A DNA stretch of 64,000 bases from Anaerolineae bacterium (GTDB lineage Bacteria > Chloroflexota > Anaerolineae > Aggregatilineales > UBA3940). The notes below the pieces were generated by a model that was not told where the DNA came from, did no database searches, and saw nothing but the letters and a program-made list of their open reading frames with translations. Below, piece after piece: positions 1 to 64,000 of this stretch. Numbering within the stretch: the stretch's first letter is position 1; each line of letters opens with the position of its first letter. The position numbers were made by a program, and so were the translations under genes. The DNA is taken from contig JAFGOY010000010.1 of NCBI GenBank assembly GCA_016926255.1, positions 119,007-183,006 on the forward strand, in the 5' to 3' direction.

Positions 1-59
1 AAAAGGTAGGGACAATTCCTCTTCTCATTATAGTGATCCTGCCACCGGGCGATAGTGAA

Positions 60-1565
60 TTACCGGGTTGACGACTCCTCACTGCTGCCATTATCAGTCT
101 TCTCCGGGCGAGAAGGGATCGGGAAAATGCGCCGGATGACGAACCATCCGCCGATCATCAACGCGACCACCGGCAGCCATGCGATCCATTGAGCCGTGCC
201 GTAGTGGGCAATCGTTCCCAGCGCCCACAGGATAAACGGCACGATGAACACGATCACGATCAGGACGGTGAGAATGCCCAGTGCCAGTAGCAGCCCCTTC
301 CTCTCGACGGCTTCCTTCTTCAGCGTATCGATCAGGGCAAAACCCACGCCGACAAGCTCGACGATCCCGGCGACGATCATGACCCCGGCAAAGGGGATCG
401 CCAGGTAATTACTGGGTGTCCAGTTGATCGCGGGGGAGGTCAGCGAGAGGATCAGCGCGGCGATCAGCGATACGGCAGCAAGGATCAGCACCCACCAGCG
501 GCGGCGGGCACGCAGGGCATAAATCCCGACGGCTGCGGCGAAGGCGATGATCAGTGCCAGCATCGCTTCCCAGAACAGCAGGTGCGATAGTTCATCTGCT
601 GTGTTGATTTTATCGTGGTAGAACGGCCCGACCGTCACCCACTGCCATTCGCCGGATGGATCGCGGACAAGGACTCCGTCGTAGCCCATCGCCACGACGA
701 GGTTGCCGCTTCCCGGATCGACTATCGCGTCGAATGGCCCTGCGCTGGCGGCATAGGCTCCGCTGCGCATCCGGCTGTACAACGCGACACGGGCTTCCAT
801 GCCGGTAAAGCTAAATGATGCTGACCACGTTTCGCCGCCGTCGGTTGATTCCTCGATGGCCGGGCCGCCTCGTGTAAAGCGGTATATCACCTGCTGATGA
901 TCGGTGATCGTCCACACGTCCGGGTGGCTTTCGCAGCTTTCATAGCCGGGCACCGATTCCGGCAGGACTGCCTCCCATGTGATCCCACCATCATTGCTGA
1001 GATAAGAATTAGGATACTCCTGTGGGACGACCAGCGCACCGTTATCGAGCACGGTCAGGCAGTCGGCACCGTACATTGGCATTGGCGCATTCCCCAGCGA
1101 TCCGATCACGCCCACCGCCAGCGGCACCCATCCCCACCGTGTTGATCGCTGCCGCCGGGCTGACTGTTCCCACACCCACCAGCCGATCAGCAGTGCGGGC
1201 AAAGCGATCAGGTCGGTTGGATCGAGGCGCAGCCCAATCGGATAGGGTAACACCATTTCAAGCGCGGCGACGATCAGCGCATGGATCGCCGGGATAGTTT
1301 TTCCGAGTGTGAACACGAAGCCCGTTAGCGTGATGGCCCCAATCTCGACCGCTTTTTCGCGCCGGGGGAAAATCAGGGAAAGAACTGCCGCCAGCACCAG
1401 CGGGAAGAATGCCAGCCACGCGACATCACTCAGCTTGCCCGTCCACCATGAAGGCCAGTTGAGGCGCAGCAGGTGATCGTTCAAAAGCATCAACCCGATG
1501 GCGCACAGCATCACCGGGTGTGATAAGGCACGCAAAGCGCGTTGGAATAATTCGTTGTTTTTCAT
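60..1565 (-). CDS. Hypothetical polytopic membrane protein with a central Asp-box (BNR) extracytoplasmic region
   Basis: 501-aa ORF. N-terminal TM block with NDHxL...W.TGKLSD motif, two Asp-boxes (SNDGGITW, STDGGETW), then about 5 C-terminal TM helices. GGAG upstream of ATG. Confidence 0.75.
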   Translation of the reverse strand: MKNNELFQRALRALSHPVMLCAIGLMLLNDHLLRLNWPSWWTGKLSDVAWLAFFPLVLAAVLSLIFPRREKAVEIGAITLTGFVFTLGKTIPAIHALIVAALEMVLPYPIGLRLDPTDLIALPALLIGWWVWEQSARRQRSTRWGWVPLAVGVIGSLGNAPMPMYGADCLTVLDNGALVVPQEYPNSYLSNDGGITWEAVLPESVPGYESCESHPDVWTITDHQQVIYRFTRGGPAIEESTDGGETWSASFSFTGMEARVALYSRMRSGAYAASAGPFDAIVDPGSGNLVVAMGYDGVLVRDPSGEWQWVTVGPFYHDKINTADELSHLLFWEAMLALIIAFAAAVGIYALRARRRWWVLILAAVSLIAALILSLTSPAINWTPSNYLAIPFAGVMIVAGIVELVGVGFALIDTLKKEAVERKGLLLALGILTVLIVIVFIVPFILWALGTIAHYGTAQWIAWLPVVALMIGGWFVIRRIFPIPSRPEKTDNGSSEESSTR

Positions 1566-1623
1566 GGGCTGATACTCCTGGTGACGATCTCGGATCAGGA
1601 TGGGCTGCCCCTATGATAGTCCA

Positions 1624-2907
1624 TTAGCCCTCGACCTGCACGAGGTGATACTTCTTCTTGCCCTTCCGCAGTACGATCACCTGCCCATCGATGGCATCGC
1701 TCAGGCTGATTGTCGCCTCGACGTCGTCGCGTTTCTCGTTGTTGACGCTTACCCCTCCGCCATCGATCAGCGTCCGGGCGCGTTTCTTCGAGCTTTCGAA
1801 TCCGCACTCAACCGCCAGATCGACCAGCGATTTGCCTTCCAGATCGGCCCCGGCGAAGGTGCTCGACGGCACCTCGGCGAAGATGTCGAGCAGTTGGGCG
1901 GCACTCAAGCCTTCGAGTTCCCCGCCGAACAAAACTTCGGTCGCCTTGAGCGCGGCGGCCAGCCCTTCCTCGCCGTGAACGTTCCGCGTGACTTCTTCGG
2001 CCAGCCGCTTCTGGGTGGCGCGTTCGTGCGGTGCTTCTTCGATTGCCTTCTCGTATTCGGCCACCTCGTCCTGATCGAGCAGCGTGAAGTACTTCATGTA
2101 AGTGATCGCGTCCGCGTCGGCGGTGTTCAGCCAGAACTGGTAGAACCGGTAGGGCGACGTCCGGTTCGGGTCGAGCCAGACCGTGCCCGCCTCTGTCTTG
2201 CCGAACTTCACCCCGGTCGACGAGGTGACCAGCGGCACCACCGCGCCGTAGGCTTTGCCGTCATCCATCTTGCGGATCAGTTCCGCTCCGGCGGTGATGT
2301 TGCCCCACTGGTCACTGCCCCCGAACTGGAAGGTGCAGCCGTAATCGCGGTACAGTGTCAAAAAGTCGTAGGATTGCAGCAGCATGTAGCAGAACTCGGT
2401 AAAGGAGATGCCTTCTTCGCTTTCGAGCCGGGTCTTCACCGATTCTTTTGACAGCATGTAGTTGACCGTGAACCGCTTGCCCACGTCACGCAGAAACTCG
2501 ATGAAGTTGAGTTCGCGCAGCCAGTCGCCGTTGTTGACCATCACTGCCGGGTTATCGACGCCTTCGAACGCCAGGAACATTTCAAGCTGGGCGTGAATAC
2601 CCTCCAGGTTGTGATCGATCTGTTCCAGCGAAAGCAGTTGACGTTCTTTGGTCTTTCCGCTTGGGTCGCCGATCATCCCCGTGCCGCCGCCTACCAGCGC
2701 GATAGGTGTATGCCCGTGCCGTTGCATATGTACCAGCACCATGATCGGCAGCAGCGACCCGACGTGCAGGCTGTCGGCGGATGGGTCGAAGCCGATGTAA
2801 CCGGCGATCTTCTCCTTCTTGACGACGTCTTCCACGCCCTCGGTGATATCGTAGAGCAGGCCGCGCCAGCGCAGTTCTTCGATCAGGTTGGGGGCCAGAG
2901 TGCCCAT
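1624..2907 (-). CDS. tyrS: Tyrosine--tRNA ligase
   Basis: GFDPSADSLHVGS (HIGH), QFGGSDQWGNI, KFGKT (KMSKS equivalent), C-terminal S4 domain with RKGKK. SD AAGGAG. Confidence 0.98.
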   Translation of the reverse strand: MGTLAPNLIEELRWRGLLYDITEGVEDVVKKEKIAGYIGFDPSADSLHVGSLLPIMVLVHMQRHGHTPIALVGGGTGMIGDPSGKTKERQLLSLEQIDHNLEGIHAQLEMFLAFEGVDNPAVMVNNGDWLRELNFIEFLRDVGKRFTVNYMLSKESVKTRLESEEGISFTEFCYMLLQSYDFLTLYRDYGCTFQFGGSDQWGNITAGAELIRKMDDGKAYGAVVPLVTSSTGVKFGKTEAGTVWLDPNRTSPYRFYQFWLNTADADAITYMKYFTLLDQDEVAEYEKAIEEAPHERATQKRLAEEVTRNVHGEEGLAAALKATEVLFGGELEGLSAAQLLDIFAEVPSSTFAGADLEGKSLVDLAVECGFESSKKRARTLIDGGGVSVNNEKRDDVEATISLSDAIDGQVIVLRKGKKKYHLVQVEG

Positions 2908-2944
2908 AGGTCAATCTCCTTTTCTCTCGTCGATGTCAATTCGC

Positions 2945-2973
2945 AAAAAAAGCGCGGAGCATGTGCTCCGCGC
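2945..2973 (-). terminator. Intrinsic terminator (attenuator) in the tyrS leader
   Basis: Minus strand GCGCGGAGC-ACAT-GCTCCGCGC (perfect 9-bp stem) followed by 7 T, about 40 nt upstream of the tyrS ATG. Confidence 0.9.
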
Positions 2974-3003
2974 CGGGTTATCGATCTGCAAGGCAGGGGC
3001 CGA

Positions 3004-3078
3004 TTATCTCCCTGAGACGCGAGCCATGCTCACTCGTATGGCTTTGGAATAATAGTATAGATTGCTATTCCTGAGCAT
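3004..3078 (-). CDS. Putative tyrS attenuator leader peptide MLRNSNLYYYSKAIRVSMARVSGR
   Basis: Translated by hand: ATG at 3078, TAC-TAT-TAT at codons 8-10, TAA at 3006-3004. Purine-rich AGAAGGCAGG just upstream. Lies between a promoter and the terminator. Confidence 0.8.
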   Translation of the reverse strand: MLRNSNLYYYSKAIRVSMARVSGR

Positions 3079-3109
3079 GTCGGCCTGCCTTCTGTTCGAT
3101 CTTGCGCAT

Positions 3110-3138
3110 AGAGTAGCACGGCGGCAGTGAACCGTCAA
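3110..3138 (-). promoter_or_regulatory. Sigma70-type promoter for the tyrS leader
   Basis: TTGACG (3138-3133), 17-nt spacer, TG-n-TACTCT (3115-3110), immediately after the PBP stop codon. Confidence 0.75.
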
Positions 3139-3139
3139 G

Positions 3140-6127
3140 CTACTCGCCGCTGTCTTCCGGCACCGGCACGATCGTGATCGGCACGGTGAAGGGTGTCAGA
3201 TAGTTGCTGTCCTGCCTGACGAGCACCAGCCTGACCACATATGGTCCTGGCGGGAACACGTCCGAGGCGTCGGCGTGGAGTTCTTCCAGTACGCCGTCCT
3301 CGACCGGTTCTGTATGCACCCCGCCAAAGGTGATCCACTCGGTGGGGAACTCTCCGGGGCCGATCTCCAGCTTGTAGTATTGAATCTCCGCCGGGTCGAA
3401 AATCGCCGTCCCGATGATCGGGTGGATGCCGTAGACCTCGTCGCCGGGGTTCGGATCGTCGATGGCATACATCGACCCCGTATCGGCGTCGACGAACAGG
3501 TCGGCGGGAATGGTGTCCCCCAGGTCTTCGGTCGGGCAGAGGATGCCGGGTTCAATCGGGATGCCGTTTGCCAGCGCCCAGTTGCGTGCGCGGATCGCAT
3601 CGCCCTCGTCGTCCGGCGCGCTGATGAACAACTGCACGGCAGCGCCTTCCACATCCTCGATGTCGGCGGACATCACACAGTATTTCGGCGTCGCCGGGGT
3701 AGGGAGATCGTCCGGGAGCGCGTCCCAGCTGTCAGCCATCAACTCAACCAGCGCCGCCTGCTGATCCTCGTTCATTGCCAGCACGCTGATCTGCCACAGA
3801 CCCTCGCTGACTTCCTCATGGAGCGGAGGGAGGTGTTCCTCTTCTTCGTCGCCCTCGTCGGCTTCCTCGTCCGGCGTCGGGCTGGGAGTCGGTTCGAGAG
3901 TTGGCGTCGGCTCCGGGTCCCATTCCGAGGTGCCTATACGGAACCATTCGTCACGCTCAAGCGGGCAGCCCTCTTCGGCCAGCCGGGGATCGCGCAGCGA
4001 TGAAAGTACGCACACCGGCTGCTTCTCCAATCCCTGTGGGGCGCTGAAACCGCTCCGCAGCGGCGGCAGTCCTTCCCCACCGATCAGGCTGTCGATGTGG
4101 GGCAGTGCATAGACTGCCGTCATATAGTCATGCCAGATCGGTGCCGCACCGGTCAGTCCGGAAGTCCCTTCGGCCATCGGCGTGTTGTCGGTGTTGCCCG
4201 CCCACACGGCGACGACCAGATGCGGCGTATAGCCGACCGTCCAGTTGTCGCGGTAATCGTTGGTGGTACCCGTTTTGGCCGCCGCCGGGAAGTCGAGCAG
4301 CAGCGCCGATTCGGCCCCCATCGCCGGGGTGCGGGCGGTGTTGTCGGAGAGAATATCGCTGATCATGAATGCGATGCGCGGGTCGATCACCTGTTCCTGT
4401 GTCTGTGAAGGCGTTTCGTAGAGAACGTTTCCTTCATCGTCTGTGATGCGGGTGATGTAAATCGGCTCGATGGCCTTCCCACCGTTGGCGAACGCGCTGA
4501 ACGCCGTTGCCATTTCTATCGGCTCAACCTCCCCGCCGCCCAGTGTCAGTGACAGGCCGTAGAGGGAAGCGTCATCGCCCAGGCTCTCGATCCCCAGCCG
4601 TGACGACATCTCCAGAATGCCCGGCACGCCGACCTCGCGGGCAAGCGTCACCGCCGGGATGTTATATGAGTTTGCCAGTGCATCGCGCAGGCGCACCGGC
4701 CCGTGAAAGCGTTCGTCGTAGTTGACCGGTTCGTAAGCGCCGACGCCGGTATCGTAGACCATCGGCACGTCCCACAGCACGTCGGAGGGGTTCCAGCCCT
4801 GCTCCATCGCGGCGGCATAGGTGATCGGCTTCATCGTGCTGCCCGGCTGGTGAGCTGATAACGTGTTGTTGACCGCCCCGTCGATTTCGTCGTTCGCGTA
4901 ATCGACGCTGCCCAGCATCGCCAGGACTTCGCCTGTGTGCGGGTTCAGCGCGATGATCGCCGCGTTGGTCAGGTTGTATTCGTCGCGTACTGCCGCCACC
5001 TGTTCGGCGGCGATCTGCTCGGCCAGGGCCTGCATGTCCATGTCGATGGTCGTGTAGACGACCAGCCCGCCGCGTTCGATCATATCCGGCTCGATGCCGG
5101 GAATCTCGCCAAGCTGCCGCCGTACTTCGACCGTGAAGTGTGGAGCAAGCAGCGAGATGTTCGGGCTGGCTAAATCGCTGACCGATGTCGGCGGCTGGTT
5201 AAAGGCTTCGTCGGCCTGCGCGATGCTCAGGTAACCGTGACGTACCATCAAATCGAGTACCTGCCGCTGGCGGACCTTTGCCCCGGCGAAGTTCGAATAC
5301 GGATCGTAAGTAGCCGGAGACTGTGGCAGCCCGGCCAGGAAGGAGGCTTCGGCGACCGTCAGGTCACGCGCCGGTTTGTCGAAATAGGTTTGCGCGGCAG
5401 CTTCGATCCCGTAAGCCAGGTTCCCGTATGGAATCTGGTTCAGGTACAGCTCAAGGATTTCGTCCTTGGAATATTCGCGGGTCATCACATAGGCGAGGGC
5501 GGCTTCTTTGAGCTTACGCCGCAGCGTTTGTTCGAGGCGTTCTTCCGGCTCGAAGACGATCATCTTGACTAACTGCTGGGTGATCGTGCTGCCGCCGGAG
5601 ACGATCTCGCCTTCCTGCTGCCATTGAATCGCCGCGCGGGTGATTGAAGCCGGGTCGAATCCGGGATTCTCGTAAAACGTATCGTCCTCGGTGGCGATGG
5701 TCGCCCAGCGCAGCGAAAATGGTATCTGTTCGATGGGAACTTCGGTGCGCCGCCCTTCGGTGATCACCTGGTACAACTCGACCGTGCCACTCCGATCCAG
5801 GATGCGGGTCGTTTCGAAATCCTCGACCCCTTCCATTGATTCGAGCGTGGCGATATCTTCGGCGACTTCGTCTTTCATCGAGTTGTAGATCATCAAGGCA
5901 ATCACCAGCCCTGATCCAACCAGCGCAGCCAGTACCATCGCCGTGATCGCCAGCCCGCTTTTGAAGCAGCCCCAGCGCCCTTTCCGGCGGCGTTTGCGCG
6001 GCGGCGGCGCTTCAGCGATGGGCTGGTAATAGTCAGGCTGGTAGTTGGGAGGCATCGGCGCACGCTGAGTTGTTTGCTGGTGCGGCTCAATAGCCGGTTC
6101 GTTTTCATGTGTAGGCTCTTCGACCAT
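3140..6127 (-). CDS. Class A penicillin-binding protein (PBP1A family transglycosylase/transpeptidase) with an acidic C-terminal extension
   Basis: GT51 motifs (EDDTF, GGSTITQQLVK, RKLKE, LYLN), transpeptidase SxxK (STMK), SYN, KTGT. Start moved to ATG 6127, which follows an AGAGGAG SD (ORF track starts at 6298). Confidence 0.93.
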   Translation of the reverse strand: MVEEPTHENEPAIEPHQQTTQRAPMPPNYQPDYYQPIAEAPPPRKRRRKGRWGCFKSGLAITAMVLAALVGSGLVIALMIYNSMKDEVAEDIATLESMEGVEDFETTRILDRSGTVELYQVITEGRRTEVPIEQIPFSLRWATIATEDDTFYENPGFDPASITRAAIQWQQEGEIVSGGSTITQQLVKMIVFEPEERLEQTLRRKLKEAALAYVMTREYSKDEILELYLNQIPYGNLAYGIEAAAQTYFDKPARDLTVAEASFLAGLPQSPATYDPYSNFAGAKVRQRQVLDLMVRHGYLSIAQADEAFNQPPTSVSDLASPNISLLAPHFTVEVRRQLGEIPGIEPDMIERGGLVVYTTIDMDMQALAEQIAAEQVAAVRDEYNLTNAAIIALNPHTGEVLAMLGSVDYANDEIDGAVNNTLSAHQPGSTMKPITYAAAMEQGWNPSDVLWDVPMVYDTGVGAYEPVNYDERFHGPVRLRDALANSYNIPAVTLAREVGVPGILEMSSRLGIESLGDDASLYGLSLTLGGGEVEPIEMATAFSAFANGGKAIEPIYITRITDDEGNVLYETPSQTQEQVIDPRIAFMISDILSDNTARTPAMGAESALLLDFPAAAKTGTTNDYRDNWTVGYTPHLVVAVWAGNTDNTPMAEGTSGLTGAAPIWHDYMTAVYALPHIDSLIGGEGLPPLRSGFSAPQGLEKQPVCVLSSLRDPRLAEEGCPLERDEWFRIGTSEWDPEPTPTLEPTPSPTPDEEADEGDEEEEHLPPLHEEVSEGLWQISVLAMNEDQQAALVELMADSWDALPDDLPTPATPKYCVMSADIEDVEGAAVQLFISAPDDEGDAIRARNWALANGIPIEPGILCPTEDLGDTIPADLFVDADTGSMYAIDDPNPGDEVYGIHPIIGTAIFDPAEIQYYKLEIGPGEFPTEWITFGGVHTEPVEDGVLEELHADASDVFPPGPYVVRLVLVRQDSNYLTPFTVPITIVPVPEDSGE

Positions 6128-6358
6128 GACTCCTCTTTCCTGGTAATTATTGAACCATAATCGCGATTCTATCACGCGATTGCGGCCTTGACATTGATTT
6201 CTTGTGGGCATTCCGAAATATAAGAAAAGTATAAATTGTGCTTGCATGGGTTGATCGTTCGGTGTGACTCCCCGGTGTTTGTGGTACACTCCGTTCACTA
6301 GTTCGATTGTACAGCCAGTCTTGCTGGCTTAATTGATTTTAAGTGTGAGGTTTTACTG

Positions 6359-8221
<1,863 letters not shown>

Positions 8222-8245
8222 AATAATATCCACCTGTTATAAGCC

Positions 8246-8280
8246 ACAGCCGCAGGTCTCAAGCCTGCGGCTGTTTTTTT
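8246..8280 (+). terminator. Intrinsic terminator of ftsH
   Basis: ACAGCCGCAGG-TCTCAAG-CCTGCGGCTGT followed by a T-run. Confidence 0.85.
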
Positions 8281-8366
8281 GTCGCCGTGCTAATTTAGAT
8301 CGCCTATAATCAATTTCGTGACGTGTCCATCTGGTTTTATCTCAGTATCGAAAAGAAAGTGGTATA

Positions 8367-9254
8367 GTGGAAGAATCGCAACCTGCTCCTCCCGAAACAC
8401 GCGAACTTAAACGGCTGTCCTGGATTCGCTATCCTTTTGCTCCCGGTAATCGCCTGCTGACTATCTCCCTGCTGGTACTGATTGCTGTCACCATTGCCTG
8501 GCTGATCATCGCCCCCGGTGGCCTGATCGGTAAGGCCGACTCGGTTGGTTATGCCGTCTGTCACCGGATCACGGTGCGTTCGTTTGCCTTCCCGGATGGT
8601 CGCCAACTCCCGATGTGCGCCCGCTGTTCGGGTACCTTTCTTGGCGTGCTGATCGGGTTATTTACGCCGCGCCTGCTGTTCGGGAAGCGTCGCGCAGCGG
8701 GTTTTCCTAAACCCGTCATTCTGATCATTCTGATCGTAGCCAGCGCGGTCTGGGCCTTCGACGGGGCCAACTCCTTTGCTCACCTGCTGCCTTACGAACG
8801 GATTCCCCGTTTATACGAACCGACCAATTTCCTGCGCCTGATGACCGGCATGGGGCACGGCATCACGATGGGCAGCCTGGTGCTGCCGGTCGTCAACTCG
8901 ACGGTCTGGGCCGACGCCACAAACGATCCCACGCTCGACCGCTGGTGGCATCTGCTGGTGCTGTATGCCATCGGGCTGGCCGTCAACGGCCTGATCCTGA
9001 CGCACCAGGGCGTGTTTCTCTACCCGCTGGCCGTTCTCAGTGCAATCGGCACGCTGACCATTCTGGCGGCGATCATGACCGTCATGGCGGCGATCTTTCT
9101 CAAGCGTGAGAATCTCGCCTACACGCTCCGCGACGCGCTGCCCCTGTTCTTCTTTGGCCTCGCCGGGGCGATCCTGATGGTCGGGGCTATCGACCTCTCA
9201 CGCCTGGCAATGTTCGGCTCCTGGGACGGGTTCGATCTGACCAGTTATTATTGA
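8367..9254 (+). CDS. DUF2085-like membrane protein (putative Cys/His metal-binding)
   Basis: CHRITVRSF...LPMCARCSG motif followed by several TM helices. Confidence 0.75.
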   Translation: MEESQPAPPETRELKRLSWIRYPFAPGNRLLTISLLVLIAVTIAWLIIAPGGLIGKADSVGYAVCHRITVRSFAFPDGRQLPMCARCSGTFLGVLIGLFTPRLLFGKRRAAGFPKPVILIILIVASAVWAFDGANSFAHLLPYERIPRLYEPTNFLRLMTGMGHGITMGSLVLPVVNSTVWADATNDPTLDRWWHLLVLYAIGLAVNGLILTHQGVFLYPLAVLSAIGTLTILAAIMTVMAAIFLKRENLAYTLRDALPLFFFGLAGAILMVGAIDLSRLAMFGSWDGFDLTSYY

Positions 9255-9338
9255 GTTGGAACTTTCGGGCGATGCAAATCAGGCCCTATATATGATAGAA
9301 TCGGGATGATGGTCTGGTTATTGTTATTTGAGGAGTAG

Positions 9339-9899
9339 ATGATGGTCAATGTATTCGCTGCGTTTGGCCTTTCGGCCAGCGCTGGGTTAAATGCCTACCT
9401 GCCGCTGCTGATCGTTGCTGTCAGCGCCCGGCTGGGCGCGTTCGAATTGAACGAACCCTTTGACGTGATGACCAGTTGGTGGGTGATCGGCGTGCTGATC
9501 GCCCTGACACTGATCGAAATTTTCGTCGATAAAATTCCCGCCGTCGACTCGGTCAACGATGTGATCAATACCTTTATTCGCCCCATCGCCGGGGCGATCC
9601 TGTTTGCTGCCAGCGCCAATATCATCTCCGAGATGAGCCCGGTTCTGGCGATGATCCTCGGTCTGCTCGTTGCGGGTGGTATCCACGTTGGCAAAACGCT
9701 CGCCCGCCCGGTCGTCACCACCACGACGGTGGGCACCGGCAATGTGGTCGTCAGCACCATCGAAGACGTGATCGCGGCGGTCACGTCGCTGCTTGCGGTG
9801 CTTCTCCCCTGGATGGTGATGCTCGTCGCCGTGATTGGCATCGTGATCTTCCTGCTCTGGCGCATCCGCCGCCACGAACGCAAAGCGGCCAAACCATAG
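9339..9899 (+). CDS. DUF4126-like membrane protein
   Basis: GLSASAGLNAYLPLL, EIFVDKIPAVDSVND, RPIAGA, STIED motifs. SD GAGGAG. Confidence 0.8.
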   Translation: MMVNVFAAFGLSASAGLNAYLPLLIVAVSARLGAFELNEPFDVMTSWWVIGVLIALTLIEIFVDKIPAVDSVNDVINTFIRPIAGAILFAASANIISEMSPVLAMILGLLVAGGIHVGKTLARPVVTTTTVGTGNVVVSTIEDVIAAVTSLLAVLLPWMVMLVAVIGIVIFLLWRIRRHERKAAKP

Positions 9900-9911
9900 C
9901 CCGCCCGCGAT

Positions 9912-9940
9912 TTGACATCCCCCTGAACTGTCGTCACAAT
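9912..9940 (+). promoter_or_regulatory. Candidate sigma70 promoter for the MFS gene
   Basis: TTGACA, 17-nt spacer, CACAAT. Confidence 0.5.
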
Positions 9941-10005
9941 ACATCCCCCGGCCTCCGGGGGATTTTTCTGTTTGTTTCACGATCTGTTACCGGCAAAGAG
10001 GCATC

Positions 10006-11466
10006 ATGCACCCCGACGACAGCGACATCCATTCCCGCAAATGGTGGGCGATGCTTGGCATTGGCCTGGGCGTGCTGATGAGCACACTCGATTCCAGCAT
10101 CGTCAATGTTTCACTGCCCACCCTTGTTGATGAACTGGATACGACCTTTGCCATTGTTCAATGGGTGGTGCTGTCTTACCTGCTGGTGATCGCCTGCCTG
10201 ATCCTGATCGTCGCCCGTCTCGGCGACATGCTGGGCAAGAACCGGGTCTATAACGTCGGGTTGGTGCTGTTTACGATTGGTTCGCTGCTATGCGGCCTGT
10301 CGCCGGGCGTTGGCTGGCTGATCGGCTTCCGGGCACTCCAGGGCTGCGGCGCGGTGATGATGACCTCGCTTGGCTCGGCGATCCTCACCGAGGTGTTCCC
10401 GTCCTCCGAGCGGGGCCGTGCGCTGGGAATCAGCGGGGGGATTGTGTCGGTAGGGATCGCGCTTGGCCCGGCGGTCGGCGGCCTGCTGATCGGCACTGTC
10501 GGCTGGCGGTCGGTATTTCTGGTCAATGTGCCGCTGGGTATCCTCGCCGCTGTGATTGTCTATAAAGTCGTCCCGCCATCTATTCGGGGCGAATCGAACC
10601 AGCGTTTCGACCTGTCGGGAGCGTTGATCATGTTCGTGGCGTTGGGCGCTTACGCCCTTGCGATGACCATCGGCCAGGAGACCGGGTTCATGCACCCGTT
10701 GATCCTCGGCCTGATAGCGGCGGCACTGGTTGGCCTCATTGCCTTCGTTCTGGTCGAAAAGCGTGTCGCCGATCCGATGATCGACCCGTCGATGTTCAAG
10801 GATGTTTTGTTCGGCGTCAACCTGGTGATGGGCTTCCTGGTGTTCATCATGATTGGCGGGCAGTTTGTCATCCCCTTCTATCTTGAACTGGTCAAAGGCT
10901 ATTCCCCCTTGCAGGTTGGACTGCTGATGATGGTTTTCCCGGTGATGATGGGCTTGTTCGCCCCGGTATCGGGGGCGCTGTCTGATCGTTTTGGCTCGCG
11001 GATGATCAGTCTTCTGGGCCTCGTTGCAATTGTGATCGGCTGCCTGCTGCTGTCTACGCTGCATGCCGGGGTAGGTATGTGGGGGTATGTCTGGCGGATG
11101 GCTCCACTGGGAATGGGTATGGGGATGTTCAACTCGCCCAACAACAGCGCGATCATGGGCACCGCCCCGCGTGAAAGGCTGGGCGTCGCCTCCGGGCTGA
11201 TGGCCCTGTCACGTGTACTCGGACAGACTTCCGGCCTGCCGCTCGCCGGGGCGATTTTCTCCGCGCTGGTGCTGACGCAGGTCTCGCTGCCTGTCGGGGC
11301 CGATGTGACCACCGCGCCGCCCGATGTGCTCGTCTATGGGGTAGCCGGGACGTTTCGTGTCACTGCCGCGATCATCGCTGTCTCGACTGTGCTGGCGGCG
11401 GTCGCCCTGTGGATCGACTCCCGGCAGAAGAAATCGGCTGCTCTCCTAAGCGATTCCGTGTCGTAG
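10006..11466 (+). CDS. MFS drug:H+ antiporter (DHA2/EmrB-QacA type, about 14 TM)
   Basis: LDSSIVNVSLP, ARLGDMLGKNR (motif A), FRALQG, GPAVGG, N-terminal WW motif. Confidence 0.9.
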   Translation: MHPDDSDIHSRKWWAMLGIGLGVLMSTLDSSIVNVSLPTLVDELDTTFAIVQWVVLSYLLVIACLILIVARLGDMLGKNRVYNVGLVLFTIGSLLCGLSPGVGWLIGFRALQGCGAVMMTSLGSAILTEVFPSSERGRALGISGGIVSVGIALGPAVGGLLIGTVGWRSVFLVNVPLGILAAVIVYKVVPPSIRGESNQRFDLSGALIMFVALGAYALAMTIGQETGFMHPLILGLIAAALVGLIAFVLVEKRVADPMIDPSMFKDVLFGVNLVMGFLVFIMIGGQFVIPFYLELVKGYSPLQVGLLMMVFPVMMGLFAPVSGALSDRFGSRMISLLGLVAIVIGCLLLSTLHAGVGMWGYVWRMAPLGMGMGMFNSPNNSAIMGTAPRERLGVASGLMALSRVLGQTSGLPLAGAIFSALVLTQVSLPVGADVTTAPPDVLVYGVAGTFRVTAAIIAVSTVLAAVALWIDSRQKKSAALLSDSVS

Positions 11467-11482
11467 GGGCGACCTTCATAAC

Positions 11483-11956
11483 TCATTCTTTGGTATCAAA
11501 CGGCCTCTCACCCGCCTCGACCATCGACTGCACCTCATCAAGCGCAGCTAGCACAGCAGCGCGTTCTGCCTCACTGATGTCCAATGCCTCAAACTCGTCC
11601 TCATCCAGAACCAGCATCTCCCTATCCGGGCGGACGAACATATCCAGCGCCAGGTCGTCGGCCTCAATGGTGCCGTTCCCGGTGATCGCCGGGCGCTGGA
11701 AGTTGCAGTACCAGCCTTTTAGTGAGTCGTCTCCCACCGTGTGAACCTCGGAGATGCTGTACCAGCGGTCGGTGTAGTGATACTCGACAAAGCGGTCGCC
11801 CTGCCGGAAGACGACATAGCCTAAATCCCGCTCACCCATATTGAACGGGGCCTCGATGACGAGGCTGTTCCCCCGGCGCTCCGTCACCATGCCCTCGTAT
11901 CGCCACACCTCTTTACCCTCGTGATCATTCTTGATCACCGTAATCGGTTCGCTCAT
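11483..11956 (-). CDS. DUF402 domain protein
   Basis: W/Y-rich beta region, GWYCNFQRPA, DDLALDMFV and LDEDEF motifs. Confidence 0.8.
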   Translation of the reverse strand: MSEPITVIKNDHEGKEVWRYEGMVTERRGNSLVIEAPFNMGERDLGYVVFRQGDRFVEYHYTDRWYSISEVHTVGDDSLKGWYCNFQRPAITGNGTIEADDLALDMFVRPDREMLVLDEDEFEALDISEAERAAVLAALDEVQSMVEAGERPFDTKE

Positions 11957-12000
11957 GAAATCCCTTTTTAATCCCTTCGCGTTCTCTGCAAACTTTGCGG

Positions 12001-12765
12001 TTAGACTGTTACCCCCAGCGCCTCTAACAGCTCCGCCATCTGACGCCCGAACGCGCCCCCGGCGATCATCCCCCGGCGGCGGGGCCGATCCAGTTCGACG
12101 GTCAGCGACTTGACCACCCGGCCCGGCCTCGCGCTCAACACGATCACCCGGTCGCCGAGATAGAGCGCCTCCTCGACGTCATGGGTGATGAAGATCACCG
12201 TCTGCCCGAACCGTCCCCAGACTTTAAGTAGCCAGTCCTGTAGATCGCGCCGGGTGAGCGCGTCGAGCGCCCCGAACGGCTCGTCGAGCAGTAGGATGTC
12301 CCGCTCGGTGAGGATCGTCCGCAGCAGCGCCGCCCGCTGACGCATCCCCCCGGAGAGCGCTGCCGGATACGAATCGGCGAACGCCTCCAACCCGAACATC
12401 GGCAGCATCGCCCGCGCTTTTTCCCGCGCTTCGTCGCGCGACATTCCGGCCAGTTCCAGCGGGATGATCGCGTTGTCGAGCGCCGAGCGCCAGGGCAGCA
12501 GCAGGTCGCGCTGTGGCATATAGCCGACCCTCCCGGCGCGGTTCGCGCAGACGTCACCGTCCAGGCAGATGTCCCCGCTGTCCGGGTCGAGCAGCCCGAC
12601 GATCAGGTTGAACAGCGTGCTTTTTCCGCTCCCCGACGGGCCGATCACGGTGACGAACTCGCCCTCCATCACCCTGAGCGACACGTCTGCCAGCGCCTGG
12701 ACGGTCGTCCCGTTGCCGTGAAAGGCTTTGCTGACCTGTTTCAGTTCGACTTTTGGTATCGTCAT
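12001..12765 (-). CDS. ABC transporter ATP-binding subunit (ThiZ/TauB-like)
   Basis: GPSGSGKST, LSGGMRQR, LLLDEPFGALD, FITHD. Confidence 0.92.
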   Translation of the reverse strand: MTIPKVELKQVSKAFHGNGTTVQALADVSLRVMEGEFVTVIGPSGSGKSTLFNLIVGLLDPDSGDICLDGDVCANRAGRVGYMPQRDLLLPWRSALDNAIIPLELAGMSRDEAREKARAMLPMFGLEAFADSYPAALSGGMRQRAALLRTILTERDILLLDEPFGALDALTRRDLQDWLLKVWGRFGQTVIFITHDVEEALYLGDRVIVLSARPGRVVKSLTVELDRPRRRGMIAGGAFGRQMAELLEALGVTV

Positions 12766-12770
12766 CGTGA

Positions 12771-13745
12771 TCAGGGCAGGAATTCGTTGGTGAAGGCGGC
12801 TTTGGCGTCGATCGATTCGCCGATGATCACGTTGTCGGCCATCCAGCCGATATAGCCTTCCCAGACGCTCAGCTTTTGCTCACCCCAGCGCGGCGCGTCG
12901 GCCTGATACTGCTGTGATATCCACGTCTGGCTGGCCCTGACGGTTTCGGAGTCGAGTTCCGGCACCGCTTCGAGCAGAATATCGGCGGCATTGTCGGGAT
13001 TCTCGATGGCGAACTCGTACCCGCGTGAGATGGCCCCCATGAACGCCGTGACAATCTCCGGCTGATTGGCGATCATATCCTCGTTGGCGATGATCACCGG
13101 CGTGTAGTAGTCGGGGATGCAGTCAAAGTGTTCGTTCATCATGACGATGTCAAGGTCGATCCCCTGCTGCTGGGCCTGGAATCCCTGCCAGCCGTAGAAA
13201 ATCCACGCCAGGTCGATCTGCTTCTCGTCAAGCAGCGCCAGCGGGTCGGCGTAGCCGGTATCGACGATCTCCAACTGATCATAGTCGCCGCCCGCGCAGG
13301 CCATCAGTTCGCGCAGGGTCGGCTCCTCGAAGGCGCTGCCGAACGATCCATAGCGCAGCCCCTCGAAATCTGCCGCGCTCGTCACATTGTCCTCGGCACG
13401 CGCCGCAAACCCCGACGTGTTGTGCTGGATGATCGCCGCGATGGAGACAATCGGCACGTCGTCGGCGCGGGCGAGTGTCACGTATTCCTGGAAGCTGATC
13501 CCGAAATCAGCCACGCCTGTCGCGACTGCCTGTTCGGCGTATACCTCGCCCGGCTCGATGATCTCGACCATCAATCCGGCGTCCTCGAAGTAGCCTTCGG
13601 CCTGTGCCACGTAGATGCCGGTGTGGTTGGTGTTCGGTACCCAGTCGAGCATCAGCGTAACCGCTTCCGGCGATTTCCCGCCGCAGGCTGATAGCATCAA
13701 CCCAATTAGTATAAATACCAGAATGGTAATCAGTGTTTTTTTCAT
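12771..13745 (-). CDS. ABC substrate-binding lipoprotein, NMT1/THI5 (ThiY-like) family
   Basis: Lipobox LSAC, LDWVPNTNHTGIYVA motif, YYTPV. Lies in the TPP-riboswitch operon. Confidence 0.9.
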   Translation of the reverse strand: MKKTLITILVFILIGLMLSACGGKSPEAVTLMLDWVPNTNHTGIYVAQAEGYFEDAGLMVEIIEPGEVYAEQAVATGVADFGISFQEYVTLARADDVPIVSIAAIIQHNTSGFAARAEDNVTSAADFEGLRYGSFGSAFEEPTLRELMACAGGDYDQLEIVDTGYADPLALLDEKQIDLAWIFYGWQGFQAQQQGIDLDIVMMNEHFDCIPDYYTPVIIANEDMIANQPEIVTAFMGAISRGYEFAIENPDNAADILLEAVPELDSETVRASQTWISQQYQADAPRWGEQKLSVWEGYIGWMADNVIIGESIDAKAAFTNEFLP

Positions 13746-13787
13746 GGTAAATCGTTCCTTATCCTTAATGCCTTTTCCTGTTACTTA

Positions 13788-13930
13788 CCGGGGCTCCGCC
13801 CCTGGAACCCCGCAAACTTTTGAAAAAGTTTGATCAAAACTTGTGTATCCATTTATTGGGCGCAGCCCGATAAATGTGTTGAAGGGTGCCGGGAGATCAT
13901 CTCCCGGCTGGGGTACGGGGCAAAGCCCCG
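13788..13930. repeat. ~140-bp multi-hairpin intergenic element, copy 1
   Basis: Reverse complement aligns with 37304-37445, sharing TTTTGATCAAACTTTTTCAAAAGTTTG, GGGGTTCCAGGGGC and ATTTATCGGGC blocks. Confidence 0.85.
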
Positions 13931-13938
13931 AAAAATCC

Positions 13939-14760
13939 CTAGAAAATCCCTGTCTCTTCCCACTGTTCTTTCCGCTGTGCCGAGTAATACCAGGGCAGCG
14001 CCAGCCGCTCGATCAGGTAAACGAGAACAAATAACCCGATGCTCAACACCGAGGTGATCAGCATGGCGAAGAAGACCTGATCGGTTGCCAGCGCGTTCTT
14101 CGAGCGCAGCATGTAGAGTCCAAGTCCCTGCGATCCGCCCACCCACTCGCCGATCGTCGCCCCGACCACGCTGTAGGTCACTGCGACGCGCAACCCGGAG
14201 AAAAAGGCGGGCAGCGCCGAAGGCAGCCGCACCATCCGCCAGACCTGCCCGCGTGATGCGCCCATCGAGCGCAGCAGTGCGATTAAATCCGGGTCGGAAG
14301 AGGCCAGCCCGTCGGCGGTGCTGACCGCCAGCGGGAAGAAGCAGATCAGCACGACGATGATCACTTTGGGCAGCAGCCCGAATCCGAACCAGATGATCAG
14401 CAGCGGGGCGATGGCGAGAATCTGCACCGTCTGCGAGGCAACCAGGATCGGGTAGAGCGCCCGCCGCAGAAACGGCGAAAGGTCCATTGCGGCGGCGATG
14501 AGGATTCCAAACGCCAGCGCGATCCCCAGCCCCAGCGCCGTTTCGATCATCGTGGTGAGGATCGCCTGTCCGAGGATTGCCCGCGTTTCCCACCCGGCGG
14601 CGATGACCTGTGCCGGGGTCGGCAGGATGAACGACGCCAGCCCGCTCTCGACCGCCGCCGCGTGCCACGTGAGGATCGCCAGCACGATCAGCAGCGCGGG
14701 CGGGAAGGCCTCTCTTAGCCAGCGCGGGGGCCTCGTTCGATGCTCTGTGCTGTCGCTCAC
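13939..14760 (-). CDS. ABC transporter permease (ThiX/TauC-like)
   Basis: ILPTPAQV, EAA-like loop LRSMGASRGQ..RMVRLPSALP, VVGATIGEW. Confidence 0.9.
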   Translation of the reverse strand: MSDSTEHRTRPPRWLREAFPPALLIVLAILTWHAAAVESGLASFILPTPAQVIAAGWETRAILGQAILTTMIETALGLGIALAFGILIAAAMDLSPFLRRALYPILVASQTVQILAIAPLLIIWFGFGLLPKVIIVVLICFFPLAVSTADGLASSDPDLIALLRSMGASRGQVWRMVRLPSALPAFFSGLRVAVTYSVVGATIGEWVGGSQGLGLYMLRSKNALATDQVFFAMLITSVLSIGLFVLVYLIERLALPWYYSAQRKEQWEETGIF

Positions 14761-15056
14761 TTCGCCTCCCGGTACTTCCCGACCTTCTCCTCGATGGTCG
14801 TACCGCCTGCCGCATCACCGATTTTGATGATCGTCACCACTTTGTCGGCCCCGGCCTCGAAGCAGGCCCGGTGCGCGGCTTTCGCCACCTCGATCAACTC
14901 GTCGAGCGGCCCTTCCATCACCGTTTCCATCGGGCAGACCTCGTATTTGACCCCGCTCTGCGCGATCACCTCGATGGCTTTGTCGACCACCGGGTACAGG
15001 TCTTCGACCAGCGGAAGCACCTGCACCGATACGTTCACTGTTCTGTGTTCATTCAT
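14757..15056 (-). CDS. Thiamine-binding protein (MTH1187/YkoF family)
   Basis: 99 aa, VSVQVLP...SGVKYEVCPMETVMEG motif. Overlaps the permease start. Confidence 0.85.
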   Translation of the reverse strand: MNEHRTVNVSVQVLPLVEDLYPVVDKAIEVIAQSGVKYEVCPMETVMEGPLDELIEVAKAAHRACFEAGADKVVTIIKIGDAAGGTTIEEKVGKYREAK

Positions 15057-15087
15057 GCTTTAGCACCTGTCCAATAATTGGTACACT

Positions 15088-15124
15088 ACCTATCCGAAGT
15101 TCGCGAAGCGAATTTTGGATAGGT
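15088..15124. repeat. Long intergenic palindrome inside the thiamine operon
   Basis: ACCTATCC-GAAG-TTCGC-GAA-GCGAA-TTTT-GGATAGGT. Confidence 0.6.
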
Positions 15125-15125
15125 T

Positions 15126-15782
15126 TCACGCCCTCCCCGGCGTATGCACCGCCAGCAGCAGCCCTTCTCGCAGATCGACCCGTGCCGTACGCTCTTCGAA
15201 AACGTTGCTCACCCCGCGCGCCGGGCCGAAAACCAGCGTCTCGCCGATCAGCGGATAGGCCAGCCGGTGCGTCGAGACGCCCTGCGCGTCACCGCCCAGC
15301 GGGATCAGGCTCAGCGTGTCGCCCGGCTCGCCGGTCAAATCCTGGCCCGGCGGACGCATCAGCCACGCCGTTTGGTCCCCCGCCCACATCTCGATAGGGG
15401 TTCCCGCCAGCCGGGGATGGCTCAACAGCATGATGTTGGCTATCGACATATCCAGCCGACCCCCCAGCGCGCCGAGAATCACAATCGACTCCGCGCCCTG
15501 ATCGATGGCATGGAGCAGCGCCAGTTCAAGGTCGGTTTCGTCTTTGTGGCGCGGTGATTGCCTGAAGATAACTCTCTGCGCTTCGAGCGTTTCGCGCAGC
15601 GAACCGGGGATCGAGTCCATGTCGCCGATCACCGCGTCGAGCGTCAGGCCGAGCGCCCCGGCGTGGACGCTGCCCCCGTCGGCGGCGATCACCGTCCCGA
15701 TATCAAGATCGGCCAGACGGCGAAGGATGATATCGGGGTCTGATAGCTGGCCGTTCGCCAGGATGATCGTTGTTTGTGGCAT
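15126..15782 (-). CDS. thiN: Thiamine diphosphokinase
   Basis: AADGGS, GDMDS, KDETDLELA, GALGGRLD, LAYPL, ARGVSN motifs. Confidence 0.92.
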   Translation of the reverse strand: MPQTTIILANGQLSDPDIILRRLADLDIGTVIAADGGSVHAGALGLTLDAVIGDMDSIPGSLRETLEAQRVIFRQSPRHKDETDLELALLHAIDQGAESIVILGALGGRLDMSIANIMLLSHPRLAGTPIEMWAGDQTAWLMRPPGQDLTGEPGDTLSLIPLGGDAQGVSTHRLAYPLIGETLVFGPARGVSNVFEERTARVDLREGLLLAVHTPGRA

Positions 15783-15810
15783 AAAAAAACACTCCCCGGC
15801 TGGGGAGTGT
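15783..15810 (-). terminator. Riboswitch expression-platform terminator
   Basis: Minus strand ACACTCCCC-AGCC-GGGGAGTGT followed by a T-run that abuts the thiN ATG. Confidence 0.85.
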
Positions 15811-15832
15811 GATGTTCGACACAGATGGCTTC

Positions 15833-15925
15833 AACTCCCTCCGCCGGTATTACCCGGATCAGGTTCAGGGGTCGATGCAGGATTATGCACCCTCTCAGCT
15901 TGCTTCACGCAGGCTCCCCCGTGAT
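15833..15925 (-). ncRNA. TPP riboswitch aptamer
   Basis: Minus strand GGGGAGCC...GCTGAGA...CCC-TGAACCTGATCCGGGTAATACCGGCGGAGGGAG matches the THI-box consensus. Upstream of thiamine genes. Confidence 0.95.
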
Positions 15926-16046
15926 GGGATATCATTTTGTCAATGTGAACAGACTATAGCGCGCCGATTTGTTTCCTGCCAGTATTGCCCCTGTGATCGT
16001 TCTGCGCCGGTTTCGGCCCGCCTCCAAACCGACTATAATTCAATCC

Positions 16047-17075
16047 ATGCTTGATTTCATTCGAGATGTCTGGCGATTCACGACCGGCAAACGCGATCAC
16101 CCCATCGTCGCCCACGAGATGGAGGGCTGGTCGTATCTGCGCATCTGGCGTTCCCTGCGCAAGGGCTGCCTCCCGCTGATCGCCCTGCTGGTGCTCGGAT
16201 CGGCTGGCTGCTGCGGTGTGGTCACTTTGCTGTCGAGCACCAGCGTCGACGAGTGGCCGCTGGTTGTCGGTGCAATGTTCGTCGGCCTCTACATCGGCGG
16301 CGAACTTGTCCGCTGGCTGGTCGGACTGCTCGCCACCGCCCTGACCGCCACCGTGCTCAGCGCCGAAGTCGAGGCGCAGACGGTTGGCCTGCTCCGCCTG
16401 ACACCCATCCCGATGCGGGAGATCGTCCTGGCGAAATACGGTGCGGCTGTCCGGCAGTTCAAAGTCCCGCTGATCGTCGTCGCCCTGACCCGCTTCCTGT
16501 TGATTACCGGATTATTACTGATAATTATGCTTGCGTTTGTCGTTGCACTGCCTGATATGTCTTCATCCGTCAGCTATGCGGCCCCGTTGTTCCCTGGCCT
16601 CTCTCTAACCGATGTTCTCTCCCTGGTGACCACTTCTCTGATTCCCTACCTGATCGCCGGCATCTTGATGCTGCTGGCTCTTTTCCTCTGGTTTCTCTAT
16701 TTCCTGTTTTCGCCGGTGCTGGAGATACTGCTGTTCGCGGCAGTCGGCCTGCTGGCCTCTGCCTGGGCGCGGACGCGGGCGAACGGATTGGTTGTCGGGG
16801 CCGGTTTGCGGATCGGGCTGTGGTCGATTAGCTATGTGTCCGGTCAGGTCGTCTCGACGATGTTTTCGTTTTTTACCTTCCCACTGATGGCCCTGTACAC
16901 CGCGCCGATTGGATTCGAGGAGCAGCTTGCCCGGATCAGCCCGGCTGTCCTGGCTACTGCCGGGGCGCTGCTGGCGAATGGATGGCTGTTGGCTGTGGTG
17001 CTGATCCGCATTGCCGTGGTCCTGGTGCTGCTCTTTCTGTCCACGAACCGGGCGTCACGAATACCGACCAAATAA
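16047..17075 (+). CDS. Hypothetical membrane protein (ABC-2 permease-like)
   Basis: HPIVAHE, SAEVE..T..LLRLTP....IVLAK motifs, many TM helices. ATG 16047 lies 7 nt after TATAAT, so probably leaderless. Confidence 0.7.
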   Translation: MLDFIRDVWRFTTGKRDHPIVAHEMEGWSYLRIWRSLRKGCLPLIALLVLGSAGCCGVVTLLSSTSVDEWPLVVGAMFVGLYIGGELVRWLVGLLATALTATVLSAEVEAQTVGLLRLTPIPMREIVLAKYGAAVRQFKVPLIVVALTRFLLITGLLLIIMLAFVVALPDMSSSVSYAAPLFPGLSLTDVLSLVTTSLIPYLIAGILMLLALFLWFLYFLFSPVLEILLFAAVGLLASAWARTRANGLVVGAGLRIGLWSISYVSGQVVSTMFSFFTFPLMALYTAPIGFEEQLARISPAVLATAGALLANGWLLAVVLIRIAVVLVLLFLSTNRASRIPTK

Positions 17076-17076
17076 C

Positions 17077-17107
17077 AAAAAAGGCACTGCCAGTCGGCTG
17101 TGCCTTT
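17077..17107 (-). terminator. Terminator between convergent genes (U-tract on the lgt strand)
   Basis: AAAGGCAC...GTGCCTTT stem with an A-run on its left side. Confidence 0.6.
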
Positions 17108-17136
17108 GAATGTTTTGATTGGGGTTCTATTCTGGC

Positions 17137-18195
17137 TTATTCTTCTTCAGCTTCGGCTGCTGCTGCCAGCGCAGCGGCTTCTTCTTCGGCCTTTATCCGG
17201 GCGCGTTCCTCACGCTGAAGGCGGCGCTCTTCGCGCTGGCGTTCACGCTCACGGGCGCGTTCTTGGCGATCACGTTCGCGCATCAGTTCCTCGTAGGCTT
17301 TTGCCCGCTGCTTCTGCGTCTGGGGCCGGGCAATCCCCGGTATCCTGAGATAGCCCATCCGGTCGAGCACGATGATAATGCCGATCACCACGTAGACCAT
17401 CGAAAGGATGCGTGAATAACTGAGTATTGCACCGCTTTCCAACTGGATGCCCGGCTGGTCGGGCCGCCACCACTCGATGATGAACCGCCCGATACCGGCC
17501 AGTACGAAGTAACAGCCGGTCAGGACACCGTGAATGAAACGCTCCTGGTAGCGGCGGAAGAGATAGTACAGCACGCCAAAACATAATAACAGCCAGAAGG
17601 CTTCATAGAGCATCGTCGGATGGAAACGCGTTTCGGCTGGCAGGTCTCTGAATTCCGCCATGCGGTAGGCCGCCGGGACGATCATCCCGAACCAGTCGGA
17701 GTTGGTCGGAGGGCCGTACAGTTCGATATTGATCAGGTTCCCAAACCGCCCGATCCCCTGCCCGACCAGCAGCCCCATCAACGCGCCATCGGTCAGCAGC
17801 CAGAAATTGACCTTCCGCACGATGGCAAAAACGATCATCGCAAGCATCCCGAAGATCGCGCCGCCGAAGATGTTCATTCCCCCCAGTCGGGGATTGAGGA
17901 TTTCCAGCGGACGGGAAAGCGAATAGTAGGTGCTTCCACTCATCGCTACCTGGGCGACATACCACAGCCGCGCGCCAAGCAGGGCCGGGATCAATATCCA
18001 GAGCAGGGCGTCCCAGACGAGGTCCGGGTCATCCCCTTCCGATTGCATGTGTTTGCTGGCATACAGTGCGCCCAGCGCGATGCCCAGCGCGGCCAGTATG
18101 CCGTACCAGTAGACCAGTTCGAGGGGTTCGCCCTTCCAGGGGATGCAGACAGCCACGCGCCGCTGTCCCATGCAGTCAAGCAGTTGTTGCCACAT
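17137..18195 (-). CDS. lgt: Prolipoprotein diacylglyceryl transferase
   Basis: YWYG, LGARLWYV, GGMNIFG, GQGIGRFGN..N.ELYG, HPTMLYE, RFIIEWWR. Confidence 0.95.
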   Translation of the reverse strand: MWQQLLDCMGQRRVAVCIPWKGEPLELVYWYGILAALGIALGALYASKHMQSEGDDPDLVWDALLWILIPALLGARLWYVAQVAMSGSTYYSLSRPLEILNPRLGGMNIFGGAIFGMLAMIVFAIVRKVNFWLLTDGALMGLLVGQGIGRFGNLINIELYGPPTNSDWFGMIVPAAYRMAEFRDLPAETRFHPTMLYEAFWLLLCFGVLYYLFRRYQERFIHGVLTGCYFVLAGIGRFIIEWWRPDQPGIQLESGAILSYSRILSMVYVVIGIIIVLDRMGYLRIPGIARPQTQKQRAKAYEELMRERDRQERARERERQREERRLQREERARIKAEEEAAALAAAAEAEEE

Positions 18196-18365
18196 AGTCG
18201 CTTCTGTCCTTCAAATGATGTTGTATTTTATGAATATGAGCGGGCGGACGGTCAGGGTAGTAAGCCACTGCACATAAACCGGGATGCAGTGTATGTACAC
18301 CTGAAGCCGCTCGGGCAAAGGGCGTCTTGACGTGTGTACAGCCGACGCTCAATGCGCCGCCTATT

Positions 18366-19940
18366 CTATTCGATATAGCCCAATCCCCGCAAGCGTTCTA
18401 ACAGTTCCGGGTTGTCGCTGTAGTCGATCTGCCCTCCGGGGGCGATGCCATCCCGGTGCGCCTCGGAGACGATCACATAGTCCTGGAGCTGCTTTTCGAG
18501 GCGGATAATGTCGTTCTCGTAGCCAAATGGGTTATCCAGCAGATTGACCGTTTCGGCAGGGTCCTTCCCTACGTCGAAGAACTCGTCCGGCTGCCCGCCG
18601 ACAGACATCAGCTTTTGATCGCCGACGTGGATCGATCGGCGCATTTTCCGTACCCGGTACTGTTCGATTGCTTCGGGGTTGGTCATCTCCATGACGTTGA
18701 TGAAGTTCTCCGGCGGGAACCCTTCGGCAACGACCACTTCGTCGGCGGGTTCTTTCTCCGGCCCTTCGACGCTGCGCGCCAGGCTGAGGTCGTGTACTTT
18801 GTGTCCGTAGGCTTCATGCTCCACCCCGGCGGCTTCCAGCACAGTGTGGAATACCCTCCGGTTCGAAACATTATGAGTCACGCGCTTCCCGGCGGGGAAC
18901 ATCTCCGGGTAATTGATCATCAATGGGACGTGAACCAGTTCGTTGTAGACGACGAAGGCATGGCCCATGAATTCATGTTCGCCGATGCTCTCGCCGTGAT
19001 CAGAGGTGACGATCACCATCGTGTCTTCCAGGTTGCCATAGCGTTTCAATGTGCGCAGCATACGCCGCAGGTGGCGATCCTGGTAGTTGACCTCCGCGTT
19101 GTACATATCGTTGAGTACGGTTTCCTGCAATTCGGTGAACGGCTCCAGCATTGGGGCCATCCAGCGGTAGCTCTGGGTATTGAACAGCCTCAAGAACTCG
19201 CGGGCTTCGCGGTCTTTCTTGAAATAAGGCACCCACCGGTCGACATAGTTGCTCGGCGGGAAGTAAGGCAGGTGTGTCTCCATCATGTTGATGAACATGA
19301 AGAACGGTTCATCGGTATGTGTGGTGAGATGATGGCGCAGGTAAAGGGAGATATCGTTGAGCGATTTTTTCGTATCGCCTTTAAAATTGAAGGTGCGCGA
19401 CCAGATCGGCACGATGACCGGCAGCGTTGCCAGCTTGAGCAGCAGGGGGGAGCGCCCGAACTGCTTCTCGATTGGCGCAGCGATCTTCTGCATCGCGTCG
19501 TTCGCCATTTTCTGAAGACGTTTCAGCGGCGGCATCTCGCCAAACTCCGGCATATCCGGGAAGGTGCCGCTGTAGTTATAGAACGCGTCGAAACCCCGCT
19601 TGAGTCCGTTGTCTAAAACGCTGACCAGCGGGTTGTTGCAGAAGCCAAGTGTCTTGTAGCCGTTCCTGCCCAGGATTTCCGCCAGGGAGGGAATCTGATC
19701 GGGCATTGCCGTATAGGATTGAACGGTCTGGTGAACGGTTGGGTAAAGCCCGGTGAACATCGAAGCGTGGGACGGGATCGTCCAGGGGGCGGTTGCGATC
19801 CCCTGTTCGAAAACGGTCGCCCCTTCGGAGAACTCGCCCAGGGCGGGGGTCGTGTCATGGCGATGCCCGTACATCGACATCCGGTCGGTGCGCTGGGTGT
19901 CCAGAACGAGCAGGATGATGTTTGGCTTCTTTTTCTTCAT
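18366..19940 (-). CDS. Sulfatase-like / alkaline-phosphatase-superfamily hydrolase or transferase (Thr nucleophile)
   Basis: PNIILLVLDTQR, WTIPSHASMFTG, ETHLPY, VTSDHGE..GEH...GH. Confidence 0.85.
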   Translation of the reverse strand: MKKKKPNIILLVLDTQRTDRMSMYGHRHDTTPALGEFSEGATVFEQGIATAPWTIPSHASMFTGLYPTVHQTVQSYTAMPDQIPSLAEILGRNGYKTLGFCNNPLVSVLDNGLKRGFDAFYNYSGTFPDMPEFGEMPPLKRLQKMANDAMQKIAAPIEKQFGRSPLLLKLATLPVIVPIWSRTFNFKGDTKKSLNDISLYLRHHLTTHTDEPFFMFINMMETHLPYFPPSNYVDRWVPYFKKDREAREFLRLFNTQSYRWMAPMLEPFTELQETVLNDMYNAEVNYQDRHLRRMLRTLKRYGNLEDTMVIVTSDHGESIGEHEFMGHAFVVYNELVHVPLMINYPEMFPAGKRVTHNVSNRRVFHTVLEAAGVEHEAYGHKVHDLSLARSVEGPEKEPADEVVVAEGFPPENFINVMEMTNPEAIEQYRVRKMRRSIHVGDQKLMSVGGQPDEFFDVGKDPAETVNLLDNPFGYENDIIRLEKQLQDYVIVSEAHRDGIAPGGQIDYSDNPELLERLRGLGYIE

Positions 19941-20082
19941 GGTTGCTGCCTTCGTACTTGATACGTTTCGACTGATTCTAGCGCAATGAATGGTGTTTGA
20001 CCATTACGGGCATTTTTCGATCTGGCCGGGTATGGCTTTACCTTCTTTAACCCTGAACTATCCCCCAGGGTGCTCCGATAGT

Positions 20083-21249
20083 CTATAGGGCCGTCTCGGC
20101 CTGCAAATCGGATTCCGTGTCGTCGCAGGGTGGAGCGATATCGCCGAAATTCACCAGGTTGGTGATCTCGTTGATCCGCAAACCGGTCAGTCCCATTCGC
20201 TCCAGAGTCCTTCCCCGGTGGAAGTAATCGGTGCCGTGAACCGAACAGGCCATCTGGATCATCGAGTCGATGGCCCACACGTTCACCCCGAACCTGCGGC
20301 CCAGTTCGGCGATGGGCACCAGGCTGCACGGCACATCTTCCATGATATAACGGTGGCGCAGTGATCGGGGGGCCATGATCCCCTGGTAGCCGGGGTTGTC
20401 GTGCATGGCTTCATAGAGATTTTCACCTTTGGCCGAATAGGCGGTCGCCAGCCATTCCAGCGCCGTCTGGGCGCGGATGCCAAGCGAGGCGGCAACCGTC
20501 ACCCGTTCCCGGTCGATAACTTCCAGCATGCGGGCAGTTGAACGGGTAACACCCTCGACGTAAAACTGGAAGGCTCCCTGGGTGCTCTCGATCCATCCTG
20601 CGTTCAACATTGTGATCGCCGGGTGAAAAACCGCTCCCATGTTGTTCAGGCTGGTATGCAGCACGTTGTCCGCCGCGACAAACTGCGGGTAGACCTCGCT
20701 CAGAATGTCGAGAACTTCCGGTGTTCGGATCGCAGGCAGCGCAGCCAGGGGAACTGTGTTCTTGCGCCGGAAGATACGCGCTTCGGCGGGGCCATTGGCC
20801 CGACTGGCAAACAGCAGCGTCTCCGCTTCGGAAATAATGACGTCGGCGGTGCAGCCTTCGCTTTTAAGCACGCATCGAAATTCCAGTGCGCCGCCGGTGC
20901 GTCCGGGGTTCAGGACGATGATCTGCCCGTCCTGGAGATATGGTGCGACCTGCCGTGCAATATACTCGTGCGCCGATGCGGGTACCACGACCATGAGCAG
21001 CTGCACCCCGTCGATCACTTTCTCGATATCACTGCTGACGATCTGAAGAGGGCCAAAGACGCGCTGATCCTCCTTGATCTGTAGCTCGATACCGCCTCGT
21101 GTCTGGATCGCTTTGATATGTTCTGGCGTGCGGTTCCACAGATTGACGTAAAACCCCCGTGCGGCCAGGTCGGCGGCCATCGCGCGGCCCCCATGTCCGG
21201 CTCCCAGGATGGCAATTCGCAGTCCGGTGATCTCATTGTGCATTGGCAT
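20083..21249 (-). CDS. NAD(P)-dependent opine (octopine/nopaline) dehydrogenase family protein
   Basis: GAGHGG Rossmann fold, LNPGRTGG, NNMGAVFHP, FQFYVEG, HRYIMEDVP motifs. Confidence 0.88.
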   Translation of the reverse strand: MPMHNEITGLRIAILGAGHGGRAMAADLAARGFYVNLWNRTPEHIKAIQTRGGIELQIKEDQRVFGPLQIVSSDIEKVIDGVQLLMVVVPASAHEYIARQVAPYLQDGQIIVLNPGRTGGALEFRCVLKSEGCTADVIISEAETLLFASRANGPAEARIFRRKNTVPLAALPAIRTPEVLDILSEVYPQFVAADNVLHTSLNNMGAVFHPAITMLNAGWIESTQGAFQFYVEGVTRSTARMLEVIDRERVTVAASLGIRAQTALEWLATAYSAKGENLYEAMHDNPGYQGIMAPRSLRHRYIMEDVPCSLVPIAELGRRFGVNVWAIDSMIQMACSVHGTDYFHRGRTLERMGLTGLRINEITNLVNFGDIAPPCDDTESDLQAETAL

Positions 21250-21642
21250 TTCCTTTCATCGAGCGGTTAACGATCTGCCGCGAGTGATCCGCGATGATGG
21301 TAGATATAGGCAGTCCCAAAAGCAGTACCGGTGCAGAAGCTGGCAGCGTAGTTCATTTCCCGGCAGGTGATGCCGGGCTTGATTTATGTGCCTTTGAGAT
21401 GTCGCAGCCGGGATATTCTTACACGTTAAATCCCTGAGGTGGTTTGAGTGGATAAAAGTCACCGCTAGGGTGTTTAAGTCTGCATTTGGCTTCCCATATT
21501 ATACAACATCACGTGTATTCGTCGTAGTCGGCGGTGCGACAAAGTTCTTGTAGGGATCAGTTTAATTACAGTAATTGAGTGCCGGTGTGCCCTGTTCCGC
21601 CGGTACGGTATAATCGCGGGCCAGAACAACATTGGAGCGTAG

Positions 21643-23352
21643 ATGGTGTCAGACTACTTCACCAGATTCGAACGACGTAAACGCCTCCGCAGCATATTTG
21701 CAGGGATCAGTGTAGGCCTCGTCCTGATCGCCGGGAGCATATTCATCCGGCAGCAGTTCGGCCAGCCGATCACTGTGAGTGAGGCCACACCCAATCCCAC
21801 AACCCCGGCCCCCACCCGGGAGCCGACCGATTCGCCGATGCCGGAGCCGAGTGATACGCCCATCCCGCCCACCGAAACCGAGACCCCCGAACCAACCGCG
21901 ACGCTCGAATCCGGTGTCACCGTTGAGGGGACTCCTACCCGGACGCCCTGGCCGACTGTCGCCTGGACACCTGACCCGGATTTGCTGCCAACCGCCATCC
22001 CCACCCTGAAGATTTATAACACGGGCGAATTTGCCCCGCCGGATCGTGTTCCCCCGACCGCCATTCCCGAACCCGCCGCCGAAGTCCCCGTCCCCGCAGG
22101 GGTGATCAATGTCCTGCTGCTGGGCAGCGACCACCGTATCGGCACCATCGGCAACACGGATGTCATGATCATCGTCTCGATTGATATGCAGGAGGGCACG
22201 GTCAACATGCTCTCTCTGCCCCGCGACATGCTGGTCTATATCCCCGGCTACACGATGGCAAAGCTCAACCAGGCTTACGCACACGGGGAACAGGTCGGCT
22301 GGTCGAATGGCGGTTTCGGGTTGATGCAGGAGACACTGCTTTACAACTTCGGGATTTATGTGGGGCATTACGCCCTGATCGATCTGAACGGCTTTCAGGA
22401 TGCCGTCGACGTGCTGGGCACCATCGAAGTGGCGGTCGATTGCAAGATGCAGGGCTATGTGCTTAAAGAACCGCGTCTCCGTCAGGATGATTTCGAAACC
22501 TACGATGAGTGGGTCGATTACACGGATCCTGAATCGGGCAACTGGGAATGGTTCACCCTGCCGGTCGGCGTCCACGAGATGGATGGCTATACCGCCCTGT
22601 GGTACGCACGCTATCGCTCCGGCACCAGCGATTTCGACCGGGCCTACCGCCAGCATCAGGTACTCCGTGCCATCGTCGATCAGGCCCGTGACGACGGGCT
22701 GCTCAACCTTGCCCGCATTCCCCAACTATGGGGCGAGTACAACTCGCTGGTCAAGACGAGCATGGACGTCGGCAACCTGATCCAGTTTGCCCCCATCGCC
22801 GCCGACCTGGACGAGATCGGGGTGCGCAGCTTCGTCCTCACCTCCGACTACCTGACCGGGTGGGACGATCCTCAAACGGAGCAAAACGACTACTATCTCG
22901 TCCCCGATCCTGAAGCGATCCGAGCCTTGATGTTCGAGGCGATGCAGCCCCCGGCCAGGAACTACATCACCGCTAACACGATCACCGTCGAGGTGCGCAA
23001 TGGCACGGCCACCGAGCGCCTGGACGAGGTTGCTGCGAGCAGGCTGCTGTGGTACGGCGTGCGTGCGACCGCAACCGGGACAGCCGATACGACGCTCTAC
23101 GAAAAGACAACGATCTATGACCTGACCGGCAACCCGCGCAACAGCCAGTTACGCATCATGCAGACCGCGCTGCGCGTTGACAGCGATCACGTGATCATTC
23201 AGCCTGACCCGAACCGGACTTACGACTACATTGTGATCCTGGGGCAGGACTACAGGAGCTGTGAGCGCAACCCCCAGGTGGTCAGCACGGCGACGGTCAT
23301 GCCCGAACCGGCTGTCGAACCGACTGCCGAACCGGAAAGCCCGGCGGAATGA
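21643..23352 (+). CDS. LCP (LytR-CpsA-Psr) family protein with LytR_C domain
   Basis: NVLLLGSD, NTDVMI, SLPRDM, KLNQAY, ALWYARYR, DFDRAYRQ, C-terminal VEVRNGT. TATAAT at 21608-21613. Confidence 0.92.
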   Translation: MVSDYFTRFERRKRLRSIFAGISVGLVLIAGSIFIRQQFGQPITVSEATPNPTTPAPTREPTDSPMPEPSDTPIPPTETETPEPTATLESGVTVEGTPTRTPWPTVAWTPDPDLLPTAIPTLKIYNTGEFAPPDRVPPTAIPEPAAEVPVPAGVINVLLLGSDHRIGTIGNTDVMIIVSIDMQEGTVNMLSLPRDMLVYIPGYTMAKLNQAYAHGEQVGWSNGGFGLMQETLLYNFGIYVGHYALIDLNGFQDAVDVLGTIEVAVDCKMQGYVLKEPRLRQDDFETYDEWVDYTDPESGNWEWFTLPVGVHEMDGYTALWYARYRSGTSDFDRAYRQHQVLRAIVDQARDDGLLNLARIPQLWGEYNSLVKTSMDVGNLIQFAPIAADLDEIGVRSFVLTSDYLTGWDDPQTEQNDYYLVPDPEAIRALMFEAMQPPARNYITANTITVEVRNGTATERLDEVAASRLLWYGVRATATGTADTTLYEKTTIYDLTGNPRNSQLRIMQTALRVDSDHVIIQPDPNRTYDYIVILGQDYRSCERNPQVVSTATVMPEPAVEPTAEPESPAE

Positions 23353-23409
23353 TCCACGTGCGAAACTGGCTGATTGTCAGTCGCCCGTGCCTTTGATACA
23401 ATCCCTCGC

Positions 23410-23964
23410 ATGGACGACGTTGATCCCATAACGCTGACGATCCGGTCGGCTACGCCCAGCGATTACGAAATCTGTCTGGAACTCGACCATACCGTCAGCA
23501 CCGAATATGTCTGGCAAATGATGCTGGACGAGAACGAAGGTGAATTTACGGTCACCTTCCGGGCGGCCCGCCTGCCGCGTTCGATGAAAGTGCTCTACCC
23601 TCGCCAGGGAGAAACCTTGATCGAATCGTGGCGGCAGCACGCCGCGTTTCTGGTTGCCGAATCCGAGGGGCTGATCGTTGGGTATGCCAACGTTCGGGAA
23701 GAGCCTTCGCAGCAAATGGCCTGGATCGCCGATATGGCGGTCGATGGCTCGCAGCGGCTGCAAGGCGTCGGAAGCGCGTTGCTAAAAGCGGCGCGGGGCT
23801 GGGCTATCGAACATAACCTGAGGGGGATCATCGCCGAAGCGCAAACCAAAAACTACCCGGCGATCCGTTTCTTACAGCGGCGGGGGATGGTTTTCTGTGG
23901 TTTTAACGATCACTACTACCCCAGCCAGGATATCGCCGTCTTTTTTGGGCAGATACTACGCTAA
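23410..23964 (+). CDS. GNAT N-acetyltransferase
   Basis: IADMAVD..QRLQGVGSALL acetyl-CoA motif, EAQTKNYPAI. TG-n-TACAAT lies 7 nt before ATG 23410. Confidence 0.88.
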   Translation: MDDVDPITLTIRSATPSDYEICLELDHTVSTEYVWQMMLDENEGEFTVTFRAARLPRSMKVLYPRQGETLIESWRQHAAFLVAESEGLIVGYANVREEPSQQMAWIADMAVDGSQRLQGVGSALLKAARGWAIEHNLRGIIAEAQTKNYPAIRFLQRRGMVFCGFNDHYYPSQDIAVFFGQILR

Positions 23965-24064
23965 CAGCCTGTCCGTAGAGTCTCCCCGTGAGCCTCGGAT
24001 GGAAAAACCAAAATACAATTGCACCAGTTATTATGAATAGATACACCGTTCAACCTGATTACCT

Positions 24065-26041
24065 ATGTTAAGAAATTTACTTATTTCCGCCGGACCTTTA
24101 ATCAATCAAAGCCTGAGCGCTGCCATCGCGACGATTGCGGGTTCTTTCTTCCTGTACAGCCTTGTGAAAGGCATCGGGAGCCGGGTCGCCAGGGTCTACA
24201 GTCTGCTGCTGTTATTTGTGTTGATCACCTATATCAGTGACCTGGGTGTCGGGATCAGCGAATCCGACGTAACGACCGGGGCCTGGCTGCGCTTCCAATG
24301 GCTGGGGATCGCTTTCGTCCCGGCGACGTATGTCAACCTGGGCCATGTGATCCTCTCGATGACGGGTTTGCATTCGCGTGGCCGCCGCCGCTGGACGGTT
24401 CGCGCTCTTTACCTGTTAGCCGGGGCCTTTTTGCTGCTGGTTGTCTTTTCAGACCTGCTGGTCACCGACCTGGTTTATGACCCGGCCCCGCATTTCGTTC
24501 CCGGCCCGCTGTTCCCGGTCTTCGTCGCCTATTTCATCGGTTCGGTCGTTTTGAGTTTCTGGTTTTTGCTACGCGCCCGGAAGCGAACGCTCACCAAAGC
24601 CACCCACCGCCGGTTGACCTATCTGCTATCGCAGTATCTTGCCCCGGCGCTGGCCGTGTTCCCGTTTCTGCTGATCTCAGGCCAGACGCTGGCGCGGCCC
24701 GTGATCTTCTACGGGGTGCTGATCCTGGTCGACGCGGCGCTGGCAATTATGTTCCTGCTTATGTCCTATGCGATGGCCTTCGTGGGGTCGGTGATGCCCG
24801 ACCGGATGATCAAGGCCCAGCTTCTCCAGTTTCTCCTGCGTGGACCGGTCGTTGCCATCGTTGTCCTGGGGATGATCCTGTGGATTCCGAGCGCGGGGGC
24901 AGTTCTCGGCTTGCCCGGTCGGGAAGCGATGCCCCTGCTGGTCGTGGCGACCATTCTATTGTTGCAGTGGTTCATCACCATTATACGCCCGATGCTTGAA
25001 CGCCGTCTGATCTATGTCGGCGATCAGGCTGAGATTCGCCGCATCCAGGAGCTTGAAGAACGGCTCCTGACCGGCGCTGACTTCCAGCAGATGCTCGATA
25101 CGATCCTGATGGCCGTCTGCGATTACGTCCGTGTTGAAACCGCCTTCGTCGCCTCGGTGACTGCCGGAAATGGCCCCCGCCTGGAGCGCGCTATCGGCCT
25201 GCCTCACCCGATGGAGGCTGAAATCGAGTCGGCCCTCGATCTTTCCGAAAGCGCCCAGAACGGCGATCTCCCCCAACCGGACGAGATCACGGTCAACGGC
25301 GACGTTTTCAAGTGGCACGATTACTGGCTGATCCCGCTCCACGTGCAGGGAGAAGAAGAGCCAAAGCCCCGGCTGATCGGCCTGCTGGGAGTGTCGGCAC
25401 CTGAGCCGCAGGAAAGCAACCTGGACGACGAGCAGTGGGCAATGCTGATGGCCTTAGCCAGCCGTGCCGCCGAAGTGCTGGAAGACCGTCGCATCCAGGC
25501 CCAGGTTTTCGCCTCGCTGGAAGGTCTGCTGCCCGAACTGACCACCATCGAAACCCTGCGTGAAGCAACCCGTCATGGTGGTTTCGAAGCGCTGGCAATG
25601 TCGAACGAAGAACTGCTTTCCGACCCTGACTTCTCGCAGAAGATCAAGGATGCGCTCTCGCATTACTGGGGCGGCCCGCAGCTCACCGATTCGACTTTGC
25701 TGAGGCTGGCGGTCGTCCGGCAGGCGCTCGACGACAACGACGGCAACCCACAGCGAGCAATGCGGGCGGTGCTGCAAAAGGCGATAGAAAGCCTGCGCCC
25801 GGAAGGTCAGCGCAGCATGACCACCGCCGAGTGGATTCTCTACAATATTCTGGAGATGCGGTTCATTCAGGGGCGAAAAGTGCGAGATGTTGCTCTTAGG
25901 CTGGCGATGAGCGAATCAGACCTGTACCGCAAGCAGCGCGTGGCAATCGAGGCAGTCGCAGCGATCATCGCCGACATGGAACGCGCGGCGGTCAATGGCG
26001 AAGAAAATAACGGGATATTAAAGCCGGAATATCCTGGCTGA
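24065..26041 (+). CDS. Membrane-bound putative one-component regulator: HisKA_7TM-like sensor, GAF-like region and C-terminal HTH
   Basis: N-terminal multi-TM region with WLRFQWLGIAFVP motif. C-terminal ILEMRFIQGRKVRDVALRLAMSESDLYRKQR resembles a sigma-region-4-type HTH. No H-box or HATPase motifs. Confidence 0.65.
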   Translation: MLRNLLISAGPLINQSLSAAIATIAGSFFLYSLVKGIGSRVARVYSLLLLFVLITYISDLGVGISESDVTTGAWLRFQWLGIAFVPATYVNLGHVILSMTGLHSRGRRRWTVRALYLLAGAFLLLVVFSDLLVTDLVYDPAPHFVPGPLFPVFVAYFIGSVVLSFWFLLRARKRTLTKATHRRLTYLLSQYLAPALAVFPFLLISGQTLARPVIFYGVLILVDAALAIMFLLMSYAMAFVGSVMPDRMIKAQLLQFLLRGPVVAIVVLGMILWIPSAGAVLGLPGREAMPLLVVATILLLQWFITIIRPMLERRLIYVGDQAEIRRIQELEERLLTGADFQQMLDTILMAVCDYVRVETAFVASVTAGNGPRLERAIGLPHPMEAEIESALDLSESAQNGDLPQPDEITVNGDVFKWHDYWLIPLHVQGEEEPKPRLIGLLGVSAPEPQESNLDDEQWAMLMALASRAAEVLEDRRIQAQVFASLEGLLPELTTIETLREATRHGGFEALAMSNEELLSDPDFSQKIKDALSHYWGGPQLTDSTLLRLAVVRQALDDNDGNPQRAMRAVLQKAIESLRPEGQRSMTTAEWILYNILEMRFIQGRKVRDVALRLAMSESDLYRKQRVAIEAVAAIIADMERAAVNGEENNGILKPEYPG

Positions 26042-26047
26042 ATGTCG

Positions 26048-28144
26048 TTACATCCGGTAGGAAAGGCTGCGATTGCGCCTGCGGCGGCGAATGGCGGCGA
26101 TAATGGCCACCGGCACGGCCACCACTGCCAGGCAAGTCCCTGCGACACATATCACAAACGAGGTTTTCGTTAGCGTGCTGATCTGCCCGATTGGAGCCAT
26201 TTCGGTAGATGGCGTTGCGGCTGTATTGTCAACCGGCGGCTTTTCAGCCGGTTCGTCCACCTGTGGTTGGCCTGTTGGCCCTTCAACCGTTGCTGCGGAT
26301 GCGCTCCCTTCCTTCGAAACCCGAACCAACTCCTCTACAACGGCGATCACCACCGCCTGGCTATGATCACTATCGACGACGATGAACAGGTCGTCGAGGA
26401 TCAATGTGGCGCTTACCCAGACTCCGGACGAATCGCTGAGGTCTTCGACCAACACGAGCACGTCGGCGACCGGGCGAATCTCGCCGGGTGACTCGTACTC
26501 GATATCGTCCATCCACTGCTGAAGAGTCACATAGGGGCTGGCGCTCTCGGCGACACTGAGCCAGTTCCCTTTGTTGTCGAGATAGTCAAAGTTGGCAGTA
26601 TCGCCCCCGTTCGGAACATAGTAGATGGCATTGTCGCCAAACTCCGAGGCAGTCATGATATAGGCGTAGTCGAATGCATAGCCTACCGGAAGCTGTTCCG
26701 GGATGATCATTTCGAAAGGCACGTCGAGTTCGGTGGGCGACAGGACATGATCGCTCTCACTGACGAAAGGCTGATCGGATGGGTGGAGGCTGTCGGCGAG
26801 GCCGCCGGTGGACGAAACCGGTGCATCGGACGGCGAAACGAAATATTCAGCTATCCAGGCAACACTGGCCGGGGTCGGGCTTTCGCCTGTCGGCTCGGCG
26901 GAGATCGAATAATCAGCGAAATAACATGCCCCGGTATTCGCCGCGCGTTCGTCGTTGTGGACGATGAGATAGGTTTCGTCGTAAACGTATGGATCGATCA
27001 CCAGGTGCCCGTTGGTCATCTCGACCATGATGGCTTCGCTTCCGCGAACGCCCACCACGCGTATGGTCATCGGGACTTCGGCGGAATCCAGTGAAATCGA
27101 CAGCGCCCCGCTGCCTGACAATCGAATATAGTCCGCGCCCAGGCTTTGCACGCCGTTTTCGGGTGTGTATCTTCCGTTTTCGAGCGTCCCTTCGATCAGG
27201 ACGGTCGGATATAGATATCCCTCCTCATAAGCCCGGAGCAGGTTGGCAACGGCGTAATCATGGATTTCCGCTTCGAGTGAACTGCCGTAGGGCGACAGAG
27301 CCGCATCGAGCGCTTCGAAGCCACTCATCTTGCGCATGTTTTCCCAGACTACCCGAACGATATCGGTTCCATAGCGCTCGGAGATCAGCCGCAGCAGCAG
27401 CCATTCGCCGTACCAGTGCAGATCGTCGCCGCGTGCGTATTCGGCAACAAGGCATACATCGGGGGATTTGAAAACGCTGTCGAGATAATAGACCCCGTCA
27501 TTGACGTCGGGGTAAACCACGTCTTCCATCCAGGTGGCGGTCGCCTCGTAGAGCCAGTAATGCAGGTCATTGTCGTCGATTCCGGCCTGGATCAGGTGGT
27601 TGAACTCATGGGCGACGGTCGCCTGCATCAGTTCCGTAGGCGTTTCGTCCCAATCGTCTTCGACTTCATAGTAATCGTTGTCCAGGCCCATATAGCCGTA
27701 GGCTGCATGGCGTTCCTGCTCTTCCGAATTGGGGTTATCGCCCAGGAACCCGCTGTAAGTATCGGAATACCCGGCATAGCCATCGAGCAATAATTCTTCG
27801 AGATAAACATCGATCCGCTCGTCGCCCCCTTCGCCCCGATCATTGGCGGGAGCGGGCCAGCCCATTTGGTCGACCTCGACCAGCCAGACGTATTCCAGCG
27901 TCTCGCCGATCAATTCAACGTAATCCGGCGCACCTGAACTGTCACCGTCAGCCGGGTCGACCGCCTGGCGGCCTTCCAGCGTGTAGTGGATCAGGAAATG
28001 GGTGGTTCCATAAGTCTGCGGGTTGGGTAAATTCGGGCGATCATCCTGCTCAAGGGGGTGGGCAGAGACTGGAGCGACTCCAAATGTAATAAAGAGGGCC
28101 AGAGCAGCCAGCATACCAGCAATCAACCAGGTTCGACGGGGCAT
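26048..28144 (-). CDS. Secreted, membrane-anchored zinc metalloprotease (MXAN_6640-like)
   Basis: Signal peptide from ATG 28144 (MPRRTWLIAG...VSA), HFLIHYT, AHEFNH (HExxH), WLYEATATWME, C-terminal TM plus RRRR. Confidence 0.8.
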   Translation of the reverse strand: MPRRTWLIAGMLAALALFITFGVAPVSAHPLEQDDRPNLPNPQTYGTTHFLIHYTLEGRQAVDPADGDSSGAPDYVELIGETLEYVWLVEVDQMGWPAPANDRGEGGDERIDVYLEELLLDGYAGYSDTYSGFLGDNPNSEEQERHAAYGYMGLDNDYYEVEDDWDETPTELMQATVAHEFNHLIQAGIDDNDLHYWLYEATATWMEDVVYPDVNDGVYYLDSVFKSPDVCLVAEYARGDDLHWYGEWLLLRLISERYGTDIVRVVWENMRKMSGFEALDAALSPYGSSLEAEIHDYAVANLLRAYEEGYLYPTVLIEGTLENGRYTPENGVQSLGADYIRLSGSGALSISLDSAEVPMTIRVVGVRGSEAIMVEMTNGHLVIDPYVYDETYLIVHNDERAANTGACYFADYSISAEPTGESPTPASVAWIAEYFVSPSDAPVSSTGGLADSLHPSDQPFVSESDHVLSPTELDVPFEMIIPEQLPVGYAFDYAYIMTASEFGDNAIYYVPNGGDTANFDYLDNKGNWLSVAESASPYVTLQQWMDDIEYESPGEIRPVADVLVLVEDLSDSSGVWVSATLILDDLFIVVDSDHSQAVVIAVVEELVRVSKEGSASAATVEGPTGQPQVDEPAEKPPVDNTAATPSTEMAPIGQISTLTKTSFVICVAGTCLAVVAVPVAIIAAIRRRRRNRSLSYRM

Positions 28145-28475
28145 TATTCCAGGATACTCCAATAACACGGTAAGTGTGTCCAATTGAATCAAGTTTAACG
28201 GCTGAAAACAACCAGCACAACCGCTGATCGGGGGTTGTAAGTTTTTGGTTAGCTGTCCTTCTCTACTATCAAACTGCAAAGAACGCAGAGAACGCGAAGT
28301 GAAAATAGAATCAGGGGGCAAAAGCAAAAATTTGACCCGGTGCTTCCGCGCCGGGAATCCTTTTCCCTTCCTCCACCCCTTTCGCCACACGATTTTTTGC
28401 CGCCCCCGCCGCAACTACTATAATACCTTGATCGTTATCATCCAATGATGTGTTTGGCCCAAAACAGGAGCTTCG

Positions 28476-29642
28476 ATGAGCAAACGCGGGAGTCCGGCGC
28501 GGCTGGCGCTGGAAGATGGCAGCGTGTGGCCCGGAACCGCCTTCGGCGCGGAGGGAACGCGGGTCGGTGAGGTGGTATTCAACACCAGCCTGACCGGCTA
28601 CCAGGAAATTCTGACCGATCCCAGCTACGCGGGGCAGATCGTGGTGATGACCGCACCGCAGATCGGCAATACCGGGATCAACGAGGAAGACCACGAGTCG
28701 CGGCAGGCGTTTTTGAACGGCTTCGTGATCCGCGAACTCAGCCCGCGCGTCTCCAACTGGCGGGCGACCTCTACCCTTTCAGACTGGCTGAACGAACAGG
28801 GGATCACCGGAATCACCGGGATCGATACGCGGGCGCTGACGCGCCGCATCCGCGAATCGGGCAGCCTGCGCGGGGTGCTCACCACCGACGCGGAGCGCGG
28901 CGACGGCGACCTGATCGAGCAGGCACGTGCCTGGGCTGGATTGGACGGCGTCGACATGGTACAGGAAGTCACCTGTTCCGATCCGTATCACTGGGAAGAA
29001 CCCACCGATAATGAATGGGAATTCCGACAGTATATGGAGATTGAACGAATTGAGACTCCGGCAGACGGCCTGCACGTGGTCGCCTATGACTTCGGGATCA
29101 AACACAACATCCTGCGGCGGCTGACGAGCTACGGCTGCCGGGTGACGGTCGTCCCGGCGAAGACCCCCGTTGAGGATGTGCTGGCGCTGCACCCGGACGG
29201 CATCTTCCTGAGCAATGGCCCCGGCGACCCGGCGGCGATCACCTACGGGGTCGACGCTGCCCGCAAGTTGATCGACAGGGTGCCGGTCTTCGGCATCTGT
29301 CTGGGGCACCAGATATTAGGGCAGGCGTTCGGGGGAAAAACGTACCGGCTGAAATTCGGACATCACGGGGGAAATCAGCCGGTCAAACATTTACCGACCG
29401 GGCGGGTGGAGATCAGCGCCCACAATCACAACTTCGCGGTCGATCCCGAATCGCTGCCGCCGGAGGTCGAAGTCACCCACATCAATCTCAACGACAACTG
29501 CTGCGAGGGGATGCGGCACAAAGAGCTGCCTGTCCTGAGCATCCAGTATCACCCGGAGGCGGCCCCCGGCCCACACGACGCCGACCCGCTGTTCGTAGAG
29601 TTTGTTCAGAATATGATCACCCACCGGGGAAAGACAGAGTAG
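28476..29642 (+). CDS. carA: Carbamoyl-phosphate synthase small subunit
   Basis: [32 protein letters not shown]. Confidence 0.98.
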
Positions 29643-29698
29643 CAGTCAGTCCCCGGTATTTTTGTCAGGCGGCAGAACTGGCCGAACGGAAAGAAAAC

Positions 29699-32968
<3,270 letters not shown>

Positions 32969-32988
32969 CATCGCCCCCCGGCGCAAAT

Positions 32989-33016
32989 TTGACAGCATCC
33001 GACAGGACGTTATACT
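32989..33016 (+). promoter_or_regulatory. Sigma70 promoter of the his operon
   Basis: TTGACA (32989-32994), 16-nt spacer, TATACT (33011-33016). Confidence 0.8.
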
Positions 33017-33025
33017 TAGGGCACT

Positions 33026-33100
33026 ATGAGTAAAATGACTGTTCACGCTCACCATCAGCACCATCATCATAAGACCAGCATCGAAGAGACCCGGTGGTGA
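33026..33100 (+). CDS. hisL: his operon attenuator leader peptide MSKMTVHAHHQHHHHKTSIEETRW
   Basis: 7 His codons within 9 codons, TGA at 33098-33100. Sits between the promoter and terminator upstream of hisG. The start could be ATG 33035. Confidence 0.9.
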   Translation: MSKMTVHAHHQHHHHKTSIEETRW

Positions 33101-33165
33101 TTTTGCTGCGTGCGTTCGAACAATCATAAGGAAGCCAGCAGCTTCCAGTGTGAGCAGGCAAAACC

Positions 33166-33195
33166 AAAGCCCCCCGAGGTCCGGGGGGCTTTTTT
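33166..33195 (+). terminator. Attenuator terminator of the his operon
   Basis: AAAGCCCCCCG-AGGTC-CGGGGGGCTTT followed by TTT, about 27 nt before the hisG ATG. Confidence 0.92.
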
Positions 33196-33222
33196 AGTGG
33201 CCTGAAAAAAGGAAAACGTCAA

Positions 33223-34245
33223 ATGGACGAGTCACAGGTTCGCCTTTCCCTGCCCAGCAAGGGGCGGATGGAAGAAGAAACGAAGGCATTCCTCGATGAA
33301 TGCGGGATGCGGATCGAGATCACCAACCCGCGCCAGTACTTCGCCCGAATCCCGGCGCTGCCACAGGTTCAGGTGTTGTTCCAGCGGGCGCGTGATATCG
33401 CCCGATCGGTTGAGGCTGGTGACGTCGATCTGGCGATCACGGGCTTCGATATCATCGTCGATACGCTGGGCGAGGATCACCCGGAACTGGTGGTGATCCA
33501 CGAGGCGCTGGGATACAGCCATTGCAAGCTGGCGCTGGCCGTTCCCTATGAATGGGACGATGTGAGCGACATGAAATCGCTGGGCGAACGGGCGTCCCGC
33601 TCACCGGAAGGGCTGCGCGTGGCAACCAGGTACGTCAACGCGACTCGCGGCTACCTCGACCGGCACGGCCTGAGCCAGATTCGGATCGTCAGCGCGGATG
33701 GCGCGTTGGAAGCTGCCCCCTCGATTGGCTATGCAGAGCTGATCGCCGACATCACCTCGACCGGGACGACTCTGCGCGAAAACCTCCTCAAGCTGCTCGA
33801 TGGCGGCACGATAGTCGAGTCGCAGGCGGTGCTGGTTGGCAATCGAAAGGCGCTGGAATCGCGCCCGGCGGTGCGTGAAACGACGCGCCAACTGCTGGAA
33901 TTCATCGAGGCGCACCTGAGAGCCAGAGGCCAGTATCTCGTGTTCGCCAATATGCGCGGCGAGAGCAAAGACGAGATCGCCCGGCGGATTTTCGAGCAGC
34001 CCAACCTGGGCGGCTTGCAAGGCCCGACCATCTCGCAGGTGCTCACCCGTGACGGCGACAGCGGCTGGTGGGCGATCAATCTGGTGATTGCCCATGACAA
34101 ACTCTACGACTGCGTGCGGCAGGTGCGGGCCGCCGGGGGCAGCGGGGTGGTGATCACTCCGGTGGTTTACATCTTCGAGGAATACCCGGAGCGCTTCCGC
34201 AGGCTGCTGGACAATCTTGGACTACAGGAGGAGTTGGGAGAATGA
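33223..34245 (+). CDS. hisG: ATP phosphoribosyltransferase (long form)
   Basis: SLPSKGR, DLAITGFD, GALEAAPSIG..ELIADITSTGTTLREN, C-terminal regulatory domain (PTIS). Confidence 0.96.
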   Translation: MDESQVRLSLPSKGRMEEETKAFLDECGMRIEITNPRQYFARIPALPQVQVLFQRARDIARSVEAGDVDLAITGFDIIVDTLGEDHPELVVIHEALGYSHCKLALAVPYEWDDVSDMKSLGERASRSPEGLRVATRYVNATRGYLDRHGLSQIRIVSADGALEAAPSIGYAELIADITSTGTTLRENLLKLLDGGTIVESQAVLVGNRKALESRPAVRETTRQLLEFIEAHLRARGQYLVFANMRGESKDEIARRIFEQPNLGGLQGPTISQVLTRDGDSGWWAINLVIAHDKLYDCVRQVRAAGGSGVVITPVVYIFEEYPERFRRLLDNLGLQEELGE

Positions 34246-35582
34246 GCGGTGAACTGTTCGAAATCTATTCGCTGGACGAAGCACAGACGAGCATTTTGAA
34301 ACGCGTGCCGCCGGACGAGTTCGAGGTGACCGGAGGATTGTTGGATAGCATCGAGTCGATCTTCGGCGAGCGGCTGACCCCGGAGCAGGCGATCAAAACG
34401 GTGATCGGCGATGTGCGGGTGCGGGGTGACGCCGCCCTGCGGGAGTGGTCGGAGCGGATCGATAAGGTTACGCTCGATGAATTAGCCGCGACCCCGGAAG
34501 AATTCGAGGCGGCGGTCGAGGCGACCCCGCCCGAAGTTTACGAAGCGCTTGAACTCGCCGCCGAACGGATCGAGGCATTCCACCGCAAACAGCCGGTTAC
34601 CTCGTGGATCGACCCCGGCCCGGAAGGGACGCTCGGCCAGTTGATGCGCCCCATCGACCGGGTGGGCGTCTACGTGCCGGGTGGCACTGCCCCCCTGCCG
34701 TCGTCGATGCTGATGAGCGCAATCCCCGCCTGGGTCGCAGGAGTCGGCGAGGTGGTCGCCTGCACCCCACCGGCTAAAGATGGCAGCATCCCGGCGGCGA
34801 TTCTTGCGGCGGCGAAGATCGCCGGTGTGGAAAAGGTCTACCGGTTGGGCGGCGCACAGGCTATCGCAGCGATGGCCTACGGAACTGAATCGGTGCCGAA
34901 GGTCGATAAGATCGTGGGGCCGGGGAATTTATTCGTGATGCTCGCCAAGCGGCAGGTCTACGGCGCGGTGGGGATCGACGGGCTGCTTGGCCCGACGGAG
35001 ACAATGGTGATCGCCGATGAATCGGCCCACCCGGCGACCATCGCTGCCGATCTGCTGGCCCAGGCCGAACATGATGTGCTGGCTCAGGCATTACTCATCA
35101 CTCCCAGCCGCGAACTGGCAATGGCTGTCGAGGTCGAGATCAGGCGGCAGGTTGAACAGCGCAGCCGGGCCAATATTATCGCCGAGTCGCTGCCCCGTGC
35201 GGGTGGGGCGGTGATCGTCGCCGACCTGGACGAAGCCTTCGAGGTTGCCAACGCCTACGGCGCGGAACATCTCCAACTCTCGGTGAAAGACCCCTTTGCC
35301 TGTCTGGGGAAGGTCAAACATGCCGGGGCAGTTTTTCTGGGTGAATCGTCCTTCGAAGTGCTGGGCGATTACGTCGCCGGGCCAAGCCACAGCCTGCCGA
35401 CCAGTGGATCGGCACGCTACGCGTCGGGGATCAATGTGCTGGATTTCGTCAAGGTCACCAGCGTGATCGGGTTGGAAGCGGGCGCAGCCGCCGAGTTGAG
35501 CAGGTCGGCGGCGATCATCGCCCACGCGGAAGAACTCGACGGGCACGCGGCGGCGGCGGAAGCACGGATCAAATCGGAATAG
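34242..35582 (+). CDS. hisD: Histidinol dehydrogenase
   Basis: VGVYVPGG, GGAQAIAA, VGPGN, DLLAQAEHD, AEHL, GDYVAGPSHSLPT. Confidence 0.98.
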   Translation: MSGELFEIYSLDEAQTSILKRVPPDEFEVTGGLLDSIESIFGERLTPEQAIKTVIGDVRVRGDAALREWSERIDKVTLDELAATPEEFEAAVEATPPEVYEALELAAERIEAFHRKQPVTSWIDPGPEGTLGQLMRPIDRVGVYVPGGTAPLPSSMLMSAIPAWVAGVGEVVACTPPAKDGSIPAAILAAAKIAGVEKVYRLGGAQAIAAMAYGTESVPKVDKIVGPGNLFVMLAKRQVYGAVGIDGLLGPTETMVIADESAHPATIAADLLAQAEHDVLAQALLITPSRELAMAVEVEIRRQVEQRSRANIIAESLPRAGGAVIVADLDEAFEVANAYGAEHLQLSVKDPFACLGKVKHAGAVFLGESSFEVLGDYVAGPSHSLPTSGSARYASGINVLDFVKVTSVIGLEAGAAAELSRSAAIIAHAEELDGHAAAAEARIKSE

Positions 35583-35586
35583 GCCA

Positions 35587-36705
35587 ATGAAACCAACGAT
35601 AGAAGACGCGCTCAACCTGATCCGGCCCGACATCGCCGGGATGGAACCGTACACGCCAATCGTGCCCTTCGAGGTGCTGAGCGAGCAATTAGGGCGCAGG
35701 CCGGAAGACCTCGTCAAGCTGGATGCGAACGAAAATCCCTACGGGCCATCACCGAAAGCGCTGGCGGCGATGGGTAAGCTCGATGCGACTGCCCACATCT
35801 ATCCCGACCCGGAAGCACGGAAGCTGCGGGAAGCACTGGCGGATTACGTCGGGGTAGGGGCGGAATACATCATGGCCGGGGCCGGGGCCGATGAGATCAT
35901 CGACCTGCTGATGCGGCTGTTCATCCAGCCCGGCGACGGGGTGATCAACTGCCCGCCCTCGTTCGGGATGTACCCCTTTGATGCCGCGCTCCACGCCGCA
36001 AACCTGATCGAAGTACCGCGCCGGGCCGATTTCTCGCTCGATGTGGAAGGGATCGAGTGGGCGGCGGCGCAGGAGAACGTCAAACTGCTGCTCGTCTGCT
36101 CGCCGAACAACCCCGACGGCGGGCTGATCGCCCCCGACGACCTGGATCGGCTGCTCCGGCTGCCGCTGATCGTCGTCGTGGACGAAGCCTATATCGAGTT
36201 CGGCGGGGTGGGGAGCGCCTCGCGGCGCGTCTCGGAGACGCCCAACCTGATCGTGCTTCGAACGTTCAGCAAGTGGGCAGGGCTGGCCGGGCTGCGGGTC
36301 GGCTACGGCGTCTTTCCCCTGCACTTCATGGAACACCTGTGGAAGATCAAACAGCCGTACAACGTCAACGTCGCCGCCGATGCTGCTGCGCGGGCCTCGC
36401 TCGATGACGTCGAAACCCTGATGGCAACCGTCGAATTGTTAAAAGCCGAACGCGAACGGCTAGCAGCCGAACTCGCCGCGATCCCTTACCTTGCGCCCTA
36501 TCCAAGCCGGAGCAACTTTATCCTGTGCCGGGTGGATGGTATCGAGGCGGGCGAACTCAAACATCGGTTGGCCGAAGACTACGGCATCTTGGTCCGCTAC
36601 TATCGGAAAGCGCGGCTGTTTGATCATGTGCGGTTCAGCGTGGGCAAACCCGAACAAACCGACCGGCTGATCGAGGCGCTGCAAGCGATTGGAGAGTCAT
36701 TATGA
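35587..36705 (+). CDS. hisC: Histidinol-phosphate aminotransferase
   Basis: [37 protein letters not shown]. Confidence 0.97.
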
Positions 36706-37298
36706 GCATGCGACAGGCAAAGATCACACGGAATACGAACGAAACACAGATCGAACTGACGCTGAACGTTGACGGCAGCGGCAAAGCATCGATTGATACG
36801 GGGGTCGGCTTTTTCGACCATATGTTGCATCACATCGCCGTACATGGCCTGTTCGATCTCGACGTAAAAGCCAGCGGCGACCTGGAGATCGACGCACATC
36901 ATACAGTTGAGGACATTGCAATTGTCTTCGGGCAGGCGCTCGACAAAGCGCTGGGTGATCGTAAGGGCATCGTGCGGATGGGTGAATCAACCGTACCGAT
37001 GGACGAAACACTCGCACGGGTCATTGTCGACCTGAGCGGCAGGCCCTATGCTGTGATACAGGGGACTTTCAACTTCGAGATGCTCGGCCAGATGCCGACG
37101 ACGCTCGTCCCCCACGTTCTGGAGACGATTGCCATTCATGGGAAGATGAACCTTCACGCCGAAGTCCTGTACGGGCGCGACGATCATCACAAGGCCGAGG
37201 CGCTGTTCAAGGCGCTGGGCCGGGCACTCGATCAGGCCACGCGGCTCGATCCGCGTCGCGGAGGCGTGCCCAGCACAAAAGGTACGTTAACTGCCTAG
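36702..37298 (+). CDS. hisB: Imidazoleglycerol-phosphate dehydratase
   Basis: [30 protein letters not shown]. Confidence 0.98.
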
Positions 37299-37303
37299 CA
37301 TTG

Positions 37304-37445
37304 CGGGGCGCTGCCCCGCACCCCGGAAGGGAAATAATTTCCCTTCACCCTATCACCTATTTATCGGGCACAGCCCGATAAATAGATATGAGTTTTGATC
37401 AAACTTTTTCAAAAGTTTGTGGGGTTCCAGGGGCAGGACCCCTGG
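37304..37445. repeat. ~140-bp multi-hairpin intergenic element, copy 2
   Basis: Inverted-orientation homologue of 13788-13930, located between hisB and hisH. Confidence 0.85.
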
Positions 37446-37504
37446 AAATGACAAAGCACAATAAAAGAAGCACCTATATATGCCAACGGGGGGGACACCT
37501 GTAC

Positions 37505-38134
37505 ATGATTGCGATTATCGATTACGGCGCGGGGAATCTGAGAAGCGTCGCCAACGCCTTCCGCTATCTGGGCGCGAACAGCAAGACGGTCAGCACGCCG
37601 GGTGAACTGAAAGACGCCGAGAAGATCGTGCTACCGGGCGTGGGGGCGTTCGGCGCGGGGATGGCGAACCTGCGCAAGTCGGGATTCGAGGAGCCGATCA
37701 AAGAGGCGGCGAAGGCGGGTATCCCGCTGCTGGGCATCTGCCTGGGCCTGCAATATCTCTTCGAGTGGAGCGACGAAATGGGCCGCCATGAAGGGCTGGG
37801 CCTGCTGCCCGGTTACATCACGCGCTTCCCGGAGGGCGATCCCCGGCTGGCCGGGATGAAAATCCCCCATATGGGCTGGAACGAGCTTCACATCAAGCGC
37901 GATCACCCGTTGATGAAGGACGTGAAGCCGGGAAGTTTCGCATATTTCGTCCATTCATATTATGCTGTCCCTGCCGACACCGGCGATATCGTCGCCACGA
38001 CCGATTATGGCTTCGATTTTGCGTCGGTTGTTGCACGTGGCAATGTGATGGGAATCCAGCCGCACCCGGAAAAAAGCCAGTTAGTTGGCCTGCGTATCCT
38101 GCGCAACTTTGTGGAAATGGAGCGTGATTTATGA
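37505..38134 (+). CDS. hisH: IGP synthase glutaminase subunit
   Basis: IIDYGAGNL, LPGVG, GICLGLQ, IPHMGWN, QPHPEKS. Start moved to ATG 37505 because the ORF-track extension runs through the repeat. Confidence 0.96.
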   Translation: MIAIIDYGAGNLRSVANAFRYLGANSKTVSTPGELKDAEKIVLPGVGAFGAGMANLRKSGFEEPIKEAAKAGIPLLGICLGLQYLFEWSDEMGRHEGLGLLPGYITRFPEGDPRLAGMKIPHMGWNELHIKRDHPLMKDVKPGSFAYFVHSYYAVPADTGDIVATTDYGFDFASVVARGNVMGIQPHPEKSQLVGLRILRNFVEMERDL

Positions 38135-38853
38135 TTGTTTACCCGGCAATAGACCTGCGCGGCGGCAAAGTCGTCCGTTTGCAGCAGGGGGACCCCACAC
38201 GAGAAACTGTTTACGGCGATGATCCGGTGGCCGTGGCCGAACGCTGGAAGGAAGCCGGGGCAAAGTGGCTGCACGTCATCAACCTGGATGGGACGCTTGG
38301 CGAGGCGGTTCACAACCTCGAAACGCTGGCTAATCTCAGCAAAGTTGGCCTGCCGATCCAGTTTGGCGGTGGTCTGCGTACGCTGGACGATGCACAAAAG
38401 GCGCTCGACGCGGGTGCGGCGCGGATCATCCTGGGGACGCTGGTCGTTCATACCCCCCGGCTGGCCTGGGTTGCGGTAGAACGGTTCGGACAGGATGCGG
38501 TCGCAGTAGCGCTCGACGCACGTGACGGGCGGGTCTGGACGCACGGCTGGACGGAGATCAGCAGCTGGATGCCCATCGAACTGGGGCAGCGTTTCGCCGA
38601 TATGGGCGTGAAGTATGCGCTGTATACCGACATCACCCGCGACGGCGAACTGACCGGCATTAACGTCGAGGCAACCTCGGAACTGGCCGGTGAAACCGGT
38701 ATGCACGTGATCGCCGCCGGGGGTGTGGCCGTCCTCAACGACATTCGCGCGGTGAAGGCCGCCAGGAACGAAATCGAGGGCGTGGTGATCGGTAAGGCGC
38801 TTTACACCGGGTCGATGGACCTGGCCGAAGCATTGAAAGTCGCCACTGAATAG
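38131..38853 (+). CDS. hisA: ProFAR isomerase
   Basis: [36 protein letters not shown]. Confidence 0.97.
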
Positions 38854-38876
38854 GAATAACTGGAGAAGGACGCTTT

Positions 38877-39653
38877 ATGCTGGCTAAACGAATCATTCCC
38901 TGCCTCGATATCCACGATGGACGGGTGGTCAAGGGAGTCAACTTCGTCAACCTGATCGACGCCGGGGACCCGGTCGAACATGCGCGGGTATACGATCAGG
39001 AAGGTGCGGACGAACTGACCCTGCTGGATATTACTGCAACACACGAGGAACGCGACACCATGCTCGACGTGGTGCGCCGCGTGGCCGATGCGATCTTCAT
39101 CCCCTTCTGCGTGGGTGGCGGCCTGCGCACCATCGACGATATCCGCGAGACGCTGCTGGCCGGGGCCGACAAGACCTCGATCAACAGTTCGGCGGTGCGG
39201 ACGCCGGAATTGATCGGCGACGGGGCGGAGCGCTTCGGCAGCCAGTGCATGGTGGTCGCCATTGACGCCAAGTGGAACGGCGAGTTCTACGAGGTCTATG
39301 TTTCCGGCGGGCGCATCCCGACCGGGAAAGACGCCGTCAAGTGGGCGAAAGAAGCCGAAGATCGGGGCGCGGGCGAAATCCTGCTGACAAGCATGGACGG
39401 CGACGGCACCCAGGCCGGGTACGAACTCAGGCTGACTCGTGCCGTGGCCGATGCGGTCAATATCCCGGTGATCGCGTCAGGCGGCGCGGGAACGATGGAG
39501 CATTTCTACGAAGCATTGACCGCAGGTAATGCCGATGCCGCGTTAGCGGCCAGCCTGTTCCACTTCCGGGAGATGACCATCAGCGATTTGAGACACTATT
39601 TACGGGAACGAGGCGTGATCGTTCGATCACCGGAGGAGGCAGACCTTGATTGA
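38877..39653 (+). CDS. hisF: IGP synthase cyclase subunit
   Basis: [41 protein letters not shown]. Confidence 0.98.
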
Positions 39654-39978
39654 AATCGAACAGGTGCGCTGGGATGACCGGGGATTGTGCCCGGCAATCG
39701 TTCAAGACGAGGCCAGCGGGCAGGTATTGATGATGGCCTATATGAACGCCGAATCACTGCGTATGACGCTCGAAATGGGCGAGACGGTGTTCTGGAGCCG
39801 CAGCCGCCAGGAACTCTGGCACAAGGGTGCGACGAGCGGCAATACCCAGAAAGTAACCGGTATCTGGATCGACTGTGACGAAGACACGATTCTGGTGAAG
39901 GTCAACCCCGCCGGGCCTGCCTGTCATACCAACGAATTCAGCTGCTTCTTCCGGACGATCAAAGCGCCGAAGAAATAA
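39646..39978 (+). CDS. hisI: Phosphoribosyl-AMP cyclohydrolase
   Basis: [36 protein letters not shown]...SCF. Confidence 0.97.
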
Positions 39979-40177
39979 AATCGTAACGGACATTTCGTGA
40001 CCATTTCCGGACGGCGGCGATGTAACGAAATGGGGAATTACGGGACACATAATCGTTACGTTTTCCGCCCGGCTCATCCCTTTCGTTACAACGGGTCGTC
40101 GATCAGAAGAATCTGACAACTGATTTATAGGAAAAGGGCGACCGGGTGGTTGTCCTTCCGTGAATGTTGGAGGGCCG

Positions 40178-40462
40178 ATGGCCGACATGATTGAAAAGGT
40201 TTTTGCGATCATCGAAGATCGCAAAGCGAATCCAAAAGAGGGGTCGTATACCAATCACCTTTTTGACTCCGGGGAAGACGAGATCGTCAAAAAGGTGGGC
40301 GAAGAAGCCATCGAGGTGATCGTCGCGGCGAAGGGGCAAGGAGACGAACGGCTGATCAGCGAAGTGGCCGATCTGACCTATCACTGCCTGGTGCTGCTCG
40401 CTTCTCGCGGGCTTTCCCCCGCCGACATTTCCCAGGAACTCGAAAGGAGATACAACCAGTGA
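40178..40462 (+). CDS. hisE: Phosphoribosyl-ATP diphosphatase
   Basis: SYTNHL, KKVGEEAIE, EVADLTYHCLVLL. SD GGAGG before ATG 40178. Confidence 0.95.
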   Translation: MADMIEKVFAIIEDRKANPKEGSYTNHLFDSGEDEIVKKVGEEAIEVIVAAKGQGDERLISEVADLTYHCLVLLASRGLSPADISQELERRYNQ

Positions 40463-41973
40463 CCACACGCAGGGCATTATTAAGCGTTTATGACAAGACG
40501 GGTTTGATCGAGTTTGCACGGGGATTATCCGGGGCAGGCGTCGAACTGGTATCGAGCGGCGGCACCGGGAAGGCGCTGCGCGAGGCAGGTCTTGAAGTGG
40601 CAACGGTTGAGGATCTGACCGGGCTGCCGAGCGTGCTGGGCGGGCGCGTCAAGACGCTGCACCCGGCGATTCACGGGGGAATCCTGGCGCAGGATACTGC
40701 CGAAGACGCGGCAACGCTCGAAGAATCAGGCTGGGGCTGGATCGACCTGGTGGTGGTGAACCTCTACCCCTTCGTCGAGACGATCTCGAAAGCCGGAGTG
40801 ACCGAGGTCGAGGCCATCGAGCAGATCGACATCGGCGGAGTGGCGCTGATCCGGGCAGCGGCCAAGAATTTTAAGCGGGTGACGGTGATCACGACCCCGG
40901 AGGATTATGCGGCGGTGCTGGCAGAGATCGAGGCAGAGGGAGACACGTTATTAGAAACACGGCGCAGGCTGGCCAAAAAGGCATTCGCGGTGACGGCGGC
41001 CTACGATACAGCCATCGCCGGGTACTTTGCGGGCGAGTCTGGCGAAGTGCTGCCCGCTGCGCTATCGATCACGATGCCACAGGAAATGATATTACGCTAT
41101 GGCGAGAATCCCCACCAGCAGGCGGCCCTCTACACCCCGGCCGGCGTCGGGCCACTGGGGGCCGATCAATTGCAGGGAAAGCCGCTTTCCTACAACAACC
41201 TGCTCGACATCGACGCGGCATGGACAGCCATGAGCGATTTCGAGGACCCGGCTATCGTGATCGTGAAGCACCTCAGCCCGTGCGGGATCGCGGTCGGCGA
41301 GAACCTGCCGGAAACGTTCGATGCGGCACTGGCTTCCGACCCGGTATCGGCCTACGGGAGCGTGATCGCCTGCAACCGGACTTTCGATAAGCCGACGGCG
41401 ACAGCACTTGGCAAGCTGTTCGTCGAAGCCATCGCCGCGCCGGAATTCACCGAGGAGGCGCTCGAAATGCTGGCAAGCCGCAAGAACTGCCGCCTGCTCA
41501 AAATGAAGCCGCTCGAAGACCCGGCGGTGATGATGCGCTCGGTGCGGGCCGGGATGCTGATCCAGACGATGGATCGATCAGAGGATGCGGAATGGCGGAT
41601 CGTAACCGAGAAGCAGCCTACCGATCAGGAGATGGCGGCGCTGCGCTTCGCGTGGAAAGTGGTCAAGCACGTCAAGAGCAACGCGATTGTGATTGCGAAT
41701 GAAACAGCCACGCTCGGCATCGGCGGGGGGCAGCCCAGCCGGGTCGACGCGGTGAAGATCGCCGTCGAGAAGGCGGGAGATCGCGTCAAGGGGGCGGTGC
41801 TGGCTTCGGATGCCTTCTTCCCATTCCCTGACGGGCCGGAAGTGGCAGCCCAGGCCGGGGTGAGCGCCATCGTTCAGCCGGGCGGATCGATCCGGGATGA
41901 CGTGGTGATCGAGGCGGCCAATAAGCTGGGAATTTCGATGGTGTTTACCGGCGTGAGACATTTCAGGCATTAG
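40459..41973 (+). CDS. purH: Bifunctional AICAR transformylase / IMP cyclohydrolase
   Basis: ALLSVYDK, GRVKTLHP, IDIGG, LRYGENPHQ, LSYNN, KSNAI, ASDAFFPF, QPGGS. GTG start overlaps the hisE stop (GTGA). Confidence 0.98.
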   Translation: MTTRRALLSVYDKTGLIEFARGLSGAGVELVSSGGTGKALREAGLEVATVEDLTGLPSVLGGRVKTLHPAIHGGILAQDTAEDAATLEESGWGWIDLVVVNLYPFVETISKAGVTEVEAIEQIDIGGVALIRAAAKNFKRVTVITTPEDYAAVLAEIEAEGDTLLETRRRLAKKAFAVTAAYDTAIAGYFAGESGEVLPAALSITMPQEMILRYGENPHQQAALYTPAGVGPLGADQLQGKPLSYNNLLDIDAAWTAMSDFEDPAIVIVKHLSPCGIAVGENLPETFDAALASDPVSAYGSVIACNRTFDKPTATALGKLFVEAIAAPEFTEEALEMLASRKNCRLLKMKPLEDPAVMMRSVRAGMLIQTMDRSEDAEWRIVTEKQPTDQEMAALRFAWKVVKHVKSNAIVIANETATLGIGGGQPSRVDAVKIAVEKAGDRVKGAVLASDAFFPFPDGPEVAAQAGVSAIVQPGGSIRDDVVIEAANKLGISMVFTGVRHFRH

Positions 41974-41993
41974 CCCTGACCCGGAATAATCTA

Positions 41994-42797
41994 ATGCAAA
42001 ACCTTGATGCCAGTTTTGACTTTGAACCTGAGATGGTACTGATCCCCGCCGGGGCGTTCCTGATGGGCAGTTCTGAGAACGATAGCCTGCACATCAACCG
42101 CGAGTCTGAGCAGTTCGAGCTGACCCTCGACTACGATTATGCCATTGGCAGGTACCCGGTGACGGTCGGGCAGTACCGTGCTTTCGTCGATGCAGGCGGG
42201 TATCGTGAAGATCGCTGGTGGACGGATGCGGGCTGGCAGCGGCGCGAATTGAAAGGCTGGACGCAGTCCCGCTACTGGGACGATCAGAAATGGGCCGGGG
42301 ATGACAATCTGCCGGTCGTGGGCGTTTCATGGTATGAAGCCTGTGCTTACACGCGCTGGCTGTCCGAAGTCACCGGGCGCAAGTATCGTTTGCCTGCCGA
42401 ATCCGAATGGGAGAAGGCGGCACGCGGCGGACTGGAGAACAACCCTAACCCGGCACGCATCTGGCCCTGGGGCGATGATCCGCCGACGGACGAACTGTGT
42501 AATTTCCAGGGGAACATGGGCCGCACCAGCCCGGTCACCAGTCACCCGGAACAGGCTCGCCGACAGCCTTACGGCCTGTACCATATGGCAGGGAATGTCT
42601 GGGAATGGTGCCTGTCGAAATGGGCGGCTCCATACACCTATCCCGAAGACAACGATCCCGAAGGCGATGCCGTCCGGGTGCTGCGCGGCGGCTCCCATGA
42701 CTACGATGCTGTAAAGGCCCGCTGTTCAACTCGTGGCACTGGCTCACCCCGCGATGAAGGCCACAACCGGGGTTTCCGTGTAGTGGGGTCGTTCTAA
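41994..42797 (+). CDS. Formylglycine-generating enzyme (FGE/SUMF1)-fold protein, probably non-catalytic
   Basis: FLMGS, YPVTVGQY, PVVGVSWYEA, YRLPAESEWEKAARG, MAGNVWEW, RVLRGGS, GFRVV. Confidence 0.88.
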   Translation: MQNLDASFDFEPEMVLIPAGAFLMGSSENDSLHINRESEQFELTLDYDYAIGRYPVTVGQYRAFVDAGGYREDRWWTDAGWQRRELKGWTQSRYWDDQKWAGDDNLPVVGVSWYEACAYTRWLSEVTGRKYRLPAESEWEKAARGGLENNPNPARIWPWGDDPPTDELCNFQGNMGRTSPVTSHPEQARRQPYGLYHMAGNVWEWCLSKWAAPYTYPEDNDPEGDAVRVLRGGSHDYDAVKARCSTRGTGSPRDEGHNRGFRVVGSF

Positions 42798-42810
42798 TCA
42801 AAGATGGTAA

Positions 42811-43818
42811 TTGTCGAAGATTCGTCATACTCCCTTACTATTTCCCCGGTATGATCAGCCCGACCGAACCATCAACGAGGAAAACTTTGTGACGACTTTA
42901 CATTTTGCGCACCTGACCGATATTCACATCACGCATAAACAAACCTGGTGGGGATCGATGGGCGAACTGCCTGAGCGCCTGCTTGTCGAAACCATCGACC
43001 AATTGAACGCGATCCCCGATCTCGACTTCGTGCTGATCACCGGCGATGTAATCGACGGATCAACGGAGGCGGAGATCGACCATTTCAACGATTTGCTGGC
43101 ACGGCTCAAAACGCCCTGGCATTTCGTGCCCGGCAACCACGACGGTTTCATCGATCCAGCTCACCCCGATGCACTTCCCCCGGCGGAAGCGGTCGCCCGG
43201 ATCGACCGGCGGTTCACACCGGCCACGGCAGGTATCCAGCAGGCGTATTTCAGCCGCGAGGCCGGTGCGGGCGTGCGGCTGATCGGACTGGATTCCCGGC
43301 GCAGCGAAGACTGGAGCGGGGAGATCGGCCCGGCGCAGTTCGAGTGGCTTGAATCGGAACTCGACGCCAGCGGCGACGATTGTGTGATCGTCGCGCTCCA
43401 TCACCCGCTGCACAACCTCGATGCGATCAATACCCGCGAGTGGTGGTCGAATTTCATCTGCGACAACGGTGCGGAAGTCGAGGCGCTGCTGGATCATTAT
43501 CCACAGGCCAAGCTGGTGATCAGCGGGCACCACCATGCCCAGCAGATTCGCCGGCGCGGGGGGCGGCTGCACGTCTGCACCGGTGCCCTGACCGGCTACC
43601 CGTGTGTGTACCGGTTGATCCGTGTTTCGACCGGCGGCGAGGGCTGCCACATGGCGATCAGCACACATTCACCTGCCGACGAGGAGGCGCTCAAGATAAA
43701 TTACGACCTGATGCTTGAAGCAAGTGTATCGCGTGATTACAATCCGGAAGACGGGACGGCCTGGGCGCGGTTCGTTGCCGGTGAGGACGGGGATCAGTCG
43801 TTCGAGGGTGTGCTATAA
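42811..43818 (+). CDS. Calcineurin-like metallophosphoesterase (CpdA/Icc-like)
   Basis: HLTDIH, TGD, PGNHD, LHHP, SGHHH. The true start may be GTG near 42889. Confidence 0.88.
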   Translation: MSKIRHTPLLFPRYDQPDRTINEENFVTTLHFAHLTDIHITHKQTWWGSMGELPERLLVETIDQLNAIPDLDFVLITGDVIDGSTEAEIDHFNDLLARLKTPWHFVPGNHDGFIDPAHPDALPPAEAVARIDRRFTPATAGIQQAYFSREAGAGVRLIGLDSRRSEDWSGEIGPAQFEWLESELDASGDDCVIVALHHPLHNLDAINTREWWSNFICDNGAEVEALLDHYPQAKLVISGHHHAQQIRRRGGRLHVCTGALTGYPCVYRLIRVSTGGEGCHMAISTHSPADEEALKINYDLMLEASVSRDYNPEDGTAWARFVAGEDGDQSFEGVL

Positions 43819-43865
43819 ATCAGAGAGTGCCAAATTGCGTGGAGTTGGTGCCATTAAGACTGGCC

Positions 43866-43910
43866 GACCCCCTTCACCGCTGCGCGGCACTTCCCCCTTC
43901 CAGGGGGCAG
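43866..43910. repeat. REP-like palindrome, family C
   Basis: ACCCCCTTCACCGCTGCGCGGCACTTCCCCCTTCCAGGGGG is similar to 48718-48765 and 48915-48956. Confidence 0.65.
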
Positions 43911-44040
43911 ATATTTACCTGTGTGTGCCAGCACCTCCAGACAATTTGACGCTCTTATAAATCTGCTCCGTGCGTGCCGAAACGTCAAAACGCGTTATAA
44001 TCGCCGCGATTTGAACCCTGAAGAAAACGGAAAGACGCGC

Positions 44041-45480
44041 ATGACCGAATACGAACCTGTGATCGGACTGGAAGTCCACGCCGAACTGCTTACCCATTCA
44101 AAGATGTTCTGCTCCTGCCCGGTGGTCGACAGCACCCAGGCGGAGCCGAATACTACTATCTGCCCGGTCTGCACGGCCCAACCGGGCACGCTGCCGGTGA
44201 TCAACCGGCAGGCGGTCGAATACGCGATCAAGGTCGGGCTGGCACTGAACTGCACAATCAACGAGTTCAACGTCTTTGCCCGTAAATCCTACTTCTACCC
44301 TGACCTACCGAAGGGCTACCAGATCAGCCAGTATGAATATCCACTCGCCAGCGACGGCTACCTCGATATCGAGGTCGAGGGCGAAACGCGGCGGATCGGG
44401 ATCACCCGCGCGCATCTTGAAGAAGACGCCGGGAAGAACACCCACATGGGCAGCTACAGCCTGGTCGATCTGAACCGGGCGGGCGTGCCACTGCTGGAGA
44501 TCGTCTCCGAGCCGGATATGCAGTCGGTGGAAGAGGCCGAAGCCTACTCCCGCAAGCTGCGGGCGATCCTGGTTTACCTGGGCGTGAATCACGGCGACAT
44601 GAGCAAGGGCGTGCTGCGCTTCGAAGCGAATATATCGGTGCGACCGGTGGGCAGTGACGAACTCCGGACACGGACCGAGATCAAGAACCTGAACTCGATA
44701 AGGGCGATGGTCCGCGCCACCGAATACGAGATCGCCCGCCAGATCGAGGTGTGGGAGTCGGGCGGCGAAGTTCGCCAGCAGACGATGGGCTTCAACGAGG
44801 AAACCGGCAAGACCTACACCCAGCGTCTCAAAGAAGACTCCGACGACTATCGATACTTCCCCGACCCTGACCTGCCGCCACTGTACATCGAGCGGGAATG
44901 GGTCGACGAGATCGAGGCGTCGCTGCCCGAACTCCCTGACGCGAAGCGCGAGCGGTTCGTGACTGAATTCAAGCTCAGTTCGCAGGACGCGACGATCCTC
45001 ACCACCGACAAAGCCATTGCCGAATATTACGAGGCGGCGCTCGACGCGGGCGGCGATCCGCAGGCTGTGGCGAACTGGGTAACCGGCGAACTGTTCAAGC
45101 TGATGAACCAGGACGAGGTCGCCGTCGAAGACGTGAAGATCACCCCCGCCGCGCTGGTCGAACTGATCGAACTGGTCGACGCCGGGACGATCAACTCAAC
45201 GACGGCCAAAGACGTTTTCGCCGCAATGTTTGAGTCGGGTGAAGGGGCAGCGGCGATTGTCGAGGATCGCGGGCTGGCCCAGATCAGCGACACGGGCGAA
45301 CTCGAAGCACTGGTCGACAGGATCATCGCTGCCAACCCGGATGAGGTCGAGCGATATCTGGGCGGAAAAGAGGGGCTGATGAGCTTCTTTATCGGGCAGG
45401 TGATGCGCGAAACACGCGGGCAGGCCAACGCGGGGATCGTCACGCAGTTGTTCCGCGACAAATTCGATGCCCTGCGGTGA
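44041..45480 (+). CDS. gatB: Asp/Glu-tRNA amidotransferase subunit B
   Basis: [60 protein letters not shown]. Start set at ATG 44041; TATAAT at 43996-44001. Confidence 0.97.
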
Positions 45481-45486
45481 GCGGTT

Positions 45487-45510
45487 CCCGGGGCTGAAGC
45501 CGCCGGGCTA
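45487..45510. repeat. REP-like palindrome, family B
   Basis: CCCGGGGCTGAAGCCGCCGGGCTA; related copies at 48802-48824 and 56163-56186. Confidence 0.7.
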
Positions 45511-45534
45511 ATAACGATAGGTTGACTGGCGATT

Positions 45535-45561
45535 GAGCAACCACAAGGGATTGCTCCTACA
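45535..45561. repeat. GTAG-type REP, family A
   Basis: GAGCAAC-CACAAGG-GATTGCTC-CTACA (reverse complement begins TGTAG). Confidence 0.7.
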
Positions 45562-45613
45562 GATGGGATCGAGGTTTGAGATCTGTCTGTCAGGGTGTTG
45601 AGAGATTTTTGGA

Positions 45614-46414
45614 GTGACCATGAAACCCGTGCTTGCCACGACATGGCAGCCAAGAGGAGAACTGCCTCGCCTGGAACGATTGGCGGGGCAGTTGTGCGAT
45701 CTATACCAGTCGATTCTCGTCACCGTGCCGCCTGATACACCTTCAGAGGTTTTCGACCCGCTGCAAGCAATTCCCGGTGTCGAGGCGATTCGTGTCGACG
45801 ATTGGCGGACCGGACGGCATATCGCCGTTTTCTCGGCGCTCGACGCTCCCACCGATGCGATCCAGTACGCCGATCTCGACCGACTGCTCCACTGGATCGA
45901 AGCCTACCCGGAAGAACTCAAACAGATCGCTGCCCGGATCGAAGCGGGGGGCGAGGACTGCCTGATTCTGGGACGGACGGTCCGCGCCTGGGCAACCCAT
46001 CCCCGCGCGATGTTCGAGACGGAGGCGCTGTTCAATCATACCTTCTCGTGGATTTTCAACACGCCGATGGACTTCGGCGCGGGGTCGCGGGGATTGAGCC
46101 GGGCGGCGGTCGAATATCTCAAAGAAAAAAGCCCGCCGGAAGCGGGCTGTTTTGCACTCGATGCCGCCTGGCCGCTGCTGCTGGTCGACGGCGGTTTTAC
46201 GCTCGGCCATGAGGAAGTCGAAGGGTTGGAATGGGAAACCCCCGACCATTACTTATCGACCATTGCCGATGATGAGGCCCGTCAGCAGGCCGCCGAAACC
46301 GCCGACGACGATCCGGCATTCTGGCGGCAGCGGGTTTACGTTGCCGATCAAATCCTGCGGGCAGGGCTTGCAGCGGCGGAGCAGATCAATAACCCCCGCT
46401 GGCCGCACCGATAA
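45614..46414 (+). CDS. Hypothetical protein, possibly GT-A-like fold
   Basis: 266-aa ORF with GGAG SD and a YADLDRLLHW (DxD-like) motif. Confidence 0.6.
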   Translation: MTMKPVLATTWQPRGELPRLERLAGQLCDLYQSILVTVPPDTPSEVFDPLQAIPGVEAIRVDDWRTGRHIAVFSALDAPTDAIQYADLDRLLHWIEAYPEELKQIAARIEAGGEDCLILGRTVRAWATHPRAMFETEALFNHTFSWIFNTPMDFGAGSRGLSRAAVEYLKEKSPPEAGCFALDAAWPLLLVDGGFTLGHEEVEGLEWETPDHYLSTIADDEARQQAAETADDDPAFWRQRVYVADQILRAGLAAAEQINNPRWPHR

Positions 46415-46694
46415 TCGCCAGGCCACCCATCGCGAAGAGCCAGATCACGGTGCCAATGCAGCTCAAGATACCCAGGATCACCTGTACCCATAATAAGGTT
46501 GTCAGGCAGCCCTTGTTGCGGACGAGGTAGCCCATCTGCTCGTCTCTTTTGGCGTTGTTCAAAAAGATGATGTTGGCGATCAACCCGCCAAACCACAAGC
46601 CGACATAATAGAGGAGCAGGGCGATAAACGCCTGCCCGATGTAGTCCTTTTCCTGCCGGTACATTGGCGGTTGAGGGGGTGGATATCCGTACAT
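46386..46694 (-). CDS. Small hypothetical membrane protein
   Basis: Pro-rich N-terminus, 2-3 TM helices, SD GGAG. Confidence 0.7.
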   Translation of the reverse strand: MYGYPPPQPPMYRQEKDYIGQAFIALLLYYVGLWFGGLIANIIFLNNAKRDEQMGYLVRNKGCLTTLLWVQVILGILSCIGTVIWLFAMGGLAIIGAASGGY

Positions 46695-46791
46695 GGTAGT
46701 TTCTCCGTGATTCCTTTTCTGGTCAGTATGTTTTAACCATTATCATCCGGTACCGAAATTCCGGCAAGGTGCAAATCTTTCTATTTGCTGC

Positions 46792-48984
46792 CTACGGCCC
46801 GACCTCGATCTCGACCAGCAACAGCCGATCCCCGACCGGTTCGCCAGCCAGCTCGATAGGCAGCCGGTCGCCGCTTTCCGCGTCGTAGAGGCCGATCATC
46901 AGCGGGTATACGCCCGCTGCCGCATCGCCCGTCAGCAGCATCCCGTGATTGTCGATCACCGTTTCACCCGGCACCCAGGAGGTGGTCGGGGTGAGGCTGC
47001 TGTTCGGTTCGCCGTCATGCTGGGTGGCGATGGTGCCGTCGGGTTTGTAGAGGTGGACGAACACCCGGTAGCGCTTCTCGATTGGGGCGTCCGTCTCCCA
47101 GAACAGGGTCACCGCCAGCGCGTCACCGGGGACGAGCGATTCACTGCTGATCGTGTAACCTGCCAGCCGGATCGACTCGCCGAACACGGCTCCACTGATC
47201 TGAGCTATCTCGTTTGAGGCCTGCGCCGGGACGACATAGCGCACCAGCCGGACATTCCCGATCCACTCGTCGCTGGCAACGAAGGCGTTTTCACTCAGCA
47301 TCCGGGCGACGATCCCTTCCGGGTCCTGCTCGTTCTCTCCATAGTAGACCGCGTAAATACGGTCGTGGGCGGCGATCAGACCGGCGAGCGTCTCCTCCGT
47401 CGAAGCGTTAGGCAGCGGGGTGACGTTCGGGCCGTCGAAATAGTATCCGAAGATCGCCGCCTGCCCCGGCGAATCGAGGACGACCGTCGCATCTTCCCCG
47501 CCCTCGCTGCGAATCCGTTCGGCCAGCCCTCGGTAGTCGTCGCGGGCGTAGGTGGGATCACTGTACAGGTTATTCAAACTTTGCCAGAGCGGGAACAGCC
47601 CGGCGATCATCAGGATGAGCACTACAATCCGAACCATCCAGGCATTCAAGTGGTTCGATCCGGGCACCGGGTGGGCGATCCGGAAGCCGGTGACGATCCC
47701 TCGCCCGACGAGCAGGTAAAATGTCAGCCCGGCGGGGACGAAGAATTTTAGATTGGTCGCCCGGATCGCTCCCATTGCGGTGGGGATCAAGACAGGGATC
47801 AGCAGCCAGAGGACGATCAGGCCGATCTTCTCAATGTAAGCCAACCCATGCGGGGATTCTTCGTCGTCAACAGGCGGGAACAACCCGACTATCGCCAGCA
47901 GCAGGAGCGGGATCAGGCTGTTGAGCATCGATTCGGGGGGCAGGGTGCGCCCGTAGACAATCGTCGAGATCAACGGCAGCCAGCCGACCCGCTCGCCCAG
48001 ATCAGTAGGCCAGGTGGTGATCTGTCGATAAGCGGCGGGCATCCACGGCGCAAAGACGATCAGCGCCGCGATCTGAATGCCGACCCACAGGCCGAGCGGC
48101 TGCCATTTGTGGCCGCGTCGAATCCAGACGATCAAAAAAACAAGCGATTCGGCAAGCAGCACGAAAGGGAAAGTGTAGTGGGTGTACAACCCCAGCACGT
48201 TGATCAGTGCGTACGCGCCAAACACCGGCCATGATCGTCTACGCGGCGCGGTGATGTGTTCCAGCACGCGAATACACAGAAAGATCGATGCGGCGCTGAC
48301 CATTCCCAGCAGGGCGTACATCCGTACTTCCTGCGCGTACCACACCTGAAAAGGATTGAACGAGATCAGCGCCCCGGCGATCAGACCGGTGGGGGCGTCG
48401 AACAGCTTTCGCCCGATGGCGATCACCAATGCAGCGGCGATTACACTCGCCAGCGTGGAGAAGTAACGCAGTGAGAGTTCGCTGCGCCCGGCGATGCCCG
48501 CCCAGCCTTTGAGCAGGAGATAATAGCCCGGTGGGTGGATATCGTGGGAGGCGTTCTCGACGATCTGCGCGGAAGGGAGGGTGGTCTCGCCTGCCGATAC
48601 ACCCTCGTCGTACCACAGCGATTGGTGATCGATGCGGTGGAGGCGCAGCCCGGCGGCAAGGATCAGGACGAGGACGGCGAGGAGGAGAAAGAGAATCGGG
48701 GGAAAAGGCAACGATCCACCCCCTCTGGCCGACTGTGTCGCCCATCTCCCCCTGGAGGGGGGCGAGGATGATACTTTTTCTTTTTGTTTGTTGTGCTGAT
48801 TCCCGGCGCTAAAGCGCCGGGCTATGATCGATTGGTTGTCTGCGGTGACCTGCGGATGCTTGCCTTTCCCACGGGGGGCGAACAAGAGGCGCTCGATTTT
48901 GTGCGTGATGCAGCACCCCCTCTGTCGCTGCGCGACATCTCCCCCACGGGGGGCGATCAAGTTAGGCTTAAGATAAGAGATCAT
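46792..48984 (-). CDS. GT-C (PMT/ArnT, GT39-like) glycosyltransferase
   Basis: QSLWYDEG, DIHPPGYY, SELSLRYFS, YAQEVRMY, LYTHY, C-terminal periplasmic domain. ATG 48984 overlaps the upstream TGA; an alternative start is TTG 48711. Confidence 0.85.
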   Translation of the reverse strand: MISYLKPNLIAPRGGDVAQRQRGCCITHKIERLLFAPRGKGKHPQVTADNQSIIARRFSAGNQHNKQKEKVSSSPPSRGRWATQSARGGGSLPFPPILFLLLAVLVLILAAGLRLHRIDHQSLWYDEGVSAGETTLPSAQIVENASHDIHPPGYYLLLKGWAGIAGRSELSLRYFSTLASVIAAALVIAIGRKLFDAPTGLIAGALISFNPFQVWYAQEVRMYALLGMVSAASIFLCIRVLEHITAPRRRSWPVFGAYALINVLGLYTHYTFPFVLLAESLVFLIVWIRRGHKWQPLGLWVGIQIAALIVFAPWMPAAYRQITTWPTDLGERVGWLPLISTIVYGRTLPPESMLNSLIPLLLLAIVGLFPPVDDEESPHGLAYIEKIGLIVLWLLIPVLIPTAMGAIRATNLKFFVPAGLTFYLLVGRGIVTGFRIAHPVPGSNHLNAWMVRIVVLILMIAGLFPLWQSLNNLYSDPTYARDDYRGLAERIRSEGGEDATVVLDSPGQAAIFGYYFDGPNVTPLPNASTEETLAGLIAAHDRIYAVYYGENEQDPEGIVARMLSENAFVASDEWIGNVRLVRYVVPAQASNEIAQISGAVFGESIRLAGYTISSESLVPGDALAVTLFWETDAPIEKRYRVFVHLYKPDGTIATQHDGEPNSSLTPTTSWVPGETVIDNHGMLLTGDAAAGVYPLMIGLYDAESGDRLPIELAGEPVGDRLLLVEIEVGP
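48718..48956. repeat. Mosaic of REP-like palindromes (C, B, partial C, C)
   Basis: Units at 48718-48765, 48802-48824, 48865-48886 and 48915-48956. Confidence 0.75.
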
Positions 48985-50705
48985 CAGGAAATGGGTTCCT
49001 TGTCAGGTTCAGAAGGTTCGCTGGTGGTGCCTTCGTGTAAGGCTCGCCGCCGCGAGACGTACCACGCGCCGGTCAGCAGCAGCGATCCGCCGATCAGTGC
49101 CCCCGGTGTGACGCGCGGGTCGTCACGGACAATGAAATGGGTGATCACTACCTCACCTATTGGCTCGATGATTGCTGTGTGCAGACCGCTCCTGCCGCGC
49201 CAGACGGTTTCCTCGCAGCAGCCGGTGATCGTCTGTTTCGGCCCGCCATCCACGCTGATCACCAGCCCATAGTCGGGTGTTTCGTGTGCGCCAAGCGCAA
49301 TACTCAACGATGTTCCCTCAAAAGTGAAGGCCAGCGGTCCGGCCCGCTTCGAGGCGACCCGCGCCCGGTCGAGGCCGTGGAGCCAGGGCGACCAGCCCCT
49401 ATCGTAGGTCACCGCCCAGTGATCAGCCCAGTGGTTGCCGGGATACATCACCGGGGGCAGGTGGATGTAGTCTTTCATCGAATCATAGATCGGCATCAGA
49501 TTAAAATCGGGGTCGACCACCTGGAAGTAGGCTTCCGGACGCTGCCCGTCGAGCCATTCGTAATCGGCACGTTTGAAATACCACAGATTGATCACCCCGA
49601 CCCAGGGCCATTCTTCCTGGGCGCGCTGGTAGGCCATTGGCGCGTAACGGGCCTGCTGATCGAGCGTCACCCGCCCGTAACGGGCATCGGCCACCTCCTC
49701 CGGTACGACGTTCCAGTTCATCTCACTGATCCAGATCGGCTTGTGGGCGTCGCCATTCCTGACCATGATGTCGCGGATAAACTGGTTGCGCCCATAGTTA
49801 ACGGTAATGGGACGCATCCTGCGGTCGGTGGGGCCTGACCACAGCCCGTAGCCCTGCATCGCCAGAATATCGAAGCAGTCAGCGGCCCCGGCGTCGTACA
49901 TGCGCTGGAGAAAAATATAATCGTTGAAATCGCGCCCGTCGAGGGCCGAGGTGGGGGCCAGCGCCCCGCTGATCACCACGATTTCGGGATCAACCGCTTT
50001 GAGCGCGTCGTAGGTCTGGCACAGGAGATCGGTGTAGGCTTCCGGGTTGACGATCTGCTCACCCCATTCGGGGTAGATGTTCGGCTCGTTCCACACCTGG
50101 TAGTAACGAATGCGTCCCTTGTAGCGTGTGGCGACTGCTGTCGCGTAGTCGGCAAAGTCGTGGAAATCATCGGGCGGGGCAAACGCCCCGATTTCATCTC
50201 CGGCGGCTCGGCTCCAGGCTGGCGGGTTGCTCAGCCGGGCGATAATCTCGATATCGTACTTCTCGGACAGGTCGACGATCTGGTCGTACTTGGCCCAGGC
50301 GTCGATCCCTTCAGGATCGTTGCGCCGGTCGACGAAGTCGCCGCGCCCGTGAATCTCGATATCCTCCCAGGGGAATTCCTCACGAATCCAGCGGAAGCCC
50401 GCTTCGGCGATCAACTGCATCTGCCGCTCGCGTTTCTCCGGCTCGACCTCGCTGTTCAGAAAAGTGTTGATCCCGTAAGGGTTCAGCCCGGTGTAATCGA
50501 CGGCGGCGTAGGGTTGGAGTTCAAGAGATGGGTGGGTGATGTTCAGCCCAAGCTGCGCTATCCCACGCACCTGTGCAAAAAAATCCTCTTCGCCGGTCTG
50601 GTTGAAAGCCCATCCGGCGATGCGGTCACGGAACACGAAGCACGCAGCGACAACCAGCGCGGCGGCGATGGCGATCAGACGGATCAATCTCTTTTTGTGC
50701 AGCAT
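48984..50705 (-). CDS. Membrane-anchored glycoside hydrolase (GH5/GH39-like, clan GH-A)
   Basis: N-terminal TM, IREEFPW, YQVWNEPN (acid/base), IWISEMNW (nucleophile), C-terminal TM. ATG 50705 lies 6 nt after TATAAT. Confidence 0.82.
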   Translation of the reverse strand: MLHKKRLIRLIAIAAALVVAACFVFRDRIAGWAFNQTGEEDFFAQVRGIAQLGLNITHPSLELQPYAAVDYTGLNPYGINTFLNSEVEPEKRERQMQLIAEAGFRWIREEFPWEDIEIHGRGDFVDRRNDPEGIDAWAKYDQIVDLSEKYDIEIIARLSNPPAWSRAAGDEIGAFAPPDDFHDFADYATAVATRYKGRIRYYQVWNEPNIYPEWGEQIVNPEAYTDLLCQTYDALKAVDPEIVVISGALAPTSALDGRDFNDYIFLQRMYDAGAADCFDILAMQGYGLWSGPTDRRMRPITVNYGRNQFIRDIMVRNGDAHKPIWISEMNWNVVPEEVADARYGRVTLDQQARYAPMAYQRAQEEWPWVGVINLWYFKRADYEWLDGQRPEAYFQVVDPDFNLMPIYDSMKDYIHLPPVMYPGNHWADHWAVTYDRGWSPWLHGLDRARVASKRAGPLAFTFEGTSLSIALGAHETPDYGLVISVDGGPKQTITGCCEETVWRGRSGLHTAIIEPIGEVVITHFIVRDDPRVTPGALIGGSLLLTGAWYVSRRRALHEGTTSEPSEPDKEPIS

Positions 50706-50747
50706 GCGTTCATTATAACGTGTTATGGCCCGTTGGTTGAACTGTTT

Positions 50748-50776
50748 TTGCCGGGAATGCCATCCCGAAGTATACT
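50748..50776 (+). promoter_or_regulatory. Sigma70 promoter ~250 nt upstream of the CarD-like gene
   Basis: TTGCCG, 17-nt spacer, TATACT. Confidence 0.6.
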
Positions 50777-51026
50777 TAAAGAGTCGGGGTAACTCTCCGG
50801 CATAAACACTGAAAGCGGTGATTTCAGACGCTCCCGATACATTGGGACCTCGACCCGCACCCCTACATCTTCGATAGTTTCTTCGTTTCACCGCTTCATG
50901 TTGGGGTTTTCCTGGGGCGGTTCAACTTTTTGTTTGTAGCGCATGAGTGACCGCCGCGATAGCTGACTCGAACAACGTAATGGCCGGGTATCAGGTAGGC
51001 TGCCGAAGCGGCAAGATGGACGGTCA

Positions 51027-51536
51027 ATGAAGAAAAGAAAGTCTGACTACGTAATAGGCGACGGCATTTTTCACCCCAACTATGGTGCGGGCATTATCAT
51101 CAGTGTTCAGGAGCAGCAGATCGCGGGCATCGAACGTCGCTACTATTCCATTGAACTGATCAACGATCACGGCACCCTGATGATCCCCGTCGACCAGGCT
51201 GATGAATCCGGGCTGCGGCACGCCATTCGCGATCCGAAAGTGATCGCCAAAGTACTGGCTGGCGATCCCCAACCCCTTGACGATGATCACCGGAAGCGTC
51301 AGGCTGCGCTGACTGATAAAATCCGCAGCGGCGAACCGACTCAGGTGACCGAAGTGCTGCGCGACCTGGCCTGGCGTGGACACGATGGTTCGCTGACCGA
51401 GCGCGATCAAAAGCTCAAAGCCGAGGCAGTAAACCTTCTGGCCGGGGAGTTGGCGCTGCGCCCCGAATTCGATATAGACACGGCCTCCGCGCGGCTTGCT
51501 GCGATGGTCAACGAGGCAGTGGCGGCCCACAGTTAA
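51027..51536 (+). CDS. CarD-family RNA polymerase-binding transcription factor
   Basis: GDGIFHPNYGAGII, LMIPV, KIRSG....TEVLRDL, LAGELAL align with CarD. Confidence 0.85.
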   Translation: MKKRKSDYVIGDGIFHPNYGAGIIISVQEQQIAGIERRYYSIELINDHGTLMIPVDQADESGLRHAIRDPKVIAKVLAGDPQPLDDDHRKRQAALTDKIRSGEPTQVTEVLRDLAWRGHDGSLTERDQKLKAEAVNLLAGELALRPEFDIDTASARLAAMVNEAVAAHS

Positions 51537-51553
51537 TCAGTAGATTTTTTTAG

Positions 51554-51592
51554 CCCTCACCCTAAATCCCTCTCCCTCATGGAGAGGGACTT
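51554..51592. repeat. REP-like palindrome, family D
   Basis: CCCTCACCCTAAATCCCTCTCCCTCATGGAGAGGGACTT; hairpin downstream of the CarD-like gene. Confidence 0.6.
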
Positions 51593-51690
51593 AAATCTAC
51601 CTGTTTCCGGAGATGACAGCTTTTAGCGGCTGTCCTGTATCGGAGACTCCAAACAGAACGCGCACCGGCACCTTTGTTTGGGAATGAAGA

Positions 51691-52644
51691 ATGGCGGCTC
51701 AACCAGCTTTCGAACCCGGTTATCTGGCGCTGCTTCGCAGCGGCGTGTTGGAGAAGCGTGCAAAAGAGGCCGTCGAACACCTTTCCGCCTGCGATCTCTG
51801 CCCCTGGGACTGTCACATCAACCGGCTTGAGGAAAAAATCGGCTTTTGCAAAATAGGCCGCGATGCCTGGATATCGTCGGCTTTCCCCCACCGGGGCGAG
51901 GAAGACCCGTTGAGCGGTCGAAGCGGCTCCGGCACGATCTTCTTTTCGTATTGCAACCTGCGCTGCCAGTACTGCCAGAATTACACCATCAGTCAGGAAG
52001 GCGAGGGTCAGCCCATCGACGCAGCCGGGCTGGCCGCTCAAATGCTGACTCTCCAGGCGATGGGCTGTCACAATATCAACTTTGTAACCCCGTCCCACGT
52101 CGTCGCGCAGATCATCGAGGCAGTGGCAATCGCCGCCAGAAGCGGCCTGCATATCCCGCTGGTCTATAACACCGGCGGCTATGACTCTCTCCCGGCGCTC
52201 AAACTGCTCGACGGAATCATCGATATTTATATGCCCGACATGAAATACGGCGATTCAGCCATCGGGCAGAAATACAGCAAGGTGAGAGACTATGTGAGGG
52301 TCAACCAGGAGGCGGTCAGGGAGATGCACCGTCAGGTCGGCGATCTCAGACTCGATGAACGGGGGATCGCGCAGCGCGGCCTGCTGGTTCGTCACCTGGT
52401 GCTGCCGGGTGGGCTGGCAGGGACGGAGGTGGTCGCCCGCTTCCTTGCCGAAGAAATCTCGACCGATACGTATATCAATGTCATGGGGCAGTACAGGCCG
52501 GAGTATAAGGCCCGCCGTGGGGATTTAGGCGATCTCAGCCGGTCGGTGACGGTTGATGAGATTGCCGAAGCATACGAGATCGCCCGTGCTGCCGGGCTGC
52601 ACCGCTTCGATCAGCGCCGCCGGGCGTCGTGGCTGGTGTTTTAA
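51691..52644 (+). CDS. Radical SAM protein (PflX-like)
   Basis: CDLCPWDC, CNLRCQYCQN (CxxxCxxC), HNINFVTPSH, VYNTGGY, DIYMPDMKY, LVRHLVLP. Confidence 0.9.
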   Translation: MAAQPAFEPGYLALLRSGVLEKRAKEAVEHLSACDLCPWDCHINRLEEKIGFCKIGRDAWISSAFPHRGEEDPLSGRSGSGTIFFSYCNLRCQYCQNYTISQEGEGQPIDAAGLAAQMLTLQAMGCHNINFVTPSHVVAQIIEAVAIAARSGLHIPLVYNTGGYDSLPALKLLDGIIDIYMPDMKYGDSAIGQKYSKVRDYVRVNQEAVREMHRQVGDLRLDERGIAQRGLLVRHLVLPGGLAGTEVVARFLAEEISTDTYINVMGQYRPEYKARRGDLGDLSRSVTVDEIAEAYEIARAAGLHRFDQRRRASWLVF

Positions 52645-52749
52645 TCCGGGCCGCCGCGTTCCTGATTCACCTTATCCAGCAGCAATTTCCCCAGCAAATT
52701 GAACGGCTTTGGATTCGGGTGTACATGTATCGGTTTCTGGGGAGCGGCG

Positions 52750-53589
52750 TCAGTCCTCTTCAATCTCGAATTCGTGCTGGAGCAACCCGTCGGCGTCATA
52801 CAGCAGCACTGTCCCACCGACTTCCCAGGCAGCGGTATCGAGGCCCCAGTAAACGTCGATGGCGCTGTCCTCCCCGCCCCCGGTGTAGACGGTCACCGCG
52901 CCCTGCGGGAAGAGGTTCAGCGGAGGGAACTCGAAGCGGTCGCCGTGCTCGCTGACCAGGCTCCAGCCACCCAACCGGGCGACCGATGTTCCCAGGTTGA
53001 TCACCTCGACTGCCTCCGAAGTCACGTCGCCAGGGTTCAGCACCCGCGCCACTTCGACCATCACCACGCCTTCCGGCGGATCGGTGGCGGTCGGATTGGG
53101 GGTCGGGATGTTGCGCGTCGGCACGGTGGTAGTGGTTGGGGTGGCGCTGGGCGTGGCGGTGGGAATGCCGCACACCGGGATCACGATCTCCTGATCGATG
53201 GATAGGAAATCGACCGAGAATGCGGGATCGAGCATCAGGTTGAGGGTGGCGATGTCATCGATTGAAACCTCGTATTGTTCAGCGATGTTCCCCAACGTTT
53301 CGCCGCTGGCAACGACGTGAACCGGGTTTTCGCAGCCCGGTTCGATGGTGGGTACCACTTCGGCTTCTTCGGCGGGTACCTCTTCGCCGCCTTCTTCGGG
53401 CGACTCCTCGACGATATCGGGCAGCGTAGCACGCGGCTCAATCAGCGCCGTGCCGCTCGTCGTCGGCAGCACGACTTCGATTTGTTCCGGCTGCTGGCGT
53501 TCCCATATCCACAGCACCAGCAGCGTGACGGCCAGTGACACCGCCGCCGGAATGAGTATCAACATCAAGGTCGATCTCTGTCGCTTCAT
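52750..53589 (-). CDS. LysM plus lamin-tail domain membrane protein
   Basis: N-terminal TM, HVVASGETLGNIAEQY (LysM), Thr/Pro linker, EAVEVIN...LGGWSL (lamin-tail domain). Confidence 0.85.
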   Translation of the reverse strand: MKRQRSTLMLILIPAAVSLAVTLLVLWIWERQQPEQIEVVLPTTSGTALIEPRATLPDIVEESPEEGGEEVPAEEAEVVPTIEPGCENPVHVVASGETLGNIAEQYEVSIDDIATLNLMLDPAFSVDFLSIDQEIVIPVCGIPTATPSATPTTTTVPTRNIPTPNPTATDPPEGVVMVEVARVLNPGDVTSEAVEVINLGTSVARLGGWSLVSEHGDRFEFPPLNLFPQGAVTVYTGGGEDSAIDVYWGLDTAAWEVGGTVLLYDADGLLQHEFEIEED

Positions 53590-53659
53590 GATCTTGCCCC
53601 GCGTTTGAGAATCAAGGTTAAAACCCGCCAGTTATCCTAGCATAGGATGCTCAAAACGA

Positions 53660-55993
53660 CTACCGCTCACTATTGGCGACACTGATTGAATGCAGCACGA
53701 TCCGGTCGACTACCCGGTCTCCTGTCTCGGAAACGACAAGCCGCTGCCCGGTCCCGGTGTCGATTAGCCCTGCCGTCAGTTTGTAGCTGCCCGGTGGGAG
53801 ATCGCCGGTGGGTACGATGTGCCGCTGGACGACGATCATCCCCGCTGTCCAATCATCTGTCGCCACCCCCAGCCCGTTGACCACCACTACCGGTATGTTG
53901 CCCGAATCGAGCAGGTGGACGAACAACGTGACTGGCATCTCCGGGCGTTCGCGCACCCACCACCAGGTGGTGACAACCAGCGAGTTGCCCGGTGCGATTT
54001 CGGCGGCGCTGATATCGTATCCCAGCAGGTCGATATAACCGGCGACTGGCAGTGGCAGCGGCACTGCCGGGTACTCGATAGTGGTGTAGGGAAGATCGAA
54101 TGAAATGTTGTTCTGCCAGATGACGCTGCGCGGGCTGCCGTCATTCTGCCGGGCGATAGTGTCGGGCGGTCCCAGGTTGACAATCGGATCAATGTTGGCG
54201 GGAAGCATGATCCAGCCTGCCCCCTCTCTCAGCGCAAGGCTCTGCGTACAGTCGAAATCGAAGACCTGGAGATCGTCGATCCCGGTGCCTTCGATCAGTG
54301 CGGTGCGGCTTTCGAGCGGAGGATCGGCAGCACAGCGGGCGAACCAGGGCGGCTGGACGCTGCTTTCGGGCAGCGCTTCGGGCCGCACCTCGTAGATGTA
54401 GAGGCTGCCCCCGATCACATCGACCGGTGTGTTGTTTCTAAAACTGCCGAAAGCGCCGTCCAGTTCGGGCGGACGCCCTACCAAATTGGTCGCGCTGATC
54501 GCATAGATGCCCGGAGCCGGGTTCAACGGGTAAAAGGTGGCCGGTGGAGGATACCCGGCAGGGGTGGTTTCCGAGGGCAGCATCAGCGCGTTGATCCCGT
54601 AGGCTGCCGGATCGCCGTCACCATAATAGCTGAGGTAGATCAGGTTGATTCCGCGCCGATCCATATACCGGGCCAGCTCCGGTAAATCCTGACCCCAATC
54701 GAGGTTCGACCCGGCGGTGATCTTTGCGCCGTTCTCCAACCCGCCGCCGATGACGTTGATGAAACTCAGGTAGTGGGGATGGATCAGCAGGCCGCTCAGG
54801 ATCACCGGGAGAATCGCCAGCCCGGTGGCGAGTGGCCGTTGTGTGGGTTCGTCGACCAGATCATGGGCGAGGCGGCTGATGAAGATGAACACCAGTGGCA
54901 GTATCGGGAGGAGGCTGCGCATCTCCTGCCCCAGGGGGGTAAACGCGCTTACGGCCAGGATCAACAGCAGCGGGAGGCAGATTTCCCAACGGCATACTTC
55001 CTGCCCTTTGATGATCGCCAGCGCGAAGGCCAGCCCCAGCAGCATCAAAGTGATCAGTGGCAGCTTGGTTCCGAGCAGAATGAACGGCTGGTACCACCAC
55101 CCATTTTGAGAGAAATGTCCCAGCAGGTAAACACGCTGACCGGTTTCGGCCAGCCCCGGTGGAGCCGCCGCTTGAAAACGGATCAACTGGTTCAAATAAT
55201 CATCGATTGGGATTGGTCGCACCAGCCACCCGGTGAGGACGATCCCCAGGATCAGGGCCAGAAACATGATCACAACGCCTGCCCCGGATTTGCCCGTGCC
55301 TGATCTCGGCCTGACCAGCGACGGCAGCATCATCAGACCCGGCGCGAGGATGACGATCAGCGCCGGGAAACCGTTGGCGATGCTCAGGCCGAGCAGCACC
55401 GCGCAGGTTACCGCCCACCCGGTTTTCCGGCGGTGCAGATACCGGCTCCAGCACCACAGGCCGCCGATCCAGAAGGCTGCGTTCGCCAGGTCGAGCGCTG
55501 CCAGATTGCCATGCGCGAGGATGTTCGGCGAGAAAGTCAGCAAGCCCAGCGCCAGCAGTCCGCTCCAGGAGCCGCCGAGGTCACGTGCCCAGCGCCAGGT
55601 GACCGCGCCCAGGAGGAGTGTCAGCCCGATCACCGGCAGGCGGGCCAGGAAGAAAAGGCGCGTGGGAGGCGCTTCCCTGTGCCAGAACAGCGCCTGGCTG
55701 ATCCGCCGCCAATCAGCCGATCTATAACCGGGCAGTGTGTCGACCGGCGGCAGGTTTGTTTCGAGCAGGCTGAACGCCCCAGAGACGATGCTCATCAGGT
55801 ACGGAAGTTCGGCATTTTCGGGGTATTCGCCGCGCAACAAAGCCCGCCCCTGTGCGATCCCTGGCCCTTCGAGCAGCGTCGGCGATTTTTTCAGCGCACT
55901 GTCGACCGCCAGCCCGAACAGGATCACCAGCAGCAGGGCGGCCAGGAGTATAGGGAAGGCTTTTCGTGCAGCATGATTTTCTGGTTCACTCAT
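53660..55993 (-). CDS. GT-C (ArnT/PMT-like) glycosyltransferase
   Basis: KSPT, FLARLP, FSPNILAHG, GWWY, SNLDWGQDL, C-terminal periplasmic domain. Confidence 0.8.
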   Translation of the reverse strand: MSEPENHAARKAFPILLAALLLVILFGLAVDSALKKSPTLLEGPGIAQGRALLRGEYPENAELPYLMSIVSGAFSLLETNLPPVDTLPGYRSADWRRISQALFWHREAPPTRLFFLARLPVIGLTLLLGAVTWRWARDLGGSWSGLLALGLLTFSPNILAHGNLAALDLANAAFWIGGLWCWSRYLHRRKTGWAVTCAVLLGLSIANGFPALIVILAPGLMMLPSLVRPRSGTGKSGAGVVIMFLALILGIVLTGWLVRPIPIDDYLNQLIRFQAAAPPGLAETGQRVYLLGHFSQNGWWYQPFILLGTKLPLITLMLLGLAFALAIIKGQEVCRWEICLPLLLILAVSAFTPLGQEMRSLLPILPLVFIFISRLAHDLVDEPTQRPLATGLAILPVILSGLLIHPHYLSFINVIGGGLENGAKITAGSNLDWGQDLPELARYMDRRGINLIYLSYYGDGDPAAYGINALMLPSETTPAGYPPPATFYPLNPAPGIYAISATNLVGRPPELDGAFGSFRNNTPVDVIGGSLYIYEVRPEALPESSVQPPWFARCAADPPLESRTALIEGTGIDDLQVFDFDCTQSLALREGAGWIMLPANIDPIVNLGPPDTIARQNDGSPRSVIWQNNISFDLPYTTIEYPAVPLPLPVAGYIDLLGYDISAAEIAPGNSLVVTTWWWVRERPEMPVTLFVHLLDSGNIPVVVVNGLGVATDDWTAGMIVVQRHIVPTGDLPPGSYKLTAGLIDTGTGQRLVVSETGDRVVDRIVLHSISVANSER

Positions 55994-56162
55994 GTGGATT
56001 TCTCGATGAACACGATAAGAGAATCAAAGGGATGTTTTGTGGCAAATAAGGACTGGAACCGATTATCTGGTACCTGGCAGTGTAGCACTAACTACCGGAT
56101 TGTGACAAACATCAGCCGGTGGAAGGGCAATAAGTATGAACGACCTGACAGGGCTGACGAGG

Positions 56163-56186
56163 CCCGGGGCTGAAGCCGCCAGGCTA
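56163..56186. repeat. REP-like palindrome, family B
   Basis: CCCGGGGCTGAAGCCGCCAGGCTA differs by 1 nt from 45487-45510. Confidence 0.75.
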
Positions 56187-56368
56187 AACTTCCTGCTTGC
56201 TTCTTAAATCGCTTGTCATAAACAGGCAGCTCGGCTACATTTTCATAGGAAGCTTAGCTGTCAGGTATCCGGGGGCTGTACCCACGTGAAAAGCCGCATG
56301 ACTTTTTGCCTCCTCTCCGTCCTGTGTATATGGGGTACAGGGCCGTGTATCACATAGAGGAGATGGTG

Positions 56369-56869
56369 ATGCCAGATACTATACTCGTTACTTATGCGAC
56401 AAGTCACGGATCAACACAGGAAGTCGCCGAAGCAGTCGCCGCTGCCCTGCGTGAAATGGAACTTACGGTGGATATTCAGCCTGCGCGGAAAGTACGTTCC
56501 CTTGAAGGGTACAGCGCGGTTGTGCTGGGGGCACCGCTCTACATGTTTCGCTGGCACAAGGATGCACGTCGATTTCTGGCCCGGCACCAGAAAGCCCTTG
56601 TCAAACGACCGGCGGCGGTTTTCGCGCTCGGCCCCTTTTATACCGGCGATGAAGCGGAGTTTCAGGGTTCGCGCGAACAACTCGACAAAGAGCTTGCCGA
56701 GTTTCCCTGGTTCGCGCCGGTCGATGTGGTGATATTCGGCGGCAAATTCGAACTGGAGAATCTGCACTTTTCCTACCGGATGTTTATGAAGGAGATACCG
56801 GCAACCGATCTGCGGGATTGGGCGGCGATCCGCGATTGGGCGAACAGCTTACCGGCGAAGCTTCGGTGA
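56369..56869 (+). CDS. Flavodoxin-domain protein (HemG/flavodoxin_5-like)
   Basis: LVTYATSHGSTQEVAE, VVLGAPLY, FGGK, DLRDWAAIRDWA. SD GAGGAG. Confidence 0.85.
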   Translation: MPDTILVTYATSHGSTQEVAEAVAAALREMELTVDIQPARKVRSLEGYSAVVLGAPLYMFRWHKDARRFLARHQKALVKRPAAVFALGPFYTGDEAEFQGSREQLDKELAEFPWFAPVDVVIFGGKFELENLHFSYRMFMKEIPATDLRDWAAIRDWANSLPAKLR

Positions 56870-56900
56870 TTAGATCACACATGGATATTCAGGAGGCGCT

Positions 56901-57623
56901 ATGATGACCCAGAATGCTGCTGTTCAAATCGAGGACTCTGCCTGGAAAGTGCTCTACCGCATCGGCGGCGTGGCCGCCCTGATCGCGGCGTTTGGTTTCA
57001 GGAGAAACATCGGCGCGGAGGTCTCGCTCGCCAGCGCGCAGATGCCGCCCGCCACTGCGGGCGGTTGGTTCGACCTGCTGCAAAGCCGCCGCTTTATTGG
57101 GCTGGCCTATCTCAATCTCTTCGACCTTGTGAATTATGCGCTGCTGGGACTGCTGTTCATCGCGCTGTATGTCGCCCTCCGGCAGATCAACAGGAGCGCC
57201 ACGCTGATCGCCCTGTGTTCCGGCCTGATGGGAGTGGCGGTCTACTTCGCGTCAAACCAGGTCTTTGCCATACTGTCCCTCAGTAATCAATATGCAGCCG
57301 CCGCAGAAGCGGATCGGGCGGCGTTTCTGGCCGCAGGCGAGGCGCTGCTTGCTGTCGGAAATCAGGGCGCGGGTGTCTACCTGGGTCTATTTTTGGTGAC
57401 CTTCGCTGCCCTGATGTTTTCAGTCGTCATGCTGCGGGGCGGCGTCTTCAGCCGCCTGACGGCTTACATAGGAATCGTGGGCAATGCGTGTATATTGTGC
57501 TACTTCGCCACGCTGATCTTCGCTCCGGCGCTCACCTGGCTTCCACACACCGTCGGCGCGATACCGCTGGTGGTCTGGGAGGTACTGGCGGGTCTCCGGC
57601 TGCTGAAGATGGCGAGGGCTTAG
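56901..57623 (+). CDS. DUF4386-like membrane protein
   Basis: About 6 TM helices, LSLSNQYAAA, FSRLTAYIG pattern. SD AGGAGG. Confidence 0.7.
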   Translation: MMTQNAAVQIEDSAWKVLYRIGGVAALIAAFGFRRNIGAEVSLASAQMPPATAGGWFDLLQSRRFIGLAYLNLFDLVNYALLGLLFIALYVALRQINRSATLIALCSGLMGVAVYFASNQVFAILSLSNQYAAAAEADRAAFLAAGEALLAVGNQGAGVYLGLFLVTFAALMFSVVMLRGGVFSRLTAYIGIVGNACILCYFATLIFAPALTWLPHTVGAIPLVVWEVLAGLRLLKMARA

Positions 57624-57640
57624 CTGATAAAAAAACAGGA

Positions 57641-57666
57641 GGGCGACCACAAGGGTCGCCCCTACA
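57641..57666. repeat. GTAG-type REP, family A
   Basis: GGGCGAC-CACAAGG-GTCGCCC-CTACA. Confidence 0.75.
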
Positions 57667-57717
57667 AGACGGAATCAAGTTCTTGGGCAGGTCAGAAAAG
57701 CGGCCCGAAATCCAGAT

Positions 57718-58737
57718 TTAGTATCGCAGCAAGGCTCCGATCCCTTCCGATTTCACCAGCGGCGAATCGACATTGACGAAGGTGACATTCCCACCGAAAT
57801 CGACCGCTTTCGTTACGGCGTTGTCGATTGCTTCGGGGTCGTGGTGATCCTCGATCACCGCCAGGGTTTGCACCCGTCCCGATTTCAGCGCTTTTAGGGT
57901 TTCCTTCAGGCCGACCACCCCGTTCGATCCTTTGGCCGCCGCCGTCTGGATCGCCTCGACGAGGCGTTTCTCGGCGGCTTCTTCGTTCGCCTGGATCACG
58001 GCCAGCGATTGGGCGAGGATTTCGCTTTCTGGTGCATGGAACGAAATCGGGAACATTCCCGCGACCTGCGAGGCACAGGGCTGGGGCATCACCGTTTTGA
58101 ATTTCTGGCAGGTGGGTTCTGATCCACCCAGCAGGATATGATCGGGTTTGTGGCGCGCACAAAAGGCTGTCAGTGCATCGGCAAAGTCTTTCAGGTTGCC
58201 CTTGACCGTCTCGTGGCGGTGTCCGTCTAACTCATCGCCGCGTGCGCGGCCTGCTGCCCCGCCGCCTGATTTGATGCGCTTGATCTCCTCCCCTTCGAGT
58301 GTGTCGGAAGCAGTCAGGTCGCCGAGGTGGAAGTGAAACATCCGGATTTCCTGCTGGTCGACCAGCGCAACGGTGATCGCCCCGTAGCTGTCGATGAGAT
58401 TAACCAGGGGGAGGATAAATGGTTTGTCGGCAACATGGATCGAGCTGTGGCGCAGGGGTACGGCCAGCGGGACGACCTCCCACAATCCGTCGCCCTGCCC
58501 GGAAAAGACGGCGACTCCCCGCCCCATCCAATCGAATTCCTTCTCGAAGAAATTCTCCAACGCTGCAATGTCTTTGTCCGGGGCGCGCCCGGCAGCCGAT
58601 CTGAGCAAATTCTTAAGCCGTGTCCGGTAGGCTTCCGGCGTGGTGCGCAGACGCGGTGGCATGTTCAGGTAAAGGCTCGTTACCGGCTGGGTGCCGCTGA
58701 ATGCCGCAAGCGTTTCGAGGTCTTTGCGTTCAAACAT
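57718..58737 (-). CDS. Bacterial archaeo-eukaryotic release factor (eRF1/pelota-like, baeRF) family protein
   Basis: VTSLYL N-domain, ITVALVDQQEIRMF...LG, Gly-rich loop, HILLGG, GVVGLKETLKALKSGRVQTL, GIGALLRY C-terminus typical of eRF1 domain 3. Confidence 0.8.
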   Translation of the reverse strand: MFERKDLETLAAFSGTQPVTSLYLNMPPRLRTTPEAYRTRLKNLLRSAAGRAPDKDIAALENFFEKEFDWMGRGVAVFSGQGDGLWEVVPLAVPLRHSSIHVADKPFILPLVNLIDSYGAITVALVDQQEIRMFHFHLGDLTASDTLEGEEIKRIKSGGGAAGRARGDELDGHRHETVKGNLKDFADALTAFCARHKPDHILLGGSEPTCQKFKTVMPQPCASQVAGMFPISFHAPESEILAQSLAVIQANEEAAEKRLVEAIQTAAAKGSNGVVGLKETLKALKSGRVQTLAVIEDHHDPEAIDNAVTKAVDFGGNVTFVNVDSPLVKSEGIGALLRY

Positions 58738-58863
58738 AGAATGGCTTCCTCCCTTCAGAGCTGAAGATAAAAACGTGCTGTGGAAGGTTTAGTGTTGGTG
58801 TCGGGATTGTGAAGATGAAGGCGGACCGGTCTCCCCGAATCGGCCCGCCTTGATGATCTGGAT

Positions 58864-60069
58864 TTAATCCTCGCGTGAGCCAACTGTGACCGGTATGTCG
58901 AGCGTTTCGCCGTCACGGATGATGGTCACTGTGATTTCCTGGTCGACGCTGACGTTGCTGACCAGGTAGCCCAGTAACTCGTCGAAGTTATGGATCGGGT
59001 AGCCGTCCAGGGCGGTGATGATATCACCTCCCAGGAGAACGTCGAATCCCCGGAAAACGGTCTGTTCGTCTCCGCCGTGCAGCCCGGCCCGATCCGCGCC
59101 GGAGCCGGGAACGACTTCGGCGATCAATACGCCGTCCGTCACCGGTAGATCATATTCTAATGCAAGGTCGGCGAGCGTAACCTGTGTGTTGGCACTGATG
59201 CCCAGGTACGGGTATTCGACGCTGCCGTTTTCGATGATCTGCGGGACGATCCGCTTGACCGTGTCCACCGGGATGGCAAACCCGACGCCGGTGTTGAGGC
59301 CCGACAGCGATTGGATGGCGTAGTTGACACCGACCACCCGCCCATGCGAGTCGACCAGCGGCCCGCCTGAGTTGCCGGGGTTGATCGCCGCGTCGGTCTG
59401 GATGATCTTGGGGTTGCTGAAGACTCCCGTATCGCTGATCTCGCCGGAGGGCAGGCTGCGCCCAATCGCGCTGACGATCCCCACCGACATCGACCCCGAC
59501 AGGCCAAATGGATTGCCGATGGCGATCACGCGCTGCCCGACCAGCAAATCTTCGGATTCGCCTAACTCGACCGCAACCAGGGTTATGCCCTCCGGTGGGG
59601 TGACCTGCAGGACGGCGAGGTCAGCGTAGGTGTCATAGCCGAGCACTTCGGCTCGTAAAACCATGCCATCGTAGAAGGTGACGCGCACCTCGTCGGCGTC
59701 CTGGATGACATGGGCGTTGGTTACGATGATCCCTTCCGGGTCGATCACGAAGCCAGAGCCGGAGGCATAATCCAGCAGTTCGTCGCTGGTTCCATCCTCC
59801 TGGCTGACGTCGATGTAGACGACCGCCGGGTTGACACGCTGGTAGACATTGATCAGCAACTGCTCCTCGGCGTCTGCCTCGGCGATCAGTTCTTCGGGAA
59901 TCGGAGTTGGTATGCTGGTCTGCGGAGTGGCGATGATCGCCGGTTCCGCTGCACTGCTTTGCCCGACGCTGCTGCCCAATGTCGGCGCGGCGCAGGCGAG
60001 GGTCGCCAGTACCAGAAAAACCGGGACCAAAATCGTTAATTTATTGCCATGTTGGCGTTTGCTAATCAT
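58864..60069 (-). CDS. HtrA/DegP-like trypsin serine protease with PDZ domain (lipoprotein)
   Basis: Lipobox LAC, SGSGF, TNAHV, DLAVL, QTDAAINPGNSGGPL, PDZ. Start set at ATG 60069. Confidence 0.93.
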   Translation of the reverse strand: MISKRQHGNKLTILVPVFLVLATLACAAPTLGSSVGQSSAAEPAIIATPQTSIPTPIPEELIAEADAEEQLLINVYQRVNPAVVYIDVSQEDGTSDELLDYASGSGFVIDPEGIIVTNAHVIQDADEVRVTFYDGMVLRAEVLGYDTYADLAVLQVTPPEGITLVAVELGESEDLLVGQRVIAIGNPFGLSGSMSVGIVSAIGRSLPSGEISDTGVFSNPKIIQTDAAINPGNSGGPLVDSHGRVVGVNYAIQSLSGLNTGVGFAIPVDTVKRIVPQIIENGSVEYPYLGISANTQVTLADLALEYDLPVTDGVLIAEVVPGSGADRAGLHGGDEQTVFRGFDVLLGGDIITALDGYPIHNFDELLGYLVSNVSVDQEITVTIIRDGETLDIPVTVGSRED

Positions 60070-60117
60070 AGTACAGTTAACCTCTATCAAATCCTTCAAA
60101 TACCAATACCACAATTT

Positions 60118-61095
60118 CTATTGATGATAACGGTAGCCTCTCTGGGCTGCCAGTTCGTTGAACAACCGGTGTTCCTCGTCCGTCAGGTCGGTGGGCAGTT
60201 CCACGCCGACCCGCACGTACAGGTCGCCGTGATCATCTGGATCGCGCAGGTGCGGCATCCCTTTGCCCCTCACGCGTACAAGCTGGCCGGGCTGGGTTCC
60301 GGGGTTGATTTTCAGGGTGACTTTGCCCTCCATCGTCGGGATATCGACTTCGCCGCCGAGCACCGCCGTGTAGAGATCAATGGTTACCTCGATCACGAGA
60401 TCGTCTTTGTCACGGCTGAAGCGTGGATCGTCGCGCACGCGGACTTTGAGGTAAAGGTCGCCGACCTCCCCGCCGTTGATCCCCGGTGCGCCTTCGCCCG
60501 CAATGCGGACCCGCGTACCGGTGCGCGCCCCCCTGGGGATTTTTACCTGTAAGTTCCGACCGTCTTTAGCCAGCATCCGGGTGGTGCCGTAATAGGCTTC
60601 TTCCAGCGAAATATCAACATCGGTCGTCAGGTCCTGGCCCTTCAACTGCTGCTGCTGATATCGCTGGCCGCCGTGCCGCCCGCTGCCGAACAGATCGTCG
60701 AATCCAAAACTGGCCGAACGCTGCCCGCCCATGCCCGACATACTGGCGAAGATCGCCTCGAAGAAGTCCGAGAAACCGCTGCCGCCATATTCGACGCGCA
60801 CGCTGCCCGGCTGCCCGCCCATCCACTGTGACCAGTCGAAGCCATCCGGCTGCCCGCCAGTTTGCTGGTAGCTCTGGTAGCTGTGCCTGATCTGATCGTA
60901 CTTGGCTCGCTTCTCCGGGTCTTTCAGTACCTCGTAAGCCTCGTTGATCTCTTTGAATCGCTCTTCTGCCGTCGGGTCGTCGGGATTGGCATCGGGGTGA
61001 TGCTGGCGAGCCAAATTTCGAAATGCCTTTTTGATCGCCGCTGTGTCCGCGTTCTGGGAGACGCCTAATACTTTATAGTAATCCTTATATTCCAT
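60118..61095 (-). CDS. DnaJ-class (CbpA-like, no zinc finger) co-chaperone
   Basis: J-domain with HHPD, G/F region, DnaJ_C (GDLYL, GTQPG, GKGMP). Confidence 0.92.
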
Positions 61096-61504
61096 CCAAC
61101 CACCAACTCATTCAATATCGGTAAATACGACAATATCCCCATCCACCGTTTGCAGACAGGCGATAGTCTATTCTATTTGATTCTAGTCTCTGGCGGGAAT
61201 CAGAGTCAACTGTTGGGGAGCTTTTTTACGCTGGTCTTATGAGAACTTAATACTTTGCTAATGATTTGTGGGTACAGGAGCGAGTTGCTCCCGTTCTACT
61301 CTTGTAGAGTACAGAGTCACACATTCCTCGTAAATTGCCTCCTGTTATGCATTCTGTGTGAAGTCATCCTTGACCACTAGCGGTGATCACACTTAACACT
61401 TTTGCCTTTGCTATTGATGAATGCCAGTATGTACTATAATTGTCTCGGAATTGGGCACAAATCTCTTGTAATAAGTAATTGCATCATTTATAAGGTGGCC
61501 CTGC

Positions 61505-63439
61505 ATGACTAACATGATAGGCAGACTGATAGGTGGTAGATACCGGATAGAAGGAAACCTTGGTCGGGGGCGAAGTGCATATGGAGACTCATACCGGGCC
61601 ATAGACACTAATTTAGATCGAGAAGTTGCTTTAAAGCTTCTTCCTCGAACATTAGAGTTGCAAAATCCACATACTAGAGCTCGCTTTAACCGCGAGGTAA
61701 ATGTTCTGAAGGCATTGGATAACGCTCATATTATCAAGGTGCTGGATGCTGGAGATGATGAGGAGTATGGTGTATACCTCGTATCCGATTTTAAACGAGG
61801 AGGTAACCTGCGAACCTATCTAGAGGGTCACGCTCGTGGGCTGAAGAGAGAAGATTTTTTCCGTTTGTTTGTACCTTTAGCCGACGCGATAGATTATATC
61901 CACCGAAAAGGCATCCTCCATCGCGATCTGAAGCCGGAGAACGTTGTTCTAGACGATACCAATGCACCGCACTTGGTTGATTTTGGTATTTCTTATATTT
62001 TCGATGGAACAGATATTACTCGGACCGGAGATAGAATCCCTGGTACTTTTGCATACATGGCTCCAGAGTTGTTTGACTGTAAAGGAATGCCTTCAAAGCA
62101 ATCCGATATATACTCTTTTGGCGTTATGATTTACGAGGTATTAGAGGGCAACTTACCGTTTGAGGGGACTGAGAGACAAGTCATAGCTGGCCATCTGGCT
62201 CTGCCCATTCCGGATCCTTTGGTAATGAGGGAGAAAATGGGTGATGAGTTTGTAAAAATCATCACCGAGAAGGTCTTAACCAAGGATCCAAGGGATCGTC
62301 CCGCATCAGCGAATAAGTTGTTGAATGAACTAAGCATAGCAGTATATGGTGAAAAAATACCTGCGAATTTTGTAACCTCATCACTAGGGCCCAATGGGTG
62401 GCTACGATACTTCTGGATCCCATTGGTCGGTTCATTAGTTGTATTAATTGCAGCACTCATCACAAGCTTTGGGCCTAAAGTCTATGACACATTGATGGTT
62501 CGGGCCACGTCTGCGGCTGGGCTGAGAGGTACGAAGACTGCAGAGGCAAAAGCTTCGGGCACAACTGTTGAACTGAATACGTATACGGTTGAAGCACGTG
62601 AAACGGAATTAGTACAGGCACGGGGGGCTGAAAGCATTGTTGCACAAGCAACTAAAACGGCGGATGAACAAGTTATTGAAACCCCCACCCCGACCTACTC
62701 TCCAATTCCCACTGCCACCACTACGGCTACTCCAGCCGCATCTAGCACGCCTTATCTGACCGCGACACCCACTTCTACCGCAACCGATAATTTGGATGCC
62801 ACTGGGACTTCATATGTGGAGACACAATATGCAGTCATCATAGCTACAAGGGCTGCTCAACGAGCGACTATGTACTCACTGTTGGATGAAGCGCTAGCAG
62901 ACTATGGTAAAGTACCGCAGTTCGTGGAGGCTCTCCATCAAACAATGCCTAGCGAGGGGCCTGTTAGTGGCGGTCTCGCCCATGAAGAAAATGACTTTCT
63001 TGAAATTAGATGTTCTTATGACAGTTATAAGGACTTTATCGCTGAAGTTACATTCACCAATCCGTATTCAGCCAATTTTTACAGATTCTCGTTTGGCTTT
63101 CTCTTTCGGTATGATAGATCTGATAACCATTATCGCTTATATGTAGTCTCACCCGACAAATGGGTGCTGAACAATTGGACAGGAACAGATTCTTATAGTA
63201 TTACCCAAAATGGCACTTTCCCAATAAATACGGAGGAAAATGGAACAAATAGCTTCCTTATGGTGGCAAAGGGAAATCAGGGATTGCTAATAGTTAATGG
63301 TATATTTGTCTCTCAACTCGATTTATCTCACCGAGAAAATTTTGGAGAGGTGTGTATAGGTATAGGGATGGTTAATAACAGTGAGTTGAACGGATTTAGT
63401 ACTGGGTTTCAAGATTTTAGCCTTTGGCATGTCCAGTAA
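61505..63439 (+). CDS. Hanks-type Ser/Thr protein kinase with TM helix, Thr/Pro linker and extracellular domain
   Basis: VALK, HRDLKPEN, DFG, GTFAYMAPE, SDIYSFG. Visibly AT-richer than its flanks. Confidence 0.9.
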   Translation: MTNMIGRLIGGRYRIEGNLGRGRSAYGDSYRAIDTNLDREVALKLLPRTLELQNPHTRARFNREVNVLKALDNAHIIKVLDAGDDEEYGVYLVSDFKRGGNLRTYLEGHARGLKREDFFRLFVPLADAIDYIHRKGILHRDLKPENVVLDDTNAPHLVDFGISYIFDGTDITRTGDRIPGTFAYMAPELFDCKGMPSKQSDIYSFGVMIYEVLEGNLPFEGTERQVIAGHLALPIPDPLVMREKMGDEFVKIITEKVLTKDPRDRPASANKLLNELSIAVYGEKIPANFVTSSLGPNGWLRYFWIPLVGSLVVLIAALITSFGPKVYDTLMVRATSAAGLRGTKTAEAKASGTTVELNTYTVEARETELVQARGAESIVAQATKTADEQVIETPTPTYSPIPTATTTATPAASSTPYLTATPTSTATDNLDATGTSYVETQYAVIIATRAAQRATMYSLLDEALADYGKVPQFVEALHQTMPSEGPVSGGLAHEENDFLEIRCSYDSYKDFIAEVTFTNPYSANFYRFSFGFLFRYDRSDNHYRLYVVSPDKWVLNNWTGTDSYSITQNGTFPINTEENGTNSFLMVAKGNQGLLIVNGIFVSQLDLSHRENFGEVCIGIGMVNNSELNGFSTGFQDFSLWHVQ

Positions 63440-63591
63440 TGTGTAGAGCCACTGACACTTCCTCTCTAACTTCCCAACGGCGATTATTGTGTGAACCAGG
63501 CTGTCAATGTTACACACAATCCGAGACACTCGAATAAACTGACATCCTGCTTTTTTATTTGATACAACTATCCCGATATTGTTCACAACCA

Positions 63592-63620
63592 TTGAAAAAT
63601 CAGGCGTCCTGTGATAGCAT
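63592..63620 (+). promoter_or_regulatory. Candidate sigma70 promoter of the nuo operon
   Basis: TTGAAA, 17-nt spacer, TG-n-TAGCAT. Confidence 0.55.
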
Positions 63621-63755
63621 TCTTTCAGTTTGCTTGACTTCAGTACGATACCTGCCTGCTCACCTGCTGGGGTGAGATCGACGGGTAGCGAGCCAGCCTG
63701 TGCCCGCGAAAATGAACAAGTTCACCGGTCGGCAAGTCTCTCAGGAGATAGCTCC

Positions 63756-64000
63756 GTGCTCGTACAACAATACCTACCCATTGCGATTCTGGTACTGTTC
63801 GCCATAATCATGGCCCTGATTGTGGTCTTTACTTCGGTAATATTTGGCCCGCACCGCCCCACGAAGAAAAAATTGGCTCCCTATGAGTCAGGTATGACCC
63901 CGATTGGCCCCGCCGTCCGGCGTCTGCCGGTGCGCTTCTACCTGGTCGCGGTGCTGTTCATCCTGTTCGACGTCGAGATTATTTTCCTGCTGCCCTACGC
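63756..64000 (+). CDS. nuoA: NADH-quinone oxidoreductase subunit A (truncated by window end; not in the ORF track)
   Basis: GTG after AGGAG. Translates to MLVQQYLPIAILVLF...KLAPYESGMTPIG...FYLVAVLFILFDVEIIFLLPY, containing the NuoA PYECG-like and FDVE motifs. Confidence 0.93.
   Translation, partial: MLVQQYLPIAILVLFAIIMALIVVFTSVIFGPHRPTKKKLAPYESGMTPIGPAVRRLPVRFYLVAVLFILFDVEIIFLLPY

Follow-up and report, generated by a model that had tools for sequence, protein, structure and literature searches.

A predicted leader-peptide attenuator with Tyr-only control codons upstream of tyrS in an Anaerolineae genome, related to the aromatic leaders of aro operons

What determines whether RNA polymerase reaches tyrS when an intrinsic terminator stands before the gene, and does a short open reading frame (ORF) with three consecutive Tyr codons upstream of that terminator take part in the decision? 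This question is raised by a 64,000-nucleotide stretch of DNA, hereafter the window (contig JAFGOY010000010.1, positions 119,007 to 183,006). The control of a synthetase gene by a leader peptide carrying cognate codons is a textbook case for pheST of E. coli, in which antiterminator and terminator hairpins are alternatives and the signal, cognate tRNA charging, is read by the translating ribosome. The initial annotation had proposed similar sensing of tRNA-Tyr charging here, with the T-box genes of Firmicutes as its point of reference; the host is not a Firmicute, as the contig belongs to an Anaerolineae (Chloroflexota) MAG.

The promoter, SD-like site, leader ORF, terminator and tyrS all lie on the minus strand, and a check of the sequence bore out the first three as they had been annotated. 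The -35-like hexamer TTGACG (3138-3133), which is kept in the sister species and in metagenomic contigs, begins directly past the stop codon of an upstream class A PBP gene (3140-6298). A 17-nt spacer separates it from the extended -10 element TGcTACTCT (3118-3110), and the tyrS-leader transcript probably starts near 3103. Within the -10 region CCGTGCTACYCTATGCGCA is conserved while the promoter spacer varies at 3126-3123, and a TGCTACAAT / TGCTACACT box is also found before tyrS of one relative (G022) and before the aro leader of the same genome. The SD-like site AGAAGGCAGG (3093-3084, core AAGGCAGG at 3084..3091) doubles as the 5' strand of a helix called P0. Its AAGG sits 9 nt ahead of the ATG of the leader ORF, a spacing identical to that of the tyrS SD (AAGGAG, 2921-2916). 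The ORF itself, MLRNSNLYYYSKAIRVSMARVSGR, comprises 24 codons and a TAA stop (3078-3004, TAA at 3006-3004), with the putative control codons TAC TAT TAT (Tyr-Tyr-Tyr) at 3057-3049. Among 20,000 dinucleotide-preserving shuffles of the leader, an ATG-to-stop ORF containing YYY arose at a frequency of 5e-5, and an ORF with a run of any residue in triplicate in 4%.

The intrinsic terminator, GGCGCGGAGC-ACAT-GCTCCGCGC(T), has its stem at 2974-2951 and a T7 run at 2951-2945; in RNA form it reads GGCGCGGAGC-ACAU-GCUCCGCGC(U) followed by U7. The GC hairpin and T run were thus present as annotated, with a stem of 10 pairs, eight of them GC, rather than nine; the terminator lies 37 nt ahead of the tyrS ATG. 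The gene that follows (2907-1624, minus strand) matches Pfam tRNA-synt_1b (8.6e-81), SYY_C-terminal and S4; a search of the genome for TyrRS genes found no other (one match in G000). Between the terminator and the tyrS ATG, no conserved promoter was found in the window, the sister species or the metagenomic variants, so that the essential tyrS depends on read-through. A TTGACA at 2939-2934 was considered as an internal promoter and rejected, as it has no usable -10 element and is unconserved in the sister species and the metagenomic variants. As the leader DNA occurs only once in the genome, a repeat or mobile element was rejected.

The 3' part of the leader ORF contains a segment, GAGCAUGGCUCGCGUC (region 2, 3016..3031), that begins 17 nt past the last Tyr codon and ends 9 nt ahead of the stop. 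It is complementary to 2974-2957, which runs from the terminator 5' strand through the loop into the start of the 3' strand, so that antiterminator and terminator exclude each other. The complementarity had been described as GAGCATGGCTCGCG (3031-3018) with CGCGGAGCACATGCTC (2972-2957), about 18 nt past the last Tyr codon; the geometry held, and the pairing was found to extend two pairs further, to 3016 and 2974. The antiterminator duplex reaches -26.3 kcal/mol, as against -17.7 +/- 2.7 in shuffles (P=0.005), while pairing with the terminator 5' strand alone is no better than in shuffles (P=0.32). Two further helices had escaped the initial annotation. In P0, the SD region pairs with CCUGCCUU (2990..2997) just past the stop codon (-23.6 versus -12.5 +/- 3.0 in shuffles, P=0.0007); P0 and the antiterminator can form together only as a pseudoknot. 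In the other, region 1, CAUGCUC (3073..3079), which spans the start codon of the ORF, can pair with GAGCAUG (3031-3025) of region 2 in a protector helix; this pairing alone is no better than in shuffles (P=0.12). The MFE folds of 5 of 6 haplotypes nevertheless include the protector helix; 98% of its cells are paired, and 6 of its 7 pairs are invariant.

Folding of both conformers agreed with the proposal. The fold obtained for the full-length leader is the terminator form (z -3.7). When the RNA 5' of a Tyr-stalled ribosome is removed, the antiterminator is the MFE structure of the nascent RNA in 5/6 haplotypes. For the complete RNA in the stalled case, its energy comes to within 1-5 kcal/mol of that of the terminator form, and in the window's own sequence it is itself the MFE structure.

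The locus thus combines an ORF with start codon and ribosome-binding site, a cluster of cognate codons, an intrinsic terminator and an exclusive antiterminator. Judged from sequence, the element is most likely a ribosome-mediated leader-peptide transcription attenuator of tyrS that is set by the supply of charged tRNA-Tyr, a reading to which we assign a probability of roughly 85%. Transcription would begin at the promoter just behind the PBP gene, and a ribosome would load at AAGG-N9-AUG and translate the 24-codon leader. With the ribosome footprint sizes used in attenuator geometry, a ribosome that reaches TAA when Tyr-tRNA is plentiful would cover approximately 3021-2991, a span that takes in the P0 3' strand as well as the 3' half of region 2; the terminator (2974-2945) would then fold and most transcripts would stop before tyrS. 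When Tyr-tRNA is scarce, the ribosome would stall with one of the Tyr codons (3057-3049) in the A site and cover the RNA only to about 3039. Region 2 (3031-3016), left free, would pair with the emerging terminator 5' strand, followed by the loop and the beginning of the 3' strand; the terminator could not form, and RNA polymerase would continue into tyrS. If the leader were not translated, P0 and the protector helix would lock it, and termination would prevail. The presence of codons is by itself no proof of a response, because the Phe-Tyr-Phe leader of aroR in C. glutamicum was reported to respond to Phe and not to Tyr (PMC11802643).

The leader was compared among eight haplotypes, among them that of the sister species and six others from metagenomes; since the haplotypes were reconstructed from tables of differences in short Logan contigs, they may contain errors or chimeras. 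The ATG, the reading frame, the length of 24 codons and the stop of the leader ORF are kept in all eight, and each has at least two Tyr codons (YYY in 6/8, TYY in 1/8, YTY in 1/8); two haplotypes show a synonymous TAC>TAT change. One Tyr codon is thus replaced by Thr in 2/8, and the Tyr codons are no more conserved than their surroundings. Indels occur solely outside 3091-2944, with no net indel between these positions. The SD-like site is invariant and its 5-nt spacer to the ATG varies in sequence at fixed length; the terminator stem is invariant as well, as is the P0 3' strand, flanked by variable positions at 3003, 3000 and 2989. Within the antiterminator strand, the annotated G3024 is found in just 2/8 haplotypes; the other six have A3024, which weakens the antiterminator. 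Only 4 of 69 columns vary in the predicted helix strands, compared with 30 of 83 elsewhere (Fisher 4e-6, with the helix columns defined partly after the folds were seen), and selection on the helix strands is visible in this alignment. The initial annotation had looked to relatives for a conserved Tyr-rich ORF and covarying stems: the ORF is kept, and Tyr/Phe-run leaders occur in other genera; the terminator and antiterminator strands are almost invariant, and no compensatory double change was found within the genus, whose mean column identity of 95% leaves too little divergence for them. Together with the T-box result given below, these findings support its proposal that a stalled ribosome may sense Tyr-tRNA. 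A pattern scan of species genomes for the leader matched the sister species only, a TyrRS search of JGI metagenome contigs returned nothing above 71% identity and hence no extra close relatives, and three metatranscriptome runs of the source study held no transcripts of the tyrS-leader locus.

Beyond the genus, the leader is part of a larger family of aromatic leaders, of which the initial annotation had made no mention. A model (R1) built from the tyrS-leader variants alone and used in whole-genome searches of relatives matched the aro leaders of six genomes (G004, G019, G009, G010, G014 and G002), with weak but specific E values of 2e-5 to 9e-3. The matched leaders carry ORFs such as YVYYFYF, WYAYYFYF...RVSMA and FYFDFYYYF, a GAGCATGGCTC segment and a nearly identical terminator. 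They precede operons whose order, aroH-DAHP synthase (aroF)-tyrA-aroA-aroE-tyrS, was verified in three genomes. Across the order, aromatic-rich leaders were found before 23 of 30 aro operons and in 2 of 262 control pieces. In 25 family leaders of differing sequence, the terminator 5' strand and loop have a pairing partner (mean z -1.95) in a segment whose start lies a median of 16 nt past the last aromatic codon. The window leader shares the sequence and structure of the aroH-DAHP synthase leaders; however, where these have mixed Tyr/Phe(/Trp) codons and head an aro operon, it has Tyr only and tyrS directly downstream. On these similarities, it is a Tyr-only member of the aromatic (Tyr/Phe/Trp) leader family that heads the aro-tyrS operon in relatives. 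In the window's genus, tyrS stands apart from the aro operon and is preceded by a leader copy of its own; the genome's aro operon lies on another contig and has a YAYFFYFYW leader.

The most serious alternative, which we hold to be improbable, is that the terminator is regulated by some other factor (TyrRS, a TRAP- or PyrR-like protein, tyrosine, or uncharged tRNA binding to the P0 domain) and that the ORF is incidental or tolerated. P0 indeed closes a multi-stem domain of about 110 nt upstream of the terminator, in an aptamer-like layout, and it is the nucleotide strands and not the peptide that are conserved. However, hairpins H1, H2 and H3 within the leader are broken without compensation in several haplotypes, no Rfam family, T-box included, matches it, and no anticodon-arm mimic, repeated triplet motif or site for an RNA-binding protein was seen by eye in its sequence. 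Moreover, ahead of the antiterminator strand the family conserves just one feature, an ORF densely set with aromatic codons that differs in length and nucleotide sequence from leader to leader, as would be predicted for a codon sensor and not for an aptamer.

Slightly less probable still is an ordinary, unregulated arrangement, in which the hairpin would terminate transcription of the PBP gene, tyrS would be expressed by leak or from an unrecognized promoter, and the YYY ORF and the complementarity would be coincidental. The hairpin follows the PBP stop at a distance of 165 nt, among tyrS loci only one genus has the leader, and such ORFs can arise by chance: among 95 other tyrS orthologues, a Tyr-run ORF was found only before L059, where a (TAC)4 ORF with a TTG start and no terminator was judged fortuitous. 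Coincidence is nevertheless difficult to reconcile with the shuffle statistics for the ORF and the antiterminator, the conserved promoter between the PBP stop and the ORF, the selection on the helix strands, or the homologous leaders that precede aro-tyrS operons in other genera. Finally, a divergent T-box in which a UAC specifier, placed in the hairpin loop at 3064-3053, would read uncharged tRNA-Tyr is very improbable, even though tyrS is the archetypal T-box gene in Firmicutes, eight other loci of this genome (trpS, trpE, thrS, valS, serS, pheS and two others) have T-boxes and a UAC is present in the loop of H1, since the model that finds these eight matches nothing at E<=10 within 2850-3250, nor at the tyrS loci of 20 relatives, in keeping with the initial annotation, and since the leader is just about 150 nt long, lacks a T-box sequence with a UGGN bulge in a properly formed antiterminator, and varies freely in the H1 loop and stem.

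If the leader-peptide reading is correct, a close functional counterpart of the window leader is that of pheST, with which it has in common the synthetase gene, an ORF with cognate codons, alternative hairpins and tRNA charging read by the ribosome. The two differ in amino acid and phylum (Phe and Proteobacteria as against Tyr and Chloroflexota) and have no sequence relationship; the window leader has just three control codons in 24 and an extra helix between the SD of its ORF and the segment just past the stop. The leader ORF of pheST, pheM, is rich in codons for the amino acid of its own synthetase (PMC11802643). The likeness to the Anaerolineae aro leaders, in contrast, is one of homology. 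It comprises the GAGCAUGGCUC segment, which in the tyrS leader is part of region 2, the RVSMA peptide tail shared with G010, the TGCTACNCT -10 box, a spacing of 14-21 nt from the last control codon, and the nearly identical terminator GGCGCGGAGCAYAUGCUCCGCGC (found in G004, G010, G002 and G019). In those operons, tyrS is the last gene and the ORF has approximately 35-45 codons, which mix Tyr and Phe and often include Trp, the exception being G014 with a run of five Tyr codons (YSYYYY), whereas the window leader controls tyrS alone through 24 codons. The aroR leader of C. glutamicum (Phe-Tyr-Phe) attenuates aroF, in a DAHP synthase operon (Neshat et al., 2014, summarized in PMC11802643); as an aromatic-codon leader, it is a functional analogue of the Anaerolineae aro leaders, the presumed source of the tyrS leader. 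It is likened to them by function and not by sequence, being actinobacterial, placed before biosynthesis genes rather than a synthetase gene, and reported as Phe-responsive. With the tyrS T-box of B. subtilis (RF00230), the window leader would share the gene, the signal given by poorly charged tRNA-Tyr and, as output, antitermination at a terminator in the leader; the T-box binds uncharged tRNA directly, whereas a ribosome on Tyr codons is proposed here, and the covariance model is unmatched.

The window also contains a clear His leader of like design before hisG (33026-33100), with a 24-codon ORF, seven His codons and a GC-rich terminator with a U-run, which adds to the case for leader-peptide attenuation at tyrS. 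Its antiterminator strand starts 16 nt past the last control codon, as compared with 17 in the tyrS leader. In contrast to the latter, however, it controls a biosynthetic operon, its ORF begins 9 nt past the -10 box, nearly leaderless and without an SD, and there is no sequence homology between the two. His-run leaders occur at 18 of 20 related hisG loci. A first genome-wide scan for leader ORFs ahead of terminators was too noisy; after stricter filtering, the his and tyr leaders remained together with a few unrelated chance matches, and the aro leader of this genome, in which no residue occurs three times in succession, escaped detection. No Rfam amino-acid leader family (Phe_leader, Trp_leader, His_leader and others) was found in the window at gathering score, in the tyrS leader at E<=10, or in 14 aro and his leader loci at E<=0.05.

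The initial annotation knew of no precedent for tyrS, and none emerged: the searchable literature, to which the 2010 survey of attenuators in synthetase operons (Lopatovskaya et al.) did not belong, contains neither a leader-peptide attenuator of tyrS nor any such attenuator in Chloroflexota. The Anaerolineae aromatic leader family is likewise undescribed, as no description of it was found. How the leader came to precede tyrS can be proposed with some preference: it is probably a retargeted copy of an operon-level aromatic attenuator, in which case tyrS left the operon, the copy was kept or regained, its codons turned Tyr-only, and the RNA switch was retained. If so, the specificity of a stalling sensor would have been narrowed by codon replacement, and tyrS would ancestrally have been under ribosome-stalling and not T-box control in this lineage. 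Along with the aro and His leaders, the Anaerolineae would then hold a large uncatalogued repertoire of leader-peptide attenuators beside their T-boxes.

As predicted from these data, a single genome would divide its synthetases between T-boxes (trpS, thrS, valS, serS and pheS) and a ribosome-stalling sensor (tyrS), while in the surrounding family one aromatic leader would couple tyrS to the biosynthesis of tyrosine. The tyrS leader further suggests that copying of a leader, with a narrowing of its codons, can fit it to one new target. The aro and his leaders form two families, both uncatalogued, which could join RNA-family databases and would thereby improve the annotation of Anaerolineae MAGs.

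The tyrosyl-tRNA synthetase (TyrRS) gene tyrS, which is present as a single copy in this genome, is preceded on the minus strand by a leader that very probably acts as a classical ribosome-mediated attenuator (a probability of about 85%). All the elements described in the initial annotation are present, namely a promoter (TTGACG at 3138-3133, a 17-nt spacer and TGcTACTCT at 3118-3110), an SD-like site (AGAAGGCAGG, 3093-3084), a 24-codon leader ORF (uORF) running from ATG to TAA (MLRNSNLYYYSKAIRVSMARVSGR, 3078-3004) with the control codons TAC TAT TAT at 3057-3049, and a terminator composed of a GC-rich hairpin of 10 pairs and a T7 run (2974-2945), 37 nt 5' of the tyrS start. The proposed complementarity between 3031-3018 and 2972-2957 is also correct, and two extra pairs lengthen it.

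The leader was shuffled 20,000 times with its dinucleotide counts preserved; a closed ATG-initiated ORF with YYY arose at a frequency of 5e-5, and a triple of any residue in 4%. The best duplex between the segment that follows the Tyr codons and the terminator 5' strand, loop and first 3' bases reached -26.3 kcal/mol, versus -17.7 +/- 2.7 for the shuffles (P = 0.005); the duplex with the terminator 5' strand alone was unexceptional (P = 0.32). Folding yielded both of the conformers envisaged at the outset. The complete leader folds into internal hairpins, the terminator and P0, a long-range helix between the SD region (3091-3084) and 2997-2990 (-71.8 kcal/mol, z -3.7), and P0 itself exceeds the shuffles (P = 0.0007). 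When the RNA covered or trailed by a ribosome on the third Tyr codon is taken out, the antiterminator is the minimum free energy structure of the nascent RNA (to the terminator loop) in five of six haplotypes, i.e., leader variants of the genus. For the full-length trimmed RNA this holds for the window's sequence; in the other haplotypes the terminator form is the more stable by 1-5 kcal/mol, so that the choice would be kinetic. In most haplotypes of the untranslated leader, CAUGCUC (3079-3073, including the start codon) pairs with GAGCAUG (3031-3025), a protector that completes a layout of protector (1:2), antiterminator (2:3) and terminator (3:4) pairings like that of the trp attenuator. Since P0 and the antiterminator together would require a pseudoknot, P0 would act as an additional lock that holds the leader in its terminating form. 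Alternatively, P0 might close an aptamer or a protein- or tRNA-binding domain, which we consider improbable, as it leaves unexplained why the sole upstream feature to be conserved is an ORF with aromatic codons whose sequence varies.

Region 2, the 5' strand of the antiterminator (3031-3016), begins 17 nt past the last Tyr codon, and 9 nt separate its end from the stop. With generally known ribosome footprint sizes, a ribosome stalled at the Tyr codons would leave region 2 free, and one terminating at the uORF stop would cover it. Through ribosome-mediated attenuation, poor charging of tRNA-Tyr would thereby increase tyrS transcription; the transcription start, uORF translation, ribosome footprints and tyrosine response that this entails are predicted.

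Among 40 related genomes, the tyrS leader was found only in a same-genus genome (TyrRS 90% identical; uORF MLRNSHPYYYSNAIQVSMTRVSGR), and 18 other orthologous tyrS genes in this set lack a leader of this type. Six further haplotypes were obtained from Logan contigs of marsh and marine-sediment metagenomes, and these may hold errors because they were rebuilt from difference tables. No haplotype has lost the ATG, the stop or the frame of 24 codons; at the Tyr run six of the eight read YYY, one TYY and one YTY, and two synonymous changes, TAC>TAT, are seen as well. The Tyr-rich uORF that was to be sought in relatives is thus kept in the sister species and the metagenomic haplotypes, and aromatic ORFs are found in other genera. 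Indels are confined to the regions 5' of the SD and 3' of the U-run, and variable columns make up 4/69 of the predicted strands versus 30/83 elsewhere (Fisher 4e-6), the column sets having been fixed once the folds were seen. Two one-sided changes retain antiterminator pairs as G-U, and G3024 of region 2 occurs in only two of eight haplotypes, the A of the others giving a weaker antiterminator. At locus L059 (WNFM01167629.1), a TTG-start ORF (LVPKLYYYYQARPQSR) lies on a (TAC)4 repeat ~85 nt 5' of tyrS (58% identical); as a Tyr leader it is probably due to chance, with no evident SD or terminator.

The decisive result is the homology of the tyrS leader to a family of aromatic leaders. The eight haplotypes were used to build a covariance model, with which the 24 genomes of the family were searched. 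Besides two self-hits, the best matches of this model lie ~4.5 kb 5' of tyrS, and on its strand, in the related genomes G004, G010 and G002, and it also matches 5' of the DAHP synthase gene in G019, G014 and G009 (E 2e-5 to 9e-3 for the six); these are homologous leaders. Their ORFs read ...YVYYFYF..., ...WYAYYFYFSRHNRVSMALSAAGC* and ...FYFDFYYYF..., they share with the tyrS leader the segment GAGCATGGCTC, which codes for a common RVSMA tail, their terminators are near-identical (GGCGCGGAGCATATGCTCCGCGCC and a T-run), and an AroH-type chorismate mutase gene comes after them. Gene order in G004, G010 and G002 is unbroken from aroH (CM_1) through the genes for DAHP synthase, prephenate dehydrogenase, EPSP synthase and shikimate dehydrogenase to tyrS, with an aroE-tyrS gap of only 18 nt in G010. 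The aro operon of the window's own genome lies on a separate contig (C82), and its last gene codes for chorismate synthase rather than TyrRS. Its leader (~65782-65580, minus strand, outside the window) comprises a -10 box (TGCTACACT), an ORF of its own (MQSGMLHHTNKAQNDAFRFVNAAYAYFFYFYWSHK, encoding ...AAYAYFFYFYWSHK), then GGGAGCATGGCGC and a related terminator. The terminator and peptide tail of the tyrS leader resemble those of the aro leaders in G010 and G004 more closely than those of this one, and the tyrS copy is either a duplication or a retained ancestral leader. In G022, a congener of G004 (locus L013, contig 283; another genus than that of the window), a PBP gene lies directly 5' of tyrS, whose leader, with the -10 box TGCTACAAT, is only ~30 nt long and has neither uORF nor terminator; in G004 tyrS is within the aro operon, which indicates that the tyrS neighborhood underwent repeated rearrangement within the family.

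Aromatic-rich short ORFs 5' of aroH/DAHP synthase occur in 23 of 30 relatives, spanning seven families of the order, and in 2 of 262 1-kb pieces of control DNA. These aromatic (Tyr/Phe/Trp) leader loci, including L155-L183, belong to operons of the type aroH-DAHP synthase-tyrA-aroA-aroE(-tyrS or -aroC). In 25 leaders of differing sequence, pairing of the terminator 5' strand and loop with a segment that starts a median of 16 nt past the last aromatic codon is better than in shuffles (mean z -1.95). Covarying stems, proposed by the initial annotation as a check, were not found within the genus, where divergence among haplotypes is too low and no compensatory changes occur, but helices co-vary as units across aro leaders (GAGCAU:AUGCUC in G010, GAGCG:CGCUC in G019, GGGCAU:AUGUCC in G006, GGCGUUAGC:GCUAACGCC in G040). 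No Rfam family matches the aro leaders or the His leader described below, and the attenuators preceding aro operons are an uncatalogued family, of which the tyrS leader is a Tyr-only member. That the uORF is a coincidental ORF adjoining the PBP terminator is less probable still: the homology to aro leaders, the conservation of the promoter and the shuffle results all contradict it. A divergent T-box at tyrS can practically be dismissed, the leader having no T-box match even at E<=10 and none being found near tyrS in 20 related genomes. The T-box model does match eight elements elsewhere in the genome, at trpS, trpE, thrS, an alaX-like gene, valS, serS, a cupin-like ORF and pheS (contigs C35, C67, C8, C62, C47, C38, C9 and C30; four above the Rfam cut-off, four below). 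In the window, the sole Rfam match at gathering score is a TPP riboswitch (RF00059, 15819-15930, minus strand, 60.1 bits). The earlier comparison with Firmicutes tyrS is inapplicable, the sister-species contig being from an Anaerolineae MAG (pattern scan).

When short ORFs with residue runs 5' of terminators were filtered more strictly across the genome, mainly two cognate cases remained, the tyrS leader and a His leader on the plus strand of the same window (32989-33222); the latter is an independent positive control. It has a promoter (TTGACA-N16-TATACT), a nearly leaderless ORF of 24 codons (MSKMTVHAHHQHHHHKTSIEETRW*, 33026-33100) and a terminator (33167-33195), followed by hisG (33223-34245), hisD and a hisC-like gene, and it folds into classical alternative structures; the Rfam His_leader model does not match it. 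Of 20 relatives whose HisG is at least 57% identical, 18 have His-run ORFs 5' of hisG, in most cases beginning a few bases past the -10 box, which indicates that leader-peptide attenuation is in routine use in this lineage.

The leader-peptide attenuation of tyrS put forward in the initial annotation is thus supported by shuffle statistics, foldings, conservation and homology to aro leaders. Attenuation of pheST and the Phe-Tyr-Phe leader of C. glutamicum aroR are summarised in PMC11802643, and leaders have been surveyed in actinobacteria and Firmicutes (PMC1262725, PMC9413887). As the initial annotation had supposed, no tyrS leader peptide is reported in the literature searched, nor are Chloroflexi attenuators; Lopatovskaya et al., in a 2010 survey of attenuators at amino-acid operons and synthetase operons, may already have predicted such an element. 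In related genera, tyrS is already under the control of the aromatic leader, being the final gene of an aro operon oriented towards tyrosine. While the mechanism is a textbook one, its target gene, the phylum and its evolutionary derivation are new.

Follow-up and report, generated by a model that had tools for sequence, protein, structure and literature searches.

Is transcription of the histidine biosynthesis operon of an uncultured Anaerolineae bacterium matched to the histidine supply by a translated leader? The question arises from a window of 64,000 nt (the whole stretch of DNA that was analyzed), which lies on contig C19 of a 4.6-Mb, 96% complete assembly. A preliminary description of the window proposed that hisG is preceded by a His-rich leader-peptide attenuator, consisting of a promoter, a short leader ORF, an intrinsic terminator and a candidate antiterminator. 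Our analysis supports this proposal: every hallmark of a ribosome-mediated His attenuator that can be computed is present. We consider it highly probable that the element is a ribosome-mediated leader-peptide transcription attenuator that makes hisGDCBHAFI respond to charged tRNA-His. The features on which this reading is built are, in order along the window:

Positions 32989-33016, forward strand: sigma-70-type promoter, with TTGACA at 32989-32994, a 16-nt spacer and TATACT at 33011-33016.
Positions 33026-33100, forward strand: putative leader ORF MSKMTVHAHHQHHHHKTSIEETRW, 24 codons plus TGA, recognized from its translation and from homologous His-run ORFs in 60/60 related leaders.
Positions 33044-33070, forward strand: segment 1, the His-codon cluster and proposed stalling site, with 7 His in 9 codons (codons 7-15).
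Positions 33088-33113, forward strand: segment 2, GACCCGGUGGUGAUUUUGCUGCGUGCG, which complements the His codons, provides the 5' strand of the predicted antiterminator and contains the leader stop codon (33098-33100).
Positions 33130-33146, forward strand: small internal hairpin GGAAGCCAGCAGCUUCC, enclosed by the antiterminator and not conserved outside the genus.
Positions 33154-33181, forward strand: segment 3, the 3' strand of the predicted antiterminator (GCAGGCAAAACCA...CCGAGGUC), which overlaps the 5' arm and the loop of the terminator.
Positions 33166-33195, forward strand: intrinsic terminator (segments 3:4), AAAGCCCCCCG-AGGUC-CGGGGGGCUUU plus U tract, with a hairpin of -20.6 kcal/mol.
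Positions 33223-39978, forward strand: operon of hisG (long form), hisD, hisC, hisB (IGPD only), hisH, hisA, hisF and hisI (PRA-CH), identified with Pfam and NCBIfam.

The operon that had been proposed downstream of the leader is borne out as a complete his operon, in the order hisG-D-C-B-H-A-F-I, by the Pfam and NCBIfam matches; hisG itself (33223-34245) encodes a long-form HisG with the HisG_C domain. A 210-nt gap inside the his cluster, between hisI and hisE (39979-40188), holds four CGTAAC/GTTACG-like words (TCGTAACGG, GATGTAACGA, ATCGTTACG and TCGTTACAACGG) and may be an operator or internal promoter region. hisE (PRA-PH) is separate from hisI; its stop codon and the GTG start codon of purH share the sequence GTGA (40459-40462; region 40160-41973), an overlap that ties an AICAR-recycling enzyme to the his cluster. 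The genome also encodes a second, distant HisG homologue of about 300 residues with 32% identity (contig C33, 31420-32265). Elsewhere in the window, a TPP riboswitch (RF00059) at 15819-15930 on the reverse strand scores 60.1 bits, above the gathering score.

The promoter and the terminator both lie where the preliminary description had placed them. The former is near-consensus, matching 11/12 consensus positions, and is the sole promoter-like site in the 1.2 kb between 32500 and 33700, where shuffled sequences give 0.3. The terminator stem (33166-33192) runs from G33169-C33189 to G33176-C33182 with A-U extensions and closes on a 5-nt loop; T6 (33190-33195) is directly 3' of the hairpin, and the whole structure follows the leader ORF and precedes hisG. 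The carB stop codon is at 32968, just upstream of the promoter, and no other terminator is found between this codon and the hairpin, a fact that invites a trivial reading: the hairpin would be the carB terminator, and the His-rich ORF a chance frame or a metal-binding micropeptide. This reading is hardly credible in the light of the related loci: the promoter, the ORF and the terminator travel together with hisG, whereas carB is found upstream of the module only within the same genus, other loci having different upstream genes. Since the upstream gene varies in this way, the module belongs to hisG rather than to carB. The pattern of conservation also speaks against the carB reading, in that the peptide outside the His run is unconserved whereas the RNA is conserved.

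How widely does the module travel with hisG? A HisG search in 40 relatives yielded 30 loci. The module, defined as the promoter, the ATG-initiated His-run ORF and the terminator, precedes hisG in 20/20 relatives whose HisG is at least 57% identical, and these loci belong to families f1, f2 and f8 of the order; in families f4-f7, which have more distant HisG proteins, the module is absent and no Rfam element was found either. R1, a covariance model derived from these 20 leaders, produces one strong match per genome (46-114 bits) in about 60 of the 301 genomes sampled from the order, exclusively in f1, f2 and f8. Within f1, every genome with an operon-type hisG and an assembled upstream region carries the module, and genomes that lack hisG lack the module too; the nine f1 genomes that give no R1 match either have no hisG or have it truncated by the end of a contig. 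A complete copy of operon-type hisG is missing from 9/24 f1 genomes. When the search was extended to an even sample of 401 genomes across the phylum, convincing R1 matches were confined to the class. Forty further leaders were combined with the 20 originals and aligned to R1, giving a 60-sequence alignment (A2) in which every leader has an ATG start and encodes a peptide of 16-34 residues with 3-7 His. Loss of the His-run ORF among relatives had been named in advance as an outcome that would count against the attenuator; the ORF is instead kept in 60/60 related leaders, from three families. The decisive evidence, which is comparative, is this conservation of the module in 60/60 related loci, and it argues that the leader is more than a chance arrangement.

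The leader ORF proposed at 33026-33100 is found there, with 7 His among codons 7-15, so that the operon is headed by a short frame with tandem codons for the amino acid that its enzymes make. Beyond the His run, the peptide is not conserved among the related leaders. The way in which this ORF is joined to its promoter is a feature that the preliminary description did not list. A TTGACA-17-TATACT promoter is found at the equivalent place in nearly all 60 relatives (the spacer is 16 nt here), and exactly 7 nt separate TATACT from the ATG in 47/60 loci, with intervening bases that vary. The leader ATG in the window has no Shine-Dalgarno sequence, and a 7-nt gap leaves no room for one at the 47 loci. 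Given this fixed spacing, a leaderless or nearly leaderless mRNA is the probable template for translation of the leader ORF. At the present locus 9 nt, not 7, lie between the -10 box and the ATG, making a short 5' UTR possible, probably of about 0-3 nt. Both the transcription start site and the translation of the leader ORF are predictions from the sequence. Predictions of leaderless genes exist for some genomes of Chloroflexi (PMC3160421). The rigid 7-nt spacing between the -10 box and the ATG offers a natural system for asking how leaderless initiation couples to attenuation.

If the leader is translated, the ribosome must have something to act upon. Constrained folding of the free leader RNA pairs the His codons to segment 2 (CCGGUGGUGAU; GGUGGUGAU) and forms the terminator; the minimum-energy fold of the leader pairs AUCAUCAU with GGUGGUGA, and the 181-nt leader folds with z = -3.76 relative to shuffles. 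Predicted stabilities of the 1:2 duplexes in 20 loci lie between -13 and -32 kcal/mol. In the 60-sequence alignment, 74.8% of cells are paired in the terminated structure and 13/19 pairs display compensatory changes, as do 8/9 pairs of the terminator stem, counts that shared ancestry may inflate. These folds predict a classical 1:2 protector, in which the His codons pair with segment 2 (GGUGGUGAU), in addition to the elements that had been listed earlier. Within segment 2, the motif CCGGYGGYG is nearly invariant across the alignments irrespective of the reading frame, being translated as TRW*, PGGG* or PAVVMV depending on the frame. Since the peptide itself is unconserved apart from the His run, this invariance in any frame argues that the constraint on segment 2 acts at the level of RNA, not protein. 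Where the His run is interrupted, in loci L004 and L012, segment 2 is altered to match.

The 1:2 pairing could still be incidental. In a two-state variant of the mechanism, the antiterminator is the default fold and is disrupted only by a translating ribosome, with no protector and no superattenuated state; three leaders of family f43 (L036, L037 and L039) behave in this way in silico, folding the antiterminator in the free truncated RNA and forming no 1:2 helix. For the leader studied here, however, this variant is unlikely: its free-RNA fold and those of most of the 20 relatives place the His run opposite GGUGGUGAU in a helix of -13 to -32 kcal/mol, segment 2 is a near-invariant complement of the CAY repeats, and its changes in L004 and L012 follow the interrupted His run.

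The attenuation model also calls for an antiterminator that uses the 5' arm of the terminator. It had been proposed to consist of two pairings, of GACCCGG (33088-33094) with CCGAGGTC (33174-33181) and of UGGUGAUUUUGCUGC (33095-33109) with GCAGGCAAAACCA (33154-33166), and exactly this structure emerges as the minimum-energy fold when the His-codon region is masked and the 3' arm of the terminator is omitted. A conventional consensus approach did not recover it: MAFFT alignment followed by RNAalifold on 20 leaders returned only the terminator and a trivial CCGG hairpin, and therefore constrained single-sequence folds, duplex tests and counts on the model-based alignment were used. To model the stalled state, the RNA was cut before the 3' arm of the terminator and the footprint of a ribosome stalled at the His run was masked. 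In this fold, 9/10 nt of the terminator 5' arm at the present locus are paired upstream; when the ribosome is instead placed at the stop codon, inside segment 2, the constrained fold leaves the 5' arm largely free again. Among the 20 folded loci, in which the 5' arm is usually 9-13 nt long, the mean number of its nucleotides that are paired upstream is 2.6 in the free RNA, 7.7 in the stalled state and 2.2 with the ribosome at the stop codon.

Cross-locus comparisons point in the same direction. Duplexes between segment 2 and the terminator are more stable for cognate than for non-cognate combinations, with means of -16.2 vs -14.0 kcal/mol, and 0/20000 permutations did as well; in a set of 45 non-redundant loci, the corresponding means are -15.5 and -14.7 kcal/mol (p = 0.002). 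Terminator loops are normally unconstrained. Here, across loci, they are complementary to the bases that immediately precede CCGG in segment 2: GAUCUGG pairs with CCGGAUC in L019, GUGGUCC with GGACCAC in L005, and GGUUGCCGGG with CCCGGUAACC in L016. In alignment A2, 70.5% of cells are paired in the antiterminator columns, as compared to 37-61% when the partner strand is slid, and the covariation score exceeds that of all 500 shuffles, a column-based test that shared ancestry may inflate. In a shuffled-spacer control, 5.4 nt of the C-rich 5' arm are paired on average, vs 7.7 nt in the native leaders, and most loci are individually non-significant; the case for the antiterminator is thus made by the cross-locus tests. 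Its cross-locus covariation is real, if modest. Taken together, a predicted antiterminator that uses the terminator 5' arm, and is mutually exclusive with the terminator, has moderate support, which is statistical across loci and not strong in any single locus.

The geometry of the leader is conserved as well. Between the last His codon and the start of segment 2 lie 17 nt at this locus and 16-29 nt in 60/60 loci, more than a stalled ribosome would span. Relative to the start of segment 2, the stop codon is placed between -7 and +35 nt in the 60 loci and is never far upstream of it, so that a ribosome finishing the leader peptide would always occlude segment 2. This arrangement, in which a stalled ribosome would leave segment 2 free and a terminating ribosome would cover it, holds in 60/60 copies.

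These elements suggest the following cycle. A strong, probably constitutive promoter would give rise to an RNA with its 5' end at or within about 3 nt of the leader AUG, on which ribosomes would load in spite of the missing Shine-Dalgarno sequence. When His-tRNA is plentiful, the ribosome would reach the UGA inside segment 2 and cover this segment; the terminator at 33166-33195 would then form, and transcription would stop before hisG. When His-tRNA is scarce, the ribosome would stall on the His cluster at 33044-33070, leaving segment 2 free to pair with segment 3 (the terminator 5' arm and loop) while the 3' arm has yet to be transcribed, and the 2:3 pairing would allow RNA polymerase to read into hisG. 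If the leader is not translated at all, the His codons would pair with segment 2 and the terminator would form, a state known as superattenuation. From the sequence elements and their conservation, the alternative pairings obtained in silico and the geometry, we infer the response to histidine; we regard the element as a real attenuator, and very probably a His-responsive one.

Is it the ribosome that reads this switch? In some Actinobacteria and Lactobacillales, his genes are controlled by His T-boxes (PMC9413887), and an element of that type, or an antiterminator protein, could in principle operate the hairpins while the small ORF stays untranslated. A search with the T-box model gave no match to the leader, either at the gathering score or at E values up to 10. 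In 60/60 loci, the frame of the His codons is set by an ATG whose distance from the promoter is fixed, and the position of the stop codon relative to segment 2 is constrained; sensing by tRNA or protein is therefore extremely unlikely.

A second question concerns the output. The alternative structures could mainly hide or expose the hisG ribosome-binding site (RBS), as the leaderless Cys short ORFs of mycobacteria do, and leaderless short-ORF attenuators that sequester the RBS do exist (bioRxiv 10.1101/834739). This form of translational control is very unlikely here. An equivalent terminator is found in 20/20 loci examined, each with a canonical G+C-rich hairpin followed immediately by a U tract and a predicted stability between -13 and -25 kcal/mol. 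The hairpin ends 26-91 nt before the hisG match in these loci (31 nt in the window), well upstream of the hisG RBS, and pairing with the RBS region is absent from the folds. Transcription attenuation by the translating ribosome thus remains the preferred reading.

Amino-acid-sensing leaders may not be restricted to hisG in this class. Weaker R1 matches in the class-wide even sample include differently built His leaders before hisG in three other families: L036, L037, L039 and L040 in f43, L041 in f56 and L046 in f17, exemplified by MKYALKHHHHHIQPPHGREVYVRVPVTK. Two f43 genomes with a His leader, G156 and G923, are single-contig assemblies and may represent cultured strains or isolates. Other matches precede genes of different pathways. 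L047 (genome G315) is a Thr-run leader, MKSVCFTMSMTTTTSRF..., before aspartate kinase, with its ATG 10 nt after a TAGAAT -10 box and TTGACT upstream; L044 (genome G326) is an Ile-run leader, ...FAFAIIIIGSV..., before citramalate synthase. Both have terminators and alternative folds. A leader of another family (L042, genome G105) is Arg-rich, MIVNSRNRRPNTRPPDRRSG..., and is followed by a terminator before an argG-like gene, recognized by eye from its argininosuccinate-synthase motif AYSGGLDTS.

The genome from which the window derives has further leaders of this kind, found with the covariance model. On contig C82, forward strand, positions 35757-36413 hold an ORF, MTASIANRNLIIIVVVLLLGLISQRS, with the Shine-Dalgarno sequence AAGGAG and a terminator after it. 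Next comes another ORF, rich in ILV (VLAQNTIVAISILIIVLLELIVLIKK...), which has a terminator of its own and precedes ilvD. The pair resembles tandem branched-chain amino-acid (BCAA) attenuators and is not leaderless. On the reverse strand of the same contig (82130-82269), an Arg-rich leader ORF, MTQLIAIVRRPRARTGST, and a terminator precede argC, identified by an NCBIfam match. Like its BCAA counterparts, this leader appears not to be leaderless. The Arg-rich leaders are candidate arginine-sensing attenuators, and our search of the literature found no precedent for such attenuators at arg biosynthesis genes. In a promoter-anchored scan of the same genome for a leaderless short ORF followed by a terminator, an obvious codon run was found only in the his leader. 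On the reverse strand of the window (2945-3138), a small ORF ending in ...MLRNSNLYYYSKAIRVSMARVSGR is followed by a terminator (the complement of 2945-2975), ahead of the next gene.

A wider reading of these observations is possible, if short of probable. The His leader would belong to a lineage-wide Anaerolineae set of leader ORFs that sense amino acids, represented here by His, Thr, Ile/BCAA and Arg, and the ORF of the His family would start strictly without a leader: 70S ribosomes would engage the 5'-terminal AUG immediately upon its emergence from RNA polymerase, and transcription-translation coupling would be built into the fixed 7-nt discriminator, independently of a Shine-Dalgarno sequence or of pause and release. 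The His family appears to be of independent origin from the proteobacterial his leader. The BCAA, Arg, Thr and Ile leaders point to ribosome stalling as a main way of sensing amino-acid supply in the class, which bears on the prediction of auxotrophy and cross-feeding in communities that contain Anaerolineae. These bacteria are abundant in sludge, sediment and digester communities. As to the His leader itself, it brings Chloroflexota, a large phylum that is mostly uncultured and in which gene regulation has hardly been studied, within the range of classical ribosome-mediated attenuation; both the leader ORF and the regulatory element are missed by current genome annotation.

How does this leader compare with those already described? 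Membership in the Rfam His_leader family (RF00514) was tested and rejected, the match scoring 22.0 bits (E = 0.19) against a gathering threshold of 49; that gathering score is reached neither in the window nor in 18 related loci. At E values up to 10, the leader gives only sub-threshold, terminator-driven Rfam matches (Phe_leader at 24 bits, His_leader at 22 bits). R1 and its 60 aligned members describe an RNA family absent from Rfam. No account of leader-peptide attenuation in Chloroflexota or Anaerolineae emerged from our literature search. A comparative survey places His attenuators in Gammaproteobacteria and three lineages of Firmicutes, with T-boxes or HisR elsewhere, and names Chloroflexi only in the title of a cited reference (Ashniev et al., 2022; PMC9413887). 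The Firmicutes His leaders resemble the present one in being non-proteobacterial, predicted by comparative genomics and missed by RF00514, but occur in unrelated lineages: the B. cereus group, Peptostreptococcaceae and Erysipelotrichales (PMC9413887).

Amino-acid-sensing short ORFs head operons in two further cases that differ from ours in both the phylum and the amino acid. One comprises the leader peptides of the trp, leu, ilvB and aroF operons of Corynebacterium glutamicum (PMC3890552). The other is the leaderless polycysteine short ORFs of mycobacteria, which are located at the very 5' end of the mRNA and recur with one shared design at many operons, a set that the authors named a 'ribulon' (Canestrari et al., bioRxiv 10.1101/834739). 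The mycobacterial elements act on translation through RBS sequestration, whereas the his leader described here ends in a canonical terminator and would act on transcription.

The closest relatives in logic are the two classical enteric systems. With the enterobacterial hisL attenuator, the Anaerolineae leader shares a short His-run ORF before hisG, His codons that pair with a downstream segment, an intrinsic terminator that competes with an antiterminator, and the opposition of stalling and run-through; even the gene order hisGDCBHAF-I and the long-form HisG are alike. The enteric his leader is divided into six segments, A-F, whereas the leader in Chloroflexota (class Anaerolineae) has a compact, trp-like layout of four segments (1:2, 2:3 and 3:4), in which segment 2 is predicted to pair directly with the 5' arm and loop of the terminator. 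The two also differ in their hosts, hisL being a gammaproteobacterial element, and in that the ORF studied here has no Shine-Dalgarno sequence and starts 7 nt (9 nt in the window) after the -10 box. The E. coli trpL leader is similar in its four segments, in its states (terminated, antiterminated by a stalled ribosome, and superattenuated when translation fails) and in the placement of the stop codon, which lets a terminating ribosome mask segment 2. It differs in sensing another amino acid, in belonging to another sequence family and in having a normal 5' UTR with a Shine-Dalgarno sequence. The his leader of Anaerolineae is thus a textbook attenuation mechanism housed in an uncatalogued sequence family, with a leader ORF that is probably leaderless.
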